DNA of 42,509 nucleotides. It comes from a virus. The notes beneath the pieces are model-generated. The model did no database searches. It had not been told where the DNA came from and was given only the letters and a program-made list of their open reading frames with translations. The stretch is taken from the IMG/VR virus record IMGVR_UViG_3300010939_000103; one strand, given 5' to 3'. The position numbers and the translations under genes are program-made. Of the stretch, positions 1 to 42,509 are shown piece after piece (the stretch's first letter is position 1; the number at the start of each line of letters is the position of its first letter).

Positions 1-105
1 ACGTCCTCAGCGCCAAGGCCCAACTCGACGATACCGTAGAACTGGAGGTGACCTACATAGGTGACCGCTCAGACATCCCAGAGTCCAAGGTCAACTGTCC
101 TGACT
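1..105. repeat. Direct terminal repeat, left copy (identical to 42405..42509)
   Basis: The first 105 nt (acgtcctcagcgcc...caactgtcctgact) recur exactly as the last 105 nt of the window. Confidence 0.97.
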
Positions 106-212
106 GCGGGAGCTTCTATACCTACAAAGGTCTAGTCAACTTGCATCCGCGTGAAACCGCCTACTTCTGTTGCAGTTGCGGTTCCATATTCGAGGAAGGG
201 AGGTTCTTCTAA
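3..212 (+). CDS. 3' part of a wrap-around small zinc-ribbon protein (starts at 42395)
   Basis: The frame is continuous with the ATG at 42395 through the terminal repeat. It reads ...KVNCPDCGSFYTYKGLVNLHPRETAYFCCSCGSIFEEGRFF, with TAA at 210-212. The cysteines form a CxxC...CxxC pattern. It is absent from the ORF track because there is no start codon at the left end. Confidence 0.6.
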   Translation, partial: VLSAKAQLDDTVELEVTYIGDRSDIPESKVNCPDCGSFYTYKGLVNLHPRETAYFCCSCGSIFEEGRFF

Positions 213-394
213 ATATCCTTTAAGCGTCCCTACAAATCAAGGCCAGGGGCTAATGCTAAGTCGAGGCATCCCAAGCCCAACAAGAAGAATAGGATTGACC
301 GAAAGCGCCAACAGGAGGCTCGGCTGTCTTATTCCAGAAGGGCTACGGAGAAACAGCACAGGTCAGACCAGAGAAATGAGCCTAAGGTGGAAGC

Positions 395-841
395 ATGAGA
401 GAAATCTACGGCGATTTCTTTAACTTACCCTTCCGGTATAAGCTGGTCACCACCAACGGTGACGTGAACATGTATGGTAGGGCTGTAATGGGTAGAGGTA
501 TTGCGCTAGAGGCACGACTCCTGCATCCTAACCTCGACGTGATACTGGCAACAAGGCTCAAGGATGAGGGCCTAACTGTTTCCTACATAGGACTTTTCGG
601 TGAGGTAAATTATTACAGCTTTCCCGTAAAGTACCACTGGCGAGAGCGAGCGGTACCTTCCCTAATCCAGAAGTCCTGTGATAGGCTCCATGTAATAGCT
701 GCAAGCCATCCCGAGACCTCGTATCTTCTACCCCGCCCTGGCTGTGGTAACGGAGGACTGGACTGGCGAGACGTTGAACCTCTATGCAGAAACCTACCAG
801 ACAACGTATTCGTGGTAACTCGATACGAAGGGAGGAGGTAA
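395..841 (+). CDS. Macro-domain (ADP-ribose binding/hydrolase-like) protein
   Basis: 148 aa. LVTTNGDVNMYGRAVMGRGIALEA and PRPGCGNGGLDW match the N..G(x)GIA and GxGxGG phosphate-binding loops of macro domains. Confidence 0.7.
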   Translation: MREIYGDFFNLPFRYKLVTTNGDVNMYGRAVMGRGIALEARLLHPNLDVILATRLKDEGLTVSYIGLFGEVNYYSFPVKYHWRERAVPSLIQKSCDRLHVIAASHPETSYLLPRPGCGNGGLDWRDVEPLCRNLPDNVFVVTRYEGRR

Positions 842-1018
842 TTGATAATCATAAGCTGGATTCTCTTTATCTATGGTCTCCTTGCCATAGTCGCTGCGCT
901 GTCCAGATGGAGAGTGGTACCATACCTGATGGCGGTAACTAGAGGTCACTGGCTCTTTGGTATCATAATCTCCTATCTGATATCGTTCCACGCCTGGCAG
1001 GTAATTACTGGTGACTAA
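842..1018 (+). CDS. Small two-TM membrane protein (TTG start)
   Basis: 58 aa, below the track cutoff. TTG lies directly after the upstream TAA and is preceded by GGAGGAGG (831-838). The translation LIIISWILFIYGLLAIVAALSRW...HWLFGIIISYLISFHAW has two hydrophobic helices. Confidence 0.45.
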   Translation: MIIISWILFIYGLLAIVAALSRWRVVPYLMAVTRGHWLFGIIISYLISFHAWQVITGD

Positions 1019-1039
1019 TTTCGTAAGTGTCACCAGCGG

Positions 1040-1068
1040 TTGACAAGCACACAACTTTATGGTATAAT
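1040..1068 (+). promoter_or_regulatory. Consensus sigma70 promoter P1 (TTGACA-17-TATAAT, extended -10 TGg)
   Basis: TTGACA is at 1040-1045, followed by a 17-nt spacer and TATAAT at 1063-1068, with TGG immediately before the -10. An 8-bp inverted repeat CTGGTGAC/GTCACCAG (1008-1015 / 1029-1036) abuts the -35. Confidence 0.75.
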
Positions 1069-1098
1069 TATACCACATCAAAGGAGGTTCACCTAGCT

Positions 1099-2088
1099 AT
1101 GCAGCAGTCCACAGCCCTGATAGTCCCTGAAAGGCGTCACTATCTTGTCCCTGCCAACATCAATCGCCTGCTAAAGGTGATAGATGCAATGACCAACGCC
1201 GGCGAAATCCGCAACGTGTTGGTCAAGGGTCCGCAAGGTAGTGGCAAGTCGGACCTAGTAACCCAGTTCGCAGCCACTAGAAAGCGACCGCTCGCAACGT
1301 TGGAGGTTGGGCGTCTGTCAGAGTCCACCCAAATCTTTGGACAGATGCAACTCCGCGATGGCAAAACCGTCTACGAGTCTGGCCTTTTCACGGAGGCCCT
1401 CCAGACCCCCCACGCAGTAATCCATCTTCAGGAAATCAACCGCCCAGAAACCGACAAGGCGCTCAACGCCATCTTCTCTGTACTGGACCCCACGTTCAGG
1501 AACATCTATATGGATGAAATGCACGCTACCATCAAGGTGGCTGAAGGCGTGACGTTCTTCGCAACCATGAACGAGGGCTTTGAGTTCATCGGCACCATGC
1601 CTCTCGACGCAGCGTTGGAGAACCGCTTTGCCATCAAGCTGAACCTCAGCTACCTTCCTCCTGAGCAAGAGCGTGGTCTCATAGCCATCCGCACAGGGTT
1701 AAACCCAGGCCTTACCGTTAGCCTGATTTCCATGATTACCAGAATCCGCAACAACCCCCAGGCTCCTATCACGGTAAGCATTCGAGACTCCCTAGCGATG
1801 GCAGAACTGATGGCCTATGGGCTAAGCGTGGCGGATGCCATCCGCACGGTGATAGGCTCCGACAAGGACAAACTAGAGTCTCTCCTTGCGACTGAACACA
1901 TGGCTGGTCACGACGTAAGCTTTGCCTCAGATGAGGCTTACGAGTTGATGTCACCTCCAGATGCCCGACCTGTGCAGATTACCACTGAGGGCTTTGGAAT
2001 AACTAGCCCCGCTAACACCTATGAAGGCTATAAGGGGCCAGTCGTTACTAGTGCTGATATTCCCCGCGACCAAATGAGGCTCTCCTAA
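1099..2088 (+). CDS. AAA+ ATPase, MoxR/CobS-like
   Basis: Walker A is GPQGSGKS and the Walker B-like segment is AVIHLQEINRPE. The ATG at 1099 lies downstream of P1 and of AAGGAGG (1081-1087). The track start at 1027 lies upstream of the promoter. Confidence 0.88.
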   Translation: MQQSTALIVPERRHYLVPANINRLLKVIDAMTNAGEIRNVLVKGPQGSGKSDLVTQFAATRKRPLATLEVGRLSESTQIFGQMQLRDGKTVYESGLFTEALQTPHAVIHLQEINRPETDKALNAIFSVLDPTFRNIYMDEMHATIKVAEGVTFFATMNEGFEFIGTMPLDAALENRFAIKLNLSYLPPEQERGLIAIRTGLNPGLTVSLISMITRIRNNPQAPITVSIRDSLAMAELMAYGLSVADAIRTVIGSDKDKLESLLATEHMAGHDVSFASDEAYELMSPPDARPVQITTEGFGITSPANTYEGYKGPVVTSADIPRDQMRLS

Positions 2089-4010
2089 TGACCACCCCAA
2101 CAAGCCTCACTGAACCCCTGTCCCATAACTGGAGGATAAATACCTCCGACATACCAGCCATAGAACTGGCCAATGCCCTGCGTGGACTTGCTAAGGTGGT
2201 TGGAATACTGGACAAGGACACCAAAGATGTGGTCTTTTCCACATCGTCCTTCAACTCCCATAAGCACGGCATAGTGGCTATAGACGCGGCCTATGCCCTA
2301 AAGAAACAGCCAATATCAGTAGCGGATTTTGATGTCCTCACAGGGCTAGCCGTCCACGAGGCTGGTCATACGGTAATTGATTCCCATAGAGTTGCCCACA
2401 CCGGGGACCTCGATAAGCAAGGCATTAACGTCAGCGACGACGAGATAACCATAGCCCACGTTTCCGCTGTTGGCGAGGATATCTATAACGACAACTATAT
2501 CCGTCGCCACCACCCAGTACCCTTCCGTTACATTCAACGAGCCCGGAGGGCCTACGGTGCCGACCAAAAGGACATCAACTGGGCTCGCTCCATGATAGCT
2601 TGGACCGCAACCGTGCTCTACGGCAAGCTACCTTACGATAAGACACCACCTCGCGTTATGCAAGCCCTGGCCATCCTTATGACCTATACATCAGACCTTT
2701 CATCCAGGGACATACGACCGGTATCAAGGGAGGTCATATACCAGCGAATCTACAATGACCTAAAGCCCCTGATAGAAGGAGAGCAAATCCGTAAGAAGCT
2801 ATCCTCCAAAGGTGCAGAGGTAGGCGACGAGCACAAGGAAACTTGGGAGGACAATCTTCAAGCGGATAACGCTGAGCAGGAGGTCTTTGACAGGCCAGAA
2901 GTTAAAGCCAACGAGCCGCCGGAGAAGGAGAATGCTGAGGAAGATGCTAGTGAACCTACCGCTGAAGGTCCTGATGGTGAGGGTTCTGGGATTCCGTCTA
3001 ATGAAGCTCCTCCCGAGGGGCCTAAGGGCAAAACTACACCTTCGGAAAACCCAGCAGGAGATGCAGACGATGCTGAGGAAGATGAGTTAGGCGATTCGGA
3101 GGAGGGAGAACAGGATGATAAGGACGTGGAAGCTGAACCACCTAGAGGAGTAGAACTTCTCAACTCTACCCATACCCCCATCGACAAGAAACTCCGCAAG
3201 GCCATCAAGGAAGCCTACGAAAGTGATGCCGAGGATATGACCCAGGACATACAGGATATCCTCGAGGAGTACGAAGTAGATAAGTCAGGGCTTCAAGAAC
3301 GCCTAGGCAAAGGTAGTCTCTCGGTAGTTTGGAGCCGGCCTAACCGCAAACCTAACTCTGCCTTCGACCCTAATCTCTATAGGCAGTTGGTTTGGGTCCA
3401 GCAAATCCGCAATACCCTAGGCAAGGAAATTTACCGCGCAGAACCTCAGGGCAGGGTGGATGCCCACCGCCTCTACCGCGCTCCCATAGACGGCAACGCT
3501 TTCAAGGTAACTAGACGAAAGCCTCGAAAGGACTTGGACCTCGTACTGCTACTTGATGCCTCAGGCTCCATGAACAGCGACGCTAACTCCATCTACGAAG
3601 CCGCGAGAGCCCTCTATAAAGCCCTACCCATGGCCAACGTGGTAACCTACAGTGCAATGGGCTCCAACGTTGACCTACAGCACGTGGCTCGTAAGGGTGA
3701 ACCCTTCAAGTCATTTGAATGTAACGGTGGTACTCCATCTGGGATGGCTCTACTAGCCACGGCCAAGATGTTCCCTAAGAGCCTCATTATCCACTTCACT
3801 GATGGCGGCAGCAACACCGACCTAAGACCCTCCGATGCCTTCCCCATCATCGCCAGGGAATTCCCAGAGGTCCAGATAGTGGATATTGTGCAGAGAGGCG
3901 CACGTGTGGAAAGCACATCGCCCAACGTAAGTAGGGTAAACATTACCTCACCCAACGAGTTTCCGGAGGTTTTGAAGAAGGCCTTGCGTCCCTGGTACCA
4001 AGCGGCATAA
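2088..4010 (+). CDS. HExxH (zincin-like) N-domain + acidic linker + C-terminal vWA domain protein (CobT / DUF2201-like partner of the AAA+ ATPase)
   Basis: 640 aa. The start overlaps the upstream stop (TAATG). The N-terminal part carries AVHEAGHTV. A long Asp/Glu/Pro-rich low-complexity stretch follows. The MIDAS motif reads LLLDASGSMNS, with downstream GGTPSG and FTDGGSN. Confidence 0.85.
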   Translation: MTTPTSLTEPLSHNWRINTSDIPAIELANALRGLAKVVGILDKDTKDVVFSTSSFNSHKHGIVAIDAAYALKKQPISVADFDVLTGLAVHEAGHTVIDSHRVAHTGDLDKQGINVSDDEITIAHVSAVGEDIYNDNYIRRHHPVPFRYIQRARRAYGADQKDINWARSMIAWTATVLYGKLPYDKTPPRVMQALAILMTYTSDLSSRDIRPVSREVIYQRIYNDLKPLIEGEQIRKKLSSKGAEVGDEHKETWEDNLQADNAEQEVFDRPEVKANEPPEKENAEEDASEPTAEGPDGEGSGIPSNEAPPEGPKGKTTPSENPAGDADDAEEDELGDSEEGEQDDKDVEAEPPRGVELLNSTHTPIDKKLRKAIKEAYESDAEDMTQDIQDILEEYEVDKSGLQERLGKGSLSVVWSRPNRKPNSAFDPNLYRQLVWVQQIRNTLGKEIYRAEPQGRVDAHRLYRAPIDGNAFKVTRRKPRKDLDLVLLLDASGSMNSDANSIYEAARALYKALPMANVVTYSAMGSNVDLQHVARKGEPFKSFECNGGTPSGMALLATAKMFPKSLIIHFTDGGSNTDLRPSDAFPIIAREFPEVQIVDIVQRGARVESTSPNVSRVNITSPNEFPEVLKKALRPWYQAA

Positions 4011-4028
4011 TTCCCGAGGTCATATCCT

Positions 4029-4781
4029 ATGCGCATCTTTTCGCTCCAGGACCTCTTGATATGGAAACCCGCCCCAGTCAAGCAAGTTATAGGTAGTGGG
4101 GTCCTCCTAGCCCAGACCAAGCTGGTAATCTTTGGGGCTCCTAAAACTATGAAGAGCCTCATTGCCCAGCAACTAGCCTTCTGCCTCGGCACAGGCTCCC
4201 CATGGCTCGGCTTCTCCACGGAAATGTCCCGTATCCTCTACGTACAAGGTGAGATTAGCCAGATACCTTTCCGCGGCAGAGTAGTCCAAATGAGCCGTAA
4301 CGCCACCCTGCCCCCCAACGCCCTGCACTTCGCCACAGAGTTTGGACTAAAGCTCGACCGAGACTCTGGAATGGACGAACTTAAGAAGGGGCTTGATTCC
4401 ATAGCACGTAGGTACAAGGCCCCTATAGAAGTGCTAATGGTAGACCCGCTCTATAAGTTCGTCTCAGATTCCAGTGAAAGCTCCATACAGAGGATGGTTG
4501 ATAACCTTGATATCCTACTGGATAGAGAGAACATCACCCTAGTCATGGTCCACCACTCCCGCAAAGCCCAACTCACAAGCTCAGGGGCTGTGGTTGATAT
4601 GGGCGGTGCAGAGTTGAGAGGCCCCCTTATCGAACAATGGGCTGACTCCATCATAAGGGTGAGAGGCGATATAAGCAGTGACCATAGGGTTCTTGACTTT
4701 GAACTCCGCAACGCCACCTCACTCCTTAATCCCATAAACATAGAACTGGACCGCAAGCGTCTTTGGTTCAACACAGTATAG
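4029..4781 (+). CDS. RecA-fold ATPase (AAA_25 / RepA-DnaB-C-terminal-like), probable replicative helicase or loader
   Basis: Walker A is GAPKTMKS, Walker B is IEVLMVDPLY, and LVMVHHSRK follows. Confidence 0.75.
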   Translation: MRIFSLQDLLIWKPAPVKQVIGSGVLLAQTKLVIFGAPKTMKSLIAQQLAFCLGTGSPWLGFSTEMSRILYVQGEISQIPFRGRVVQMSRNATLPPNALHFATEFGLKLDRDSGMDELKKGLDSIARRYKAPIEVLMVDPLYKFVSDSSESSIQRMVDNLDILLDRENITLVMVHHSRKAQLTSSGAVVDMGGAELRGPLIEQWADSIIRVRGDISSDHRVLDFELRNATSLLNPINIELDRKRLWFNTV

Positions 4782-4798
4782 GATAATGCACCTAACTC

Positions 4799-4827
4799 TT
4801 GACAAGCACTTCCCTCTGTGCTATAAT
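4799..4827 (+). promoter_or_regulatory. Consensus sigma70 promoter P2 (TTGACA-17-TATAAT)
   Basis: TTGACA is at 4799-4804 and TATAAT at 4822-4827. It shares the 11-mer TTGACAAGCAC with P1, and TGC precedes the -10. Confidence 0.75.
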
Positions 4828-4925
4828 AAGTGTAGGAGATAGTTTCTCTGGAAATTAGTCTATGGCATAAGTATATACCATTCTTATCTATAGACAACTA
4901 GAGGAGCGGAGGAAGGCAACAAAAT

Positions 4926-5417
4926 ATGAAGGCAATCTGGGCAAAGCGACAAACCAAGTGTTCCTACTGTGGGGACTTCATCCTGAAGGGGATGAAGCGG
5001 GTGGATGAACTGATAGTGGGACACGGTGGGTCTTACATCCGTGTGCATTACCATTGGGAAAATCCACCGTGCTTCCAGCTCAAGGTTGATGGGTGGTTCA
5101 TGGCCAACCCATTTGAGGAAACCCACACTAATGGCCGCAAGCCAACCCTTGACCTGATACCTGAGGATAGGATTTATAGAAAGAAACTCCTCACTAGGAT
5201 GTCCGCGCTTAGGGCATACTACATGCCTAGACTAAACCTACAGTCCAGTGTTGAAGGCTTATCAGAGAAGGACCTTAAGAGGTTGGAAGCCTTCGCCAAG
5301 CAGTTCGATGCCATAAGGGCTGAGTTAGAAGGAGTAGGTGGTGTCCCTCAAAAGTACCAAGGTCCTTCCCTCGCGCAATCGCTAGGACAGCCTACCCAGC
5401 TTGCCAAGGCAGGATAG
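4926..5417 (+). CDS. Hypothetical protein with N-terminal CxxC
   Basis: 163-aa ORF preceded by GGAGCGGAGGAAGG. It is flanked by an inverted 13-nt repeat (4883-4897 / 5427-5440). Confidence 0.7.
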   Translation: MKAIWAKRQTKCSYCGDFILKGMKRVDELIVGHGGSYIRVHYHWENPPCFQLKVDGWFMANPFEETHTNGRKPTLDLIPEDRIYRKKLLTRMSALRAYYMPRLNLQSSVEGLSEKDLKRLEAFAKQFDAIRAELEGVGGVPQKYQGPSLAQSLGQPTQLAKAG

Positions 5418-5553
5418 AGTAATTCCTTGTCTATAGATAGATAAGGAGTATACTTACACCGTAGCCAAAATTCCAGAACTGGAGGTTTTGAAATGAAATA
5501 GTTATCCAGAAGTTTTGGTCTAGGCAGAAAAACCATGAAAGGAAAGAAAGGTT

Positions 5554-6408
5554 ATGCAACAGCAACCAGTTCAGCCGACAGCGGCAAGTTCATTTGACCA
5601 GGGCTTAAAGCCCAGTTGGCGGGGGTTGAAGTCAGGTAGTCGTTCACCCCTCGTAGAGTTTGTGGCCACTCTAAGGTCTTGGGGAATAGCCCCAAGCTCC
5701 TTTGGTGGTTCCAATGTTCAGTTCGACTTTGTCAACCTGCAGGTGATAAGGTCGGACTCGCCCTATCCCTATGCAGAGGCGATAGTAGAAATCAAGTACA
5801 GCGACCAAGTGAACAGCGGTTGGGGTAGGCTCGGTAAGTCCATAGCAAACGCTCTGAGCACTGATATCAACTACCTCGATGTGGACCAGTTGATAGGCCA
5901 GATTCTCCACTGGGTCCGCCATGACGATGTTCAGTTCGGTAAGGATAAGGAAGGAGCGCCTATCGTTGGGTCCGTCTTTGAGATGGTAGCCATTGTCCAG
6001 CCAGGGCAAACGGTTACTCCGGTGGGGCAGCAAGCACCACCGGTCGCAGAGGCTGTAGCCTATGCCCCTAATACTGTAGTGGCGCCTCCTCCTGCTCCAC
6101 CCGCCACCAGTGTAGCCGCTCAACCTGTGATTGTGGCAACGCCTCCTACTGCTGAGGCTGTAGTAGCCAACGCAGCGGGTACAACGGTGGCGGCAGCATC
6201 GGCGGTAGACCCCAAGATTCATGCGCTAACTCTCCTACACACCAGAAACAAGGCGCAGTTCTTCCAAGTGGCGTTGCCAGACCCCATCATTAGGAGTGAC
6301 CAGGCTCTGGTGGATGCTATCCTATCCGACTCGTTTATCCAGAGCAGGCTGGCCGAGGGCAGCATTACCCAGATGCCCGACGAGACTTACTCGGTGGCGG
6401 GCATGTAA
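5554..6408 (+). CDS. Hypothetical protein with Ala/Pro-rich linker (possible ssDNA-binding/DUF669-like by position only)
   Basis: 284-aa ORF with a globular N-domain, then PPVAEAVAYAPNTVVAPPPAPPATS low complexity, then a C-terminal domain. The function is not recognised. Confidence 0.65.
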   Translation: MQQQPVQPTAASSFDQGLKPSWRGLKSGSRSPLVEFVATLRSWGIAPSSFGGSNVQFDFVNLQVIRSDSPYPYAEAIVEIKYSDQVNSGWGRLGKSIANALSTDINYLDVDQLIGQILHWVRHDDVQFGKDKEGAPIVGSVFEMVAIVQPGQTVTPVGQQAPPVAEAVAYAPNTVVAPPPAPPATSVAAQPVIVATPPTAEAVVANAAGTTVAAASAVDPKIHALTLLHTRNKAQFFQVALPDPIIRSDQALVDAILSDSFIQSRLAEGSITQMPDETYSVAGM

Positions 6409-6504
6409 CAATAAGCGGTGTCGGGGGTCAGGATTTTGGAGGAGGGCTCCAAATCTTATGAAAGGACATACATGTGACCCCCGGCACTAATAAAGGAGGT
6501 TGAA

Positions 6505-6654
6505 ATGCTCTACGAAGTAGCCGTGATGAGAGTGGATGGTGTGGTAGCGGACCAAGTGCTTCAGGTACCCATAGAGGCGCCTACGATTCACGCAGCTTTG
6601 GCTAAGGTGCTTTCCATACTGCCTGTTAATGCTCCTGTGGAAGAAGGTAAGTAG
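6505..6654 (+). CDS. Small hypothetical protein (49 aa)
   Basis: The ATG follows AAGGAGG (6493-6499) with the phage-typical spacer ttgaa. It is below the ORF-track cutoff. Confidence 0.4.
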   Translation: MLYEVAVMRVDGVVADQVLQVPIEAPTIHAALAKVLSILPVNAPVEEGK

Positions 6655-6794
6655 TAGCTTCCCGAAGGCCAAGGGCAACCACGTTATGGCGCATAGTGAG
6701 AGGCCTGCGGAACAGAACATTTGCCCGGCGGCGGGTTGTGGTTGCAGCCGTAATAATTTGAAACCGCCTAGGGAAATCAAGTCCGAGGTGCAAA

Positions 6795-7169
6795 GTGACT
6801 ACAGAATTGGAATGGGCCTACCTGGCAGGACTGATAGACGGAGACGGCCATGTGAGGGCCAAACTCATGCAGGCTCCAGATGGTAGGCTGAGAAGAGATA
6901 TAGTTATTTGCATTGCCCAGGGCAATATGCACCTTGAGGTGATAGAGTGGCTTTGCGAGCATATAGATGGTGGAAGGGTGTATTCCCAAGGTGACAATGC
7001 CACACAATGGCGTGTTAATAAGCTGAGAGACTTCGACCTAATACTATCGAGGATACTACCATATGTAGTACTAAAGAAGCCAGAGGTTGAGTCGGCACTT
7101 ATTATGGTAGAGGGTCGTAGGGAATTCCTGAGGCGAAGGGCCTTAGGGGAAACCTTCAACGGAGGTTGA
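6795..7169 (+). CDS. LAGLIDADG homing endonuclease, single-motif (homodimer type), free-standing
   Basis: 124 aa with a GTG start. The N-terminus WAYLAGLIDGDGHV is a canonical LAGLIDADG motif. The stop lies 1 nt before the next ATG. Confidence 0.85.
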   Translation: MTTELEWAYLAGLIDGDGHVRAKLMQAPDGRLRRDIVICIAQGNMHLEVIEWLCEHIDGGRVYSQGDNATQWRVNKLRDFDLILSRILPYVVLKKPEVESALIMVEGRREFLRRRALGETFNGG

Positions 7170-7170
7170 G

Positions 7171-7362
7171 ATGGAAAGAGAGGATTCTCTGATAGCGGCC
7201 ATTAGGCTGTTAAAAGAGCGAGGAATCACGTTGATAGAGGGCTATGCAGCAAGCCTTGATATGGACTATGAAGCCGAACTGGTTAAGGGGATCCTAGATG
7301 ATGGTAAGATAGATACCTTTATAAGGGTGGAACTAAGAGAGATCCTTAATGCCAGTAACTAG
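7171..7362 (+). CDS. Hypothetical protein
   Basis: 63-aa ORF preceded by GGAGGTTGAG immediately upstream. Confidence 0.6.
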   Translation: MEREDSLIAAIRLLKERGITLIEGYAASLDMDYEAELVKGILDDGKIDTFIRVELREILNASN

Positions 7363-8245
7363 GTTTATTTGTCCCGACGGAGAAACGATAGAGACGGGTT
7401 CCTGCCTAGCCTCATGTAGGATGTCCACCCGATGCTTAACACTCCCTACCATCATTACGCTGTTGAGTGGCATCAGGGAGTGGAATGGTAAGCCCTCCAC
7501 AACCCAACTTCTCAATGGCACGATGCTGGAGTACCTCAAGATTAAGCATGAGTACGCCATACGTCCTACCGCTAGAGCCTTTGTGCTTCTGGGTACGGCG
7601 CACCACATACAACTTGCAAAGCCAGTAGGTAAGTGGATAGCGGAGCAGCACTGGAGCGAAGAGGACATATCTGGAACCTCCGACCTACTAGAACCTGACG
7701 AGAAGGTACCAGGCTCCCATATCCTTACTGACTACAAATCCTTTGGTAGTTTCCGCGTTGCTCTGCTTCTAGGTCTTGTCTCTGAGGTAACGTATCCGCC
7801 TGACGGAGAGCGGTATGTAAACTCCGGCAAGTGGGGTAAAGCCGGAGATATCAAACCTGTAAAGATATGGAAGCGCAATCCTGACAAAGTTAGCGCCATT
7901 GACGAGGAGCTTCAATTGAATCACTACCGCCTTTTGGCGGAGTCGTCAGGATTTCCAATCTCCAGAATGCAACTACAGGTCACCGTTAGGGATGGTGGCA
8001 TACTAGCTGCAAGGGATAGAGGCATCACAGAGGATATCTACATCATTCCAATCAAGAGGCTGCCTGATGAGGACGTTGCTAACTACTTTAGAGTCAAGCG
8101 TCTTGCATTGGAGCACGCACTTGCCCACAATGAAATGCCTCCACCTTGTAGTGAGCACGAATCCTGGGAGAGGAGGCGATGTAAGGATTACTGTGATGTA
8201 GCAGCCCTATGTCCACAAGGTCAACGAGTCCTAGCAGGAGGTTGA
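7349..8245 (+). CDS. PD-(D/E)xK exonuclease with Cys cluster (Cas4/RecB-like)
   Basis: HILTDYKS matches the D..(D/E)xK core. An N-terminal Cys (CLASC) and the C-terminal CSEHESWERRRCKDYCDVAALC give the four-Cys Fe-S pattern of Cas4/AddB-type nucleases. Confidence 0.78.
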   Translation: MPVTRFICPDGETIETGSCLASCRMSTRCLTLPTIITLLSGIREWNGKPSTTQLLNGTMLEYLKIKHEYAIRPTARAFVLLGTAHHIQLAKPVGKWIAEQHWSEEDISGTSDLLEPDEKVPGSHILTDYKSFGSFRVALLLGLVSEVTYPPDGERYVNSGKWGKAGDIKPVKIWKRNPDKVSAIDEELQLNHYRLLAESSGFPISRMQLQVTVRDGGILAARDRGITEDIYIIPIKRLPDEDVANYFRVKRLALEHALAHNEMPPPCSEHESWERRRCKDYCDVAALCPQGQRVLAGG

Positions 8246-8246
8246 G

Positions 8247-9083
8247 ATGGTCCAGGCCCTTGATGCTCCAATCCTAGAGCTGGAAAGTTTGGCTCTAGGT
8301 ATATGGGGCGATATAAAGACGTGTAAGACCACGTTTGCCCTAACATTCCCTAAGCCACTAATCCACTTCGACCTTGACCAGGGTATCAAACGAGCCCTAC
8401 CAAGGTTTAGGGAATTCTCGTACCAGCAGGTGGCAGAGAACATGCCACTATTATCTGTCACCAAACTGACCGATATCATATCAAAGCCCTATAGGCTACC
8501 TATCAAGTGGCCAGGACAACCCGTAGCAAGTATGCTATCGCTCTGGGATGTTTTCATGGACGACCTTAGAGTGGCATGTGAAACACCTGAGATTAAGACC
8601 ATAGTAGTAGACACGGGCTCCGTGCTTTGGAGGATTGCAACGCAAGCTCACCTTGAGCGGGTACAGAAGGAGAAGCCAGAGCGAGTAAACCTTATCCAGA
8701 TAGAGTACGCGAAACCTAATACAGAAATGCGAGGCGCCATAGGTGCAGTTAAAGCCTATGGGAAGAACCTTGTAATGGTCCACCACGTAGGCGGTATCTA
8801 TAAAGATGTCCTGACCGCCAAAGGCGTAGAACAGCAGAGGGTAGGTGATACTTGGGAAGGCTTTGGCGGTATGGGCGGTATGGTAGACATAGTGGTGCGA
8901 GCCTACATTGACCACGTTCAGGGCAACTACATTGCGGGTAAAGGCCTAACGTATACACAGGTTCCCACCATAGCTATCGAGACCTCAGGAGTAACACTTG
9001 CCGCTGAGGGCATGACTCTACCTAACCCAAAGTACGAAACACTGATGGGTCTGCTAAACGCTCTCCGCACCCAAGGAGCCTAG
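8247..9083 (+). CDS. RecA-fold ATPase, AAA_24/Sak4-like recombination protein
   Basis: The P-loop-like segment is GIWGDIKTCKTT and Walker B is TIVVDTGS. The gene sits next to the exonuclease. Confidence 0.65.
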   Translation: MVQALDAPILELESLALGIWGDIKTCKTTFALTFPKPLIHFDLDQGIKRALPRFREFSYQQVAENMPLLSVTKLTDIISKPYRLPIKWPGQPVASMLSLWDVFMDDLRVACETPEIKTIVVDTGSVLWRIATQAHLERVQKEKPERVNLIQIEYAKPNTEMRGAIGAVKAYGKNLVMVHHVGGIYKDVLTAKGVEQQRVGDTWEGFGGMGGMVDIVVRAYIDHVQGNYIAGKGLTYTQVPTIAIETSGVTLAAEGMTLPNPKYETLMGLLNALRTQGA

Positions 9084-9084
9084 A

Positions 9085-9837
9085 ATGGCTGAGAAGCCTA
9101 AGCCTGTAATCTACGTTGATATCTTTGAGCCTCAAGAGGACAAGGCGAAAGGTATCATTGGTGCAAAGAAGGGTTTGGAGAAGTGGTCGGTGGACGTAGA
9201 AATAAAGAACATGGTGCCAACAGGCTTCGCCGATTACACTTGGTTTGGTAACGAAATAACTACCTTTGAGCACAAGAAGGCGGACCAGATGTTGGCTGAG
9301 CTTGGTGGTCGCTTGGACGAACAACTTAACAAGCACGCGGGTCACGCTGAGAGGGTGGGATTGATAACCGATGGTATCATTACTCCGAACCCTCAAGGTG
9401 GCTGCGACCTGTGGCAGAGGTCTAAGGATGGCAGGTTCTTTGTCAAGACAAGAATCCATCACACCGGCTATGAGCAGTATATGGCCTATGTGTGGAGCAT
9501 CACAAGAGAAGGTGTGGAGTACATCAACGTGCCTGACGAGTATTCCTTGTACCTGGCGCTGGCCACCTTTGCTCACAACTCCCATAAGCCTTCTCACGAT
9601 ACCTTCAGGAAGCACATCAAGAAGCGTCCTAATACCTTTGAAACAGACCCACACATAGAAACCCTCATGGGCGTAGGAGACGCTAAAGTTGGCGAGATAA
9701 ATGCCCAAAAGCTATTAGAGCACTTCCGTACCCCTTTTAGAGTTTTTACTGCACAGCCCGAGGATGGTATGGATGTGGTTGGGCAAGCTATGTGGAGACG
9801 CATAATGAAGGGGATTGGAAGGGAAATAAGTGCGTAA
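9085..9837 (+). CDS. ERCC4-type (XPF/Mus81/Hef-like) nuclease with C-terminal (HhH)2
   Basis: GFADY...FEHKKADQM fits GDY...ERKxxD. The C-terminus LMGVGDAKVGEINAQKLLEHFRTPFRVFTAQPEDGMDVVGQAMWRRI resembles tandem helix-hairpin-helix motifs. Confidence 0.65.
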   Translation: MAEKPKPVIYVDIFEPQEDKAKGIIGAKKGLEKWSVDVEIKNMVPTGFADYTWFGNEITTFEHKKADQMLAELGGRLDEQLNKHAGHAERVGLITDGIITPNPQGGCDLWQRSKDGRFFVKTRIHHTGYEQYMAYVWSITREGVEYINVPDEYSLYLALATFAHNSHKPSHDTFRKHIKKRPNTFETDPHIETLMGVGDAKVGEINAQKLLEHFRTPFRVFTAQPEDGMDVVGQAMWRRIMKGIGREISA

Positions 9838-10687
9838 TGAGCCTCAAAGGACTCTATACCATACAGGACCCGAGAGTGGAGACAACGCTATGGGTGAACG
9901 CCTTAACTTTCCACGTGACACTGAGCGTTACAGAAACTTCGTGCGGGAGTCCACTGAGCACCCGGCGAAGCTGGAGATACGGACCTTCGCATGGCTAGTC
10001 GAGCAGTACACGAAGCCTGGGGATACCATATTAGACCCAATGAGTGGTATAGGGACTGTTCATTGGGCAGCCACTATGGGTCGCAACACCGTGGCTATAG
10101 AGCTGGTTCCACGGTTCGTTGAAATCCAACGCATGAACATCGAGAAGTTGAGGACCGACCATGGCTTCACGAGCCCGCAAGAACCCAAACTCTTTGAAGG
10201 GGACTGCCGTAGATTTTTACCTTTATCTTCCATCGGACTCCCGTCCGTGGAAGCTATCGTTTTTTCTCCCCCCTACGGTTCTCTTATTTCAGGTGCTGAT
10301 AAAGGCAATAAACTTATGGAAGAAAAGCACATCGTAATGACCTACGATGAGCAAATCGCCAACGTTGGTAACCTGTCAGTTTATCCTCAGTACCTGGAGG
10401 CGATGAAGGGTATCTATAGGAAGTGCTTTGAAACCACTAAGCCTGGTGGTGTGCTGGTCAGTGTTACCAAGGACTACATCAAGGCAGGTAGGAGGGTTTG
10501 GGTGAGCAGGGATAACCTTAGGATAATGCTCGCCGCAGGCTACGTAATGGAGGACTGGCACACACGCTACACCGACCCTAAGATTTTCCAGATAACCGCA
10601 CAGAAGCGCCGCGAGGAGAAAGGAGAGGACAAAGCTGTATTAAACATTGATTCAGAGGACCTATTGGTAGTGAGGAAGCCACTATGA
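9830..10687 (+). CDS. DNA methyltransferase (amino-MTase, SPPY motif IV)
   Basis: Motif X/I is HPAKLEIRTFAWLVEQYTKPGDTILDPMSGIGT and motif IV is IVFSPPYG. The order I before IV is gamma-like. An alternative start is the ATG at 9890. No cognate nuclease is seen. Confidence 0.85.
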   Translation: MRNEPQRTLYHTGPESGDNAMGERLNFPRDTERYRNFVRESTEHPAKLEIRTFAWLVEQYTKPGDTILDPMSGIGTVHWAATMGRNTVAIELVPRFVEIQRMNIEKLRTDHGFTSPQEPKLFEGDCRRFLPLSSIGLPSVEAIVFSPPYGSLISGADKGNKLMEEKHIVMTYDEQIANVGNLSVYPQYLEAMKGIYRKCFETTKPGGVLVSVTKDYIKAGRRVWVSRDNLRIMLAAGYVMEDWHTRYTDPKIFQITAQKRREEKGEDKAVLNIDSEDLLVVRKPL

Positions 10688-11001
10688 GCGACCTAACGTT
10701 TGATAAGTACGAAGTGATGGCCAAGGAGACGGCAAACTATCCCTGGTCAGGTAGTGCCAGTGGCCTGCTTTACGCAACCATAGCCATGTCGGGAGAATCC
10801 GGGGAGTATTCCAACGAAATCAAAAAGATGCTCCGTGATGATGGTGGTACGCTCAATACAGAGAGGCGAGAAAGGCTTATCCTAGAACTAGGCGATATAC
10901 TCTGGTATGTAAGCGCGAACTGCCGAGAGCTAGGAGTCACCATGGCAGAGGTGGCGGAAAGAAACCACCAGAAGCTGAAGGCTAGATATCGAGGAGGTTG
11001 A
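10684..11001 (+). CDS. mazG: MazG-like nucleoside triphosphate pyrophosphohydrolase
   Basis: The EXXE-type metal motifs GESGEYSNEIKK and ELGDILWY, followed by RNHQKL, are typical of the small all-alpha MazG family. Confidence 0.85.
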   Translation: MSDLTFDKYEVMAKETANYPWSGSASGLLYATIAMSGESGEYSNEIKKMLRDDGGTLNTERRERLILELGDILWYVSANCRELGVTMAEVAERNHQKLKARYRGG

Positions 11002-11002
11002 T

Positions 11003-11269
11003 ATGCTGCCAGGAGATGACCCAAATAAGACTGAAAAGTTTTGGATGGTCCACGTTGATGGTGGCATGAGAGCGCCTATGTACCGTCACAAGTCAAAGGA
11101 GTTAGCCATTACGGAGGCCAAGAGGTTGACGTTATTGCAAAGAAGCATGACCTTTGTGCTGGAAACTGTAGAGGCTTACCAAACAGACTACGACGTGGAT
11201 ACATTACATAGTGAGGAGGTTCTGCATGTTCGCAAGGTTAGTCCAAAAACTGGTACGACGGCAACTTAG
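11003..11269 (+). CDS. Hypothetical protein
   Basis: 88-aa ORF preceded by GAGGAGGTTGAT upstream. Confidence 0.6.
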   Translation: MLPGDDPNKTEKFWMVHVDGGMRAPMYRHKSKELAITEAKRLTLLQRSMTFVLETVEAYQTDYDVDTLHSEEVLHVRKVSPKTGTTAT

Positions 11270-11384
11270 GCAATGGTACACAGCGACCCTGCATGAGGAC
11301 GGCTCCATGACGATTCGTGTTTCACCGGAATTCCTCAACATGATAATGGAGAACGACAATGGACTTCAACGAGGTAAAGACTAA
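11226..11384 (+). CDS. Possible small overlapping ORF (52 aa)
   Basis: The ATG lies 6 nt after GAGGAGG (11213-11219). It overlaps both neighbouring ORFs, so the call is uncertain. Confidence 0.3.
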   Translation: MFARLVQKLVRRQLRQWYTATLHEDGSMTIRVSPEFLNMIMENDNGLQRGKD

Positions 11385-11661
11385 GCTGGAGTTCGGGGTC
11401 TTCATGCAGTCTGGTGGCTACTCTGCTGAGATAAGCAAGAGGGGTTTCCAATTCGTATCGGAGTCTGATTGGTCTGGTAAGTGCCCGAATGGAGTAGACG
11501 AGCACCTTCACGGTCCTTCAGGACACTGGTGTAAGGACTGCTTTCAGGCCTATATACCAAGCACCAAAATTAACGTCTTGACGGATAAGGAGATAGTAAC
11601 GGTAGCACGAGACATAGGTAATTCGCTAACACCACCAGAAGGCGTTAGAGTTATCCATTGA
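11359..11661 (+). CDS. Hypothetical Cys/His-rich protein
   Basis: 100-aa ORF containing CPNGVDEHLHGPSGHWCKDC. Confidence 0.6.
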   Translation: MDFNEVKTKLEFGVFMQSGGYSAEISKRGFQFVSESDWSGKCPNGVDEHLHGPSGHWCKDCFQAYIPSTKINVLTDKEIVTVARDIGNSLTPPEGVRVIH

Positions 11662-13352
11662 CCACCATCAAGAACTTCGCCTACTTTGGGACTAGGGCCC
11701 CTAGCCTCAACTTGGTTATGGACCTACATGGTATGACCCATGGCGAAGTCGGCGTGGACATAGAGACCAAAAGCATAGAGGACCAGACGCCTCTCGGAAT
11801 AGGCTTTGCCCTAAGCGTCAATGAGGCCTTCTACTTTCCCTTCGACTCGCCTGTGTTACCTTGGCATATCCTAACTAACCCTAACATTACCAAGGTTTTC
11901 CACAACGGCCACTTCGACCTAGGGGTTCTCAAACGCTCATTTGGAATCATAGCTACTCCCGTGGTGGATACCATCATAGCAGCACACTTGCTGGGTAAAC
12001 CTCCGAGGCTGCTGGACCTAGCGGCTTTGATGCTGGACCAGCAATGGGAAGCTTCTCACCTCATAGATATCCGAGACCTCATAGGCAAGGCTGGTAAATC
12101 GCAGCTAACCATGGACCAAGTACCTCAGGAGCAGGTGGCTAAAAAGTGCTGCCTGGATGCTGAGGCGACTATAGGCCTTTGGCAGATTCTGAAACAGGAG
12201 ATTCCCAAGGCTGCCTTTGACCTGGAAATGAAATGCCTACCACTATTTATGGAAATTGAAGGGCGGGGAATGCGAATAGACCAGGATAGGCTGGCGGAGC
12301 ACATTAAAAAGGTAACAGTCTCCGTCAACTTCTACAGAGGTCTCGCAGAGGGCCAGGGATTTAATCCAGGTTCATCAAAGCAGGTGGCCGCGATTCTTGA
12401 AGGTCGTGGCCACTATGTTAAGTACAAGAGGCAGACTGGTAACCCTATACTGCCTAAGGAATACCTAGAGACCTACTACTATGAGGACCCAATAGCCCAC
12501 CTCATAGTCCAATATAGGAACAATAGGTCTACTCTCTCGAACCTGGAAGCTATCAGGGACAAGCATCTGGATGGGGATAGGATATATGGCAGAATTCACC
12601 AGATAGGCGCCGATACTGGTAGGCCATCTACATCTAAACCTAATAGACAGAATATTCCAGAGGAGCTTAGGGACATCTTCATAGCCAGTGAGGACTGCTA
12701 CTACGACGACATTGACCTCTCTCAGATAGAGCTTCGTGCCGTAGCTTGGCTCTCTCAGGACAAGGCTATGCTAAGGGCCTTTGAGGTAGGAGAGGACTTC
12801 CACGCAGAGACATCCCAACTGATGTTTGGTAACCAGTTGCCAGCAAACAGGCGCAGAGCCAAGGAGACCAACTTCTCTGTACTCTATCTTGGTACAGAAA
12901 TGACCATGTTCCTTAGGAACCAGATACCTTTGGAACTAGGCCGTGAATTCATAGCAAAGCATAGGGCAGCATTTCCTAGGCTCTATGAGTGGATGCAGGA
13001 AACCATAGCGTTCTGTAGGAAGAATGGTTATACAGAGACTTGGTTAGGTCGTAGACGAAGCTTCCCTGATATAAACTCCTCACAGAGCTGGAAGCGAGAA
13101 GCCGATGAGCGCGCCTGCGTAAACCTTCCCGTACAGGGCACCGCATCAGAAATCCTTAAGGAGTTGCAGATAAGGCTAAGAGAGGAACCACAATGTAACA
13201 TGGTTCACGACGAACTGCTAAACGATGTTCCTTTTGGTCACAAGTTGAAGTTGGAAGGCATCACAGATGGTCTAGCACCTTTTCCAACACCTGCAAAGCG
13301 CAAGGTTGGGCTTAACTGGAGGGACCTAGTGGAGATTGGAGGTATAAGCTAA
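11658..13352 (+). CDS. Family A DNA polymerase with 3'-5' exonuclease domain
   Basis: ExoI is GVDIETKS and ExoII is HNGHFDLGVL. Motif A is DLSQIELR, motif B is RRRAKETNFSVLYLG and motif C is VHDELL. The start is uncertain: TTG at 11658 overlaps the upstream stop, and ATG at 11718 is an alternative. Confidence 0.95.
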   Translation: MTTIKNFAYFGTRAPSLNLVMDLHGMTHGEVGVDIETKSIEDQTPLGIGFALSVNEAFYFPFDSPVLPWHILTNPNITKVFHNGHFDLGVLKRSFGIIATPVVDTIIAAHLLGKPPRLLDLAALMLDQQWEASHLIDIRDLIGKAGKSQLTMDQVPQEQVAKKCCLDAEATIGLWQILKQEIPKAAFDLEMKCLPLFMEIEGRGMRIDQDRLAEHIKKVTVSVNFYRGLAEGQGFNPGSSKQVAAILEGRGHYVKYKRQTGNPILPKEYLETYYYEDPIAHLIVQYRNNRSTLSNLEAIRDKHLDGDRIYGRIHQIGADTGRPSTSKPNRQNIPEELRDIFIASEDCYYDDIDLSQIELRAVAWLSQDKAMLRAFEVGEDFHAETSQLMFGNQLPANRRRAKETNFSVLYLGTEMTMFLRNQIPLELGREFIAKHRAAFPRLYEWMQETIAFCRKNGYTETWLGRRRSFPDINSSQSWKREADERACVNLPVQGTASEILKELQIRLREEPQCNMVHDELLNDVPFGHKLKLEGITDGLAPFPTPAKRKVGLNWRDLVEIGGIS

Positions 13353-13483
13353 TGAAACTGCTACTTGGAATAGTCAGCATGGGCAAGTTCCTTGAATTAA
13401 ATTGGCCCCTCAGGGTGGTAGCGATACTCTGTGCATTGGTTATGGCTGAACTAATCCTCAGGGCTGCGTCTGTAATACTCTAG
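13352..13483 (+). CDS. Small hydrophobic protein (43 aa)
   Basis: The ATG overlaps the polymerase stop (TAATG). The translation is MKLLLGIVSMGKFLELNWPLRVVAILCALVMAELILRAASVIL. Confidence 0.4.
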   Translation: MKLLLGIVSMGKFLELNWPLRVVAILCALVMAELILRAASVIL

Positions 13484-13537
13484 GCTTGGAGGAGTATTAA
13501 TGAAATGGTCAGTACGTTTTAGGAAAGCATTACTCAC

Positions 13538-13708
13538 ATGTTCGTAAAGCATTATCACTGTCCCAACGGCTGCAAGAAGCCTCAACCCTTTATGACCATT
13601 AGGCCAGGCAGAACCGTGAGGATTAAATACTGCGGGAAGTGTTACTTTAAGTACGAGGAGTGGACCAGGGTATTTCTTTGCACACCAATAACGTGCCCAG
13701 GAGGTTAA
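13538..13708 (+). CDS. Possible zinc-ribbon protein (56 aa)
   Basis: The translation is MFVKHYHCPNGCKK...KYCGKCYFKY...CTPITCPGG. The RBS is weak. It is preferred over the antisense 128-aa ORF at 13451..13837. Confidence 0.35.
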   Translation: MFVKHYHCPNGCKKPQPFMTIRPGRTVRIKYCGKCYFKYEEWTRVFLCTPITCPGG

Positions 13709-13711
13709 GTA

Positions 13712-14158
13712 ATGTGGCTGGTATACTGCTCTGAATGCGGTCCTGTCCACATAGGAAGCATTAAACGCGATGCATTTAGGCTTGCACACAAGCATCCTCA
13801 TCCAGCATTCTGTGGTAAGGTGGAAGCGCCTAGACAACCTCAGGTCTACTTTAGAGAGGACGAGGATATGGTAGGTACGACGATAGGCCTGGCGATAAGA
13901 GACCTAGCCTCACCCATACTTAGGAGCCTTACAAGTCCCTCAAATGTGGTACTGCATGAGGAAATGATGAGCTCCTATGTATTCAATACACCCTACTCAA
14001 CCTCAAGACTCAGGGACCTAGAGGAAGAGATGGAAGCAAGATATGGAAGTCTCGGTCCTATTTCCCTAACATCAACGTATAAGCCTGAGTCGGATGTAAT
14101 CCATGTAGTCGTTACGCAAAGGCGCCAACAAGTAATGGGAGGAGGCAGACATGGTTGA
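13712..14158 (+). CDS. Hypothetical protein
   Basis: 148-aa ORF with AGGAGG 8 nt upstream. Confidence 0.65.
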   Translation: MWLVYCSECGPVHIGSIKRDAFRLAHKHPHPAFCGKVEAPRQPQVYFREDEDMVGTTIGLAIRDLASPILRSLTSPSNVVLHEEMMSSYVFNTPYSTSRLRDLEEEMEARYGSLGPISLTSTYKPESDVIHVVVTQRRQQVMGGGRHG

Positions 14159-14579
14159 ACGAGTTTCATGGGACCGCTATTTTCTTAACATCGCTAAGGA
14201 GGTTTCGACAAGAGCCACATGCAGCAGAGCGTCGGTGGGTGCGGTTTTAGTCCAGGGTAATAGGATACTTACCACGGGCTATAACGGAGCCCCTCCAGGT
14301 ATGAGGCATTGTGACCACGACAATATAACTGGAGGAGGTGGCGACGTAGTTGATAACCATTGTACCGTGGCCATCCATGCGGAAGTCAATGCCGTTGCTC
14401 AGGCAGCCGCCATAGGCGTCTCGGTGCATAGGGCCACATGCTATCTATACGATACCCTGTATAGAGGTCAAAACTGCCGCAACTGCACCCAGATACTCCT
14501 AGCAGCAGGTATAGATATAGTGAAGCGCCTTGATGAAAAGGGCATGGTTGTTCATCTATATCTTCCTGACCTCTACTAA
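14151..14579 (+). CDS. dCMP (deoxycytidylate) deaminase
   Basis: WDRYFLNIAKEVSTRATCSRASVGAVLV, GYNGAPPG, the zinc motif HAEVNA and the later CRNC are typical of the ComEB/dCMP deaminase family. Confidence 0.9.
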   Translation: MVERVSWDRYFLNIAKEVSTRATCSRASVGAVLVQGNRILTTGYNGAPPGMRHCDHDNITGGGGDVVDNHCTVAIHAEVNAVAQAAAIGVSVHRATCYLYDTLYRGQNCRNCTQILLAAGIDIVKRLDEKGMVVHLYLPDLY

Positions 14580-14617
14580 TCTTATGCACCAACCACATAA
14601 AACGCATTTAAAGCGAA

Positions 14618-14697
14618 TTACATGCATGTACGCAATCGCGTGACTAGAATTGAATCCGACCTAGAAGCACTCGGATTCAGCGCGTTTACATGCATGT
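14618..14697. promoter_or_regulatory. Two copies of TTACATGCATGT (10-bp palindrome ACATGCATGT) flanking a 9-bp-stem hairpin
   Basis: The boxes are at 14618-14629 and 14686-14697. The hairpin is TGAATCCGA (14651-14659) / TCGGATTCA (14671-14679) with an 11-nt loop. It lies in the intergenic gap before the zinc-finger gene. Confidence 0.5.
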
Positions 14698-14752
14698 GTC
14701 AGCCGCCTACGTGCCCGGCAAGCGTCGGACCAGCTAGAGGAGAGCGTAAACC

Positions 14753-14953
14753 ATGGCGACCTGCAAGCAGTGTGAAGCGGATTTCAAGGAAACTACCTAC
14801 TGGCAGAGGTTTTGTAGTGATAAGTGCCGCAATGCCTATCACAACACGACCAATCCTGTAACCACCAGAGGCAAGAGGTCCACTAGGTTCAATGCTCTGC
14901 ATCCAAATGACCCAACAAGGAAAGCTAAAGCTAAGAAATTAGGGAGGATATAA
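14753..14953 (+). CDS. Small basic zinc-finger protein (CxxC-x13-CxxxC), candidate transcription regulator
   Basis: 66 aa, reading MATCKQCEADFKETTYWQRFCSDKCRNAYH followed by a Lys/Arg-rich tail. It is the penultimate gene of the + arm. Confidence 0.65.
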   Translation: MATCKQCEADFKETTYWQRFCSDKCRNAYHNTTNPVTTRGKRSTRFNALHPNDPTRKAKAKKLGRI

Positions 14954-15351
14954 TGGAATACAATGACCTGGAATCAGTGCTGACACTGGGGCAAAGAGAG
15001 GAACTGGAGTCCAAGGGCCTTTGGGAGGATTGGCTGGTAAAGGCTACTGGATTATTGGATGCGGCCAAGAGGGGGAACAGGAGAGGCGATGAACCATTCT
15101 TCCAAGCTTGTCTACAGCGTCTCTACGATGGGTCTCTGGAGCATGGACTGAGCTGGCAGCACCTGGATAATCTCCATGAGTCTATGGAGGAGACACTTGA
15201 CGGAGCCAACTACGCAGTCTTTGAGTTCCTAAAGAGGTCGCAAGCAGGTGTACTCAGCTTAGCACAGGTTCAAGCGCTAACCCTGGCCTTTGACAGTATG
15301 GTGGATGCCTGGGAGAACCTTAATGAGTACAAGGATATGGTCCACGTCTAG
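14953..15351 (+). CDS. Hypothetical protein
   Basis: 132-aa ORF whose ATG overlaps the upstream stop (TAATG). Confidence 0.7.
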   Translation: MEYNDLESVLTLGQREELESKGLWEDWLVKATGLLDAAKRGNRRGDEPFFQACLQRLYDGSLEHGLSWQHLDNLHESMEETLDGANYAVFEFLKRSQAGVLSLAQVQALTLAFDSMVDAWENLNEYKDMVHV

Positions 15352-15701
15352 GAAAGCTCCAGCTGGAATATCACCGTGAGGTCATTGGTACCCTTAACGA
15401 AGTTACTTAGACCTCTCACCAGCATACTGCCTGAGTCCGCGGCACCTGTGCCATTCAGGAATAGACCTGCCTCGTCCATAGTGGCAGGTAGGTCAGCGTT
15501 TGGAAAGAATGCCCGTATCTGGATGCTCTTACCCTGCCGAAAGGTCTTGGTGACAGCCTTGCGATTGGTTTCAGTACCCAACTGAGTGTCAGAGGATGTA
15601 GGAGCGGTAGTGCTAGTGCCAACTCCAACATGAGTGGCATCGTCGAGCACTACTTGAGCGGCTCGCCCCAGTCCCTCAATGATTACTACGACGGTGGCCA
15701 T
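15348..15701 (-). CDS. Tail-fibre-associated protein (tail-collar N-terminal-like)
   Basis: 117 aa. THVGVGTSTTAPTSSDTQLGTETNRKAV resembles the (M)AVGdG..P..sqtaL.nE pattern of phage tail-collar fibre N-domains. It is the last gene of the virion operon. Confidence 0.6.
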   Translation of the reverse strand: MATVVVIIEGLGRAAQVVLDDATHVGVGTSTTAPTSSDTQLGTETNRKAVTKTFRQGKSIQIRAFFPNADLPATMDEAGLFLNGTGAADSGSMLVRGLSNFVKGTNDLTVIFQLELS

Positions 15702-16063
15702 TATTCACCGAACTTTAAGCCAACTCGTGGCTTCTTGGCATTGGCAGGACGTGTTAGGTGGGTCAACCCAAACTCACTGGAAATCTGAGCTATGGTTCTA
15801 CCAGTCAGCCTTCCGCCTAGAGCGGCATGAAAGATAGGATTTGCTGTTATACTCACCCTCGCGGTTCCTACCTCAACATCAATGGATAATAGTCTAAACT
15901 CTATACCACGCTCCTCTTCAGGAATACCAACAGGCCACACGAATGAACTGGCTAGTTCTAAGGGTCCTATACACCTCACGGGGTCATTAGGGTCGCCAGA
16001 GAAGGTCTCCCAGTTCAGGACAGAACCAGTTATAGGTAGTAGATGGACCTGTTCAATCATCAT
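15701..16063 (-). CDS. Hypothetical virion/fibre-assembly protein
   Basis: 120-aa ORF coupled to its neighbours by ATGA-type overlaps. Confidence 0.6.
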   Translation of the reverse strand: MMIEQVHLLPITGSVLNWETFSGDPNDPVRCIGPLELASSFVWPVGIPEEERGIEFRLLSIDVEVGTARVSITANPIFHAALGGRLTGRTIAQISSEFGLTHLTRPANAKKPRVGLKFGE

Positions 16064-16710
16064 ACGTTAATTGTTACTCCACCAACTCCTAATACTTCAG
16101 CTTGAGCATTGCCAGTATCGTTTGAATACTTGGCCTCGGCCACACGGGCACCTGAGGAGACATCGCGGCTACCTGATAGAATCCTCGTAACTATGCCTGT
16201 TGTCACAGACGCGACCTGCACCCCATCTAATAGAATCTCAAAGACATAGCCAGAACCCCCGACTGAGTTGTGACCAAGACAAAAAGCCCCAGCGCATAGC
16301 CTAACGGTCTTTGTAGGGTTAAACGTTCTTGAGGCGGAGAGTGTTCCGGCGTTCGCTACCCACGTCCAAACAGCACCACCAAATGTAACGGCGCCCTCCC
16401 TCTTGGCAGTCAGGGCTTGGTCCTCTGCAAACGGATGGGTGTGCGTCCCCGCTGCGCCTTGTGTTGCGCCTGAGCCTAGCGTCCTGACTCCAGCAACGTT
16501 TGCTGCCGGGTCCGCCGACAGAATGATATCATAGGTAGTCCCATTATCCCGATGGATTTCTCCTTCCTTACCTACGTCCGTCAGAATGTATATTCTACCC
16601 GCAAACCCAGCGGCAGGTATATTCGCCAATAGACCAAACTGTACGCCCAAGGCGTTCAGCCTATCAGGCGTCATTTCCATAGCGCTCGTTACAAACCCTT
16701 GGTTAGTCAT
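16060..16710 (-). CDS. Tail fibre / receptor-binding protein
   Basis: 216 aa. IPAAGFAGRIYILTD and VRTLGSGATQGAAGTHTHPF (a His-box) are typical fibre motifs. Residues 16-91 are paralogous to the C-terminus of the upstream 973-aa protein. Confidence 0.8.
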   Translation of the reverse strand: MTNQGFVTSAMEMTPDRLNALGVQFGLLANIPAAGFAGRIYILTDVGKEGEIHRDNGTTYDIILSADPAANVAGVRTLGSGATQGAAGTHTHPFAEDQALTAKREGAVTFGGAVWTWVANAGTLSASRTFNPTKTVRLCAGAFCLGHNSVGGSGYVFEILLDGVQVASVTTGIVTRILSGSRDVSSGARVAEAKYSNDTGNAQAEVLGVGGVTINV

Positions 16711-19631
16711 TAGTGCGTATGGTCCCCCGCTGCTATTTGCGTTGCACCTGAGCCAAGCGTCCTTATACTGGCCACTGCTGCCGCCTGGTCCTTCCTAATT
16801 ACAGTGGTCCAGGCGGAAGCCGAGTCCACAGATACCTCCTCATCGGTTGACGAGGACCACATTCTACCGGCCTCACCGGCCGCAGGTCTAGCTGCGTCTG
16901 TCCCTCGTTGGGTTAACATTCCATTCAGTTTATCCGCAGTTAAGTCACCCTTGTCCGCCCATAAGCCTCCAGCAGCGGTGCCGGATAAGGCAGTAAAGAA
17001 GCCTGCTAAGGCCCGGTCTATATGAGCCAGCATCGACGAGGTTAAGGCCACTCTGTTGCCAGTCACGTATATTGTGCCAGTCCCACCATTAGCCGTTAAT
17101 TCCAGCATCGTAGCCATCTTAATCTTGGCTGTGTTCGTGGGAGCCGTGCGGTTCTCGTTAAGCTCGGTGGCATAGTCGGGGTCCGACACCGTAGCCACGT
17201 CTATATCGTGGGTAGCTAGCACCACGTCGCCCGAGTCTAGGAACTGAATCCTCAACACCACCTTGGCGTCGATTAAGGCCAGGGGCTTTACCCTTGCTTC
17301 CGCTGACCACACCTCAGTGGCAGCAGCAGGAGTAACTACCTGGTCAACGATATTCTGGTCACCTGATGTACCCCCAGTGGCTACATTCTTAACCACTCCA
17401 AGGTGGCCATGCTCCATATCAGCATGTTCATCGGTAACTCTAGCTATGCTACCAGTAGCACCTACTGTAAGCGTCCAACCAGTGGTATCGGCATCAAAGT
17501 CCTGATTGGTAAGCTTATTCGCCACTGGGGCCTTATAACCCCTAGTATGGATAAGGGTATCAATCTCCTCAGCAGCAAAGCTCATAGCTGCATCGAGTAA
17601 CCTCAACTCCGTGAGTGCGGACACAGGTGGAGGCTCCTGTCTACCAGCCTTCCTCCGTAGCTCTATCAGCATATGGGAGAGAGTATGGGAGCCTTCTCCT
17701 AGAACCACATGGTAGCCAAAGACTTCGCCACCATGGAGAAACATCTGTAGTTCCAACACTAGCAGTTCTTCGGCGGTAAGGCCAAGCTTAGTATTGGTGA
17801 CAGCTATAACCTGACCCTGCTCAATACCATCCTTGGTAAAGGAACAGATGAATCTAGTCTTGTTGCTGTTCTCCCTGAGGAAGGCCATGGCCACGTCTAT
17901 GGCAATATCCTTGTCCTCGATGGAAGGCTCAACAAGCACCTTCTTGTACTCACGTCCTCCAGCAGCGTCTATGGCAGTCTCATCCTTATGAAGGATTCTG
18001 AGAGGCCCTACATACCTGCCCTTCACTCGGAAGGCGTTGTTAGCAAAGTTAGGTGGAGCAGAGTTCCACTCTAAGCGACCTGTACCTGGATTCCACAGTA
18101 CATCAATACTACCACCAAGCGTATCCTGGTTCTCGATACCTACAGTTCGTGAGGTCCAAACTGGGGTACCATCAGTTCCAGTATTCTCCTCCACCACCAG
18201 TATAGTAGAGGTACTAGGTGGACGTGTAAGTGGGCTGGTACCATCCTGTTCACCTATATGAAAGAGCGTCCTCACACCATCAGCAAAGTAGATGTCAACA
18301 ACGTCAGCGGAGAGAACTCTCGCACCTACAATCTCCACTACGTTATAGGTCCCAAACTCGTTAACCTGCTGGAAGTCAGAGTATGGGAAAGTGGCAGAAT
18401 CGTCTGGATTATCGGATAGCTCAAAGGACGCCACAGTTCTTTCCCGCTCTTTGTAGATAAGAACCTTAGCAGGCGTAACATCCCAGATGAAGCCCGTTAT
18501 CTGGGTGATAATTTCCATGACCTGACGAATGGTAGTACCCCTAAAGTAGAGGGCATCAATGGTCCTACCTAGCTCTACCTGAGTGGTATCTATCTCTGTC
18601 AGGTTACCTTCTGACGCAGAGAAGGCATCTTGAATGGTGGCTTGGTCCGTGCTGTTGATATAGTCCTTGGTAACACTGGCCCTATCAGCCAGCACCTTCC
18701 AGTCCTGTGCAGTGATGTGGATTCTGCGACCTAGACCGAAGGGCAGCAGGGTAGTCTCTGCAACTATACCACCAAAGTGCTTGGTGCCCGTACTAACCCA
18801 TGCTGCTCCAGTGATGGCACCTGTGTTAGCATTGCTGGTGGCATCAGCGGTAGTAGTGCCGGTGTTCTCGTCCATCTTCCAGTAGCCCGCCAGTCCTGCC
18901 TCAGTACCCGCCAGGAGCTTACGGTAGTTGTCGAGAATCTCAGAGGCGGTACGAATATCGGACCACAGACGTACCTCGTCTATGAGGCCGTCCCAGGTCA
19001 GGGCAAAGGAGAAGTCGTTACCTATAAAGAGAGGCTTGGTTACATCTGAGCCTCTGGTTCCTACGGGGGTTGCGGCTTCGGTAAGAGTGGTGAGTATTCC
19101 ATTTATGTACAGAAGGGGATTATTGGCCACATCGTCGTTATTGTAGGTGACAGCGATATGAGTCCATGCATTCAGCGGGATTATTGCATCTACTTGCCAG
19201 GAACCGTTTGCGGTAGTAAAGGCTTGCCTGAACCTCAGTTGGGCATTGTTGCCGGTTAGGTTTTGAATCCAAATCTGCCAGCCAAGGTCTTTGTAAAGTA
19301 TTCTCCCTTGATTATTCTCGCCAATAGTATTGGGCTTGACCCACATCTCGATGGTACCGCCACCATCGAATATGTTTAGTATGGCAGCATCATCGGCAAT
19401 TTCAACGCGGTCGTCAACCCCATCGAAGTCTAGTCCGTAAAGTGGAGGAGTATCGAGGTCCTCGATGTATACGTCCTTGCCCATAGCAACGGTGATGTTA
19501 TTACCCGTATCATCAAGGACAATATTAGCCACGTCGATAGCTGGCGGACCATTGCGGACCAACTCCCAGTCCTCTTGAAGGAGTAAGTTGGTGCGATCCA
19601 CACCACCAACGACTAGCCTTAGTTTAGCCAC
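16710..19631 (-). CDS. Large tail/baseplate protein with LamG (concanavalin-like lectin) domain and fibre-adaptor C-terminus
   Basis: 973 aa, immediately downstream of the tape measure gene. The LamG-like block runs DFDGVDDRVEI...WTHIAVTYN...LYINGIL...GLIDEVRLWS. The C-terminus is IRTLGSGATQIAAGDHTH. Confidence 0.85.
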   Translation of the reverse strand: MAKLRLVVGGVDRTNLLLQEDWELVRNGPPAIDVANIVLDDTGNNITVAMGKDVYIEDLDTPPLYGLDFDGVDDRVEIADDAAILNIFDGGGTIEMWVKPNTIGENNQGRILYKDLGWQIWIQNLTGNNAQLRFRQAFTTANGSWQVDAIIPLNAWTHIAVTYNNDDVANNPLLYINGILTTLTEAATPVGTRGSDVTKPLFIGNDFSFALTWDGLIDEVRLWSDIRTASEILDNYRKLLAGTEAGLAGYWKMDENTGTTTADATSNANTGAITGAAWVSTGTKHFGGIVAETTLLPFGLGRRIHITAQDWKVLADRASVTKDYINSTDQATIQDAFSASEGNLTEIDTTQVELGRTIDALYFRGTTIRQVMEIITQITGFIWDVTPAKVLIYKERERTVASFELSDNPDDSATFPYSDFQQVNEFGTYNVVEIVGARVLSADVVDIYFADGVRTLFHIGEQDGTSPLTRPPSTSTILVVEENTGTDGTPVWTSRTVGIENQDTLGGSIDVLWNPGTGRLEWNSAPPNFANNAFRVKGRYVGPLRILHKDETAIDAAGGREYKKVLVEPSIEDKDIAIDVAMAFLRENSNKTRFICSFTKDGIEQGQVIAVTNTKLGLTAEELLVLELQMFLHGGEVFGYHVVLGEGSHTLSHMLIELRRKAGRQEPPPVSALTELRLLDAAMSFAAEEIDTLIHTRGYKAPVANKLTNQDFDADTTGWTLTVGATGSIARVTDEHADMEHGHLGVVKNVATGGTSGDQNIVDQVVTPAAATEVWSAEARVKPLALIDAKVVLRIQFLDSGDVVLATHDIDVATVSDPDYATELNENRTAPTNTAKIKMATMLELTANGGTGTIYVTGNRVALTSSMLAHIDRALAGFFTALSGTAAGGLWADKGDLTADKLNGMLTQRGTDAARPAAGEAGRMWSSSTDEEVSVDSASAWTTVIRKDQAAAVASIRTLGSGATQIAAGDHTH

Positions 19632-21412
19632 TAGAGGCCCTCACCAATACTACCAGGCGTCATACCTGCCTGGAACTTCGCAGTCCTGTGGAAGGCATCG
19701 ATAGACACTTGCCCTATGACTCGCTTATCGAGGACTAACTGGACGATGATAGGTTGCCCTCCGCCATTCATTCCTGCTATAGGTTGACCTGCTGCTATGA
19801 TGCGCTCGCCGGCATGGGCTAGAATAGGCACCGCTTGCCCTGGCATCCCTGGCACTATACCACCATGCTGGAAGCTTGGAATATCAATGAAGGGGATACC
19901 AGGCAAAAGCCCTTTTAGAGCCTCCTTTAGGGGACCAGGGAAACCTGGCAGTAACGCCATGAGGCCGCGCTCAAGTCCCTCCCAGATAAAGTTAGCAATC
20001 GCCCTACCAATCTTGATGAAGTCGAGGAAAAAGAGTTCGGGCATCTTAAGAAGGACCTTGAGAAACGCCGTTGATAGCTGCAAACCAAGGAGGGCGCCAA
20101 GGGCTAGACCAATAGGCCCAAAGGCTGAAAGAAGTCTGGAACCTACAAAGGCCGCAAGTGCGGTCATAACTACAGCAAGGACGCCACCTATAGGGCCGCG
20201 AACGTCGAAGACCTCTACTATAATATTCGCCCACTCCTTGATGGCGCCTACGAATTGGAATCCAACAATGGCACCCTTGAAACCGCCAATGAACTTGAGG
20301 CCTCCAAGGAGACCTAGCGCAGCGAATAGAATATTCATCCTCTCAGCGAACGTGAAGGAGCTAAAAACCTCACTTATGCCAGGCGCTAGGGAAACGCCCA
20401 TCAGGCCTAAGAAGGCTGCTAACCACCATCTACCAGTTAGGACTCCTATGAAGGTGGCACCAACAGCGATTGCCAACAGAACATCAGGGTCACGGAAAAT
20501 CGCCTGAGCAATGGACACGAGTTCAAGCGCCAACCCTGCGGCCAGCAAACCTGCAAAACCCCCTAGTATGCCTCCAACCAAACCTCTCCTAATTACGGTC
20601 CCAAGTATAATAATGGAGAGGACAATGGCAGGATTACCCGCAAGGTTCATTAAGGCCTGAGCAAAGGTCGCCACGAACACCAAGCTAAAGGCCGCGGAGA
20701 ACTCACCAAGCTTCTCTGCCATAGGCCTTAGAGCCTCGTTGATGCGCTCAAACTGGTCAGCCAGTCTCCTGACGTTGGTGAGCGGGAACTCACCAAACGC
20801 TTCCTTGTTCGCATCATCGAAGGCCCGTATCAGGTCGGTACTTGTCAATACCTGCGCATCGAAGTCAACCTCCATTGTTCCAATAATTCGCCTAAGTGGT
20901 TCCTCCACACCATTAACCGCATCCACTAGGGCATCAAAGACGATAGCAGCATCAACGCCAATGGTCTCCTCTGCCCTCTTGGCTATGTCCATCAGGGATT
21001 TTGCCAGATTTATGTCGAGGGTGTTTGCCAGAGCCTCGACAGCAGTTACACTACCCAGGAACCCTATTGCGGATGCCCTACTCAGGGTTCCTGTTACAAC
21101 GTCTAAGAGGTCCCTGGTATCACGCAAACTTATTCCTAAAGTACGCAACTGCACATGGGCTCTACGGGCAGCTTGTTGGAATGTGGCAAGGTCCCTAGCG
21201 GCTCCCGCAGCAGTTATGCTAGCCAGGGCCGTTACTATGGCACCTATGCCTATAGCAAGTAGCGGTGCAACAAGTAGTAGTCTGCCTATAACCCCTAGAA
21301 GGAGTCTAAAGCGCCCTACCACACCTAGAACCGCGGTATCCAACTTACGGAACTGCCCAGTGGCCCTATCACGGGCAGATATGACTATGGCAGCTTCTTG
21401 CTGACTAGCCAA
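19631..21412 (-). CDS. Tape measure protein
   Basis: 593 aa with a TTG start after AGGAGG. It has a helical N-terminal part and multiple Gly/Ala/Leu-rich hydrophobic segments. It lies after the chaperone pair and before the distal tail protein. Confidence 0.85.
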   Translation of the reverse strand: MASQQEAAIVISARDRATGQFRKLDTAVLGVVGRFRLLLGVIGRLLLVAPLLAIGIGAIVTALASITAAGAARDLATFQQAARRAHVQLRTLGISLRDTRDLLDVVTGTLSRASAIGFLGSVTAVEALANTLDINLAKSLMDIAKRAEETIGVDAAIVFDALVDAVNGVEEPLRRIIGTMEVDFDAQVLTSTDLIRAFDDANKEAFGEFPLTNVRRLADQFERINEALRPMAEKLGEFSAAFSLVFVATFAQALMNLAGNPAIVLSIIILGTVIRRGLVGGILGGFAGLLAAGLALELVSIAQAIFRDPDVLLAIAVGATFIGVLTGRWWLAAFLGLMGVSLAPGISEVFSSFTFAERMNILFAALGLLGGLKFIGGFKGAIVGFQFVGAIKEWANIIVEVFDVRGPIGGVLAVVMTALAAFVGSRLLSAFGPIGLALGALLGLQLSTAFLKVLLKMPELFFLDFIKIGRAIANFIWEGLERGLMALLPGFPGPLKEALKGLLPGIPFIDIPSFQHGGIVPGMPGQAVPILAHAGERIIAAGQPIAGMNGGGQPIIVQLVLDKRVIGQVSIDAFHRTAKFQAGMTPGSIGEGL

Positions 21413-21479
21413 CGCTACCTCCTGCTACCGCAAAGCGTACAGCGAGAACCCATATCGTCATGGCGGTCAATGACGGAGC

Positions 21480-22162
21480 CTATTCCACATCTTGCGCATG
21501 GCGCAAAGATTCCCATCTCGCATCGTTCTCGTCCTTGTTTAGGTTTTTGCCACGAGGGGTCTCCAACTCCGCTAGTATATGAGCCCAGGTCTCCCTGACA
21601 AACTCCGCTGGCTGCGCTCGATAGGTCCAAAAGTCCCACTTCATGGTTTTGCATATCAGGAACCTCTGGGTCTCTTCAGGCAACGAGGAGAGTCCTCCAC
21701 TTAGGAAGTTGCGGTACTCTTGAGCGCGCTCGTCGCCGTCACCGTAGGGTTTCGCTCATCTATCACGTCCTGTAGGTCACGAGCTAGGCCTGGGTCCATG
21801 CGGTCGATGGTTTCACGCGACACGGGCACAGGGTCACCAGCCTCATCAGTGAAGCTCCAGGCCACGATGTTGATGTGCAGCAGGATAGCAACACTGGGTT
21901 GGAACTTCGCGGAGACCTCAGGTGCCTGACTGTCGGGTTGCTTGAACCGTCGAAGCCTATTCCTCTCCGCCCTAGTTAAACCACTCTCCAGTTCCCTAGT
22001 CACGTCGATGCTTACCAGGGACTTCTGTAGGGTATCCCAATCCGCAACTGTCATCTGGCTCTTGATGTCAACCCACTCATCATCGTTCAGTACCACACGG
22101 AAGATGTTGTCGGGGTTAACCAGCCACTTGCTTGCTTTGCTCGTTCCACTTTCTGAGGACAT
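21480..22162 (-). CDS. Putative GT-like -1 frameshift fusion product
   Basis: The -1 frame is open from 21755 to a stop at 21480-21482. The zero-frame reading cgA AAC CCT gives the heptamer A_AAC_CCU (21752..21746) of X_XXY_YYZ form, 43 nt before the G stop. Confidence 0.45.
21701..22162 (-). CDS. Tail assembly chaperone (G-like)
   Basis: 153-aa acidic protein directly upstream of the tape measure gene. A slippery heptamer lies near its 3' end. Confidence 0.65.
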   Translation of the reverse strand: MSSESGTSKASKWLVNPDNIFRVVLNDDEWVDIKSQMTVADWDTLQKSLVSIDVTRELESGLTRAERNRLRRFKQPDSQAPEVSAKFQPSVAILLHINIVAWSFTDEAGDPVPVSRETIDRMDPGLARDLQDVIDERNPTVTATSALKSTATS

Positions 22163-22523
22163 CCTCTACCTCCTTTTCATAATTTCGGTCGGTAGCCTCA
22201 TCACGAAGAACCTTGATGAACGGCCCAAAGTATTGCTCGACCAGTCCAAAGGCTTCCGCCCTATTATACTCTCGGCAACTCCAAATGTCAATGTTGAGGA
22301 GCTGTTTCTCAGGCCTCGTGTGGATGGTTATATTACTTTCCTCAAGAAGCGAGAACCCCGTTAGCCCTATACCAAAGTCAGAGCCATTTGAGAAGGCCCA
22401 TACGTGAGACCACTTCTGAGTCAGGCCAAGCTTCCTGGAGGTGGCATCCATGAAAGCGTTGAGGATGGAGAAGGAGCTAAGCTTCCTTACATCAACTACC
22501 AGCACATCGAACTCACACTGCAT
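22116..22523 (-). CDS. Pyruvoyl-dependent S-adenosylmethionine decarboxylase-fold enzyme (SpeH/SpeD class 1-like)
   Basis: GLTGFSLLEESNITIHTRPEKQLLNIDIWSC aligns with the bacterial SpeH core [20 protein letters not shown]...IDLFTCG. The Glu-Ser self-cleavage site, the His and the Cys are all retained. Confidence 0.8.
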   Translation of the reverse strand: MQCEFDVLVVDVRKLSSFSILNAFMDATSRKLGLTQKWSHVWAFSNGSDFGIGLTGFSLLEESNITIHTRPEKQLLNIDIWSCREYNRAEAFGLVEQYFGPFIKVLRDEATDRNYEKEVEDVLRKWNEQSKQVAG

Positions 22524-22534
22524 GGTGCTCCTAG

Positions 22535-22732
22535 CTAGTCCTCGCTATCCTTACTGTCCTTCTCCAGCTGGATTAGGTCCTTACCAAGTGCAACTATGGC
22601 GATAACCACCAGAGACAGGATGCCCTTGACATCAGCATCCTCCGAGGTTATTGCAACATAGGCAAGGACACCCACAACTGTAATGATGAGAGCAATCTGT
22701 GGCCTAACCTTAGCAAGAAACTTTTCCATCAC
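22535..22732 (-). CDS. Small two-TM protein with charged C-tail (holin-like)
   Basis: 65 aa. The hydrophobic segments are IALIITVVGVLAYVAI and ILSLVVIAIVALG, followed by KDLIQLEKDSKDSED. Confidence 0.55.
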   Translation of the reverse strand: MMEKFLAKVRPQIALIITVVGVLAYVAITSEDADVKGILSLVVIAIVALGKDLIQLEKDSKDSED

Positions 22733-22733
22733 A

Positions 22734-22988
22734 CTAGCCTCCTACCGCCTTGGCTATACCAAATGCAGCCCCACCGGACACGGCGGCAAGCATCCCGGTG
22801 GCGGGTATGAATAGAGCCAGCAGTTCCTTCTTGCTACGTCGACCATTAAGGGTCGCACGAAGCCAATGGAAGCCCACGGCCTGGAATTGACGTTCTGTCA
22901 GTCCTTCCAGTCCCACCTGGTCAATTTGGTCCAATGCCAGACCCACATATTGCTCATAAGGATGAGTCTTTACAGCTTTCTCTCTCAT
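22734..22988 (-). CDS. Small protein with C-terminal TM segment
   Basis: 84 aa. The C-terminal segment is LLALFIPATGMLAAVSGGAAFGIAKAVGG. Confidence 0.55.
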   Translation of the reverse strand: MREKAVKTHPYEQYVGLALDQIDQVGLEGLTERQFQAVGFHWLRATLNGRRSKKELLALFIPATGMLAAVSGGAAFGIAKAVGG

Positions 22989-22996
22989 GGCCTTAC

Positions 22997-23974
22997 CTAG
23001 ATAGTCGTCTCAAGATTAGTTACCACAAATTGGAAGTCGTTTGGCCCTACCTTATCATCGAACGAAGAGAGCCGCAACCTGACGAGGTTCTCCCCATCCC
23101 GGGAATCGAATAGCTGAGGGGCCTCGTCGTAGAAGCCAAATACATCGAAGTCGAAGCGGTAATTGGTGGCACCTACCGCAATTGGTCCATCAATCCTTAG
23201 CCTAATGGCCCTGGCTGTACCGGCCTTGAACGCATCGTACTCAGTAATGGCATCAGCACCCATCACCAGGTCCAACTCTAGTTGTACCGCCCGCTTCTGC
23301 TCTGCGATGGCGGAGAAGAAAAGGTTACCATCCGCATACTTGACTGGAGTGAAGCCGGTTGGGAGACGGATGGAGGCGGCGGCAACCAAAGAAGTCTTTG
23401 CCGTGGTACCTAGGTTAGCCCAGGTACCGTCAATCCAGACATTCATCTTGTTGCCTACAATCTCGTTGATGGCGGGCTCGGATAAGGCGCCTGTGAAGGT
23501 ACTCTTAGCTGCCTCTCGACCAACCAAGTCAGCCCTCAGGGTCATGGTCTCACCCATAGCTATGGCCATCTCAAGATTAGTGGCTACCACGAAGCCTGCC
23601 TCAAACTCCTGGTCATCGTCGCCATACTCAATGCTAAAGGAGTTGGGGGTATTGGCAGAGGACATATTCGGCAGAAAGGTCCAAACTCTACCTGTAACTT
23701 CCACGGTCGCAGGGGATACTGCACCTATTACTCCCATAGAGAGGAAGTAGATAAGCTGCTCAAAGCTAGCAACGCCTTCGTAGCGGAAGGTGGTCTGCTG
23801 GGCAACCTCTACCTGACGAGAGTGCGTGGCAATGCTATTGCGCTCGTCCTCTGGCCTGAAAAAGGTGCTCTCAGGGGTCATTTGCAAGGTACCTAGAAGT
23901 ACCTTATCCGCAGCAACCAGAGTACCACGGGTAGCCTCAGCCCCTATCTGAATCCTCCTAAATGCTTCTGCCAT
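22997..23974 (-). CDS. Major tail (tube) protein
   Basis: 325-aa ORF located between the connector genes and the chaperone/tape-measure genes. The assignment rests mainly on synteny. Confidence 0.6.
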   Translation of the reverse strand: MAEAFRRIQIGAEATRGTLVAADKVLLGTLQMTPESTFFRPEDERNSIATHSRQVEVAQQTTFRYEGVASFEQLIYFLSMGVIGAVSPATVEVTGRVWTFLPNMSSANTPNSFSIEYGDDDQEFEAGFVVATNLEMAIAMGETMTLRADLVGREAAKSTFTGALSEPAINEIVGNKMNVWIDGTWANLGTTAKTSLVAAASIRLPTGFTPVKYADGNLFFSAIAEQKRAVQLELDLVMGADAITEYDAFKAGTARAIRLRIDGPIAVGATNYRFDFDVFGFYDEAPQLFDSRDGENLVRLRLSSFDDKVGPNDFQFVVTNLETTI

Positions 23975-23984
23975 GTTCTTCTCC

Positions 23985-24509
23985 TTATATGTCCATGAGT
24001 CTACCGGTAACCGTGGACCCTATCTTGTTAGCCACCTGCCTTAAGAGGTCCTCACTACGACGCAAAGTATCCTCAGGGTACTTATTCTCCTTGGTACCCT
24101 TCCTACTCATACTCCGCGCGAGCCTAAACGCACCCCTGCGAAGCTCGGACTCATTGGCAGGTCTGAATTTTAGGTTAACCCACTTTTTCAACGCCTCAAG
24201 AGGAGGCTGAGTACCCGGCATCCTACCACGAACCACCACCGAGCGGTACATGAACCCTTTGTGCTTGGCTGGCTGGATAATCTCCAGTTTCACGCCCTCA
24301 TGGTCTTGGATAACCCTGTGGGAGGTCAGCCTTCTCAACCTTCTGGTCACACCAACAGGAGTATCGTCCTGAAGCCGAAGTACGAATTCAGGACCAACCT
24401 CCTCAAAAGCCTCCTTGGTCAACTCGTCAAAGAATTCTATAGCGTCCGCTAGGTTGCCCTGGAAGCGGAAGATACTCTCGGGGTCTATGCTGATACTGTC
24501 TAGTGGCAT
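23985..24509 (-). CDS. Head-tail connector / tail completion protein (HK97 gp10-like by position)
   Basis: The ATG at 24509 lies just after the upstream stop, with GGAG upstream. The track start at 24554 would overlap the upstream gene by 43 nt. Confidence 0.55.
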   Translation of the reverse strand: MPLDSISIDPESIFRFQGNLADAIEFFDELTKEAFEEVGPEFVLRLQDDTPVGVTRRLRRLTSHRVIQDHEGVKLEIIQPAKHKGFMYRSVVVRGRMPGTQPPLEALKKWVNLKFRPANESELRRGAFRLARSMSRKGTKENKYPEDTLRRSEDLLRQVANKIGSTVTGRLMDI

Positions 24510-24511
24510 GG

Positions 24512-24958
24512 TCACTCCGCGATGGTTACGGTAACGTTCTCGGACACCTCGCATCTAAGTACCTGTCGCCACCACCTACGGCTCTCCCCTATCCATTCCT
24601 CTGGCTCGGTGGCGCCAGTGATAAAGGCATTGACCACATCAGCGACCTTGTTCAAGGTTGGATACTTGTCTATGTGGTCTATTAGCTCTTGGCGGTCCAC
24701 TCTCATGGCCTCATGGATATCAGATATATCAGTGAGGAATGGGATGTATAACTCAACGTTAATTACCCAGAGGGTGTGAACATAGCGAGGAGCCGCCAGG
24801 ACCTCTCTCCTAGGTATCCCACCTGGCATGAGTACAACTGCCCTAACCACCCCGCGACCAAGGATTCGGTAATCTCCAATGGAAGAGTTCTCCTGGTTAT
24901 AATTGCTAAGGAGCCTTATGAGTGTGAGGAAGCCATCCTCGACAACCTTGTAGCTCAT
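24512..24958 (-). CDS. Head-tail connector protein
   Basis: 148-aa ORF in the neck module. The assignment is by synteny only. Confidence 0.55.
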   Translation of the reverse strand: MSYKVVEDGFLTLIRLLSNYNQENSSIGDYRILGRGVVRAVVLMPGGIPRREVLAAPRYVHTLWVINVELYIPFLTDISDIHEAMRVDRQELIDHIDKYPTLNKVADVVNAFITGATEPEEWIGESRRWWRQVLRCEVSENVTVTIAE

Positions 24959-24964
24959 ATCTCA

Positions 24965-25486
24965 CTAAGGCTCCGTCAGGCTAGGCAGGCTGGTTGGATG
25001 GCGAGTGGTCTCTCTCGTAAAGATTGGCAACTTGGTGTTACCGTCACTATCCTGTTGGGCGCCAGTAACCATATTGGCCATACGAGTCTGGTCTCTGGAG
25101 GCCTTAAGTAGACCTGTACGAATCCTCTTGAGGGCTCGCTCAAACTCGCGTTGGTACCATCCACGTCGAGACTGTACGGGATTCTCCTCACCAGGCTCCA
25201 GCACAGACTCCGCAGGAACATAGCTCAGGGAGCGAGCCGCTGCACCCATATTGTTAATCCCCTGCAACCACTTCTCCATGTTGACATCATCTGCGGCGCT
25301 TACTGGGACCGTATACCCAGCGGTCTCCAGTTCCATGTTAATCTCAGCACCTATTTCATTTACGGCGAGTTCTACCTGGGCTAAGGAAGGAGTTGAACCG
25401 ACGGTAAAGGTCCTATCGGATACTAGGTCCCCTACCAGGGCCTGCACGCCAACTACCGTACCGTATGCATCTGTATCTATTGCCAT
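24965..25486 (-). CDS. Head-tail adaptor protein
   Basis: 173-aa ORF in the neck module. The assignment is by synteny only. Confidence 0.55.
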   Translation of the reverse strand: MAIDTDAYGTVVGVQALVGDLVSDRTFTVGSTPSLAQVELAVNEIGAEINMELETAGYTVPVSAADDVNMEKWLQGINNMGAAARSLSYVPAESVLEPGEENPVQSRRGWYQREFERALKRIRTGLLKASRDQTRMANMVTGAQQDSDGNTKLPIFTRETTRHPTSLPSLTEP

Positions 25487-25509
25487 GATAAACCTCTAAG
25501 CAAGGTTCT

Positions 25510-25680
25510 TCAATTCCAGCGTCTCCGTCCTGACAAGTTTACCACATTTATACCCTGGTCGTCAAGGTAGTTCTGCCAGGAGATTCCGCAGTCGAGAATT
25601 TTACGCTCAGGGTGACCCTCATCACTACGGTCATAAAGGCGACTGGTTGGAGTCCAAAGTTCCTTAAGCGCTACTGGCAT
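25510..25680 (-). CDS. Possible small ORF (56 aa)
   Basis: The ATG at 25680 is preceded by AGAGG at 6-nt spacing. The ORF fills an otherwise empty 248-nt gap. Confidence 0.35.
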   Translation of the reverse strand: MPVALKELWTPTSRLYDRSDEGHPERKILDCGISWQNYLDDQGINVVNLSGRRRWN

Positions 25681-25734
25681 AGGCTGCCTCTAACACGCAC
25701 CTATCCCGCCTGTCAGGCACCGAAGGTCCATCAG

Positions 25735-26583
25735 CTACCCTTGTGCCACCAAGCCGATTTTGTACAGCCTTGCAATCTGAGAGGCATTTAGCTCCTGCTG
25801 CGTGAAAAAGGGGCCAATTGGCCCGCCAAGCATCCGGCCATCAAAGAATTGCTGTTTCGCTGGCGTGGCGTTGAATCTCGCGGCAAGCCCAAGTGTTGAC
25901 GTACCATTCTCCATCGCTAGGTAGGTTCCACTGTTTGTGGCGGTTGACGCAAGAACAACACCGTTTTGGTAGAGAGTGACGCCATTCATTGCCGACGCGC
26001 CGCCAGAACCATCATAGGTCATTACGAAAAAGGCTAGTTGTCCTTGGGTAATGGCATCATCTGAGGTTCTATTGGCGGTGGTGGGTACGTTATCGTCCCT
26101 GACGAGCAATTCAAGCGTGTCGTTTGTTGTGAGGTAAAAGAGCCATTCCTGAATGGCGTGGTTGTCATCCCATTTGGAAAGAATAACCCGGTTGTTCGCC
26201 GTGTCGGTTATATTGAGCCAAGCCCCCACGCTGAACCCTTCATTGGCTCCATCATTGCGAGTCCAAAAGTCCGCATCGGGGGAATCGGCTTCTTCATCCG
26301 TGCCATTAAATGCGATGTCGGGGAGCCACAACTGATTGTGCCGATGTCGTGGGGGAGTATCAAAAGAGGCCACTCCCTCAGAATAGGTGAACACCAACCC
26401 ATCGCCTGCACCTTGACCCACAGTGGTGACTTGCGTGCGTCCAGCGTTCTCGTGGTTCCGGTCGCCGAGAGGAACGATGGCATAGGCCGTGCCGCCCGAG
26501 CCGAGTATGGCCCTAATTTCCCGGAGGGTATTGGTGCGGCTGTGAGCGCCTTGTAGGCTGGGACGCCGGATTAGGCTAACCAT
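25735..26583 (-). CDS. LamG (concanavalin A-like lectin) domain virion protein
   Basis: 282 aa. FSVGAWLN...ILSKWD...EWLFYL...LAFFVMTYDG...LYQNGVV...FFDGRMLGGPIG...LNASQIARLYKIG follows the Laminin_G_3 pattern. Confidence 0.72.
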   Translation of the reverse strand: MVSLIRRPSLQGAHSRTNTLREIRAILGSGGTAYAIVPLGDRNHENAGRTQVTTVGQGAGDGLVFTYSEGVASFDTPPRHRHNQLWLPDIAFNGTDEEADSPDADFWTRNDGANEGFSVGAWLNITDTANNRVILSKWDDNHAIQEWLFYLTTNDTLELLVRDDNVPTTANRTSDDAITQGQLAFFVMTYDGSGGASAMNGVTLYQNGVVLASTATNSGTYLAMENGTSTLGLAARFNATPAKQQFFDGRMLGGPIGPFFTQQELNASQIARLYKIGLVAQG

Positions 26584-26602
26584 AGCTAACCACCTTAGTC
26601 CG

Positions 26603-27127
26603 TTAGTCCGGCTCGGTGGTCAGCACCACAGTCATGTCGTCGGTAGGCGTCTGGGTAAAGATGTCGGCGGTGACCAGGATGCCGATGAGGTCATTAGCAC
26701 CGCTGGCGCACTCAAATCGTAGAGGTAGTTCACCTGCCGTGGAGGGCGTAACAATGGCCTCAGAGTCACCGTTCAGTTCAGCTAGGGCGGGAAACTCAAT
26801 CTTGCCCACGTAGTTGGCCAGGTCGACATGGAGCAAGGCCGTGTTCTGCACGTTGTCATTCAACTCGCTGGTAGGGGCTGTGTGGAACAGGAATAGGGTT
26901 AGCTGCGGGACGATGTTGTTGGTTTCACTGATTACCTGGGCCTTGACGATGTAGCCTTTACCCGCGTTGGCAGGGACCACGGCAGCAAATGTCCATACTG
27001 TCCCAGTAGTAGCGTGTTCGGACAGCACGTCCTCGGCTGCGTAGGCGGCGGGTGCGGCTAGAGCTTTGGTGACCGATACCCTTACCGCCCTACGGGTCTT
27101 TTGGTAGAGGTCAAGCCTAGCTGACAT
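26603..27127 (-). CDS. Hypothetical virion protein
   Basis: 174-aa ORF preceded by GAGGAGG. Confidence 0.62.
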   Translation of the reverse strand: MSARLDLYQKTRRAVRVSVTKALAAPAAYAAEDVLSEHATTGTVWTFAAVVPANAGKGYIVKAQVISETNNIVPQLTLFLFHTAPTSELNDNVQNTALLHVDLANYVGKIEFPALAELNGDSEAIVTPSTAGELPLRFECASGANDLIGILVTADIFTQTPTDDMTVVLTTEPD

Positions 27128-27133
27128 TGGATA

Positions 27134-27286
27134 CTATGCCTCCTCATTGTAGGCTAGGTTTCGTCCTCGGACTTCTCTGATTCCTGCGGCAAGCTCTACC
27201 GCTATACCAGAGAGTGCCGCCAGGTTGAAGAAGGCTATGCGGTAGATTTTAAGGTTCCTCCGAACTAGGGCCAGTCTACTGGTCAT
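27134..27286 (-). CDS. Possible small ORF (50 aa)
   Basis: It fills the 27128-27289 gap. The translation is MTSRLALVRRNLKIYRIAFFNLAALSGIAVELAAG.... The RBS is weak. Confidence 0.3.
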   Translation of the reverse strand: MTSRLALVRRNLKIYRIAFFNLAALSGIAVELAAGIREVRGRNLAYNEEA

Positions 27287-27289
27287 GGT

Positions 27290-27697
27290 TTAACCTACCC
27301 CATATACAAAGTAGGCTTCGCTACCCACTGTTACGTTGGTAACAATAACCAGGAACAGCCTAATAACGTTTTGGGCTACTGTTAGGGTACCGTCAGCAGT
27401 TCCACCGGACCCAGCAGCCATAGTTATGGTGTTGGCGCCGCCAGACTTATTGTTAACCGCGAACTGAAAGCTATCACCTACGGCAGGCAGCTTCATGCCA
27501 CCAACCAATAGGGCTGCTGTAGGTAATGTATAAGTTGCGGCAGCCGTGGGGGTACCATCTATGACTTTGGTTAGAAGCTCCGCTATCGTTAAAGTCACAG
27601 TACCCACTTTGGCCGTCTGCGTCATTGTCTCGACCTGGGCGTCTTTGACCTTAAGGCCCCCTAAGACCCTAGTTCCCTCATCCCGTTGTGTAACCAT
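27290..27697 (-). CDS. Hypothetical virion protein (Thr/Ala/Gly-rich beta-type)
   Basis: 135-aa ORF in the head module. Confidence 0.62.
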   Translation of the reverse strand: MVTQRDEGTRVLGGLKVKDAQVETMTQTAKVGTVTLTIAELLTKVIDGTPTAAATYTLPTAALLVGGMKLPAVGDSFQFAVNNKSGGANTITMAAGSGGTADGTLTVAQNVIRLFLVIVTNVTVGSEAYFVYGVG

Positions 27698-27700
27698 GAT

Positions 27701-27916
27701 TTATTCCTCCCTAGAGGTACTGGCCTGTAGGCCTTTACGGGGAGAAGCTACCTCAACCTTTTCTACGTGGTTAAAGTTCTTAAGCACAAACTCCCCCACT
27801 TCGTCAGGAACCTCAGTACCACTATCCTCTAAACTTATCGTGTAGACGGTCTTGGAGTCATCCTTGTTCCTGTAGCCAAAGGCTAAGGCTTTACCATTCG
27901 TAGCCCTAACTCGCAT
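27701..27916 (-). CDS. Hypothetical protein
   Basis: The ATG at 27916 overlaps the end of the upstream ORF. The track start at 27955 gives a longer overlap. Confidence 0.5.
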   Translation of the reverse strand: MRVRATNGKALAFGYRNKDDSKTVYTISLEDSGTEVPDEVGEFVLKNFNHVEKVEVASPRKGLQASTSREE

Positions 27917-28118
27917 TTTCAGATTTCCCCTTACCCCCATCTGGAGGAGTATCAATTGGGACGATATAGCGACCTGCCATCATCCCGTTAAGCCTCGGAT
28001 GGTTCTGAGGCATCACGATGCGGTCACCACGTTCGTAGTGAGCACCTCCCCAATCGAAGGGCCTGCGTACAAGGAACCACTGTTCACCAGCTTCATTCGT
28101 TGGCTTTGCTAGCACCAT
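27906..28118 (-). CDS. Hypothetical protein
   Basis: 70-aa ORF directly downstream of the capsid gene. Confidence 0.55.
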   Translation of the reverse strand: MVLAKPTNEAGEQWFLVRRPFDWGGAHYERGDRIVMPQNHPRLNGMMAGRYIVPIDTPPDGGKGKSENAS

Positions 28119-28128
28119 AATGGCTCCT

Positions 28129-29082
28129 TTAGGCTACGGCTGCCGCGAAGAAGTATCCACACTCCTTGGCTACAATTATCTGGTCGAAGGCGTGCTTGGC
28201 CTTGAGCAGGTCGCGGTCCCTATTATCCTCACGGATACGCTGGACTTGAACGGCCAGTTCGCCACCATCAATGTTCCAGACGAACGTGTATCCTCCTGAA
28301 GGAACCATGAGGCCAGGAGAAGGCGGAGTATAGAGTAGCAAAGCACTCTTGCCCCACATGTACTCACCGACGAACGTGGCACCTTCTTTCGCACTGTTGT
28401 CGATGGCGGAGCCAACCAGAACGCTCTTTACCCCCAAGACACCAGCTACTTGTTCCTCCGTTAGGATAGGTACCTGGGTGTACTTGTACTTGTCAAGGAG
28501 TAGTGGATGCTCCTTCAGTGTGTCAAATACTTCCTGACCCATGGTGAGGGCTAGGTCCTTCTGCCTCAGTCCAGTGCTCTTCTGGATTGTTTGCCCAGCA
28601 GTCTGGAGGTCGGCGATTGGGTCAGAATTGGCGTAGTCACTCCATTGGTCAGTCCCTGCAAGGGTCTTATCTGTACCCCAAACCGTGGTCTTGAAGTGGT
28701 CCGCCACGAATAGGGCCTCACGGTTCAGCATGAACTGGTCCGCTAGCCACTCAGCACCAGCCCTCTCTGGGTCCGCCGCGGCATCGGCGTTCTTGAGGAC
28801 CTCATCCGGGAGTGGAAATGCCAGGTGATGGATGAGGGCCTGGTAAGCAGTACTGGAGATTTCCAGAGAGCCCTCAGGGTAGCTATCACCCGGGGTCCTT
28901 TGCTGGACATAGTTGCGGAACCAGAAATCCTTGGTCCAGGTGAAATACTTGTCGGACTGCTTTGGCACCTGGATGATGGGAAACATCCTGTCCGCTATAT
29001 AACCCTGGTTCTTGAAGGCGATGCTGATTTGGGATAGCGCAGCATCGATATGTACATCACTTGCAGTTGGGCTTGCCATCAA
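28129..29082 (-). CDS. Major capsid protein (lambda gpE-like family)
   Basis: 317 aa. ALSQISIAFKNQGYIADRMFPIIQVPKQSDKYFTWTKDFWFRN is a typical N-terminal signature of the Phage_cap_E family. The gene follows the decoration and scaffold genes. Confidence 0.9.
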   Translation of the reverse strand: MMASPTASDVHIDAALSQISIAFKNQGYIADRMFPIIQVPKQSDKYFTWTKDFWFRNYVQQRTPGDSYPEGSLEISSTAYQALIHHLAFPLPDEVLKNADAAADPERAGAEWLADQFMLNREALFVADHFKTTVWGTDKTLAGTDQWSDYANSDPIADLQTAGQTIQKSTGLRQKDLALTMGQEVFDTLKEHPLLLDKYKYTQVPILTEEQVAGVLGVKSVLVGSAIDNSAKEGATFVGEYMWGKSALLLYTPPSPGLMVPSGGYTFVWNIDGGELAVQVQRIREDNRDRDLLKAKHAFDQIIVAKECGYFFAAAVA

Positions 29083-29109
29083 TTACCTCCTAAAGGTTGA
29101 TGCTAACGC

Positions 29110-29508
29110 CTACGTGCCCTCGGCTAGGCCTAGGCTCAGGACCATCTCGATGATTTCGTCGGCTGCTCCGCCAAGGGTTACTTGCCCTGCGATATGCGCA
29201 TCTGTGTCCGTCCCCTTCACGTGAATCATGGCCTTGCCATCGCTATGGAAGCGTACCGTATCACCTACAGCCAGTGTTTCACCAGCGATAGCCTTGACTA
29301 GACCCATGACCATCACCTCGGCATCCTCAGCAGCCTTAGGCTTGTTCATAAGGACCCCGATTGGTAGGTCACCCGTGGCTGCCATAAGTATTACGGTGCG
29401 GTCAGCAGAGAGCTTCACTCCGTAGTATTGCTTGGCGCTGAGGTCGTTCGTGGAAGTGAACGACATGGTGAGAACGGGCTTGTTACTTGGACCTTTTGCA
29501 ACTGCCAC
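29110..29508 (-). CDS. Head decoration protein (DUF2190-like)
   Basis: 132 aa. The GDLPIGVLMNKP...GETLAVGDTV pattern and the position just upstream of the capsid gene support the call. Confidence 0.68.
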   Translation of the reverse strand: MAVAKGPSNKPVLTMSFTSTNDLSAKQYYGVKLSADRTVILMAATGDLPIGVLMNKPKAAEDAEVMVMGLVKAIAGETLAVGDTVRFHSDGKAMIHVKGTDTDAHIAGQVTLGGAADEIIEMVLSLGLAEGT

Positions 29509-29539
29509 TGTTTCCTCCTTACCGGATGATTAGCGGTAC

Positions 29540-32416
29540 CTAGGCCTTGGTAGGCTCTCCCTTCACAAGGTCACTGTAGTCATTCCAGAGGTCGGGCTTA
29601 TCCTTGCGGACGTGCTCATAGGCCTGTGTGAAGGTAGTATCCTTGTTCTCCTCCTGATATTTCTTGACCTCCCCCATGAAGGTGCCCTCGTCAGTGGCAT
29701 TTCCATTGGAAAGACTCGCAGAGAAGATGCCTAGAGACTTAGCCTTCACATCGGTCTCCTTCCAGGCCTTGAGGATATCCTCAGCGGTTTCTGTACCCGC
29801 AGACTCCTCCATCTTCACCAGCTTATTCGCAAGCTCGGTCGGAGTACCTGGAATGGCTTTGATTCCAGTCACCTCCTCACGATAGTGGCTAACGCGCGAG
29901 TTGTGTTTGAGAATCTTGTTCTCTTCCTCAACCGCCTTTAGCCTAGTATTGACCTCCGCGAAGCTAGAGCCGCCCTGACCGCTGGTTAGCTTGGTCACCG
30001 CGGCCACCACATCGCTCTCGGAGGCGCTCTCATGGAGCCCAAGAACCTTGGTCAGTTCGCCTTTCATCTGTTCCTCCTCTTTACTTACACTGCTTACACT
30101 GGTTCGTGAGGCGCTCTTGATGGTCTCGCCTTCCTTCAAACTTCCTTTAGCGGACTCTTTGGCCTCCTCCTCCGTATCGCCACTCACATGAAGAGCCCTG
30201 CCCTCACTGGTCACAACTGTCCAGGTACCATGCTCGTCGAATTTCGCCATGAGTGCCTTGGCCTCCTCCTGGAAGGGAATTGATGGGTCAATGCTACGGA
30301 TGAACCTAATAGCCTTAGCGATAAGGCTCTTCTCGTCCTCCTGCTCGATATCCACCTGGGCGACCATCCCTAGGGCCTGACCTGGGTTAATAGCGCCATC
30401 CGTGAGAGAGCCAAGAATTTCCTTCAAGGCCCTGCGGGTCTGCTCGACTTCAAAGTTAAGTGGCTTTTTCATATACTCCTCAAACTCCTGAAGGAGCACA
30501 TTGGCGTCCTCCGGGTGGGGAGGCTCGGATGGGTCCCTTCTACGGAGGAATCTGATAACCTTATGGGCGAGGGTTTCTTCCTCATCAGTCTCAATACCCT
30601 CACGTACCTCCCCAATCTGGCGCAGAGCCTGAGACTGTGAAATGGCCCCATTGGCAACTGCCACTATGATTGCGTTCAGCGCTTGTCGGGTCTGTTCTAT
30701 CCCGAAGTTGGCACTCAACTTAGAATCCTCCTCAAACCACTTGAGCCTGCCAACTACACCGCCAACATTCAGCAGAGGCTTACCACTAAGGAGCCTCCTA
30801 CCTAGCACCACGCCTGCTATGGTACCTAGAACGGTACCCAGAGGCCCAGTAGCACTTAGGAGGAAGTTCTCCGTAACCCTTAGCCCTATTCGTCCAGCAG
30901 AAACCTCATCAGGAGCAGATACGGTGGCGATGATTCTACGGTTACGCCCTGGGTCATTGATAGGTACATCCCAGACCTTATGCCCGTCCTTTTTACCTTC
31001 AGCGGTAGCCTCAGGCATAGGAATGTGAATCTGGCCTGATTCATTGAACTTGTAGAACTTGGGAGGAGTATGGACCTTGGCCTCAAAGAGAAGCATAGCG
31101 GGCTTAGTGCCATCCTCAAGGAGGGTAGCCTCCTGTAATGGTGCGAGGTCCTTGAGAGCAGGCCTCTGACCGCCTAGCAGCGCTATCCCACTAATGACAG
31201 GGCCATCATCCTGGTGAAGAATCTCCAGGGAGACGGAATTGAAGAACTCGTCCTCAACGAGACTGGCAACCTTCTCGTGGAGTTCCATATCCACGGTAAG
31301 TTTGTCGCCATTGAAGTTGACGCCTGAAACCTGGCCAAGTCTCGCCATGCCTGTGCCGCCATCGCCCTGTAACACCTCCATAGGAAGTCCCAACGCTTTG
31401 GCTATGGCATCGTTGTGCTCTGGGGAACTATGGCCTAGCTTGACAGGGACATCACCTGGTATGCCCTTAGCGAAGGCGCCTACCATGTAATTCATTTCAT
31501 CGTGGGTCCAGTTGCGGGAATTTCCCTGGGAGTCAATGTGGGTGCCTGGGGAGAAGGCCTCAACGCCCATGACAAAGCGTTTCTTGGCCACAGCACCTTG
31601 CTCGAAGAGGGACTCATTGAAGGACCTTCGGCTCTTGGCGATTGCCTTAATGACGGTTGGCGCCGCTCCAATAGCTACTCCTGCAGCTACGGATGCTTTC
31701 GCGCCTAAGCCTAAAAGCCCTTTACCCGTTGCAAGCCTTTTTAGGGCCCCAGAACCCCCCGACCCCGCAATAGAGGCCTTAAAGGGAGGTGTTAACTTCG
31801 TCTTGCCTGCCCGCTTAATGGCCTCCGCCTTAGCATCATCTTCGGAGTCGGCAGAAATCCTGAGCACTATAGCATGGCCCTTAGCACCGTGGACACGGAC
31901 CTTAAAGGTCTCCTTCTTGGACTCCTTCCCTTTCTTCCCTCCCCCAACCTTTCTCTCAATCGCACGAGAAGCCCGACGGAACCTCTCTTGGTCCTCCTTT
32001 GGCAGGTCCTTGAGCCCTATCGTTCTTATCTCGCCACTAGGCAACCTGACCCTAACCGTGGGTTCATCCTGGAAGTCCTCTTCATCCTCGTCGTCGGAGA
32101 GTTCCTCCACCACAGGCTCATCATCCTCATCAAAGTCAGTGTGAAGGACATCAAATACGAGGTCTAGCGCCTCATCCGTGAAAAACTCAGGGTCAATACC
32201 ACCAAGAGCCACCTCCACGTCGGAGGCAGCCTCTTCGGACATTTCCTGAGGGAACTTCCCGGTAATCTTCTTATGGGTAGCAGCGCAGTAGCCCTCAGGA
32301 CTATCTTTGTCCTTATTAGCAGCTACACAGGCGGCAAAGTCTTTGTAGGGTCCAAAAGGCACGCTTGCTCCCTTACCCATGGCGGTAGGTATGTGGACAT
32401 CACTTAAATCTACCAT
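29540..32416 (-). CDS. Head maturation protease / scaffold polyprotein (Mu gpI-like protease core, C-terminal coiled coil)
   Basis: 958 aa. The N-terminus carries YKDFAACVAANKDKDSPEGYCAATHKKITG. The mid part FSPGTHIDSQGNSRNWTHDEMNYMV...PVKLGHSS...ARLGQVSGVNFNGDKL...FFNSVSLEI fits the Mu-I-type prohead protease pattern. An internal ~80-aa tandem repeat and a Lys/Glu-rich helical C-terminus follow. Confidence 0.75.
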   Translation of the reverse strand: MVDLSDVHIPTAMGKGASVPFGPYKDFAACVAANKDKDSPEGYCAATHKKITGKFPQEMSEEAASDVEVALGGIDPEFFTDEALDLVFDVLHTDFDEDDEPVVEELSDDEDEEDFQDEPTVRVRLPSGEIRTIGLKDLPKEDQERFRRASRAIERKVGGGKKGKESKKETFKVRVHGAKGHAIVLRISADSEDDAKAEAIKRAGKTKLTPPFKASIAGSGGSGALKRLATGKGLLGLGAKASVAAGVAIGAAPTVIKAIAKSRRSFNESLFEQGAVAKKRFVMGVEAFSPGTHIDSQGNSRNWTHDEMNYMVGAFAKGIPGDVPVKLGHSSPEHNDAIAKALGLPMEVLQGDGGTGMARLGQVSGVNFNGDKLTVDMELHEKVASLVEDEFFNSVSLEILHQDDGPVISGIALLGGQRPALKDLAPLQEATLLEDGTKPAMLLFEAKVHTPPKFYKFNESGQIHIPMPEATAEGKKDGHKVWDVPINDPGRNRRIIATVSAPDEVSAGRIGLRVTENFLLSATGPLGTVLGTIAGVVLGRRLLSGKPLLNVGGVVGRLKWFEEDSKLSANFGIEQTRQALNAIIVAVANGAISQSQALRQIGEVREGIETDEEETLAHKVIRFLRRRDPSEPPHPEDANVLLQEFEEYMKKPLNFEVEQTRRALKEILGSLTDGAINPGQALGMVAQVDIEQEDEKSLIAKAIRFIRSIDPSIPFQEEAKALMAKFDEHGTWTVVTSEGRALHVSGDTEEEAKESAKGSLKEGETIKSASRTSVSSVSKEEEQMKGELTKVLGLHESASESDVVAAVTKLTSGQGGSSFAEVNTRLKAVEEENKILKHNSRVSHYREEVTGIKAIPGTPTELANKLVKMEESAGTETAEDILKAWKETDVKAKSLGIFSASLSNGNATDEGTFMGEVKKYQEENKDTTFTQAYEHVRKDKPDLWNDYSDLVKGEPTKA

Positions 32417-32448
32417 AGCCGCCCTCTGACGTAAGAATAGACCATTTG

Positions 32449-32703
32449 CTAACCTCTGTCAACCAGTTTGATTCCCTGGATATAACGTTGCAGTCGCTCG
32501 GACACGTATTTGGGAGCAAGGTTCACGTTAGAGGCTATTTCTTCTATGGTTGAGCCATTGATAGAGAGCTTGTAGATGGTTTGGTCCCGCAGGTATGCAC
32601 GGAAGCTCCTAGCATCATTAAATTCCAAGCTGCACCTGGAAAATGGACAGGTATCGCAGTTGTCATGGAACTCGCAGCCATTCCTAAGAGATAGGACTCC
32701 CAC
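32449..32703 (-). CDS. Cys4 + helix-turn-helix small protein
   Basis: 84 aa. The cysteine pattern is C10-x5-C16-x2-C19-x4-C24. The HTH-like segment is STIEEIASNVNLAPKYVSERLQRY. It overlaps the portal 3' end by 20 nt. Confidence 0.6.
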   Translation of the reverse strand: MGVLSLRNGCEFHDNCDTCPFSRCSLEFNDARSFRAYLRDQTIYKLSINGSTIEEIASNVNLAPKYVSERLQRYIQGIKLVDRG

Positions 32704-34078
32704 TAGGGCCTCCTGGAGGTGGCTCCTGTGGGCTAGGTTCAGGTGCGGGTTGCGTTTCTGTCCCTACAGCACCAGGCTGTATGCCCTGGTTGCCTAGACC
32801 AGCCTCCTGCTTACGTAGGGCTAGTTCAGCGTTCCGCTGTAGTAGCTCATCACTAATCGGTGGCAGGTCTAGCTCAATCCTAATCATCCTCTCGATAGTG
32901 GGGTCAGGCGTCAAGAGGTTATTGGCTATAAGGACCTGATAGGCCTGTGCCAGGGTCTGGAGATTGCGCCTGGCGGGATTAAGCCATGCTAGCACGGGCC
33001 TTTTGTCCTCTGGAAGGCCGTTAAAGTCAAAGAGGTATGGGATTAGCTGTCGGTTCCACACCTCAAGCATTCTCCTCTGAATGGACCGAAGCGCAGCACC
33101 AAAGAACGTGGTCATTTCACGGGCGAGCGCCTGGGAGCCTATATTCTCAGAGCCAAGGGCCAGGAAGTCAGCGAAAAACCTTTGACGGATGGTATGCTGC
33201 CAGTCGCGGATAATGGCCCTTAGATTATAGGCCTTGGAGCTGCTGCGATATGCCTCTATTTTGAGTTCGTTAGGTAAAATCAAGTACGAGGATTCATCCA
33301 TCCTCAGGCCCTCTAAGGTATCCTTCAAGGCGGTAAGCTCTGCGGTGGTATAGAAGCCAGGCCCAAGAGTGGCAATTGGTACGTTTCCAACATCGCGCTC
33401 GGCGCCAATAGCCTCTATGACCTCTAGGTTGGACTTGAAGTACCATGGCCTGTAGAGGCTCCTAAAGAGGGACTTGCCCATAGGGTCCCGTTTACGTGGC
33501 CTAAACGTAAAGTGGAGAAGTTTCTCCATGGGGGCCTCACGAACAAAGGTCTCGCGAACAACCCTCTGTTTGAAGCTCTTAGGCCTACCAAGGTCATCTA
33601 GCTCCCCCCACTCATATAGGGTCTCCTGGCCAACAGGCAGCAACGTTGCTATATGAATCTTTCCATCGCTTCGCTTCTCCATAACCTTTTCAGCCAGAGC
33701 GAAGCCAAAGTCCAAGAACTCCAACATATCGTCAATGTGCTCACCCCAAGGGAAGGTATGGTTGTTAAAGAGGTCCTTCTGCAAAAAGTCAGCGGCACTC
33801 TGAGCCTCGTCAGAGTCATCAGCGGCTCTGACCTCGAAAGGAGCTGCCATCATAGGAGTCTTGATAGCCTCCATCATGGCACCAATAACAGCGTCATCCT
33901 GCATCTGGCGATAGACGTTAAAGGTCTTTTGCCAGAACTTTAGCTCATTGAGGTACTCCTCAGTAACGCGGCCATGCCAAATGGAAAGGCCTGTTCCCAA
34001 TAAGGCCTCATTTCGTTCCGTGTCCTTGGTACCAGCAAAATCCTCTACTTTGGCCTCTGGTCCGTTTTGGCTAGTCAT
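32684..34078 (-). CDS. Portal protein (Mu gp29/DUF935-like)
   Basis: 464 aa, directly downstream of TerL. WQKTFNVYRQMQDDAVIGAMMEAIKTPMMAAPFEV is a portal-type N-region. Confidence 0.85.
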   Translation of the reverse strand: MTSQNGPEAKVEDFAGTKDTERNEALLGTGLSIWHGRVTEEYLNELKFWQKTFNVYRQMQDDAVIGAMMEAIKTPMMAAPFEVRAADDSDEAQSAADFLQKDLFNNHTFPWGEHIDDMLEFLDFGFALAEKVMEKRSDGKIHIATLLPVGQETLYEWGELDDLGRPKSFKQRVVRETFVREAPMEKLLHFTFRPRKRDPMGKSLFRSLYRPWYFKSNLEVIEAIGAERDVGNVPIATLGPGFYTTAELTALKDTLEGLRMDESSYLILPNELKIEAYRSSSKAYNLRAIIRDWQHTIRQRFFADFLALGSENIGSQALAREMTTFFGAALRSIQRRMLEVWNRQLIPYLFDFNGLPEDKRPVLAWLNPARRNLQTLAQAYQVLIANNLLTPDPTIERMIRIELDLPPISDELLQRNAELALRKQEAGLGNQGIQPGAVGTETQPAPEPSPQEPPPGGPSGSPIS

Positions 34079-35451
34079 TGGAGCCTCCCAGTAAAGCGCC
34101 TATCCCCGACCCCATGCGAGCGCCAATCTCGGGGAGGAGCACTTAGGTTACCTCTAGTAGCTCGACCCGACGCCAATGTCTGCGACGGCGAGGTTCTCTG
34201 CGCGTAGCTAAAAAGGACATACCTCTTCGCATCCATACCGTGGTTATCCTTGTCCTGCGGGATTTCCTTAAGGTTCTTGCCTGATACGGACTTTTGCCAG
34301 AGGTAAGCACCTAACTCCTCGGCCGTACATGTAGGTAACTTCTCAGCCCTCAAGCCCTCATCAACCTCCAACAGTGCATCCCGAAATATGTGGACATGGT
34401 TCTTGGCTATAAGACTATAAACCTCTTGTACACCCGCACTGATGTCCTTAAGCGCCTGAGTTGTCTGTACGCCCTGCTGCTCGAGGATGGCTCTATCACC
34501 ACTATCCCAGTCAGAGAAGGAGGCTAGAAGTAGACGGTGCTCCTCAGGGAATGTGTTAGCGATGATTTTTTGTGCATGGATATTTACGGCAATCCTTGAT
34601 TTATAAATTTCCTTGTAAAGGTACCAGCCACCAAACGATGGATTTTCCAATGAAAAGGAGTCCGGGCACCTTGCCCACCACTGACATACGAATGGATTGG
34701 TGTAGCCAAAGTCGATGCCCCTGAATCGGGGCCAATCAAGGGGAATAGGAAAGGGGTCAATGATACCCTCTCGCGGGTCCCAGTTATCGTAGACCAGGCC
34801 CTCGAATCCTACCCACCTACCTAGCACATAACGTTCGTAGTAGAGGCCAGAAAACCCTTGAAGCCGGTCAATATAGTCCTGAGGCAGATAAGGGTTCTCC
34901 AAGGAGTTAGCCTCAATTACCTGACCCCTATGCTCCTCGTAGAAGTGCTTATAAAGGTAATGGCTAGGTGCTCCTGGGTTGGTGGCGATGAAAAGCTGCC
35001 TAAAAGGCACATCCCTCAGTCTTAAGCGTCCTTCCAGCATCCTATAGTCATCGTCATCCAGTTCTATGCCTTCATCAACGAAAATCCATCCAAACTGGGT
35101 GGAACCAAGCTTTAGCGGGTCGTCGAGGCCAAGAAAGAGGATTTTAGACCCATTCACCAACTCACAGACGCTGGAGACCTGATTCCAGTGCCTAACGTTC
35201 TCTGGCGGACAGACTTCGCGCCACCAGGTCTCCATAGTAGAATACTTAAGGCTCACGTGGGTCTTACGGATGATGGCGCCATAGTTATTAGGGTATTTGG
35301 TTGAGAGAAAGTAGCCCTTCTCGCAGCCGGCACGCGATTTCCCGGCGGCAAAGGCCCCTGAGTACAGAACCTCCGGGGACGTGGACTCCATGAATGCCCT
35401 TTGCTTAGGCATCCTAGAGGTATCGAAGTAGTGGCTAGTTTGAGTGGTCAT
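34075..35451 (-). CDS. terL: Terminase large subunit
   Basis: Walker A is SGAFAAGKS and Walker B is GWIFVDEGIE. The C-terminal RNaseH-like nuclease carries GIDFGYTNPF and DNHGMDAKRY. Confidence 0.92.
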   Translation of the reverse strand: MTTQTSHYFDTSRMPKQRAFMESTSPEVLYSGAFAAGKSRAGCEKGYFLSTKYPNNYGAIIRKTHVSLKYSTMETWWREVCPPENVRHWNQVSSVCELVNGSKILFLGLDDPLKLGSTQFGWIFVDEGIELDDDDYRMLEGRLRLRDVPFRQLFIATNPGAPSHYLYKHFYEEHRGQVIEANSLENPYLPQDYIDRLQGFSGLYYERYVLGRWVGFEGLVYDNWDPREGIIDPFPIPLDWPRFRGIDFGYTNPFVCQWWARCPDSFSLENPSFGGWYLYKEIYKSRIAVNIHAQKIIANTFPEEHRLLLASFSDWDSGDRAILEQQGVQTTQALKDISAGVQEVYSLIAKNHVHIFRDALLEVDEGLRAEKLPTCTAEELGAYLWQKSVSGKNLKEIPQDKDNHGMDAKRYVLFSYAQRTSPSQTLASGRATRGNLSAPPRDWRSHGVGDRRFTGRLQ

Positions 35452-35466
35452 TAGTTCGAGGAAAAA

Positions 35467-36141
35467 CTAAATCGTAGCACTTTCGCCACTGGCAAACCTT
35501 CTAGCGCGTTCAACAATGTCAACCTGGGCCTCCGGCACTTCCCTACCAACTGAGTACCCATGGTAGGCTTCCTCGTAGCCATGTTCCCCGAAGAGGCGTT
35601 CAGGAACAGCTTGAGGCACTTCCTGTTCATTGGTAGCTTGCTCCTCTGGAACATCCACTACGGTACCTGTGGACTGGATAGGGGCAGGGAAGTTATCGCG
35701 GAAGTCATAAAGCTTAATTACGTGCTCCTCTACTTTATGTATCCGCTTGTTCTCCGCCAAGACGCCCTGGAGCTTGGCTATATCCTCACTAGCGCGCAAC
35801 GCAGAGGTTAGTAGCTGAGGAACCTGCTGTGGTCTCTGCTCCATAGTCCTGTAGGCGGTATCTATGACGTGGCGGAATCTGCCTACAGCCTCCGCGGCGA
35901 GTGCCTGGACCTCATCATCCTGAAAGACGTGTAGTATACGCCTTCCCGCTTGCACGTCCTCATAGACCTGTTCCCAGGGAAGCCCAAATTCCTCGCAAAT
36001 GGCGCTTACTGACTTCCCAGCGGTCCACAGCGTGATTACAGCCAATTGGCGGCTGCGATTAGTGTCCGAGAGCCGCAGAGCAGCCTCCTTGGCTCTCTCC
36101 ATGGCCTTTTCTGATATTCCGCTACCTGCAATCGTAGTCAT
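35467..36141 (-). CDS. Terminase small subunit (by position; N-terminal HTH-like)
   Basis: 224-aa ORF immediately upstream of terL. It contains LAVITLWTAGKSVSAICEEFGLPWEQVYEDV. Confidence 0.6.
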   Translation of the reverse strand: MTTIAGSGISEKAMERAKEAALRLSDTNRSRQLAVITLWTAGKSVSAICEEFGLPWEQVYEDVQAGRRILHVFQDDEVQALAAEAVGRFRHVIDTAYRTMEQRPQQVPQLLTSALRASEDIAKLQGVLAENKRIHKVEEHVIKLYDFRDNFPAPIQSTGTVVDVPEEQATNEQEVPQAVPERLFGEHGYEEAYHGYSVGREVPEAQVDIVERARRFASGESATI

Positions 36142-36171
36142 CGTTTGTACAGAGAACCCTTATTACGCCGT

Positions 36172-36390
36172 CTACCTCTTATGGTAGTCCATGACCATGA
36201 GGCATGTAGGACAAGATAGCACCTTGTCGCTTAATCCTCGAAACTCGGACACTTGGTTTTGGGAAGTAACTGTGACCTGTATCTTACAGGCCATCAAGAG
36301 GAAAGGCTCTCCGGAGGTCAAGGTCCCGGATGACTCAGTTAAATGAGCCTTTTCTTCGCCGGGCCAGTTTACCCAGGGCTCAGTTTCCAT
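36172..36390 (-). CDS. Doubtful leader ORF (72 aa)
   Basis: The ORF lies between the structured leader and terS. No SD precedes the ATG at 36390. The C-terminal part carries C...CPTC. Confidence 0.25.
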   Translation of the reverse strand: METEPWVNWPGEEKAHLTESSGTLTSGEPFLLMACKIQVTVTSQNQVSEFRGLSDKVLSCPTCLMVMDYHKR

Positions 36391-36410
36391 ATTAGACCTG
36401 AGCTTAGGTA

Positions 36411-36539
36411 GGGAGGGATGGAACCCCGATTACAGGTCTGCCATCCACACGGGACGGGGAGGTTGAGACGCGGTCCACAGCGCGCAGCAGGCTTTCCCGG
36501 CTAGGCACCTTTTGAGCACCATCACAACCATCCCTCCCC
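36411..36539. repeat. Structured element A: 11-bp perfect long-range helix enclosing 106 nt
   Basis: GGGAGGGATGG (36411-36421) is the exact reverse complement of CCATCCCTCCC (36528-36538). A competing local partner CCATCC lies at 36441-36446. Four motifs are shared in order with element B. Confidence 0.5.
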
Positions 36540-36592
36540 AAGCTGAGTGGCGACTTCTACGGAGTAGGGGCCGCCATCGCCACCGCCTCCCT

Positions 36593-36621
36593 ATTATCGC
36601 ACGTCAAAACTCTGGAGTCAA
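36593..36621 (-). promoter_or_regulatory. Candidate promoter of the virion (late) operon: TTGACT-17-GATAAT with extended -10 TGc
   Basis: The reverse complement of 36586-36625 reads tagTTGACTccagagttttgacgTGcGATAATagg. It is the only good sigma70-like match seen on the - strand upstream of terS. Confidence 0.55.
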
Positions 36622-36731
36622 CTACCGGCACTAAAATCGGCGCTAATCCAGCTTACATGCAGTAAGGTAGCATTGCGAGGTCGAGGCGCTTTTCATGGCG
36701 GGAAGTCGTGTTGGAGGTAAGGGGATTTGAT

Positions 36732-36747
36732 TGTGACAGCTTTCACT
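36732..36747. promoter_or_regulatory. Operator-like dyad GATTGTGA-N6-TCACT
   Basis: The sequence gATTGTGAcagcttTCACt shares GATTGTGA-N6-TCAC with the site at 37808-37825. Confidence 0.4.
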
Positions 36748-36822
36748 AGAACGCCCCGGGTAGCCTAAGTAGAACATATGTTCGCAGGAAAGTAGCACAG
36801 ATGGCCTAAGGGCCTTTACCAC

Positions 36823-36844
36823 ATCTTTATCATATCTTTATCAT
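36823..36844. repeat. Perfect tandem duplication of ATCTTTATCAT (2 x 11 nt) abutting the P3 -35
   Basis: The two copies occupy 36823-36833 and 36834-36844. TTGACA starts at 36851. Confidence 0.9.
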
Positions 36845-36850
36845 TGCCTA

Positions 36851-36879
36851 TTGACATTGACCCAAGGACGTGGTACAAT
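36851..36879 (+). promoter_or_regulatory. Sigma70 promoter P3 (TTGACA-17-TACAAT, extended -10 TGg)
   Basis: TTGACA is at 36851-36856 and TACAAT at 36874-36879, preceded by TGG. The RBS AAGGAGGG and the ATG at 36945 lie downstream. Confidence 0.7.
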
Positions 36880-36944
36880 GACCACACGCGAAAAGAGCGA
36901 GGCAAGCGCCTAAGCATCGCGCAGAACCTAAGGAGGGTTGAGCC

Positions 36945-37562
36945 ATGGTTACAGAGACTGCCCAAGGGTTGAAGGACAAGCTGGAAAACCTAAGGGCTGC
37001 AATCACACAGGCACTGGCGGCGGGGGAGAATGCAGACGCAGTGATGGTGGAGTACACCGCCCTGCTATCCAAGTACCAGACAGCGCAGAGGTCGGAGAAT
37101 GCCGTCGCCATCGACGAGGCCAAGAGCCAAGTCCTGCGCGGCATCGGGGGCCTCATCGATGGGTCTGGGCTTGAGACGCTGATGGGCGAGTCGGTGGTCG
37201 CCATCAACTGGTCCAAAACCGTTGAGGCGGGCAAGGAACCGGTTTTCGCACTCAACGTCAACAGCAAGCGTGGCCGCGCGAGTGGTAGCGCGACTGGCCG
37301 CAACGGCGGTGGTCGCAGCACTAAGCACTTTGAGGTCAATGGCAAGGTGATGGATGCACGCGAGTTCGTGCTCGCCCATGCCCCCGAGGACATCCTCGAT
37401 GCCTCACTGGTGAAGCGCGGCGAGGGCAAGTGGATTACCAAGCCAATCCACATCGACAAGACCGTTGAGCACCTGAAGGGTCAGGGCGTCACAGTCAACG
37501 AGGTGGCAGCGCCAGCCGCGACGCCACCGGCCGAGAAGCCGAAGGTGACAGCGACCAAGTAA
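36945..37562 (+). CDS. GC-rich early protein: N-terminal helical/coiled-coil region, Gly/Arg/Ser linker, small C-terminal domain
   Basis: 205 aa with AAGGAGGG upstream. Codons are visibly GC3-rich, which produces long antisense shadow ORFs. The linker reads SKRGRASGSATGRNGGGRS. Confidence 0.75.
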   Translation: MVTETAQGLKDKLENLRAAITQALAAGENADAVMVEYTALLSKYQTAQRSENAVAIDEAKSQVLRGIGGLIDGSGLETLMGESVVAINWSKTVEAGKEPVFALNVNSKRGRASGSATGRNGGGRSTKHFEVNGKVMDAREFVLAHAPEDILDASLVKRGEGKWITKPIHIDKTVEHLKGQGVTVNEVAAPAATPPAEKPKVTATK

Positions 37563-37576
37563 TTGGCGAAACGCGG

Positions 37577-37602
37577 GGCAGGGGAAACTTGCCACCCCTG
37601 CC
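37577..37602 (+). terminator. GC-rich hairpin after the early gene (weak U-tract)
   Basis: GGCAGGGG (37577-37584) pairs with CCCCTGCC (37595-37602) around a 10-nt loop. It is followed by tcgtgtct, not a clean T-run. Confidence 0.4.
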
Positions 37603-37612
37603 TCGTGTCTGC

Positions 37613-37733
37613 GAGGGATGAGCGCCTCGCACTGATGAGCCAGCTCACGGAGGGTGCGATGGAATAACGCGGAACGGTAACCTCGGAGGTTGAGGCCGAG
37701 CCGCACCACAACCCACATAGAGCAACCATCCCT
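37613..37733. repeat. Structured element B, related to element A
   Basis: AGGGATG (37614-37620) pairs with CATCCCT (37727-37733), enclosing 106 nt. It shares GAGGGATG, GGAGGTTGAG, GCACCA(t)CACAACC and CAACCATCCCT with A in the same order. Confidence 0.45.
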
Positions 37734-37807
37734 ACGGGGGCGCTGAACCAGCGGGCCTGAGACACGGCATCACACCTGGCCACTTTTAAGTAACCTCTTA
37801 CCAATGA

Positions 37808-37825
37808 TTGTGAAATAAATCACAA
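37808..37825. promoter_or_regulatory. Perfect dyad TTGTGA-N6-TCACAA (CRP/FNR-type half-sites)
   Basis: The sequence atgaTTGTGAaataaaTCACAAcc has 6+6 perfect arms. Confidence 0.45.
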
Positions 37826-38048
37826 CCTTTCCTTGTGTGTGGTTACGCTACCACTAGCGTTGGTTCGCTCCGCGCCCACACGGCAGCACTTGACCTCGTG
37901 GCAGCTATTTCGCAGCGAGGTTTACTAGCGAGAGGAAATAGAACCTTCACCTCTTCGTCCTCTAGTGCTCTTTTGCGCCTTGCCTTAGGGGTGTGGTTTG
38001 ATGCGTTGATGCGATGATGCGCGCGAGGGAGAAGCTAGCAGTAGTGGA

Positions 38049-38077
38049 TTGACAAAACAGTTATTTTGTGGTATAAT
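38049..38077 (+). promoter_or_regulatory. Consensus sigma70 promoter P4 (TTGACA-17-TATAAT, extended -10 TGg)
   Basis: TTGACA is at 38049-38054 and TATAAT at 38072-38077, preceded by TGG. Confidence 0.75.
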
Positions 38078-38124
38078 GGAGAGGTCAGAGAGCCAAGAGG
38101 AAGGTCCATGGAAAGGAGGTTGGC

Positions 38125-38301
38125 ATGAGATTTGAGATAGGCGTGAAGGGGATTCTGAGAGTGACCGCGAAGGACCACGAAGAGGCGGTGGAGCAGGCCA
38201 GGGCTCTATGCAGTGAGACAGGAGACGAGAGCTGGAAACTTACTGTGCTGGGCTTGGAGCTAGGCATAATGGATGTCATACCCGTGGAGGTCGAGGAGTA
38301 A
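38125..38301 (+). CDS. Small early protein (58 aa), member of a three-copy RFEI...EEA family
   Basis: AAAGGAGG lies 6 nt upstream. The translation begins MRFEIGVKGILRVTAKDHEEAVEQARAL.... Confidence 0.6.
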   Translation: MRFEIGVKGILRVTAKDHEEAVEQARALCSETGDESWKLTVLGLELGIMDVIPVEVEE

Positions 38302-38345
38302 GCGATGGGAGAAGTCCAGGCGATTTACACTTCAGGAGGCATAGT

Positions 38346-38627
38346 GTGGTAGCTAGATATGGCCAGTCTAAGCTTGGGTATAACAAGGAAGCGAGGGATG
38401 CCTCACGTGTCCTTAGGCTATACGCGGCGAAGAAGCACGAGAGGACCTTGAGAGAGCCAATAACGGGAAACATGATGGGCATGACGTGGCTCAACTGCTC
38501 TTGTAGTTGGGGCTCCAGCGCAGGGGATAATATCTACCTTGACGATGCTTGGAAAGCCCACCTTGAGGACATCGAGCGCGCCCACCGGGTAGCCCCCAAA
38601 ATTCTGGAAGCCTTAAAGGAGGGCTAG
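38346..38627 (+). CDS. Hypothetical early protein
   Basis: 93 aa with a GTG start 8 nt after AGGAGG. Confidence 0.55.
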   Translation: MVARYGQSKLGYNKEARDASRVLRLYAAKKHERTLREPITGNMMGMTWLNCSCSWGSSAGDNIYLDDAWKAHLEDIERAHRVAPKILEALKEG

Positions 38628-38628
38628 C

Positions 38629-38778
38629 ATGGCCACGTGGCGCTTTGAAATCATCCTAGAGGCGGATAGCGAAGAAGAAGCGAACGCGGAGCTTCAGGCC
38701 CGCATCATGGCCATGGCCTCTGACTTCGAGGAGGGCCGCTTTGACCCAACACTCCATGGCTCACTGGAGGAGGCGTGA
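38629..38778 (+). CDS. Small early protein (49 aa), RFEI...EEA family
   Basis: AAGGAGGG lies 6 nt upstream. The translation begins MATWRFEIILEADSEEEANAELQARIM.... Confidence 0.55.
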   Translation: MATWRFEIILEADSEEEANAELQARIMAMASDFEEGRFDPTLHGSLEEA

Positions 38779-38990
38779 TGCAAGACCTCGGTAGGGAACA
38801 GAGGATTGAAGCAACAAGGAGTAGTCCACTTTATCGGGCTGCATTGAGGGTTCAGTGCCCGCTCTGTGGCAGACACAAGGGCGCCCTTTGCACGAACGGT
38901 GAGGACGTGAAATGGGATAGCCCTCATGCGCTCCGTAGGGATAAAGCACTTCTCCACCTACTGGCAGAATCGGAGGCCCCCCATGGCTGA
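38778..38990 (+). CDS. Small Cys-containing early protein
   Basis: The ATG overlaps the upstream TGA, and GGAGGAGG lies upstream. The protein contains RVQCPLCGRHKGALC. Confidence 0.55.
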   Translation: MQDLGREQRIEATRSSPLYRAALRVQCPLCGRHKGALCTNGEDVKWDSPHALRRDKALLHLLAESEAPHG

Positions 38991-39507
38991 CCTCAGTGCA
39001 GCACAGATGGCCCAGGCGCGAGAGGCGTTCTTGGGGGACTTGTTGGCTATGGGTATCGTAGCTGGTGAAGATGGCCCCGCTGTGCAGTTTCGTGACGGGA
39101 CTATTGTAGAGGTAGACCAGTTGTTGCACGATGCCCACGCCGCCGTGGAGCGCCACCAGGGGCCGGAGCAGGTCTGCCCTGGTATCCCTTCGTCGGGCGA
39201 TGAGGTGGATGGCTACGACCCAGGCTATTCGCACGATGGTTGGATGGCTCTAACTGGGGAGCCCTGCCCTACGTGCAACGGCACCGGTAAGGTGCCTGGG
39301 CGCTGGTGGCCGAACCCGGAGATGGCCAGAGCGTTCCGAGTCGTCATGCACCAGCCCAACCCCAAGCTCGCCGTTGAAGTCATAGCCGACGGAGAGTGGG
39401 ACAAGATTGAGTTTCGCGGCCCTAGCCACGGATATATAGGTTCACTCGACCGCGTTGACGCTGACGCACTGAGACAGGCGCTGGCGGACGCGCTACGGGA
39501 GGGATAA
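38983..39507 (+). CDS. Hypothetical early protein (GC-rich)
   Basis: The ATG at 38983 lies 7 nt after GGAGG (38972-38976). The protein contains CPTCNGTGKVPG. The track start at 38926 has no RBS. Confidence 0.65.
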   Translation: MADLSAAQMAQAREAFLGDLLAMGIVAGEDGPAVQFRDGTIVEVDQLLHDAHAAVERHQGPEQVCPGIPSSGDEVDGYDPGYSHDGWMALTGEPCPTCNGTGKVPGRWWPNPEMARAFRVVMHQPNPKLAVEVIADGEWDKIEFRGPSHGYIGSLDRVDADALRQALADALREG

Positions 39508-39509
39508 CC

Positions 39510-39671
39510 ATGCAACAACCTTACTACAGTAACAATGGTACTCCAATCACCATCGACTACTGCCAATGTTGCAAACTCCCGCAGCCCAACTACACCTTGC
39601 ACCTGATAGGCTACTCAGTGCGTTGCGAGGAATGCGTGATGCATCCTGGACCTTGTGGGGAGAGGCCATGA
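39510..39671 (+). CDS. Small zinc-ribbon protein (53 aa)
   Basis: GGGAGGG lies 6 nt upstream. The cysteine pattern is CQCC...CEEC...C. Confidence 0.5.
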   Translation: MQQPYYSNNGTPITIDYCQCCKLPQPNYTLHLIGYSVRCEECVMHPGPCGERP

Positions 39672-39814
39672 TTGTCCATGTAGTGATGGAATTCGATATC
39701 GACGCTTATACCGAGGAAGATGCAGTTGAGGAAGTGGAGAGTTGGATTCCCTACGAGTATTTCCTCAACTGCAACATAGAGGTGAAAGGAGAAGCTAATG
39801 GTAACAAAGCCTGA
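39668..39814 (+). CDS. Small early protein (48 aa), RFEI...EEA family-like
   Basis: The start couples to the upstream stop by an ATGA overlap. The translation begins MIVHVVMEFDIDAYTEEDAVEEVESWI.... Confidence 0.5.
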   Translation: MIVHVVMEFDIDAYTEEDAVEEVESWIPYEYFLNCNIEVKGEANGNKA

Positions 39815-40226
39815 AAGGTTCTCTGAGCTTTCCCGTCAAGTGCTATCAAATACAGAGGATGAGGCTAGGAACCTTAACCACATAAACATTGACACAGCCC
39901 ATATCCTGCTGGCCATGCTAAAGATACCTGCCTGCACCTCTGCATATATCCTGGCCAGCCTAGGCGTGGACCTAGCTGGGCTAGTCAAGGCCATCAAGAG
40001 TGACGCAGGGAAGGGCCATAGGCCAGTAGAGGTCTCAGGCTTAAGTCTGCTATCCAAGAATGCCATCACCCTGGCCGTAAAAGAAGCCTCTCAGTCAGGC
40101 ACAATTCTTATCAACCACCTACTTATTGGTATAATGCTGGAAGGTGAAGGAACCGCTGCACACGTACTGTCAGAAGCTGGCATAACAGTAGGTGAAGTCA
40201 GGGAGGCTACAAGGAGTCTCAAATGA
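39798..40226 (+). CDS. Stand-alone Clp N-terminal (ClpA/B/C R-domain) double-repeat protein
   Basis: 142 aa. Repeat 1 is RFSELSRQVLSNTEDEARNLNHINIDTAHILLAML. Repeat 2 is LSKNAITLAVKEASQSGTILINHLLIGIMLEGEGTAAHVLSEAGI. Together they match the ClpC NTD pattern RFT..A..vl..A..eA..lgh..igTEHiLLGl..EGeGvAa..L. No AAA module follows. Confidence 0.85.
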   Translation: MVTKPERFSELSRQVLSNTEDEARNLNHINIDTAHILLAMLKIPACTSAYILASLGVDLAGLVKAIKSDAGKGHRPVEVSGLSLLSKNAITLAVKEASQSGTILINHLLIGIMLEGEGTAAHVLSEAGITVGEVREATRSLK

Positions 40227-40396
40227 CAAGCCAGATTCCTAGTATGATGCCAGGCCAAGACCCCTACACGCAAGAGGAACTGGATGCTCTGTACCGCTGG
40301 ATAGCAGAGGCATCAGAGGATGACCCAGGCGAAGAACTGGAACCAGAAATGCTAGATGAATGGGGGGAGGCACAAAGATATGGCCGAGGAGACTAA
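40223..40396 (+). CDS. Small highly acidic protein (57 aa)
   Basis: The start couples by an ATGA overlap, with AAGGAG 6 nt upstream. The translation includes ...QEELDALYRWIAEASEDDPGEELEPEMLDEWGEA.... Confidence 0.55.
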   Translation: MTSQIPSMMPGQDPYTQEELDALYRWIAEASEDDPGEELEPEMLDEWGEAQRYGRGD

Positions 40397-40718
40397 GGAG
40401 TATACCAGCAATGATTTCGGGGAGGAGCGCGAGAGGCTCTTTGAATTGGCCACCGTGCTCATAAAGAGAGGTCTCTCTCAGGAGGAGTTTGAAGAGGCCA
40501 AGCTATTAGCTGCTCTCGTTGGTCCTCAGGAAGGCCCATTCGTGGAGCCGGAGGATATGCACCGTACCACAGTCTCACTACCTACCTCCACGATGCGGCG
40601 AATCCAGCAGCTTAGAGGCGCTCGTATGTACGAGGAAGGCCAGAGTATCACCCTAGATGAGGTCCTGCGGGAACTCGTCACTACCGGCATGGAGCACACC
40701 GCCGATGCTCAACCTTAA
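40380..40718 (+). CDS. Ribbon-helix-helix (CopG/Arc-like) DNA-binding protein
   Basis: The ATG at 40380 follows GGAGG. The C-terminal half HRTTVSLPTSTMRRIQQLRGAR...ITLDEVLRELV fits a beta-strand/helix/helix RHH. Confidence 0.65.
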   Translation: MAEETKEYTSNDFGEERERLFELATVLIKRGLSQEEFEEAKLLAALVGPQEGPFVEPEDMHRTTVSLPTSTMRRIQQLRGARMYEEGQSITLDEVLRELVTTGMEHTADAQP

Positions 40719-40932
40719 CTCGGACGAACTTCACGAAGCCATACACTTCCAAGTAGATTGTCCTGGGTTAGGGGATTTCCTCGAGGAGGTTCATCCAACA
40801 CGGCGTACCCAAATCCATGCAGGGTTCCAGGAGTACGAGTGCGGTATCTGTAAGCTTAGGTGGTGGATACCCAAGGACGTGTTCATAGATATGAGGCTGG
40901 AGCCCTTCTCAGAGTTTGACGTACACCCTTAA
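40705..40932 (+). CDS. Hypothetical small protein
   Basis: 75 aa from the internal ATG. The protein contains CPGLG...CGIC. Confidence 0.5.
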   Translation: MLNLNSDELHEAIHFQVDCPGLGDFLEEVHPTRRTQIHAGFQEYECGICKLRWWIPKDVFIDMRLEPFSEFDVHP

Positions 40933-40943
40933 GGGGGTTGAGA

Positions 40944-41249
40944 ATGAACCAAGAGATAGTAGTTCTTGATACCAAAAGGAAGGCTGTGGTCTTTGCTCTA
41001 GACACCTGGGCAGGGATTGTGGACAAGAGCGATTTCCCACCTGCCGAAATCCTTATCATAGGATTGATATTGGGTATTAGGCATCCTGAATGGGCCTTAG
41101 CATTCCTGCAATTGGTACACGATAGCGAGGCTGAATTGATAGCGCGTAACCAATCAATGGATGCCCTGATAAAGCTTTGCCCAGTGGCGGTCCACTTAGA
41201 CCAGTACAAGGAGGCTGAGGATGATAAAGCAAGTCCACCCAGTGACTGA
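40944..41249 (+). CDS. Hypothetical protein
   Basis: ORF preceded by GGGGGTTGAGA upstream of the ATG. Confidence 0.62.
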   Translation: MNQEIVVLDTKRKAVVFALDTWAGIVDKSDFPPAEILIIGLILGIRHPEWALAFLQLVHDSEAELIARNQSMDALIKLCPVAVHLDQYKEAEDDKASPPSD

Positions 41250-41424
41250 TGCGGTGATAGCCCAGATAACAGAGAACCTCAAGGAGTTCGGCTATGCTGG
41301 CCTCAATAAGGAGCACGTTAGACAGCAGATAGAGGAGGTTCTAGCAGGTAACACGGTATCCATCATTGGCATGTTCGCAAGGGACATACTGGTGGAAAAT
41401 GGCTACTGGGTAGTGGAGGACTAA
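41221..41424 (+). CDS. Hypothetical protein
   Basis: 67-aa ORF with AAGGAGG upstream. Confidence 0.62.
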   Translation: MIKQVHPVTDAVIAQITENLKEFGYAGLNKEHVRQQIEEVLAGNTVSIIGMFARDILVENGYWVVED

Positions 41425-41450
41425 CGTAGGTATAAAGAAAGGAAAGTATC

Positions 41451-41693
41451 ATGGTTAAGGAACTGCTCAAATGGTTCCACATCCTCAGCTTTAACCGCAT
41501 GACTGAATCTAATGAGGAACGTGAGAAGCTAAAGGGGCAGTCAGCCGACCTCATCTGGTGGAACGACGATAAGGAGGTAACGATGAACGAGGCCAGTGAG
41601 GCGCCCCAAGCTGACGTAAAAAGCTTCTGCGGAGGTTGTGGGTTTTACCACTCAGAGGACTACCCCGATTGCGTGTACCACAAGGACATTTAG
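41451..41693 (+). CDS. Hypothetical protein with C-terminal Cys cluster
   Basis: 80-aa ORF containing FCGGCGFYHSEDYPDC. Confidence 0.58.
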   Translation: MVKELLKWFHILSFNRMTESNEEREKLKGQSADLIWWNDDKEVTMNEASEAPQADVKSFCGGCGFYHSEDYPDCVYHKDI

Positions 41694-41703
41694 GAGGCCC
41701 GTG

Positions 41704-41898
41704 ATGGCTAGGCTCACCCGGCACATCAGGTGGTGGGCTTTTGACCAGCCTGATGCTGCGTTCAAAACCGGACGCACTCGGCGATGCACAGCGAAGAATT
41801 GCACCACCAAGGTTCGCAACAGATTCAGTGAATGTGGGTTTTGTGGCGGCACAGGCCGCGAGAGGATGTACAGCCAATTAGTGGAGATGGGGCTATGA
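41704..41898 (+). CDS. Small zinc-ribbon protein (64 aa)
   Basis: The ATG lies 7 nt after AGGAGG (41691-41696). The cysteine pattern is RRCTAKNC...CGFCGG. Confidence 0.55.
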   Translation: MARLTRHIRWWAFDQPDAAFKTGRTRRCTAKNCTTKVRNRFSECGFCGGTGRERMYSQLVEMGL

Positions 41899-41941
41899 GG
41901 CTCACCGAGCCCGAGGCCCGCGACAGGAGGGCGACGTACTG

Positions 41942-42145
41942 ATGGAACGTGTATTCGTGGACGATGATGGCCCTCATGCCCACAGCCGTAGATGGCCTGC
42001 TGGCAAGGACGCTGACCACTCGGAGGCCATCGTAGGCACACGTCTCCTCTGGAGAGCAGTCTGTACTTGCGGTAGGGTGTTTGAATCTGGTAGCGAGACC
42101 AATGCTAGGCACAGGTTGAATGACCACATCAAGAGCAAGGAGTAA
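41942..42145 (+). CDS. Hypothetical protein
   Basis: 67-aa ORF. Confidence 0.5.
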   Translation: MERVFVDDDGPHAHSRRWPAGKDADHSEAIVGTRLLWRAVCTCGRVFESGSETNARHRLNDHIKSKE

Positions 42146-42146
42146 C

Positions 42147-42395
42147 ATGGACGCAAAAGTAAGAACCCTTACTATATTGACCTCCAAGCTTTCGCAGCCT
42201 GGGGACAGCTTACAGCCTTACCGGGAGGCTGCGGAAGAACTAGACAATGTGGGGTTGCTGAATTCTCGGGAGGACTTCGTGGAATGGTTGAGAGTACGTG
42301 CAGGTATCTCTGCACCCATTGCTCGTGATGTACTGCTATCGGCAGCCCAGCGCTACGAGGAAGCCTTCATCACAGATAGGGAAGGCGGAGGTTGA
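42147..42395 (+). CDS. Hypothetical protein
   Basis: The ATG at 42147 lies 5 nt after AAGGAG. The track start at 42120 overlaps the upstream gene. Confidence 0.62.
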   Translation: MDAKVRTLTILTSKLSQPGDSLQPYREAAEELDNVGLLNSREDFVEWLRVRAGISAPIARDVLLSAAQRYEEAFITDREGGG

Positions 42396-42509
42396 TGCAA
42401 GGCTACGTCCTCAGCGCCAAGGCCCAACTCGACGATACCGTAGAACTGGAGGTGACCTACATAGGTGACCGCTCAGACATCCCAGAGTCCAAGGTCAACT
42501 GTCCTGACT
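42395..42509 (+). CDS. 5' part of the wrap-around zinc-ribbon ORF (continues at 3..212)
   Basis: The ATG at 42395 is preceded by GGCGGAGGTTG. The reading frame runs through the terminal repeat. Confidence 0.6.
   Translation, partial: MQGYVLSAKAQLDDTVELEVTYIGDRSDIPESKVNCPD
42405..42509. repeat. Direct terminal repeat, right copy (identical to 1..105)
   Basis: It matches 1..105 exactly over all 105 nt. Confidence 0.97.

What the first reader, a model, noticed from the sequence alone, without database searches (positions are those of the whole stretch)
1040..4010. Promoter-driven MoxR/CobS-like AAA+ ATPase paired with an HExxH + vWA (MIDAS) protein
A consensus promoter drives a MoxR-type ATPase (GPQGSGKS). 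Overlapping it is a 640-aa partner with three parts:
- an N-terminal zincin-like HEAGH motif;
- an acidic disordered linker of about 100 aa;
- a complete MIDAS vWA domain (DASGS, T, D).

AAA-MoxR/vWA pairs act as chaperone or remodelling modules, for example CobST and metallopeptidase-vWA DUF2201-type pairs. They have also been proposed as components of biological-conflict systems. Their role in phages is unresolved. The metallopeptidase-like motif suggests a regulated protease rather than a chelatase.
Basis: partly seen in the sequence, partly recalled or inferred. Interest (0 to 1): 0.65.

Follow-up and report, generated by a model that had tools for sequence, protein, structure and literature searches.

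The report
Phage MoxR ATPase with CobT-like partner
This phage carries an ATP-driven motor gene followed by a tethering partner built like the bacterial CobT and NorD helper proteins but with an intact zinc-protease-type motif; such pairs are already known in phages, and what they act on is still unknown.

Summary
A perfect sigma-70 promoter (1040-1068) precedes a 329-aa AAA_5/MoxR-class ATPase (true start ATG 1099). It overlaps (TAATG) a 640-aa protein with HEAGH, a 118-aa acidic disordered linker and a complete MIDAS vWA domain.

The partner has the CobT/NorD adaptor plan:
- an N-domain of one helix, a three-stranded sheet and a helical bundle, the layout reported for CobT_N ("M48C-like");
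- a disordered linker;
- a pore-inserting "shaft";
- a vWA domain.

It is homologous end to end to phage "CobT-like/peptidase" proteins (hhalign 99.6%). It is not a CobS/CobT orthologue and not DUF2201. No CobN-sized gene is in the genome.

HExxH is intact in 49 of 49 members of the window's sequence cluster. It has decayed in 28 of 48 members of the cluster holding the cellular relatives, and is absent from bona fide CobT. So the metal site looks functional in phages, but protease activity is unproven.

The pair is as conserved as the replication genes of this phage group, always just upstream of an AAA_25 helicase-like gene. Equivalent pairs in four other phage groups also sit among or near replication genes.

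Verdict: a divergent new member of a known kind, with unknown client. Moderate interest.

The parts
1040..1068 (+). Sigma-70 consensus promoter: TTGACA, 17-nt spacer, TATAAT, with TG just before the -10 hexamer.
   Evidence: 12 of 12 matches. One of four perfect copies in the window, 0.01 expected by chance. Perfect copies also lie upstream of the ATPase gene in L012/L019 and L015. Promoter activity is inferred, not measured.
1081..1087 (+). Shine-Dalgarno sequence AAGGAGG, 11 nt before ATG 1099.
   Evidence: Read directly from the sequence.
1099..2088 (+). MoxR-class AAA+ ATPase (motor), 329 aa. Walker A at residues 44-51; Walker B reads VIHLQE; sensor 1 N158, Arg finger R176, sensor 2 R229.
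   Evidence: Pfam AAA_5 1.4e-16 over the full model. PDB sequence hits: midasin 1.5e-19, NorQ 1.3e-12, CbbQ 1.2e-6, CobS 7e-3. phrog_249 (CobS-type) 6.7e-28. 43-50% identical to the ATPases paired with the partner's homologues.
2086..2090 (+). TAATG stop/start overlap between the ATPase and partner genes.
   Evidence: Translational coupling is inferred.
2088..2819 (+). Partner N-domain (residues 1-244): helix 23-41, strands 47-51/55-57/62-66, HExxH helix 78-96, then a helical bundle.
   Evidence: AF2 model with pLDDT 93.7 and pTM 0.90. The top 11 BFVD matches include proteins named CobT or cobalamin-biosynthesis, vWA-domain proteins and unnamed ones; among them are the N-terminal piece of HHTV-2's split CobT and Cantare gp56, which follows a CobS-like gene. 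TM-scores (normalised to the query) 0.45-0.61. Same secondary-structure order as the CobT_N crystal structure. No Pfam or PDB sequence match.
2355..2369 (+). HEAGH (residues 90-94), the candidate metal-binding or catalytic motif.
   Evidence: Invariant in the phage clade. Intact in 49 of 49 members of the window's cluster, against 20 of 48 in the cluster holding the cellular relatives.
2475..2492 (+). E130-D-I-Y-N-D135 on helix 122-141, the candidate third metal ligand.
   Evidence: E130 is present in 148 of 149 aligned members and D135 in 123 of 155. The matching motif (I/L)EDxRI(E/D) occurs in five cultured-phage CobT-like proteins. The ligand role is inferred.
2817..3170 (+). Acidic disordered linker (residues 244-361).
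   Evidence: pLDDT below 50. 41 D+E against 8 K+R in 118 aa. Matches the linkers of CobT (about 90 aa) and NorD (residues 242-393, functionally essential).
3408..3530 (+). Pre-vWA 'shaft/finger' (about residues 441-481): strands 446-452 and 472-477 with a short helical turn between them.
   Evidence: hhalign against Rhizobiales CobT: 96.3%, E 1.8e-9, residues 448-500 aligned to CobT 377-433, which spans the CobT shaft Q373-R413. G455, D458 and L462 are invariant. Insertion into the ATPase pore is inferred by analogy.
3537..4010 (+). vWA domain with a complete MIDAS site (D490, S492, S494, T549, D572).
   Evidence: Best solved-structure match is NorD in the NorQD complex, 9qhe_G, E 9.1e-8. VWA_CoxE 9.7e-5, below the Pfam cut-off. 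MIDAS residues are invariant.
4029..4781 (+). AAA_25 (RepA/DnaB-like) ATPase. It is the third gene before the next perfect promoter at 4799 and always follows the pair downstream, directly or after one to three small ORFs. A possible functional partner, not shown.
   Evidence: Pfam AAA_25 2.6e-22. The order ATPase, partner, AAA_25 is conserved in all loci long enough to show it. Next promoter at 4799-4827.

Best explanation
The two genes encode a motor-adaptor remodelling machine of the NorQ-NorD / CobS-CobT type. It is expressed from a strong host-type promoter together with the phage's replication genes.

Proposed mechanism:
- The 329-aa ATPase forms the AAA+ ring.
- The 640-aa protein is its adaptor. 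Its N-domain docks on the small (lid) subdomain of an ATPase subunit.
- A beta-hairpin 'shaft' just before the vWA domain inserts into the ring pore.
- The MIDAS face of the vWA domain, together with the cleft of the N-domain, holds a client protein.
- ATP-driven movement is passed through the acidic linker to remodel that client.

Unlike bona fide CobT, the phage N-domain keeps an intact HExxH...E site. It therefore most likely binds a metal ion, and it may cleave or metallate the client. The client is unknown. Gene position points to an early, replication-linked target rather than a virion protein or host CobN.

What is shown: gene structure, domain architecture, homologies and conservation patterns. 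What is inferred: complex formation, shaft insertion, metal binding, catalysis, timing of expression and the client.
For: Class of the motor:
- AAA_5 61.2 bits.
- NorQ, CbbQ, midasin and CobS are the PDB sequence hits.

Class of the adaptor:
- N-domain, 118-aa disordered acidic linker, pre-vWA hairpin and MIDAS vWA. This is the plan reported for CobT and NorD.
- The shaft and MIDAS region aligns to the CobT shaft at 96.3%, E 1.8e-9. A PDB profile search hits CobT 9uka_G at 2e-9.
- The best solved fold for the vWA part is NorD bound to NorQ, E 9.1e-8.
- The protein is homologous end to end to phage CobT-like proteins: hhalign 99.6%, E 2e-23 over 535 columns.
- The top 11 BFVD matches of the N-domain model include proteins named CobT, vWA-domain proteins and unnamed ones.

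The two genes behave as a unit:
- They share a TAATG overlap.
- The ATPase gene directly precedes the partner in every phage and cellular locus where the upstream DNA is present.
- Paired ATPases are 43-50% identical even when the partners are only 23-40% identical.

The metal site is functional in phages:
- HExxH is intact in 49 of 49 members of the window's cluster and 36 of 37 members of the other small clusters. It is intact in only 20 of 48 members of the cluster holding the cellular relatives.
- Five cultured-phage CobT-like proteins keep HExxH plus EDxRI(E/D).
- Rhizobiales CobT lacks HExxH; by eye the corresponding stretch reads GDSMAL.

Early, replication-linked role:
- The pair opens the transcription unit that ends with the AAA_25 gene, on the strand carrying exonuclease, Sak4-like, methyltransferase and PolA genes. 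The virion genes lie on the other strand.
- This order is collinear across about 12 related phage contigs.
- In T4-like phages S-PM2 and HTVC008M the analogous pair lies beside or within a few genes of the clamp and clamp loader. In Cyrano it directly abuts DnaE. In Cantare it lies in the same region as DnaB, ThyX and DnaE, and in GMA6 a few kb from a putative helicase.
Against: - No experiment exists on this or any phage pair in the searched literature.
- The N-domain has no significant match to any solved peptidase. The best is the ArdC metalloprotease domain at E 0.32.
- No Pfam zincin model matches.
- The N-domain cannot be linked to bona fide CobT_N by sequence (hhalign 0.3%). That link rests on matching secondary-structure order and on viral intermediates.
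- The Walker B motif has Gln where Asp is canonical, so ATPase kinetics may be unusual.
- Collinearity within one phage group is partly shared descent, not proof of functional linkage to replication.
Confidence: 0.55

Rival explanations
1. It is a genuine cobaltochelatase helper. Phage CobS/CobT would take over host CobN to raise cobalamin supply, the auxiliary-metabolic-gene reading used for phage cobST.
For: - phrog_249 'porphyrin biosynthesis' 6.7e-28 for the ATPase.
- The shaft and vWA region is homologous to CobT.
- The overall plan matches CobT.
- The hypothesis is stated in the literature.
Against: - The CobS equivalog model scores 18.5 bits against a cut-off of 558.
- NorQ and midasin are much closer to the ATPase than CobS is.
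- No homology to the CobT N-domain is detectable.
- In CobSTN the CobT N-domain contacts CobN through its sheet and the beta3-alpha2 loop. Here that domain is a different sequence family with a conserved HExxH.
- No ORF in the genome exceeds 973 aa, and CobN is about 1,200 aa (my own knowledge). Among the ORFs scanned against Pfam or PHROGs, none matched ribonucleotide reductase or any cobalamin-related family; many ORFs were not scanned.
- The cellular relatives sit next to radical-SAM, FKBP and ThiS genes, not cob genes.
- From my own knowledge, not tested here: a pelagiphage of SAR11, a host that lacks B12 synthesis, carries the analogous pair.
Confidence: 0.08
2. It is a virion-assembly chaperone with peptidolytic processing of structural proteins, as proposed for the MoxR plus metallopeptidase-vWA pair of group 2.2 jumbo phages and by analogy to the ATV tail system.
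For: - The proposal and its precedent are.
- The architecture is the same (MoxR plus HExxH-vWA).
Against: - The pair lies in the early/replication block under its own sigma-70 promoter. It is on the opposite strand from terminase, portal, protease and tail genes.
- The same holds in about 12 relatives and in five other phages, where it sits among or near replication genes.
- The genome already has a prohead protease domain at 29540-32416.
Confidence: 0.08
3. The HExxH is a non-catalytic relic. The N-domain would be only a docking and client-holding domain, as in CobT, and the module a plain chaperone.
For: - CobT_N has an M48C-like fold used only for binding.
- In the cluster holding the cellular relatives, 28 of 48 members have lost HExxH. 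They still keep S12, W15, R16, S20, D82 and E130, which are more conserved than the motif.
- No significant fold match to an active peptidase.
Against: - HExxH is intact in 49 of 49 members of the window's cluster, which are representatives of clusters at 50% identity and share about 30-40% identity with the window protein over the N-domain.
- It is intact in 9 of 9 phage loci and in 5 of 5 unrelated cultured-phage proteins. A relic would have decayed there as it did in the cellular copies and in CobT.
Confidence: 0.15
4. It is a conflict or takeover device. The adaptor would capture a host defence or housekeeping protein through MIDAS and inactivate or cleave it early in infection.
For: - Early position under a strong promoter.
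- MoxR-vWA systems with peptidase effectors occur in conflict systems.
- Neighbouring phage genes look like host-manipulation genes: a Clp_N protein and a phrog_335 protein.
- A relative carries Acb5 nearby.
Against: - No PADLOC match of note.
- The pair is as conserved and as fixed in position as the replication genes, unlike typical fast-turnover counter-defence genes.
- Cellular relatives look like maturation factors.
Confidence: 0.12

Closest known systems
Phage 'CobS / CobT-like' pairs (cyanophage CobS plus the gene annotated 'peptidase'; the MoxR plus metallopeptidase-vWA pair of jumbo phages; cobST of archaeal tailed viruses)
   Same: - A MoxR-class ATPase next to a 580-780-aa protein with an N-terminal HExxH...E[DE]xxx[DE] domain, an acidic stretch and a MIDAS vWA domain.
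- hhalign 99.6% to P0012/14/15.
- The N-domain fold matches viral CobT-named and vWA-domain proteins.
- They sit among or near replication genes.
   Different: - This is a separate sequence family. The partner has no tblastn hit in 50,697 phage records.
- The partner's only PHROG hit covers residues 328-581, so the N-domain is uncovered, and no Pfam model matches it.
- ATPase identity to phage CobS is only 27-32%.
- Gene order is ATPase then adaptor, the reverse of S-PM2, HTVC008M and Cyrano.
- The host genome here is about 42 kb, not a large myovirus.
CobS-CobT of aerobic cobaltochelatase (Brucella CobSTN; PDB 9uka series; bioRxiv 10.64898/2026.07.21.739949)
   Same: - Motor-adaptor logic.
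- The adaptor consists of an N-domain (helix, three-stranded sheet, helices), a roughly 90-aa disordered acidic linker, a shaft and a vWA/MIDAS domain.
- The shaft region is homologous.
   Different: - CobT lacks HExxH; by eye the corresponding stretch reads GDSMAL.
- The N-domains are not alignable by profile methods.
- The ATPase is not a CobS equivalog.
- No ORF is long enough to be CobN.
NorQ-NorD (FeB insertion into nitric oxide reductase; PDB 9qhe; PMC13036017)
   Same: - NorD is the closest solved fold for the vWA and finger part.
- NorQ is the closest small MoxR ATPase by sequence.
- The N-domain binds the ATPase lid, the linker is essential, and the finger sits in the pore.
   Different: - No nor genes and no membrane client in view.
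- In the papers read here the NorD N-domain is not described as an HExxH domain.
- The NorD N-domain did not appear among the fold matches of the N-domain model.
Uncharacterised cellular AAA_5 plus N-domain-vWA pairs (a Dehalococcoidia genome bin and other metagenomic contigs)
   Same: - True family members. The N-domain profile finds 293 representative proteins, almost all 550-700 aa.
- The same overlapping two-gene unit.
- ATPases 43% identical to the window's.
   Different: - No acidic linker of this length.
- HExxH is often degenerate.
- Tandem paralogous pairs occur.
- Neighbours are radical-SAM, FKBP and ThiS genes rather than replication genes.

Membership tests
MoxR-class AAA+ ATPase (Pfam AAA_5; NorQ/CbbQ/CobS/midasin branch) | Match to the AAA_5 model above the curated cut-off | tested here: met
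   61.2 bits against a cut-off of 22, model positions 1-139 of 139.
MoxR-class AAA+ ATPase (Pfam AAA_5; NorQ/CbbQ/CobS/midasin branch) | Walker A GxxGxGK[ST], sensor 1, Arg finger and sensor 2 | tested here: met
   GPQGSGKS at residues 44-51. N158, R176 and R229 are invariant in six paired ATPases. Assigning these residues to sensor 1, Arg finger and sensor 2 is by position, not by structure.
MoxR-class AAA+ ATPase (Pfam AAA_5; NorQ/CbbQ/CobS/midasin branch) | Canonical Walker B hhhhDE | tested here: inconclusive
   Reads VIHLQE (Gln for Asp) in the phage members and HLEE in the cellular ones. The catalytic Glu is kept. Activity is untested.
MoxR-class AAA+ ATPase (Pfam AAA_5; NorQ/CbbQ/CobS/midasin branch) | Adjacent vWA/MIDAS partner gene | tested here: met
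   TAATG overlap. Adjacency holds in all loci with upstream DNA.
Bona fide cobaltochelatase CobS/CobT | CobS equivalog model (TIGR01650) | tested here: not met
   18.5 bits against a cut-off of 558.55.
Bona fide cobaltochelatase CobS/CobT | CobT N-terminal domain (Pfam PF06213 / CobT_N) | tested here: not met
   No Pfam hit in 81 family members. hhalign against 31 Rhizobiales CobT N-domains gives probability 0.3%. Only the secondary-structure order matches.
Bona fide cobaltochelatase CobS/CobT | CobT C-terminal shaft plus vWA (CobT_C) | tested here: inconclusive
   The shaft and MIDAS region aligns at 96.3%, E 1.8e-9, and 9uka_G is hit at 2e-9. Pfam CobT_C does not hit the window protein and hits only 3 of 81 relatives.
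Bona fide cobaltochelatase CobS/CobT | CobN subunit available as client | not testable with these tools
   No ORF longer than 973 aa in the phage, and CobN is about 1,200 aa (my own knowledge). The host is unknown.
DUF2201_N / DUF2201 (metallopeptidase plus VWA-like) | Matches to PF13203 and PF09967 above cut-off | tested here: not met
   DUF2201_N: no hit in any member. DUF2201: 14.6 bits against 26.4, in 1 of 5 members.
Zincin (gluzincin-type) metallopeptidase | HExxH on a helix that follows a beta-sheet, with a third ligand (Glu) on a later helix | tested here: met
   Strands 47-66, helix 78-96 carrying H90/E91/H94, and helix 122-141 carrying E130. E130 is present in 148 of 149 members. The convergence of the three side chains could not be measured.
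Zincin (gluzincin-type) metallopeptidase | Significant similarity to a solved or curated peptidase | tested here: inconclusive
   Best PDB fold match is the ArdC metalloprotease domain at E 0.32. A SprT-like viral hit has E 0.45. No Pfam zincin match, apart from one relative at 0.0094 to Peptidase_U49. CobT_N is described as M48C-like.
Zincin (gluzincin-type) metallopeptidase | Zinc binding and peptide-bond hydrolysis | not testable with these tools
   Needs biochemistry.
Phage CobT-like ('peptidase'/vWA-domain) adaptors | End-to-end homology, shared N-domain fold, pairing with a CobS-like ATPase | tested here: met
   hhalign 99.6%, E 2e-23 over 535 columns. BFVD top 11 hits. Shared HExxH...E[DE]xxx[DE], acidic stretch and MIDAS.

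The most novel reading that the evidence does not exclude
The phage pair is an adaptor-borne, ATP-gated metalloprotease. The MoxR ring would not thread substrate. Instead it would use the shaft and the acidic linker to pull a MIDAS-captured client, a host or phage replication factor such as the neighbouring AAA_25 helicase-like protein or its host counterpart, into the zincin cleft of the adaptor's own N-domain. There the client would be cut or metallated early in infection. This would be a mode of AAA+-coupled proteolysis distinct from chambered proteases. It would also explain why phages keep the HExxH that CobT and many cellular paralogues have lost.
Probability: 0.2. Interest if true: 0.7.

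Novelty: new member of a known kind. Interest (0 to 1): 0.38.

Why it matters
MoxR/CobS-like ATPase plus HExxH-vWA pairs are core genes of marine T4-like cyanophages and occur in many other tailed viruses. Their function has only been guessed: cobalamin synthesis in one paper and virion assembly in another.

This small, collinear phage group gives a compact case in which neither guess fits well:
- no gene large enough to be CobN;
- the pair is not in the structural module;
- the metal motif is strictly kept in phages while it decays in cellular paralogues.

That pattern, together with the new CobSTN and NorQD structures, makes a concrete motor-adaptor-client model testable. Tests could use a trap mutant (E91Q), a MIDAS mutant, or pull-down of the client. 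The practical gain is modest. It would correct a widespread annotation ('porphyrin/cobalamin biosynthesis', 'peptidase') and might reveal a replication-linked remodelling step.

Tried and rejected
- DNA and protein searches of 50,697 cultured phage genomes with the region and with the partner: no match.
- PDB sequence search with the partner and with an N-domain profile: nothing for the N-domain.
- Foldseek of the N-domain model against PDB: nothing significant. TetR-like helical bundles and GPCRs at E above 0.3 are noise.
- PADLOC defence models: nothing meaningful.
- NCBIfam: no family for the partner.
- DUF2201 assignment: rejected.
- Getting CobT N-domains through the protein search returned only C-terminal fragments. 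I took full-length CobT from 80 Rhizobiales genomes instead. Profile-profile comparison of the N-domains was then negative.
- A profile of three phage CobT-like proteins against PDB: not informative.
- The model coordinates are not exposed to scripts, so the geometry of the putative metal site could not be checked.
- Literature searches found no experiment on any phage pair.

Full report
**1. What is in the sequence**

The window is a complete 42.5-kb tailed-phage contig. Terminase (34075-35451), portal (32684-34078), a prohead-protease-containing ORF and tail genes lie on the minus strand. A replication and recombination block lies on the plus strand: exonuclease, Sak4-like protein, methyltransferase and family-A DNA polymerase.

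At 1040-1068 there is a perfect TTGACA-17 nt-TATAAT promoter with a TG just before the -10 hexamer. It is one of four perfect copies in the window, where 0.01 are expected and 0 of 100 shuffles reach four. An AAGGAGG follows at 1081-1087 and an ATG at 1099. The ORF finder's GTG at 1027 lies upstream of the promoter, and homologues align only from residue 1 of the ATG form. The ATPase is therefore 329 aa (1099-2088).

Its stop overlaps the start of the 640-aa gene by one base (TAATG, 2086-2090).
- GPQGSGKS at ATPase residues 44-51;
- HEAGH at partner residues 90-94;
- an acidic segment at 244-361 (118 aa, 41 D+E against 8 K+R, pLDDT below 50);
- DASGS at 490-494, T549 and D572.

**2. The ATPase**

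It matches Pfam AAA_5 over the whole model (1.4e-16). Among solved proteins it is closest to midasin AAA modules (1.5e-19), then NorQ (1.3e-12), CbbQ (1.2e-6) and, weakly, CobS (7e-3). It hits the PHROG that holds phage CobS (phrog_249, 6.7e-28). It scores 18.5 bits against the 558-bit cut-off of the CobS equivalog model.

Residues at the expected positions of sensor 1, the arginine finger and sensor 2 are invariant among six paired ATPases. The Walker B aspartate is replaced by Gln in the phages and by Glu in the cellular relatives. It is a MoxR-class motor, not a CobS orthologue.

**3. The partner**

*Family size.* Only four full-length relatives came up in the word-indexed search of 5.8 billion proteins. 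An exhaustive profile search with the N-domain found 293 representative proteins, almost all 550-700 aa. The N-domain and vWA combination is therefore a real, moderately rare family.

*No curated model.* None of 81 members matches any Pfam model over the N-domain. The partner's only PHROG hit covers residues 328-581, so the N-domain is uncovered there too. There is no PDB sequence match and no tblastn hit in 50,697 cultured phage genomes.

*Structure prediction.* AlphaFold2 with an 81-sequence alignment gives a confident N-domain (pLDDT 93.7, pTM 0.90). It has helix 23-41, three strands (47-51, 55-57, 62-66), helix 78-96 carrying HExxH, helix 122-141 carrying the near-invariant E130 and D135, and further helices. 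The full-length model adds:
- a disordered linker;
- a helical pre-vWA segment;
- a long hairpin (446-452 and 472-477);
- a vWA fold.

*Comparison with solved adaptors.* This is the plan reported in 2026 for CobT. CobT has an N-domain of one helix, a three-stranded sheet and eight helices 'resembling peptidase M48C', an approximately 90-aa disordered linker, a shaft that enters the CobS pore, and a vWA domain with MIDAS. NorD has the same plan: its N-domain sits on the NorQ lid, its linker is essential and its finger sits in the pore.

*Direct tests agree for the C-terminal half.*
- A family profile hits CobT 9uka_G at 2e-9.
- hhalign against 31 Rhizobiales CobT sequences gives 96.3%, E 1.8e-9 for residues 448-500 against CobT 377-433, which spans the shaft and the start of MIDAS.
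- Foldseek's best solved match is NorD in the NorQD complex, E 9.1e-8.

*The N-domain link to bona fide CobT could not be shown by sequence.* hhalign gives probability 0.3%, and PDB Foldseek gives nothing significant (best is the ArdC metalloprotease domain, E 0.32). The link to viral CobT-like proteins is solid:
- hhalign 99.6%, E 2e-23 over 535 columns to P0012/14/15, which hit the 'cobalamin biosynthesis' PHROG.
- The top 11 BFVD fold matches of the N-domain include proteins named CobT or cobalamin-biosynthesis, vWA-domain proteins and unnamed ones. Among them are the N-terminal piece of HHTV-2's split CobT and Cantare gp56, which follows a CobS-like gene. TM-scores normalised to the query are 0.45-0.61.

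**4. Is the HExxH meaningful?**

Over 155 family members, the most conserved positions are not the motif. S12, W15, R16, S20, D82, G86, E130 and Y148 are each 94-100% conserved. H90, E91 and H94 are present in 129, 137 and 125 of 155 members.

The losses are not spread evenly. Clustering 138 N-domains gives this pattern:

| Cluster | HExxH intact |
|---|---|
| Cluster containing the window | 49 of 49 |
| Other small clusters | 36 of 37 |
| Cluster containing the cellular relatives | 20 of 48 |

Further points:
- One of the small clusters was checked and is a 41-kb phage contig with the same gene order.
- All nine phage loci examined keep the motif.
- Five unrelated cultured-phage CobT-like proteins (S-PM2, HTVC008M, Cantare, GMA6, Cyrano) all have HExxH followed 30-45 residues later by (I/L)EDxRI(E/D).
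- Bona fide Brucella and Rhizobiales CobT has no HExxH. By eye the corresponding stretch reads GDSMAL, followed by EQARVEA.

I infer that the domain's universal job is docking, on the ATPase lid and on the client, as in CobT. Phage versions additionally need the metal site. Whether that site cleaves a peptide bond, or merely holds or delivers a metal ion, cannot be decided here.

**5. Context**

The ATPase directly precedes the partner wherever upstream DNA exists, in phage loci and in cellular loci alike. The paired ATPases are 43-50% identical while the partners are 23-40% identical, so the pair is inherited as a unit.

In about 12 related phage contigs the gene order is collinear:
- terminase (minus strand);
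- about 5 kb of small genes;
- ATPase;
- partner;
- AAA_25 helicase-like gene;
- two conserved ORFs;
- exonuclease;
- Sak4-like gene;
- a conserved ORF;
- methyltransferase;
- PolA.

In the window the first three genes lie between the promoters at 1040 and 4799.

Pairs of the same kind also sit among or near replication genes in other phages:

| Phage | Position of the pair |
|---|---|
| S-PM2 | directly between gp46/47 and gp45/44 |
| HTVC008M | a few genes upstream of the clamp and clamp loader |
| Cantare | in the same region as DnaB, ThyX and DnaE |
| GMA6 | a few kb from a putative helicase on the other strand |
| Cyrano | immediately before DnaE |

The genome has no ORF longer than 973 aa, and CobN is about 1,200 aa (my own knowledge). 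Among the ORFs scanned against Pfam or PHROGs, none matched ribonucleotide reductase or any cobalamin-related family; many ORFs were not scanned. The cellular relatives sit beside radical-SAM/4Fe-4S, FKBP and ThiS genes and often occur as tandem paralogous pairs. That suggests enzyme maturation rather than cobalamin synthesis.

**6. Mechanism proposed**

Shown:
- a co-transcribed, overlapping gene pair;
- a MoxR-class motor;
- an adaptor with an N-domain, acidic linker, shaft and MIDAS vWA;
- a shaft homologous to the CobT shaft;
- a metal motif under selection in phages.

Inferred by analogy with CobSTN and NorQD:
- the ATPase forms a hexamer;
- the adaptor's helix 23-41 face docks on the ATPase's last lid helices, where L259, E260 and S261 are invariant;
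- the hairpin enters the pore;
- MIDAS and the N-domain cleft hold a client between them;
- ATP-driven twisting, passed through the linker, remodels the client.

The intact HExxH...E site then acts on the client, by cleavage or by metal transfer. Position and promoter suggest an early, replication-linked client.

My confidence is about 0.85 for the motor-adaptor class. It is about 0.4 that the N-domain is a working peptidase. It is about 0.3 that the client belongs to the replication apparatus. For the explanation taken as a whole (motor-adaptor machine with a functional metal site acting early on an unknown client) I give 0.55.

**7. Rivals**

- *Cobaltochelatase helper using host CobN*. Disfavoured by the failed CobS and CobT_N membership tests, the different N-domain family and the non-cob context of the cellular relatives.
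- *Virion assembly and processing*. Disfavoured by gene position.
- *A vestigial motif.* Disfavoured by the 49 of 49 conservation.
- *A takeover or counter-defence role.* Not excluded.

**8. Novelty**

The kind is already in the literature, read either as cobST or as a chaperone-protease. This is a divergent, previously unmodelled family of that kind in a small phage.

New here:
- the phage-versus-cellular contrast in HExxH conservation;
- the mapping onto the 2026 CobT and NorD structures;
- the recurrent placement among or near replication genes.

No experiment on any phage pair was found.

Noticed in passing
window 39798-40226 (+): A 142-aa ORF is a Clp_N domain protein (Pfam PF02861, 2.7e-16, two repeats). 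A free-standing ClpA/ClpC N-domain in a phage could act as a decoy or adaptor for the host Clp unfoldase.
   Followed up: no
window 1040-1068, 4799-4827, 38049-38077 (+) and 22291-22263 (-): Four perfect TTGACA-N17-TATAAT promoters, three of them with TG just before the -10 hexamer; 0.01 are expected by chance. The phage appears to rely on host sigma-70 polymerase, with a few very strong start points. The first two share the extended box TTGACAAGCAC.
   Followed up: partly
window 395-841 (+): A 148-aa ORF hits phrog_335 'phosphatase' (4.7e-21) but no Pfam model. Its homologue sits between the partner and the AAA_25 gene in L003, so it moves around within this module.
   Followed up: no
window 1099-2088 (ATPase residues 105-112); alignment A5: The Walker B motif reads VIHLQE in the three phage ATPases aligned (window, L001, L003) and HLEE in the three cellular ones. 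The canonical Asp is absent from all six. The window's ATPase also has a C-terminal tail (about residues 295-329) that is absent from its relatives.
   Followed up: partly
L006 46-8166; L008 527-5625; L025 1116-7743: Cellular relatives occur as tandem paralogous ATPase-plus-adaptor pairs. They are flanked by radical-SAM/4Fe-4S genes (L008), an FKBP gene (L006) or a ThiS gene (L025). This is an uncharacterised maturation system in a Dehalococcoidia genome bin and other metagenomic contigs.
   Followed up: no
window 29540-32416 (-): A 958-aa ORF matches a prohead-protease PHROG only over residues 263-430. It is probably a protease fused to scaffold or capsid parts.
   Followed up: no
window 14151-14579 (+) and 6795-7169 (+): A zinc-dependent dCMP/cytidine deaminase (1.3e-17) and a weak LAGLIDADG-like ORF (E 0.005, below the Pfam cut-off) lie in the replication block.
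   Followed up: no
L010 1374-4813 (Escherichia phage Cyrano): The CobT-like and CobS-like genes are annotated 'dimethylbenzimidazole phosphoribosyltransferase' and 'cobalamin synthetase'. This is probably a mix-up with the unrelated Salmonella cobT and cobS gene names, which I infer from my own knowledge. The protein has HEVAH plus a MIDAS site.
   Followed up: partly

Follow-up and report, generated by a model that had tools for sequence, protein, structure and literature searches.

The phage genome and its divergent region

The window, i.e., the whole 42,509-nt stretch of DNA that we analyzed (IMG/VR record IMGVR_UViG_3300010939_000103), is a complete phage genome, a circular assembly with a 105-bp terminal direct repeat and 42,404 unique bp. 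Its genes form two arms, separated by an 800-nt divergent region (36142-36944) within which the leader under study is located. The + strand arm, from 36945, holds replication and nucleotide-metabolism genes, with products including an AAA_25 helicase-like protein, AAA_24, a family A DNA polymerase, a methylase, MazG, a dCMP deaminase, and MoxR/VWA proteins. The other arm lies on the - strand, between 36141 and ~15348, and holds the virion genes together with those for the terS candidate, TerL (Terminase_3), and a Mu-type portal. We recognized no gene for an integrase, a sigma factor or an RNA polymerase in this genome. The terS candidate has weak HTH_28/HTH_7 matches and a match to phrog_645, with the TerL and portal genes directly downstream, and homologues with 25-38% identity are located upstream of TerL in related phages. 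The virion operon headed by the leader, orf72-terS-terL-portal, is ~21 kb long. An earlier note on this DNA had described a candidate late promoter followed by a structured leader, and every feature that it listed there was found where it had been placed (Table 1).

Table 1. Features of the leader and adjoining genes (positions in the window)
Feature	Position	Strand	Remarks
Sigma-70-type promoter-like site	36593..36621	-	TTGACT, 17-nt spacer, TG-n-GATAAT; predicted start near 36586
7-bp hairpin GUGGCGA/UCGCCAC	36547..36583 (36583-77/36553-47)	-	23-nt loop; between promoter and motif
Complete structured RNA motif, ~130 nt	36409..36540	-	P1, inserted hairpin, J1/2, P2, P3, pseudoknot, J2/1
P1 5' strand UGGGGAGGGAUGG	36528..36540	-	pairs with 36421-36409, 13 bp, one G.U
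Insertion between P1 and J1/2, 28 nt	36500..36527	-	lineage-specific; possible 6-bp hairpin GGUGCU/GGUGCC
J1/2 block CGGGAAA	36493..36499	-	CGGG (36499-36496) is the PK1 5' strand
P2 5' strand GCCUGC	36487..36492	-	pairs with GCAGAC 36441-36436, one C.A mismatch
P3 variable hairpin GCGCG-CUGUGGAC-CGCGU	36468..36485	-	inside the P2 loop
Central conserved block C-CCGUCCCGUG	36448..36458	-	CCCG (36458-36455) is the PK1 3' strand
P2 3' strand GCAGAC	36436..36441	-	partner of GCCUGC
J2/1 block CUGUAAUCGGGGUU	36422..36435	-	contains GUAAUCGGGG
P1 3' strand CCAUCCCUCCCUA	36409..36421	-	partner of 36540-28
72-aa ORF (orf72)	36172..36390	-	AUG 18 nt after P1
terS candidate	35467..36141	-	N-terminal HTH; first recognizable virion-operon gene

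The promoter proposed in the earlier note, TTGACT-17-GATAAT with an extended -10 TG, is present and scores 10/12; no other - strand match in the divergent region is as good, the runner-up (9/12) being located at 36857..36829. Genome-wide, eight sites score at least 10/12, four of them being perfect (12/12), and each of the eight is oriented with the arm that contains it (4/4 in the + arm and 4/4 in the - arm). This co-orientation makes chance matches unlikely and argues for real promoters, and also argues that the phage relies on a host sigma-70-type RNA polymerase. It is plausible that the predicted promoter at 36621..36593 is real. An analogous 10/12 site is located ~70 nt upstream of the copy of the RNA motif, described below, that we identified in L154, a Logan phage contig with a TerL that is 52% identical to that of the window; in both phages a 10/12 promoter thus lies 50-70 nt upstream of the motif, with unrelated hairpins in between. 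The 7-bp hairpin at this place in the window exists as it had been described, but its pair probability is only 0.25, it is not conserved among family members, and it falls outside the conserved family structure.

The poorly initiated 72-aa ORF of the earlier note, orf72, is likewise present and has no SD. Gene callers predict orf72, and its AUG occupies the site where family members normally start the first gene; this AUG lies inside a predicted hairpin, and the codon score of the ORF (-0.06) is ambiguous. We identified no homologues of orf72 among 1.84 billion representative proteins, Pfam and PHROG searches were without a match, and the similarity to an upstream ORF in the L009 locus was not significant. 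orf72 could be a real small gene under regulation, or no more than a leader ORF. Two further candidates in this region were rejected: a 30-aa ORF behind a GGGAGGG SD-like sequence, which looks non-coding by its codon score of -0.48, and a tRNA or tmRNA, for which ARAGORN gave a negative result on the window and, in member loci, at the motif.

A conserved, covarying RNA motif in the leader

Three other public contigs with the same terS are 100% identical to the window across the whole leader, and therefore offer no variation to analyze. A k-mer search for terS homologues identified none, and comparison of the leader with 131 TerL-related loci by blastn and nhmmer returned nothing. The IMG/VR loci with weak terS and p205 homologues contain a non-coding gap of 600-800 nt from the first early gene to terS; these loci show that the long gap at this position is a conserved layout, and that the gap sequences do not align. 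A 49-nt stretch of the equivalent region of L154 is 84% identical to window positions 36459-36413, and the alignment contains a 1-nt indel, which excludes conservation of a protein-coding sequence. The L154 motif is found in the same place as in the window, between the divergent region and terS, and in both phages one or two small ORFs separate the motif from terS downstream. Scanning with a pattern that combines two conserved blocks, CCGTCCCGTG-N12-24-GTAATCGGGG, yielded 4 viral and 25 genome stretches, with ~20 true members; ~16 of the 25 genome stretches resemble the motif well beyond the search pattern.

The elements of the motif occur in the order P1, an optional hairpin, CGGNAAA, P2 (6-7 bp), P3, a pyrimidine-rich linker, N'CCGUCCCGUG, P2', YGUAAUCGGGG, and P1'. 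Using alignment A3 (11 sequences, MAFFT, window excluded), we observe that 99% of the P1/P2 cells are paired, that compensatory changes are present in 19 of 19 pairs, and that the covariation score is 0.97, compared with 0.26 in shuffles (0 of 500 reach 0.97) and 0.06-0.16 in slid controls. Compensatory pairs make up 12/12 of P1 in A3 and 10/11 in alignment A5, and 7/7 of P2, with the P1 counts being biased because P1 was found via a complementarity search, whereas P2 and PK1 were not so selected. There are 14 G.U cells and only 2 non-pairs in A3, which demonstrates that the selected molecule is an RNA of - strand sense. The two bases that covary in PK1, the fourth of CGGN and the base just before CCGUCCCGUG, form GC in 12, UA in three, CG in one and UG in one of 17 sequences, and are unpaired in none, which supports a predicted 4-bp pseudoknot (PK1, CGGN:N'CCG). 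A second pseudoknot, UCCCG:CGGGG, was rejected as unsupported: its sequence is invariant apart from two variants (L185 and L196), neither of which is compensated.

The junctions contain ~27 near-invariant nucleotides (CGGNAAA, CCGUCCCGUG and GUAAUCGGGG), with the 20 nucleotides of the pattern having been imposed by the search, so that their invariance rests on two relaxed scans. When the CCGUCCCGUG block was left free, it was exact in 5 of the 6 true members found, and when the J2/1 block was left free, GUAAUCGGGG was exact in 6 of 7 true members; since almost every true member kept the freed block in these scans, the invariance is not purely a product of the search pattern. CGG.AAA is invariant in alignments A3 and A5. 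At the P3 site, most members contain a hairpin, and the sequences of these hairpins are unrelated.

A covariance model (CM R1) built from 11 other members, i.e., without the window, gave a single match on the window, at 36499..36422 (-), with 42.2 bits and E 5.7e-8. In the window, all three conserved blocks are exact, and PK1 is CGGG:CCCG. The P1 3' strand begins 2 nt (UU) after GGGG, the family register being 2-3 nt after GUAAUCGGGG, and the position of the P2 mismatch is also mismatched in L154. The 28-nt insertion after the P1 5' strand is likewise present in L154 and L178; the hairpin at this site is weak alone in the window (-5.8 kcal/mol, z = -0.97) and clearer in L154 and L178 (z = -4.1 and -5.1). 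Comparison of the window with L154 shows compensatory differences in P1, P2 and P3 and every conserved nucleotide kept, demonstrating that the motif is selected in phages too. A 13-nt direct repeat, CGCTGTGGACCGC, is present once in the P3 loop and again in terS. Four GGGAGG motifs are present, head-to-head, within 181 bp, a cluster for which P1 and the pyrimidine linker account.

Our analysis of the individual leader helices both confirmed and corrected the picture drawn in the earlier note. The 11-bp perfect inverted repeat (36411-21/36528-38), which that note had read as a helix closing a domain, is part of the 13-bp stem P1 (one G.U pair) of the conserved, covarying RNA. Non-palindromic inverted repeats of at least 11 bp within 150 nt occur three times in this genome, so that the repeat alone is within chance, and it is the covariation of the family that validates the helix: as the note had suggested examining in homologous leaders, both P1 and P2 covary. 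The local pairing GGAUGG/CCAUCC, proposed as mutually exclusive with this helix, is thermodynamically competitive (pair probability 0.59 vs 0.19 for the 11-bp helix), and both competing leader folds were reproduced (-81.9 vs -79.9 kcal/mol), but the alternative is specific to the window sequence and is not conserved; L174, for example, contains the same GGAUGG, but with a non-complementary P1 3' strand, UGGCUACCCCC. No intrinsic terminator-like site is present in 36142-36621 on either strand, which leaves classical attenuation without a visible platform, and the attenuator reading of the earlier note finds neither a G+C-rich hairpin with a U tract in the leader nor a conserved competing pairing. 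The description of the leader as highly structured was also overstated. The demonstrable structure accounts for ~130 nt of the ~445 nt, with orf72 in the remainder. Folding of the whole leader gives z = -2.69 on the - strand vs -0.97 on the + strand, and the best 150-nt folding window (36401-36550, - strand) has z = -2.98, i.e., in about the top 3% genome-wide; thermodynamic stability at this level is too weak as a sole argument and was discarded as such. Our analysis shows that the RNA at 36540..36409 is real, that it is selected on the - strand, and that it is in a 5'-leader position.

Distribution and genomic setting of the family

Members of the family are mostly from Dehalococcoidia/Dehalococcoidales MAGs, with the others located in four viral contigs and in phage L154, and one MAG (CSMAG_1256) contains three copies of the motif. 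CM R1 had 0 matches in the TerL-related phage loci, of which 870 kb and then another 56 kb were searched; this absence from the other TerL relatives (L004-L153 and L197-L201) means that the motif is not essential to this phage group. A search of Rfam 15 with positions 35900-37100 of the window identified nothing relevant at E<=10, and neither did searches with 19 member loci at the gathering score, nor with 5 member loci at E<=5; the search with RNA-family covariance models that the earlier note had proposed thus assigns the leader to no Rfam 15 family. Literature searches by taxon, motif type and conserved strings found no description of such a motif. The motif family is therefore conserved, absent from Rfam 15, and present mainly in Dehalococcoidia (Chloroflexota) and in a few phages.

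The taxonomic spread of the motif points to Dehalococcoidia or Chloroflexota as the probable host of this phage. Several other characteristics fit such a host, but do not prove it: matches to TerL occur in Chloroflexota MAGs, the phage carries strong GGAGG SDs with extended -10 promoters, and the divergent region contains a near-perfect Gram-positive-type LexA box.

We analyzed the regions immediately upstream and downstream of the motif in its members. In several members, strong sigma-70 promoters end 4-14 nt before P1, with scores of 12/12 in L159 and L166 and of 10/12 in L158 and L164, and for 13 of 19 members the distance from P1 to an SD and start codon is 0-21 nt. This arrangement is that of a 5' leader acting in cis, and it resembles a translation-controlling riboswitch most closely. 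The genes downstream of the members are heterogeneous, and encode IS1595 transposases, Lrp/AsnC ligand-binding-domain proteins, an MBL hydrolase, TRAP and ABC solute-binding proteins, a LAGLIDADG protein, an AAA ATPase, a C92 peptidase, and DUF7508; two phage copies precede terS operons. Among the neighbors of the members we found no set of genes coherent in pathway or transport that would point to a ligand, and no signaling genes (GGDEF, EAL or similar) among the neighbors examined. The P1 3' strand and the pyrimidine linker are no more complementary to the SD than shuffles are (p = 0.28 and 0.39), i.e., an anti-SD role was not detected for either. A different arrangement is seen in L166, where the order of promoter, motif, U6, second perfect promoter and gene resembles that of a stand-alone RNA.

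Proposed function and alternative explanations

The presence of a conserved, covarying domain closed by the 11-bp helix makes the riboswitch-like late-operon element suggested in the earlier note a reasonable reading, although the attenuation logic attached to it there is unsupported. We consider it fairly probable, from the arrangement and conservation of the sequence, that the motif is a sensor-type, riboswitch-like cis-regulatory leader acting on the orf72-terS-terL-portal operon. Under this proposal, the predicted sigma-70-type promoter at 36621..36593 would transcribe the pseudoknotted domain as the 5' leader of the operon, the leader would bind a small molecule, or a host or phage factor, and its folding state would set the expression of the genes immediately downstream. 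The packaging/late operon would thereby be tied to a host signal that is also used by Dehalococcoidia genes and mobile elements. We infer that the element would control late gene expression in this way.

Among known systems, the SAM-II, preQ1-II and c-di-GMP-II aptamers resemble the motif in being compact 5'-leader domains (~95 nt) with a closing P1 and an internal stem, in having a junction-loop pseudoknot, an A-rich junction strand and conserved junction nucleotides, and in the location of the SD near the 3' side of P1. The motif differs from these aptamers in that it has no Rfam 15 similarity, no coherent gene association, and no recognizable expression platform. Second-messenger riboswitches also precede heterogeneous gene sets, and the motif is like them in its heterogeneous downstream genes and in the proposed use by the phage of a host-type RNA sensor; it is unlike them in sequence and fold, and in the lack of signaling genes among the neighbors examined. 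Several observations count against a riboswitch-like reading. The diverse downstream genes suggest no ligand, which is unusual for a metabolite riboswitch, searches for a terminator or for SD sequestration found no expression platform, and the copy in the window is followed by no SD and by an ORF without homologues. The L166 copy, with its resemblance to a stand-alone RNA, likewise departs from the usual riboswitch layout.

A first alternative is that a protein or RNA polymerase binds to the motif, which would then be, for example, an HK022 put-like antitermination RNA or the site of an autoregulatory or global RNA-binding protein, and not a small-molecule sensor. The motif is promoter-proximal and heads a ~21-kb operon in two phages, and the heterogeneity of the downstream genes suits a general factor better than a metabolite. 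The lambda late leader (PR'-qut-6S RNA-tR') and HK022 put are similar promoter-proximal elements that head a long terminase-containing late operon, a likeness by which the motif could gate the whole operon. These systems, however, need downstream terminators together with Q or a modification of RNA polymerase, and they are confined to phages, whereas there is no terminator in the leader of the window and most members precede single host genes with an SD 0-21 nt away, where terminator read-through meets no obvious need. No candidate protein co-occurs with the motif. Between a site of this kind and ligand sensing the computation draws no distinction; we regard the former as unlikely.

We also regard as unlikely, to a similar degree, that the motif represents a new self-cleaving ribozyme class, or that it is another kind of RNA-processing element, by which the late transcript would have its 5' end trimmed or separated. 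Small self-cleaving ribozymes (hammerhead, twister, pistol, hatchet) occur close together in phage and mobile DNA, and new classes have turned up near known ones. The motif resembles these ribozymes in its small size, its pseudoknot and its invariant core of ~27 near-invariant junction nucleotides, and in its scattered, mobile-element-rich contexts (IS1595, LAGLIDADG, phages), and a type II hammerhead is located 1 kb away in the same phage. The motif differs from them in that it matches none of the covariance models of known ribozymes, its sequence does not point to a cleavage site, and its fixed place between promoter and SD is typical of leaders and not of bacterial self-cleaving ribozymes.

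The L166 locus, with a second perfect promoter between motif and gene, and the several copies present in some genomes (three in CSMAG_1256) would suit a stand-alone, trans-acting small RNA whose placement ahead of genes is incidental. We consider this improbable, given that an SD and start codon follow P1 by no more than 21 nt, with no intervening terminator, in 13 of 19 members, and that no terminator follows the motif in the window.

Very little probability attaches to a DNA-level element, such as a pac site, a terminase-binding site, an operator, or a cruciform formed by the G-rich/C-rich inverted repeats beside terS. Packaging sites are often near terS, e.g., SPP1 pacL/pacR, and the head-to-head GGGAGG motifs and the direct repeat shared by the motif and terS could be read in this way. 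The GGGAGG cluster is, however, accounted for by P1 and the pyrimidine linker, the stems covary with their sequence otherwise free, G.U is tolerated on one strand only, and the family precedes non-phage genes in bacterial chromosomes; the last two of these points make such a role unlikely. Least probable of all, and by our estimate close to dismissed, is that nothing special is present here, i.e., an ordinary untranslated gap and a small real gene, orf72, with helices by chance, for which the 11-bp inverted repeat being within genome-wide chance expectation, the modest z-scores and the gene-caller predictions could be cited, against the match of CM R1, built without the window, at E 6e-8, the strong family covariation, and the conservation of the L154 motif in the same place.

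Returning to the sensor-type leader that we favor, a more far-reaching form of the proposal is that Dehalococcoidia, their insertion sequences and their phages have in common a new class of riboswitch, with the motif as its aptamer, or a new class of ribozyme, and that the phage uses it to couple its packaging/virion operon to an intracellular signal of the host. We advance this only tentatively. If it is true, the late-gene switch of this phage would be a host-type RNA sensor, and not a protein activator or antiterminator. Structured leaders with such covariation and an invariant core usually prove to be riboswitches, ribozymes or protein-binding regulators, and new classes of structured leader tend to expose an overlooked signal or chemistry. 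The Dehalococcoidia, in which this motif is common to mobile elements and phages, are poorly studied and mostly uncultured. The motif gives a likely host, Dehalococcoidia, for an otherwise unplaced phage, and it provides a testable handle on late-gene timing in a phage with no recognizable late activator, sigma factor or RNA polymerase.

Putative regulatory sites along the two arms

In the divergent region between the terS and early arms, our analysis identified a sequence that closely resembles the LexA (Cheo) box of Gram-positive bacteria and lies approximately 150 nt 5′ of the - strand promoter. The genome contains just two perfect GAAC-N4-GTTC sites, of which this is one. Distant relatives carry arrays of 2-6 related sites, of the form (G/T)ACAT-N-TGTTCTA, at the equivalent region. 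Such sites may serve as operators, bound either by the host's LexA or by a phage repressor that is conserved.

We also identified five perfect or near-perfect sigma-70 consensus promoters in the window, most with an extended -10 TG, and every one of these is co-oriented with its own arm. The promoter at 1040 falls within the 5′ end of the ORF at 1027-2088, and the true start of this gene is therefore probably further downstream. On the early arm, the first gene spans 36945-37562, and a type II hammerhead ribozyme begins 2 nt past its stop codon, at 37564; the 3′ end of the ribozyme adjoins the Shine-Dalgarno sequence (37649-37653) of the next gene. A scan of related loci did not detect it there.

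Sequence features of the window and of related loci
Feature	Location	Strand	Basis
Type II hammerhead ribozyme (RF02276)	window 37564-37649	+	40 bits vs gathering score 37, E 7.7e-5
Sigma-70 promoter	window 1040-1068		consensus match, 12/12 or 11/12
Sigma-70 promoter	window 4799-4827		consensus match, 12/12 or 11/12
Sigma-70 promoter	window 38049-38077	+	12/12 or 11/12
Sigma-70 promoter	window 36851-36879	+	12/12 or 11/12
Sigma-70 promoter	window 22291-22263	-	12/12 or 11/12
LexA-like box CGAACATATGTTCT	window 36771-36784		13/14 identity to CGAACATATGTTCG
Arrays of LexA-like related sites	L006 ~4253-4296; L009 ~840-1090; L016 ~3870-3930		
Perfect 13-nt direct repeat CGCTGTGGACCGC	window 36470-36482 and 36020-36032	-	

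The leader motif and the divergent position in other genomes

Several genomes contain members of the pseudoknotted leader RNA family found ahead of terS in the window. For example, in a Gemmataceae MAG (L168, ~4040-4260, -), the motif is present inside an additional 15-bp outer helix, GGCUGGCGUGGUCGG/CCGACCACGUUGGCU, with a T-arm-like GCGGGGTTCGATCCCCC located 3′ of it, and ARAGORN detected no tRNA or tmRNA in this motif region. A second member (L166, ~3250-3340, -) has its own perfect promoter and is followed by UUUUUU, after which a second perfect promoter, TTGACA-17-TATAAT, is located ahead of the downstream gene; this arrangement suggests that L166 transcribes its motif as a stand-alone RNA. 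Three orthologous loci from Dehalococcoidales (L175, L185 and L196) have a strong Shine-Dalgarno sequence and a very short ORF directly after the motif, and the start of an ABC solute-binding-protein gene comes just ~90 nt further on. This layout may add control by a leader peptide. ARAGORN also reported a "tRNA-Stop" with anticodon UUA in a Dehalococcoidia MAG (L170, 2739-2814, -), adjoining a tRNA-Leu(UAA) and approximately 1 kb from the motif; one possibility is a suppressor tRNA carried on mobile or phage DNA.

Every relative shows linkage between the p205 homologue and terS, and in L152 (2514-3991) this homologue is inverted and lies on the same strand as terS. At the corresponding divergent position, L197 (2418-3441) and L200 (1984-2986) have non-coding gaps of ~1 kb; the motif is absent from both loci, and the gaps may hold other elements. 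Separately, in the prophage region of a Bacillota MAG (L084, 8815-9091, +), the TerL homologue has a tandem array of three skipping-rope RNAs (RF02924; 44-58 bits) on its downstream side.

A repeat shared with terS, and the contig ends

One copy of the 13-nt direct repeat makes up the loop of hairpin P3 in the window's RNA motif, with the other located within the terS coding region; we estimate the chance expectation for such repeats at ~0.01 in this 1.2-kb region. Allowing up to two mismatches, the window contains 5 matches to CGCTGTGGACCGC vs 0.77 expected, a count that no shuffle reached. Candidate roles for this repeat are recognition by terminase or as pac, or contact between RNA and a protein.

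An exact direct repeat of 105 bp is present at the two ends of the window (1-105 = 42405-42509), and the contig therefore closes into a 42,404-bp circle. This terminal repeat fits either a circularly permuted (headful) genome or the joining of cos ends.

What the first reader, a model, noticed from the sequence alone, without database searches (positions are those of the whole stretch)
39798..40718. Stand-alone ClpC-type N-domain protein followed by an acidic 57-aa protein and an RHH regulator
The 142-aa protein is a full double-repeat Clp N-terminal domain with no AAA+ module. In ClpC/ClpB-type unfoldases this domain docks adaptors and tagged substrates, for example MecA-type adaptors and phospho-arginine marks. 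A free copy made early in infection could act as a decoy, protecting phage proteins from degradation, or could redirect host Clp activity. It is translationally coupled (ATGA) to a very acidic 57-aa protein and then to a ribbon-helix-helix DNA-binding protein. Small effectors followed by an autoregulator is the arrangement typical of phage anti-defence operons, such as acr-aca-type loci.
Basis: partly seen in the sequence, partly recalled or inferred. Interest (0 to 1): 0.7.

Follow-up and report, generated by a model that had tools for sequence, protein, structure and literature searches.

The report
Phage copy of ClpC's docking domain
A phage early gene encodes only the N-terminal docking domain of a host-type ClpC unfoldase, but both phospho-arginine pockets are mutated away, so it is probably a tag-blind mimic that interferes with host ClpC rather than the tag or adaptor decoy first proposed.

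Summary
The main observation holds. ORF 39798-40226 is a complete, stand-alone ClpC-type N-domain: Pfam Clp_N E 2.7e-16, PDB ClpC1/ClpC N-domains E about 3e-16, AlphaFold pLDDT 92.6, TM 0.91 to Mtb ClpC1 NTD. It overlaps by ATGA a 57-aa protein of net charge -13.

The third ORF is only a possible RHH. Its Pfam score is below threshold and it has no homologues.

The window is a complete phage genome of about 42.4 kb. The gene lies in a small-ORF operon behind a consensus sigma-70 promoter.

The closest relatives I found are the N-domains of full-length Chloroflexota ClpC (43% identity, collinear from Met1). This suggests gene capture.

The fold core and the K85-equivalent lysine are kept. Both phospho-arginine pockets are lost: E32 to A34, T105/E106 to I105/N106 with a 2-residue deletion. 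Almost all cellular and viral relatives keep these residues. A pArg or MecA-pocket decoy is therefore disfavoured. A pArg-blind mimic of the ClpC N-domain remains the best untested reading.

AAA-less Clp_N proteins recur in viral contigs (47 of 74 hits; PHROG 35667, function unknown), so the class is not new. The acr-aca analogy has little support.

Interest is moderate.

The parts
38049..38077 (+). Consensus sigma-70-type promoter (TTGACA-17-TGgTATAAT, 12/12) that heads the small-ORF operon containing the Clp_N gene
   Evidence: One of four such promoters on the + strand (36851, 38049, 1040, 4799). Function is inferred from the consensus match and position only.
39721..39773 (+). Stable RNA hairpin (16-bp stem) 24 nt upstream of the Clp_N start codon, inside the upstream small ORF
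   Evidence: 13-nt perfect inverted repeat; dG -28.1 kcal/mol, z -4.3, 0 of 200 shuffles fold as well. No T-run follows, so it is not an intrinsic terminator. Role unknown.
39798..40226 (+). Stand-alone ClpC-type N-domain protein, 142 aa, with both pArg pockets lost (A34, I105/N106) and the K85-equivalent K87 kept
40108..40135 (+). Weaker candidate internal promoter (TTATCA-16-TGgTATAAT, 10/12) inside the Clp_N coding sequence, 88 nt upstream of the 57-aa ORF
   Evidence: It shares TGGTATAAT with P38049 and P1040. The 9-mer TGGTAYAAT occurs 5 times in the window against 0.53 expected. This may still be chance, because the motif also encodes the conserved L-I-G-I-M segment.
40223..40396 (+). 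57-aa acidic protein (net -13) whose start overlaps the Clp_N stop (ATGA); no homologue found
40380..40718 (+). 112-aa acidic protein (net -11) with no homologue: two N-terminal helices plus a possible ribbon-helix-helix in residues about 62-105 (nt 40563-40694)
   Evidence: The RHH assignment is below threshold.
40705..40932 (+). Next small ORF (75 aa, Cys/His-containing), overlapping the previous one by 14 nt. It shows that the operon continues past the putative RHH gene

Best explanation
The gene looks like a captured and remodelled copy of the first ~145 codons of a host-type clpC gene. It is expressed as a free N-domain from a host-takeover-style early operon. The fold and the groove-side lysine (K87, equivalent to ClpC K85) are kept. 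Both phospho-arginine pockets have been lost. The most likely function is a pArg-blind mimic of the ClpC N-domain. It would compete with the host unfoldase's own N-domains for whatever docks on the remaining surfaces. Those partners could be groove-binding adaptors or substrates, or the N-domain docking sites on ClpC's AAA1 ring and M-domain. Either way, ClpCP proteolysis would change early in infection. The translationally coupled acidic 57-aa protein is probably its partner, standing in for the variable C-terminal tails that other viral Clp_N proteins carry. Shown: fold, lack of an AAA+ module, closest relatives, pocket loss, gene arrangement. Inferred: early timing, target, direction of the effect, partnership with the 57-aa protein.
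For: Domain identity and ClpC type. The structural ranking is ClpC NTDs first (TM up to 0.91), then ClpA, ClpT, ClpB and ClpC2. Origin: the best genomic relatives found are N-domains of full-length 825-833-aa ClpC from Chloroflexota MAGs. They are collinear from Met1 to the end of the domain, 43% identical, and share the unusual HLLIGIM segment. Selective remodelling: of 53 columns at least 75% conserved in relatives, 33 are kept (core, Gly, His). The 20 that changed cluster at pocket 1 (T7>S, G30>D, E32>A) and pocket 2 (T81>S, P82>L, G104>L, T105>I, E106>N, 2-residue deletion). K85 is kept. Among 452 domain matches in the best 150 database hits, position 34 is E in 381 and A in 11. Position 106 is E in 283, and N is not among the six commonest residues. 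Short viral Clp_N proteins keep E at both positions wherever both are aligned. The intact ORF, confident fold and tight packing with good Shine-Dalgarno sites argue for a functional protein. It lies behind a perfect consensus promoter, among small ORFs and upstream of the replication genes. Precedents: phage SPO1 Gp53 targets ClpC (PMC6873191). Free Clp_N proteins such as ClpC2 compete for N-domain ligands (PMC10030653). K85 and the hydrophobic groove are a docking site separate from the pArg pockets (PMC12583610).
Against: There is no experimental or comparative evidence for any interaction. The protein and both neighbours are singletons, so no co-variation or conservation test is possible. 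The host is unknown. The Chloroflexota link comes from a pattern-limited, row-capped scan. Some ClpC residues that anchor the N-domain in the resting state are also lost (R9>L11, R122>H122). The cyclomarin-contact residues F2, F80 and E89 are P, L and T here, so the groove surface has diverged too. Loss of conserved functional residues is also what relaxed selection would produce.
Confidence: 0.35

Rival explanations
1. One reading: a decoy that soaks up phospho-arginine marks or MecA-type adaptors and so shields phage proteins from ClpCP.
For: The fold is that of the ClpC N-domain that binds pArg and MecA (5hbn, 2y1r). Thr33 and the pocket Ser9 and Ser83 are conservative or retained.
Against: Both pocket glutamates are replaced (A34, N106). 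Pocket 2 also loses Thr105 and two residues. E32A/E106A is the pArg-pocket mutant used in ClpC, and MecA is described as binding both pArg pockets (PMC12583610). Nearly all relatives, cellular and viral, keep these residues.
Confidence: 0.07
2. A phage-internal protein-binding module. The Clp_N fold serves as a general docking scaffold for a phage partner (the 57-aa protein, or the phage's own MoxR-vWA pair) with no link to host ClpC.
For: In IMG/VR, 47 of 74 Clp_N hits are short AAA-less proteins with diverse, unrelated C-terminal tails of 55-145 aa. This fits a reusable module. The ATGA coupling to the 57-aa protein suggests co-expression in fixed proportion. vWA-MoxR conflict systems occasionally carry ClpN repeats (PMC7159879), and this phage has a MoxR-vWA pair about 3.2 kb downstream.
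Against: No MoxR or vWA gene lies within 4 kb of the other viral Clp_N genes. In this phage the MoxR-vWA pair has its own promoter. The 57-aa protein shows no similarity to the viral tails. The close, collinear match to a bona fide ClpC N-domain points to host mimicry.
Confidence: 0.25
3. An acr-aca-like anti-defence cassette: small effectors (Clp_N and/or the 57-aa protein) followed by an RHH autorepressor.
For: The order is small proteins, then a possible RHH. A candidate promoter at 40108-40135 lies just upstream of the 57-aa and 112-aa genes.
Against: The RHH is below threshold, and the protein is acidic overall, net -11. No terminator follows, and the operon runs on through many more small ORFs. 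No inverted repeat overlaps a promoter; the only one is a 10-nt imperfect repeat downstream at 40161-40194. Nothing matched in PHROGs, NCBIfam or Pfam. No anti-defence (Acr) library was available.
Confidence: 0.1
4. A ClpC2-like sensor arrangement: the Clp_N protein binds a ligand or partner and modulates the neighbouring DNA-binding protein.
For: ClpC2 couples a Clp_N-like domain to DNA binding and responds to ligands (PMC13345244 and PMC10030653). Here a Clp_N gene lies two genes upstream of a possible RHH.
Against: ClpC2 keeps one pArg site and the cyclomarin residues, and carries its own DNA-binding region. None of that is present here. The sequence match to ClpC2 is partial and weak, E 1e-5 to 1e-4. 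The RHH is unproven.
Confidence: 0.06
5. A decaying fragment of a captured host gene with no function.
For: Conserved functional residues are lost. The protein is a singleton.
Against: At 43% identity to the nearest source-like sequence, the ORF is still intact and starts and ends exactly at the domain borders. It keeps the fold core, models at pLDDT 92.6, has a good Shine-Dalgarno site, and is coupled to its neighbours.
Confidence: 0.1

Closest known systems
N-terminal domain of ClpC / ClpC1 (B. subtilis, S. aureus, M. tuberculosis; closest found here: Chloroflexota ClpC)
   Same: Same double-repeat eight-helix fold (TM 0.84-0.91). Identity is 31-34% to solved structures and 43% to a Chloroflexota ClpC, with the same start and end as the domain. 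The K85-equivalent lysine is kept.
   Different: No linker, AAA1, M-domain or AAA2. Both pArg pockets are lost. R9, R122 and the cyclomarin-contact residues F2, F80 and E89 are not kept.
Phage-encoded AAA-less Clp_N proteins (PHROG 35667, e.g. mycobacteriophage Myrna gp251; 47 short proteins in IMG/VR), function unknown
   Same: A viral stand-alone Clp_N domain at the N-terminus: PHROG E 4.8e-13, 32% identity to gp251.
   Different: Those proteins are 194-290 aa with a variable C-terminal tail, and they keep both pocket glutamates wherever aligned. This one is the bare 142-aa domain, lacks both glutamates, and is followed by a separate coupled 57-aa gene.
Mycobacterial ClpC2 (partial ClpC1 homologue; repressor and antibiotic/pArg sponge)
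   Same: A free Clp_N-type domain that competes with ClpC1's N-domain for ligands (PMC10030653, PMC13345244).
   Different: ClpC2 has an extra N-terminal DNA-binding region, keeps one pArg site and the cyclomarin residues, and is a cellular protein. Sequence similarity is only partial (E 1e-5; TM 0.80, 20% identity).
Plant ClpT1/ClpT2
   Same: A stand-alone double Clp-N protein that works with the Clp protease (4y0b/4y0c; TM 0.79-0.82).
   Different: 22-24% identity. From my own knowledge, it acts on assembly of the chloroplast ClpPR core. No evidence for that role here.
SPO1 Gp53, a phage adaptor-like modulator of ClpCP
   Same: A product of a phage host-takeover module that targets ClpC (PMC6873191). 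This is the same strategy proposed here.
   Different: An unrelated 25-kDa protein that binds ClpC, rather than a copy of a ClpC domain.

Membership tests
Clp_N domain (Pfam PF02861; Hsp100/Clp N-domain fold) | Score above the Pfam gathering cutoff, with both repeats present | tested here: met
   59.9 bits against 20.7, two stretches. Full-length match to solved N-domains.
Clp_N domain (Pfam PF02861; Hsp100/Clp N-domain fold) | Pseudo-twofold bundle of eight helices | tested here: met
   AlphaFold pLDDT 92.6 with eight helices. TM 0.91, rmsd 1.5 A to ClpC1 NTD.
ClpC / class I Hsp100 unfoldase | AAA+ modules (AAA1, M-domain, AAA2) following the N-domain | tested here: not met
   The ORF stops at residue 142. 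Downstream ORFs have no AAA+ hits.
pArg-receptor N-domain (ClpC type) | Pocket glutamates equivalent to E32 and E106, with the adjacent Thr | tested here: not met
   A34 and N106; T105 becomes I105 with a 2-residue deletion. Role of these residues: PMC12583610.
pArg-receptor N-domain (ClpC type) | Measured binding of pArg | not testable with these tools
   Needs ITC or MST with purified protein.
ClpC2-type repressor/sponge | N-terminal DNA-binding region plus C-terminal Clp_N domain with one pArg site and the F2/F80/E89-type antibiotic site | tested here: not met
   No N-terminal extension. The residues are P5, L82 and T91. Weak partial match to ClpC2 chains.
PHROG 35667 (Myrna gp251-like viral Clp_N proteins) | Match to the family profile over its whole length (235 positions) | tested here: inconclusive
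   E 4.8e-13, but only profile positions 13-147 are matched. The C-terminal part is absent.
Ribbon-helix-helix (RHH_1, CopG/Arc/MetJ) for the 112-aa protein | Score above the Pfam gathering cutoff | tested here: not met
   14.3 bits against 20.5, E 0.04, and only profile positions 1-21 of 39. hhalign probability 1.9%.
Ribbon-helix-helix (RHH_1, CopG/Arc/MetJ) for the 112-aa protein | Strand-helix-helix topology with a G-x-S/T turn before helix B | tested here: inconclusive
   The predicted secondary structure has E64-65, H69-78 and H92-105, and the sequence has EGQS before helix B. Model pLDDT is only 54.
acr-aca-type anti-defence operon | Own promoter with an operator repeat, a known Acr or Aca family member, and a regulator that closes the unit | tested here: inconclusive
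   There is only a 10/12 promoter-like site inside the Clp_N gene. No repeat overlaps it. No family hits. The operon continues downstream. No Acr library was available.

The most novel reading that the evidence does not exclude
The protein is a trans-acting, pArg-insensitive N-domain that docks on host ClpC's own N-domain anchoring sites (the AAA1 D356/E359-type site via K87, and the M-domain). By doing so it locks or unlocks the ClpC resting state. That would be a viral allosteric regulator built from a piece of its target, with the acidic 57-aa protein as a cofactor. It would be the first functional assignment for the recurrent AAA-less Clp_N proteins of phages, and the first host-takeover factor suggested for a phage likely to infect Chloroflexota.
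Probability: 0.15. Interest if true: 0.75.

Novelty: new variant of a known kind. Interest (0 to 1): 0.45.

Why it matters
ClpC's N-domain is the control hub of a major bacterial protease and a drug target. Phages are known to target ClpCP with an unrelated adaptor-like protein (SPO1 Gp53). AAA-less Clp_N proteins turn out to be recurrent in viral contigs, but I found no assigned function for them. This copy is a natural separation-of-function variant: fold and K85 side kept, both pArg pockets removed. It could show which N-domain surface phages exploit, and it gives a compact reagent for probing pArg-independent control of ClpC. If it is only a generic binding module or a relic, it is an ordinary early gene of unknown function.

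Tried and rejected
- **Homologues of the three proteins.** The word-indexed searches found only the proteins themselves. The exhaustive search of 1.8 billion representatives found no Clp_N relative above about 41% identity. Its top ranks were multi-repeat Clp_N proteins whose scores are summed over several domains.
- **Conservation in related phages.** Megablast to phage records found nothing. IMG/VR and one MAG contig share only structural genes. The vWA protein has no IMG/VR relatives. The other two contigs carrying the gene are identical or differ by 5 bases in 20 kb. No selection test is therefore possible.
- **Host assignment.** There are no tRNAs. Capsid and polymerase relatives are spread over many host phyla at about 30-34% identity. 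No endolysin was recognised. Only the Chloroflexota affinity of the Clp_N domain remains.
- **Gene fission.** I tested whether the 57-aa protein is a split-off version of the C-terminal tail of other viral Clp_N proteins. There is no significant similarity (best E 0.014-0.05) and the tails differ from one another.
- **MoxR-vWA partnership.** These genes do not co-occur near other viral Clp_N genes.
- **RHH tests.** PDB sequence search found nothing. hhalign against a hand-made RHH alignment, with sequences recalled from memory, gave 1.9%.
- **Viral structure library.** BFVD gave no significant match.
- **ClpP-like head protease link.** No Pfam hit.
Full report
**Setting.** The 42,509-base window begins and ends with the same 105 bases, so it is a complete circular or terminally redundant phage genome of about 42.4 kb at 52% G+C. 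The minus strand from 15.3 to 36.1 kb carries the structural genes: large terminase, Mu-type portal, a 958-aa protein with a head-protease match, major head protein and minor tail protein. The plus strand runs from about 36.9 kb, across the ends, to 15.3 kb. It carries a long series of small ORFs, then a MoxR-type AAA_5 ATPase, a vWA protein, an AAA_25 helicase-like protein, an AAA_24 protein, a DNA methylase, MazG, a family A DNA polymerase and a dCMP deaminase. Four plus-strand sites match the sigma-70 consensus at 11-12 of 12 positions with an extended -10. Their first hexamers start at 36851, 38049, 1040 and 4799. The finding lies in the unit headed by the 38049 promoter, among about 20 tightly packed small ORFs. 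That early, host-takeover-like position is an inference from layout, not a measurement.

**The observation.** ORF 39798-40226 encodes 142 residues. Pfam Clp_N scores 59.9 bits against a cutoff of 20.7, with both repeats. The best PDB sequence matches are all N-domains of ClpC1 or ClpC, E about 3e-16 over residues 6-137. An AlphaFold model built on 24 homologous domains has mean pLDDT 92.6 and eight helices. It superposes on the M. tuberculosis ClpC1 N-domain at TM 0.91 and rmsd 1.5 A. ClpC-type domains rank first, followed by ClpA, ClpT, ClpB and ClpC2. There is no AAA+ module in the ORF or in its neighbours. The stop codon overlaps the start of ORF 40223-40396 as ATGA. That 57-residue protein has 16 acidic and 3 basic residues. 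It is among the most acidic proteins in the operon, but several neighbours also have pI 4.0-4.8. The third ORF ends at 40718. Gene callers on two independent assemblies start it at 40380, behind a G-rich Shine-Dalgarno site, giving 112 residues.

**The 'RHH'.** Pfam RHH_1 matches only the strand and the start of helix A, at E 0.14 for the whole protein and 0.04 for the C-terminal fragment. Both are below the gathering score. There is no PDB, PHROG or NCBIfam match and no homologue in 5.8 billion clusters. A single-sequence AlphaFold model is of low confidence (pLDDT 54). It does predict two N-terminal helices followed by strand-helix-helix, and the sequence has an EGQS turn where RHH proteins have G-x-S/T. 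hhalign against a small RHH alignment that I assembled from memory found the right register but only 1.9% probability. I treat the RHH as possible, not established. The protein is acidic overall (net -11).

**Where the Clp_N gene came from.** No protein above about 41% identity exists among 1.8 billion representatives. The top-ranked hits are multi-repeat Clp_N proteins whose scores are summed over several domains. A pattern-based scan of one genome per species returned, as its best hits, almost only Chloroflexota: Dehalococcoidia, Chloroflexia, Anaerolineae, Caldilineales, Limnocylindria and Thermomicrobiales. Actinomycetota and others followed at lower scores. The two best hits are the first 140-145 residues of ordinary full-length ClpC proteins of 833 and 825 aa. 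The best is 43% identical to the phage protein, collinear from Met1 to the domain end, and shares the unusual HLLIGIM segment. The simplest reading is capture of the 5' end of a clpC gene from a Chloroflexota-like host, followed by divergence. The host assignment is therefore tentative.

**What changed and what did not.** I took the 53 alignment columns that are at least 75% conserved in 25 relatives (24 database domains plus B. subtilis ClpC recalled from memory). The phage protein keeps 33 of them. These are mostly core hydrophobic residues, glycines and the two histidines.
- The 20 differences cluster at the two pArg pockets. In B. subtilis numbering, pocket 1 has T7>S, G30>D and E32>A.
- Pocket 2 has T81>S, P82>L, G104>L, T105>I and E106>N, with a two-residue deletion just before.
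- E32A/E106A is the pArg-pocket double mutant used in ClpC, and T7 also belongs to pocket 1 (PMC12583610). A conserved pocket Thr is essential for pArg binding in ClpC2 (PMC13345244).
- Across 452 domain matches in the 150 best database proteins, position 34 is Glu in 381 and Ala in 11. Position 106 is Glu in 283, and Asn is not among the six commonest residues.
- K85 is kept as K87. In ClpC this lysine bridges the N-domain to AAA1, and all ClpC1-targeting cyclic peptides and the adaptor MdfA contact it.
- Other anchors are not kept: R9>L11 and R122>H122. The cyclomarin residues F2, F80 and E89 are P5, L82 and T91.

A decoy for pArg marks is disfavoured. So is MecA-type docking, because the cited paper describes MecA as binding both pArg pockets. 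What remains of the ClpC-like surface is the groove/K85 side. In ClpC that side binds unfolded substrate, MdfA/YjbA and cyclic peptides, and it anchors the N-domain to AAA1. My best explanation is a pArg-blind mimic of the ClpC N-domain that competes for those contacts (confidence 0.35). Two precedents make the strategy plausible: SPO1 Gp53 targets ClpC, and ClpC2 acts as a competitor pool for N-domain ligands. Nothing here shows an interaction.

**How unusual is it?** Stand-alone Clp_N proteins are not new in viruses.
- The protein matches PHROG 35667 (unknown function) at E 4.8e-13. It is 32% identical to mycobacteriophage Myrna gp251, a 235-aa protein annotated 'Clp family protein'.
- A scan of IMG/VR found 74 contigs with Clp_N relatives. 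Of these, 47 encode complete proteins under 300 aa, with the domain at the N-terminus and a tail of 55-145 residues.
- The tails are unrelated to one another and to the 57-aa protein.
- These viral proteins keep Glu at both pocket positions wherever both are aligned: 36 have both, and 38 of 38 aligned second repeats have Glu. The search pattern itself required one TEH motif.

The window's protein is thus a minimal, pocket-less variant of a recurrent but uncharacterised viral class. The separately encoded, translationally coupled 57-aa protein may play the part of the tail. That is an inference only.

**Rivals.**
- A phage-internal docking module (0.25) fits the variable tails. It also fits a published note that vWA-MoxR conflict systems sometimes carry ClpN repeats (PMC7159879). 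However, no MoxR or vWA gene lies near the other viral Clp_N genes, and the phage's own pair has a separate promoter.
- The acr-aca reading (0.1) has one point in its favour: a 10/12 promoter-like site at 40108-40135 inside the Clp_N gene. It shares TGGTATAAT with two of the strong promoters, and the 9-mer TGGTAYAAT occurs 5 times against 0.53 expected. Against it, the RHH is unproven, no repeat overlaps the site, no terminator follows, and the operon continues.
- A ClpC2-like sensor pairing (0.06) and a decaying relic (0.1) are less likely, for the reasons given in their entries.

**Limits.** All three proteins are singletons, and the only other contigs carrying them are essentially identical. 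Conservation, co-variation and selection tests were therefore impossible. Complex prediction could not be run. The function remains an inference from the anatomy of one sequence.

**Verdict.** I class it as a new variant of a known kind, of moderate interest.

Noticed in passing
window 37564-37649 (+): Type II hammerhead ribozyme (Rfam RF02276, 40 bits against a gathering score of 37). The CGAAAC, GUC and CUGAUGA core elements are present. It starts two bases after the stop of the 205-aa ORF 36945-37562, between the 36851 and 38049 promoters.
   Followed up: partly
window 1-105 and 42405-42509: Exact 105-base direct terminal repeat, so the window is a complete circular or terminally redundant phage genome of about 42.4 kb.
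   Followed up: yes
window 36851-36879, 38049-38077, 1040-1068, 4799-4827 (+): Four near-perfect sigma-70 consensus promoters (11-12 of 12) with an extended -10. The last two share TTGACAAGCAC.
   Followed up: partly
window 36812-36844 and 37997-38021 (+): Short tandem repeats just upstream of two strong promoters: ATCTTTATCAT two to three times, abutting the -35 of the 36851 promoter, and TTGATGCG three times, about 30 nt upstream of the -35 of the 38049 promoter. These are candidate operator or UP-like elements.
   Followed up: no
window 39721-39773 (+): A 16-bp RNA hairpin (dG -28.1 kcal/mol, z -4.3) inside the upstream small ORF, ending 24 nt before the Clp_N start codon. No T-run follows. 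It could be a processing, stability or translation-control element.
   Followed up: partly
window 1099-2088 and 2088-4010 (+): A phage-encoded MoxR-type AAA_5 ATPase (weak bpMoxR match) directly followed by a 640-aa protein with a CoxE-type vWA domain at its C-terminal end. The pair has its own consensus promoter, and an AAA_25 helicase-like gene follows. vWA-MoxR pairs are described as conflict systems in PMC7159879.
   Followed up: partly
window 16710-19631 and 25735-26583 (-): Two structural-module proteins carry concanavalin-A-like Laminin_G_3 domains (E 2.6e-21 and 5e-11). They are probably receptor-binding or decoration proteins.
   Followed up: no
loci L095-L168 (IMG/VR): 47 of 74 viral contigs with Clp_N relatives encode short AAA-less proteins: a Clp_N domain plus a diverse 55-145-aa tail. 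Many are on contigs of 50-500 kb. This looks like an uncharacterised, recurrent viral protein class.
   Followed up: partly
search of 1.8 billion representatives, P0002-P0150: The top-scoring cellular relatives are proteins of 300-1,700 aa that contain 2-11 tandem Clp_N domains and, judging by length and hit positions, often no AAA+ module.
   Followed up: no
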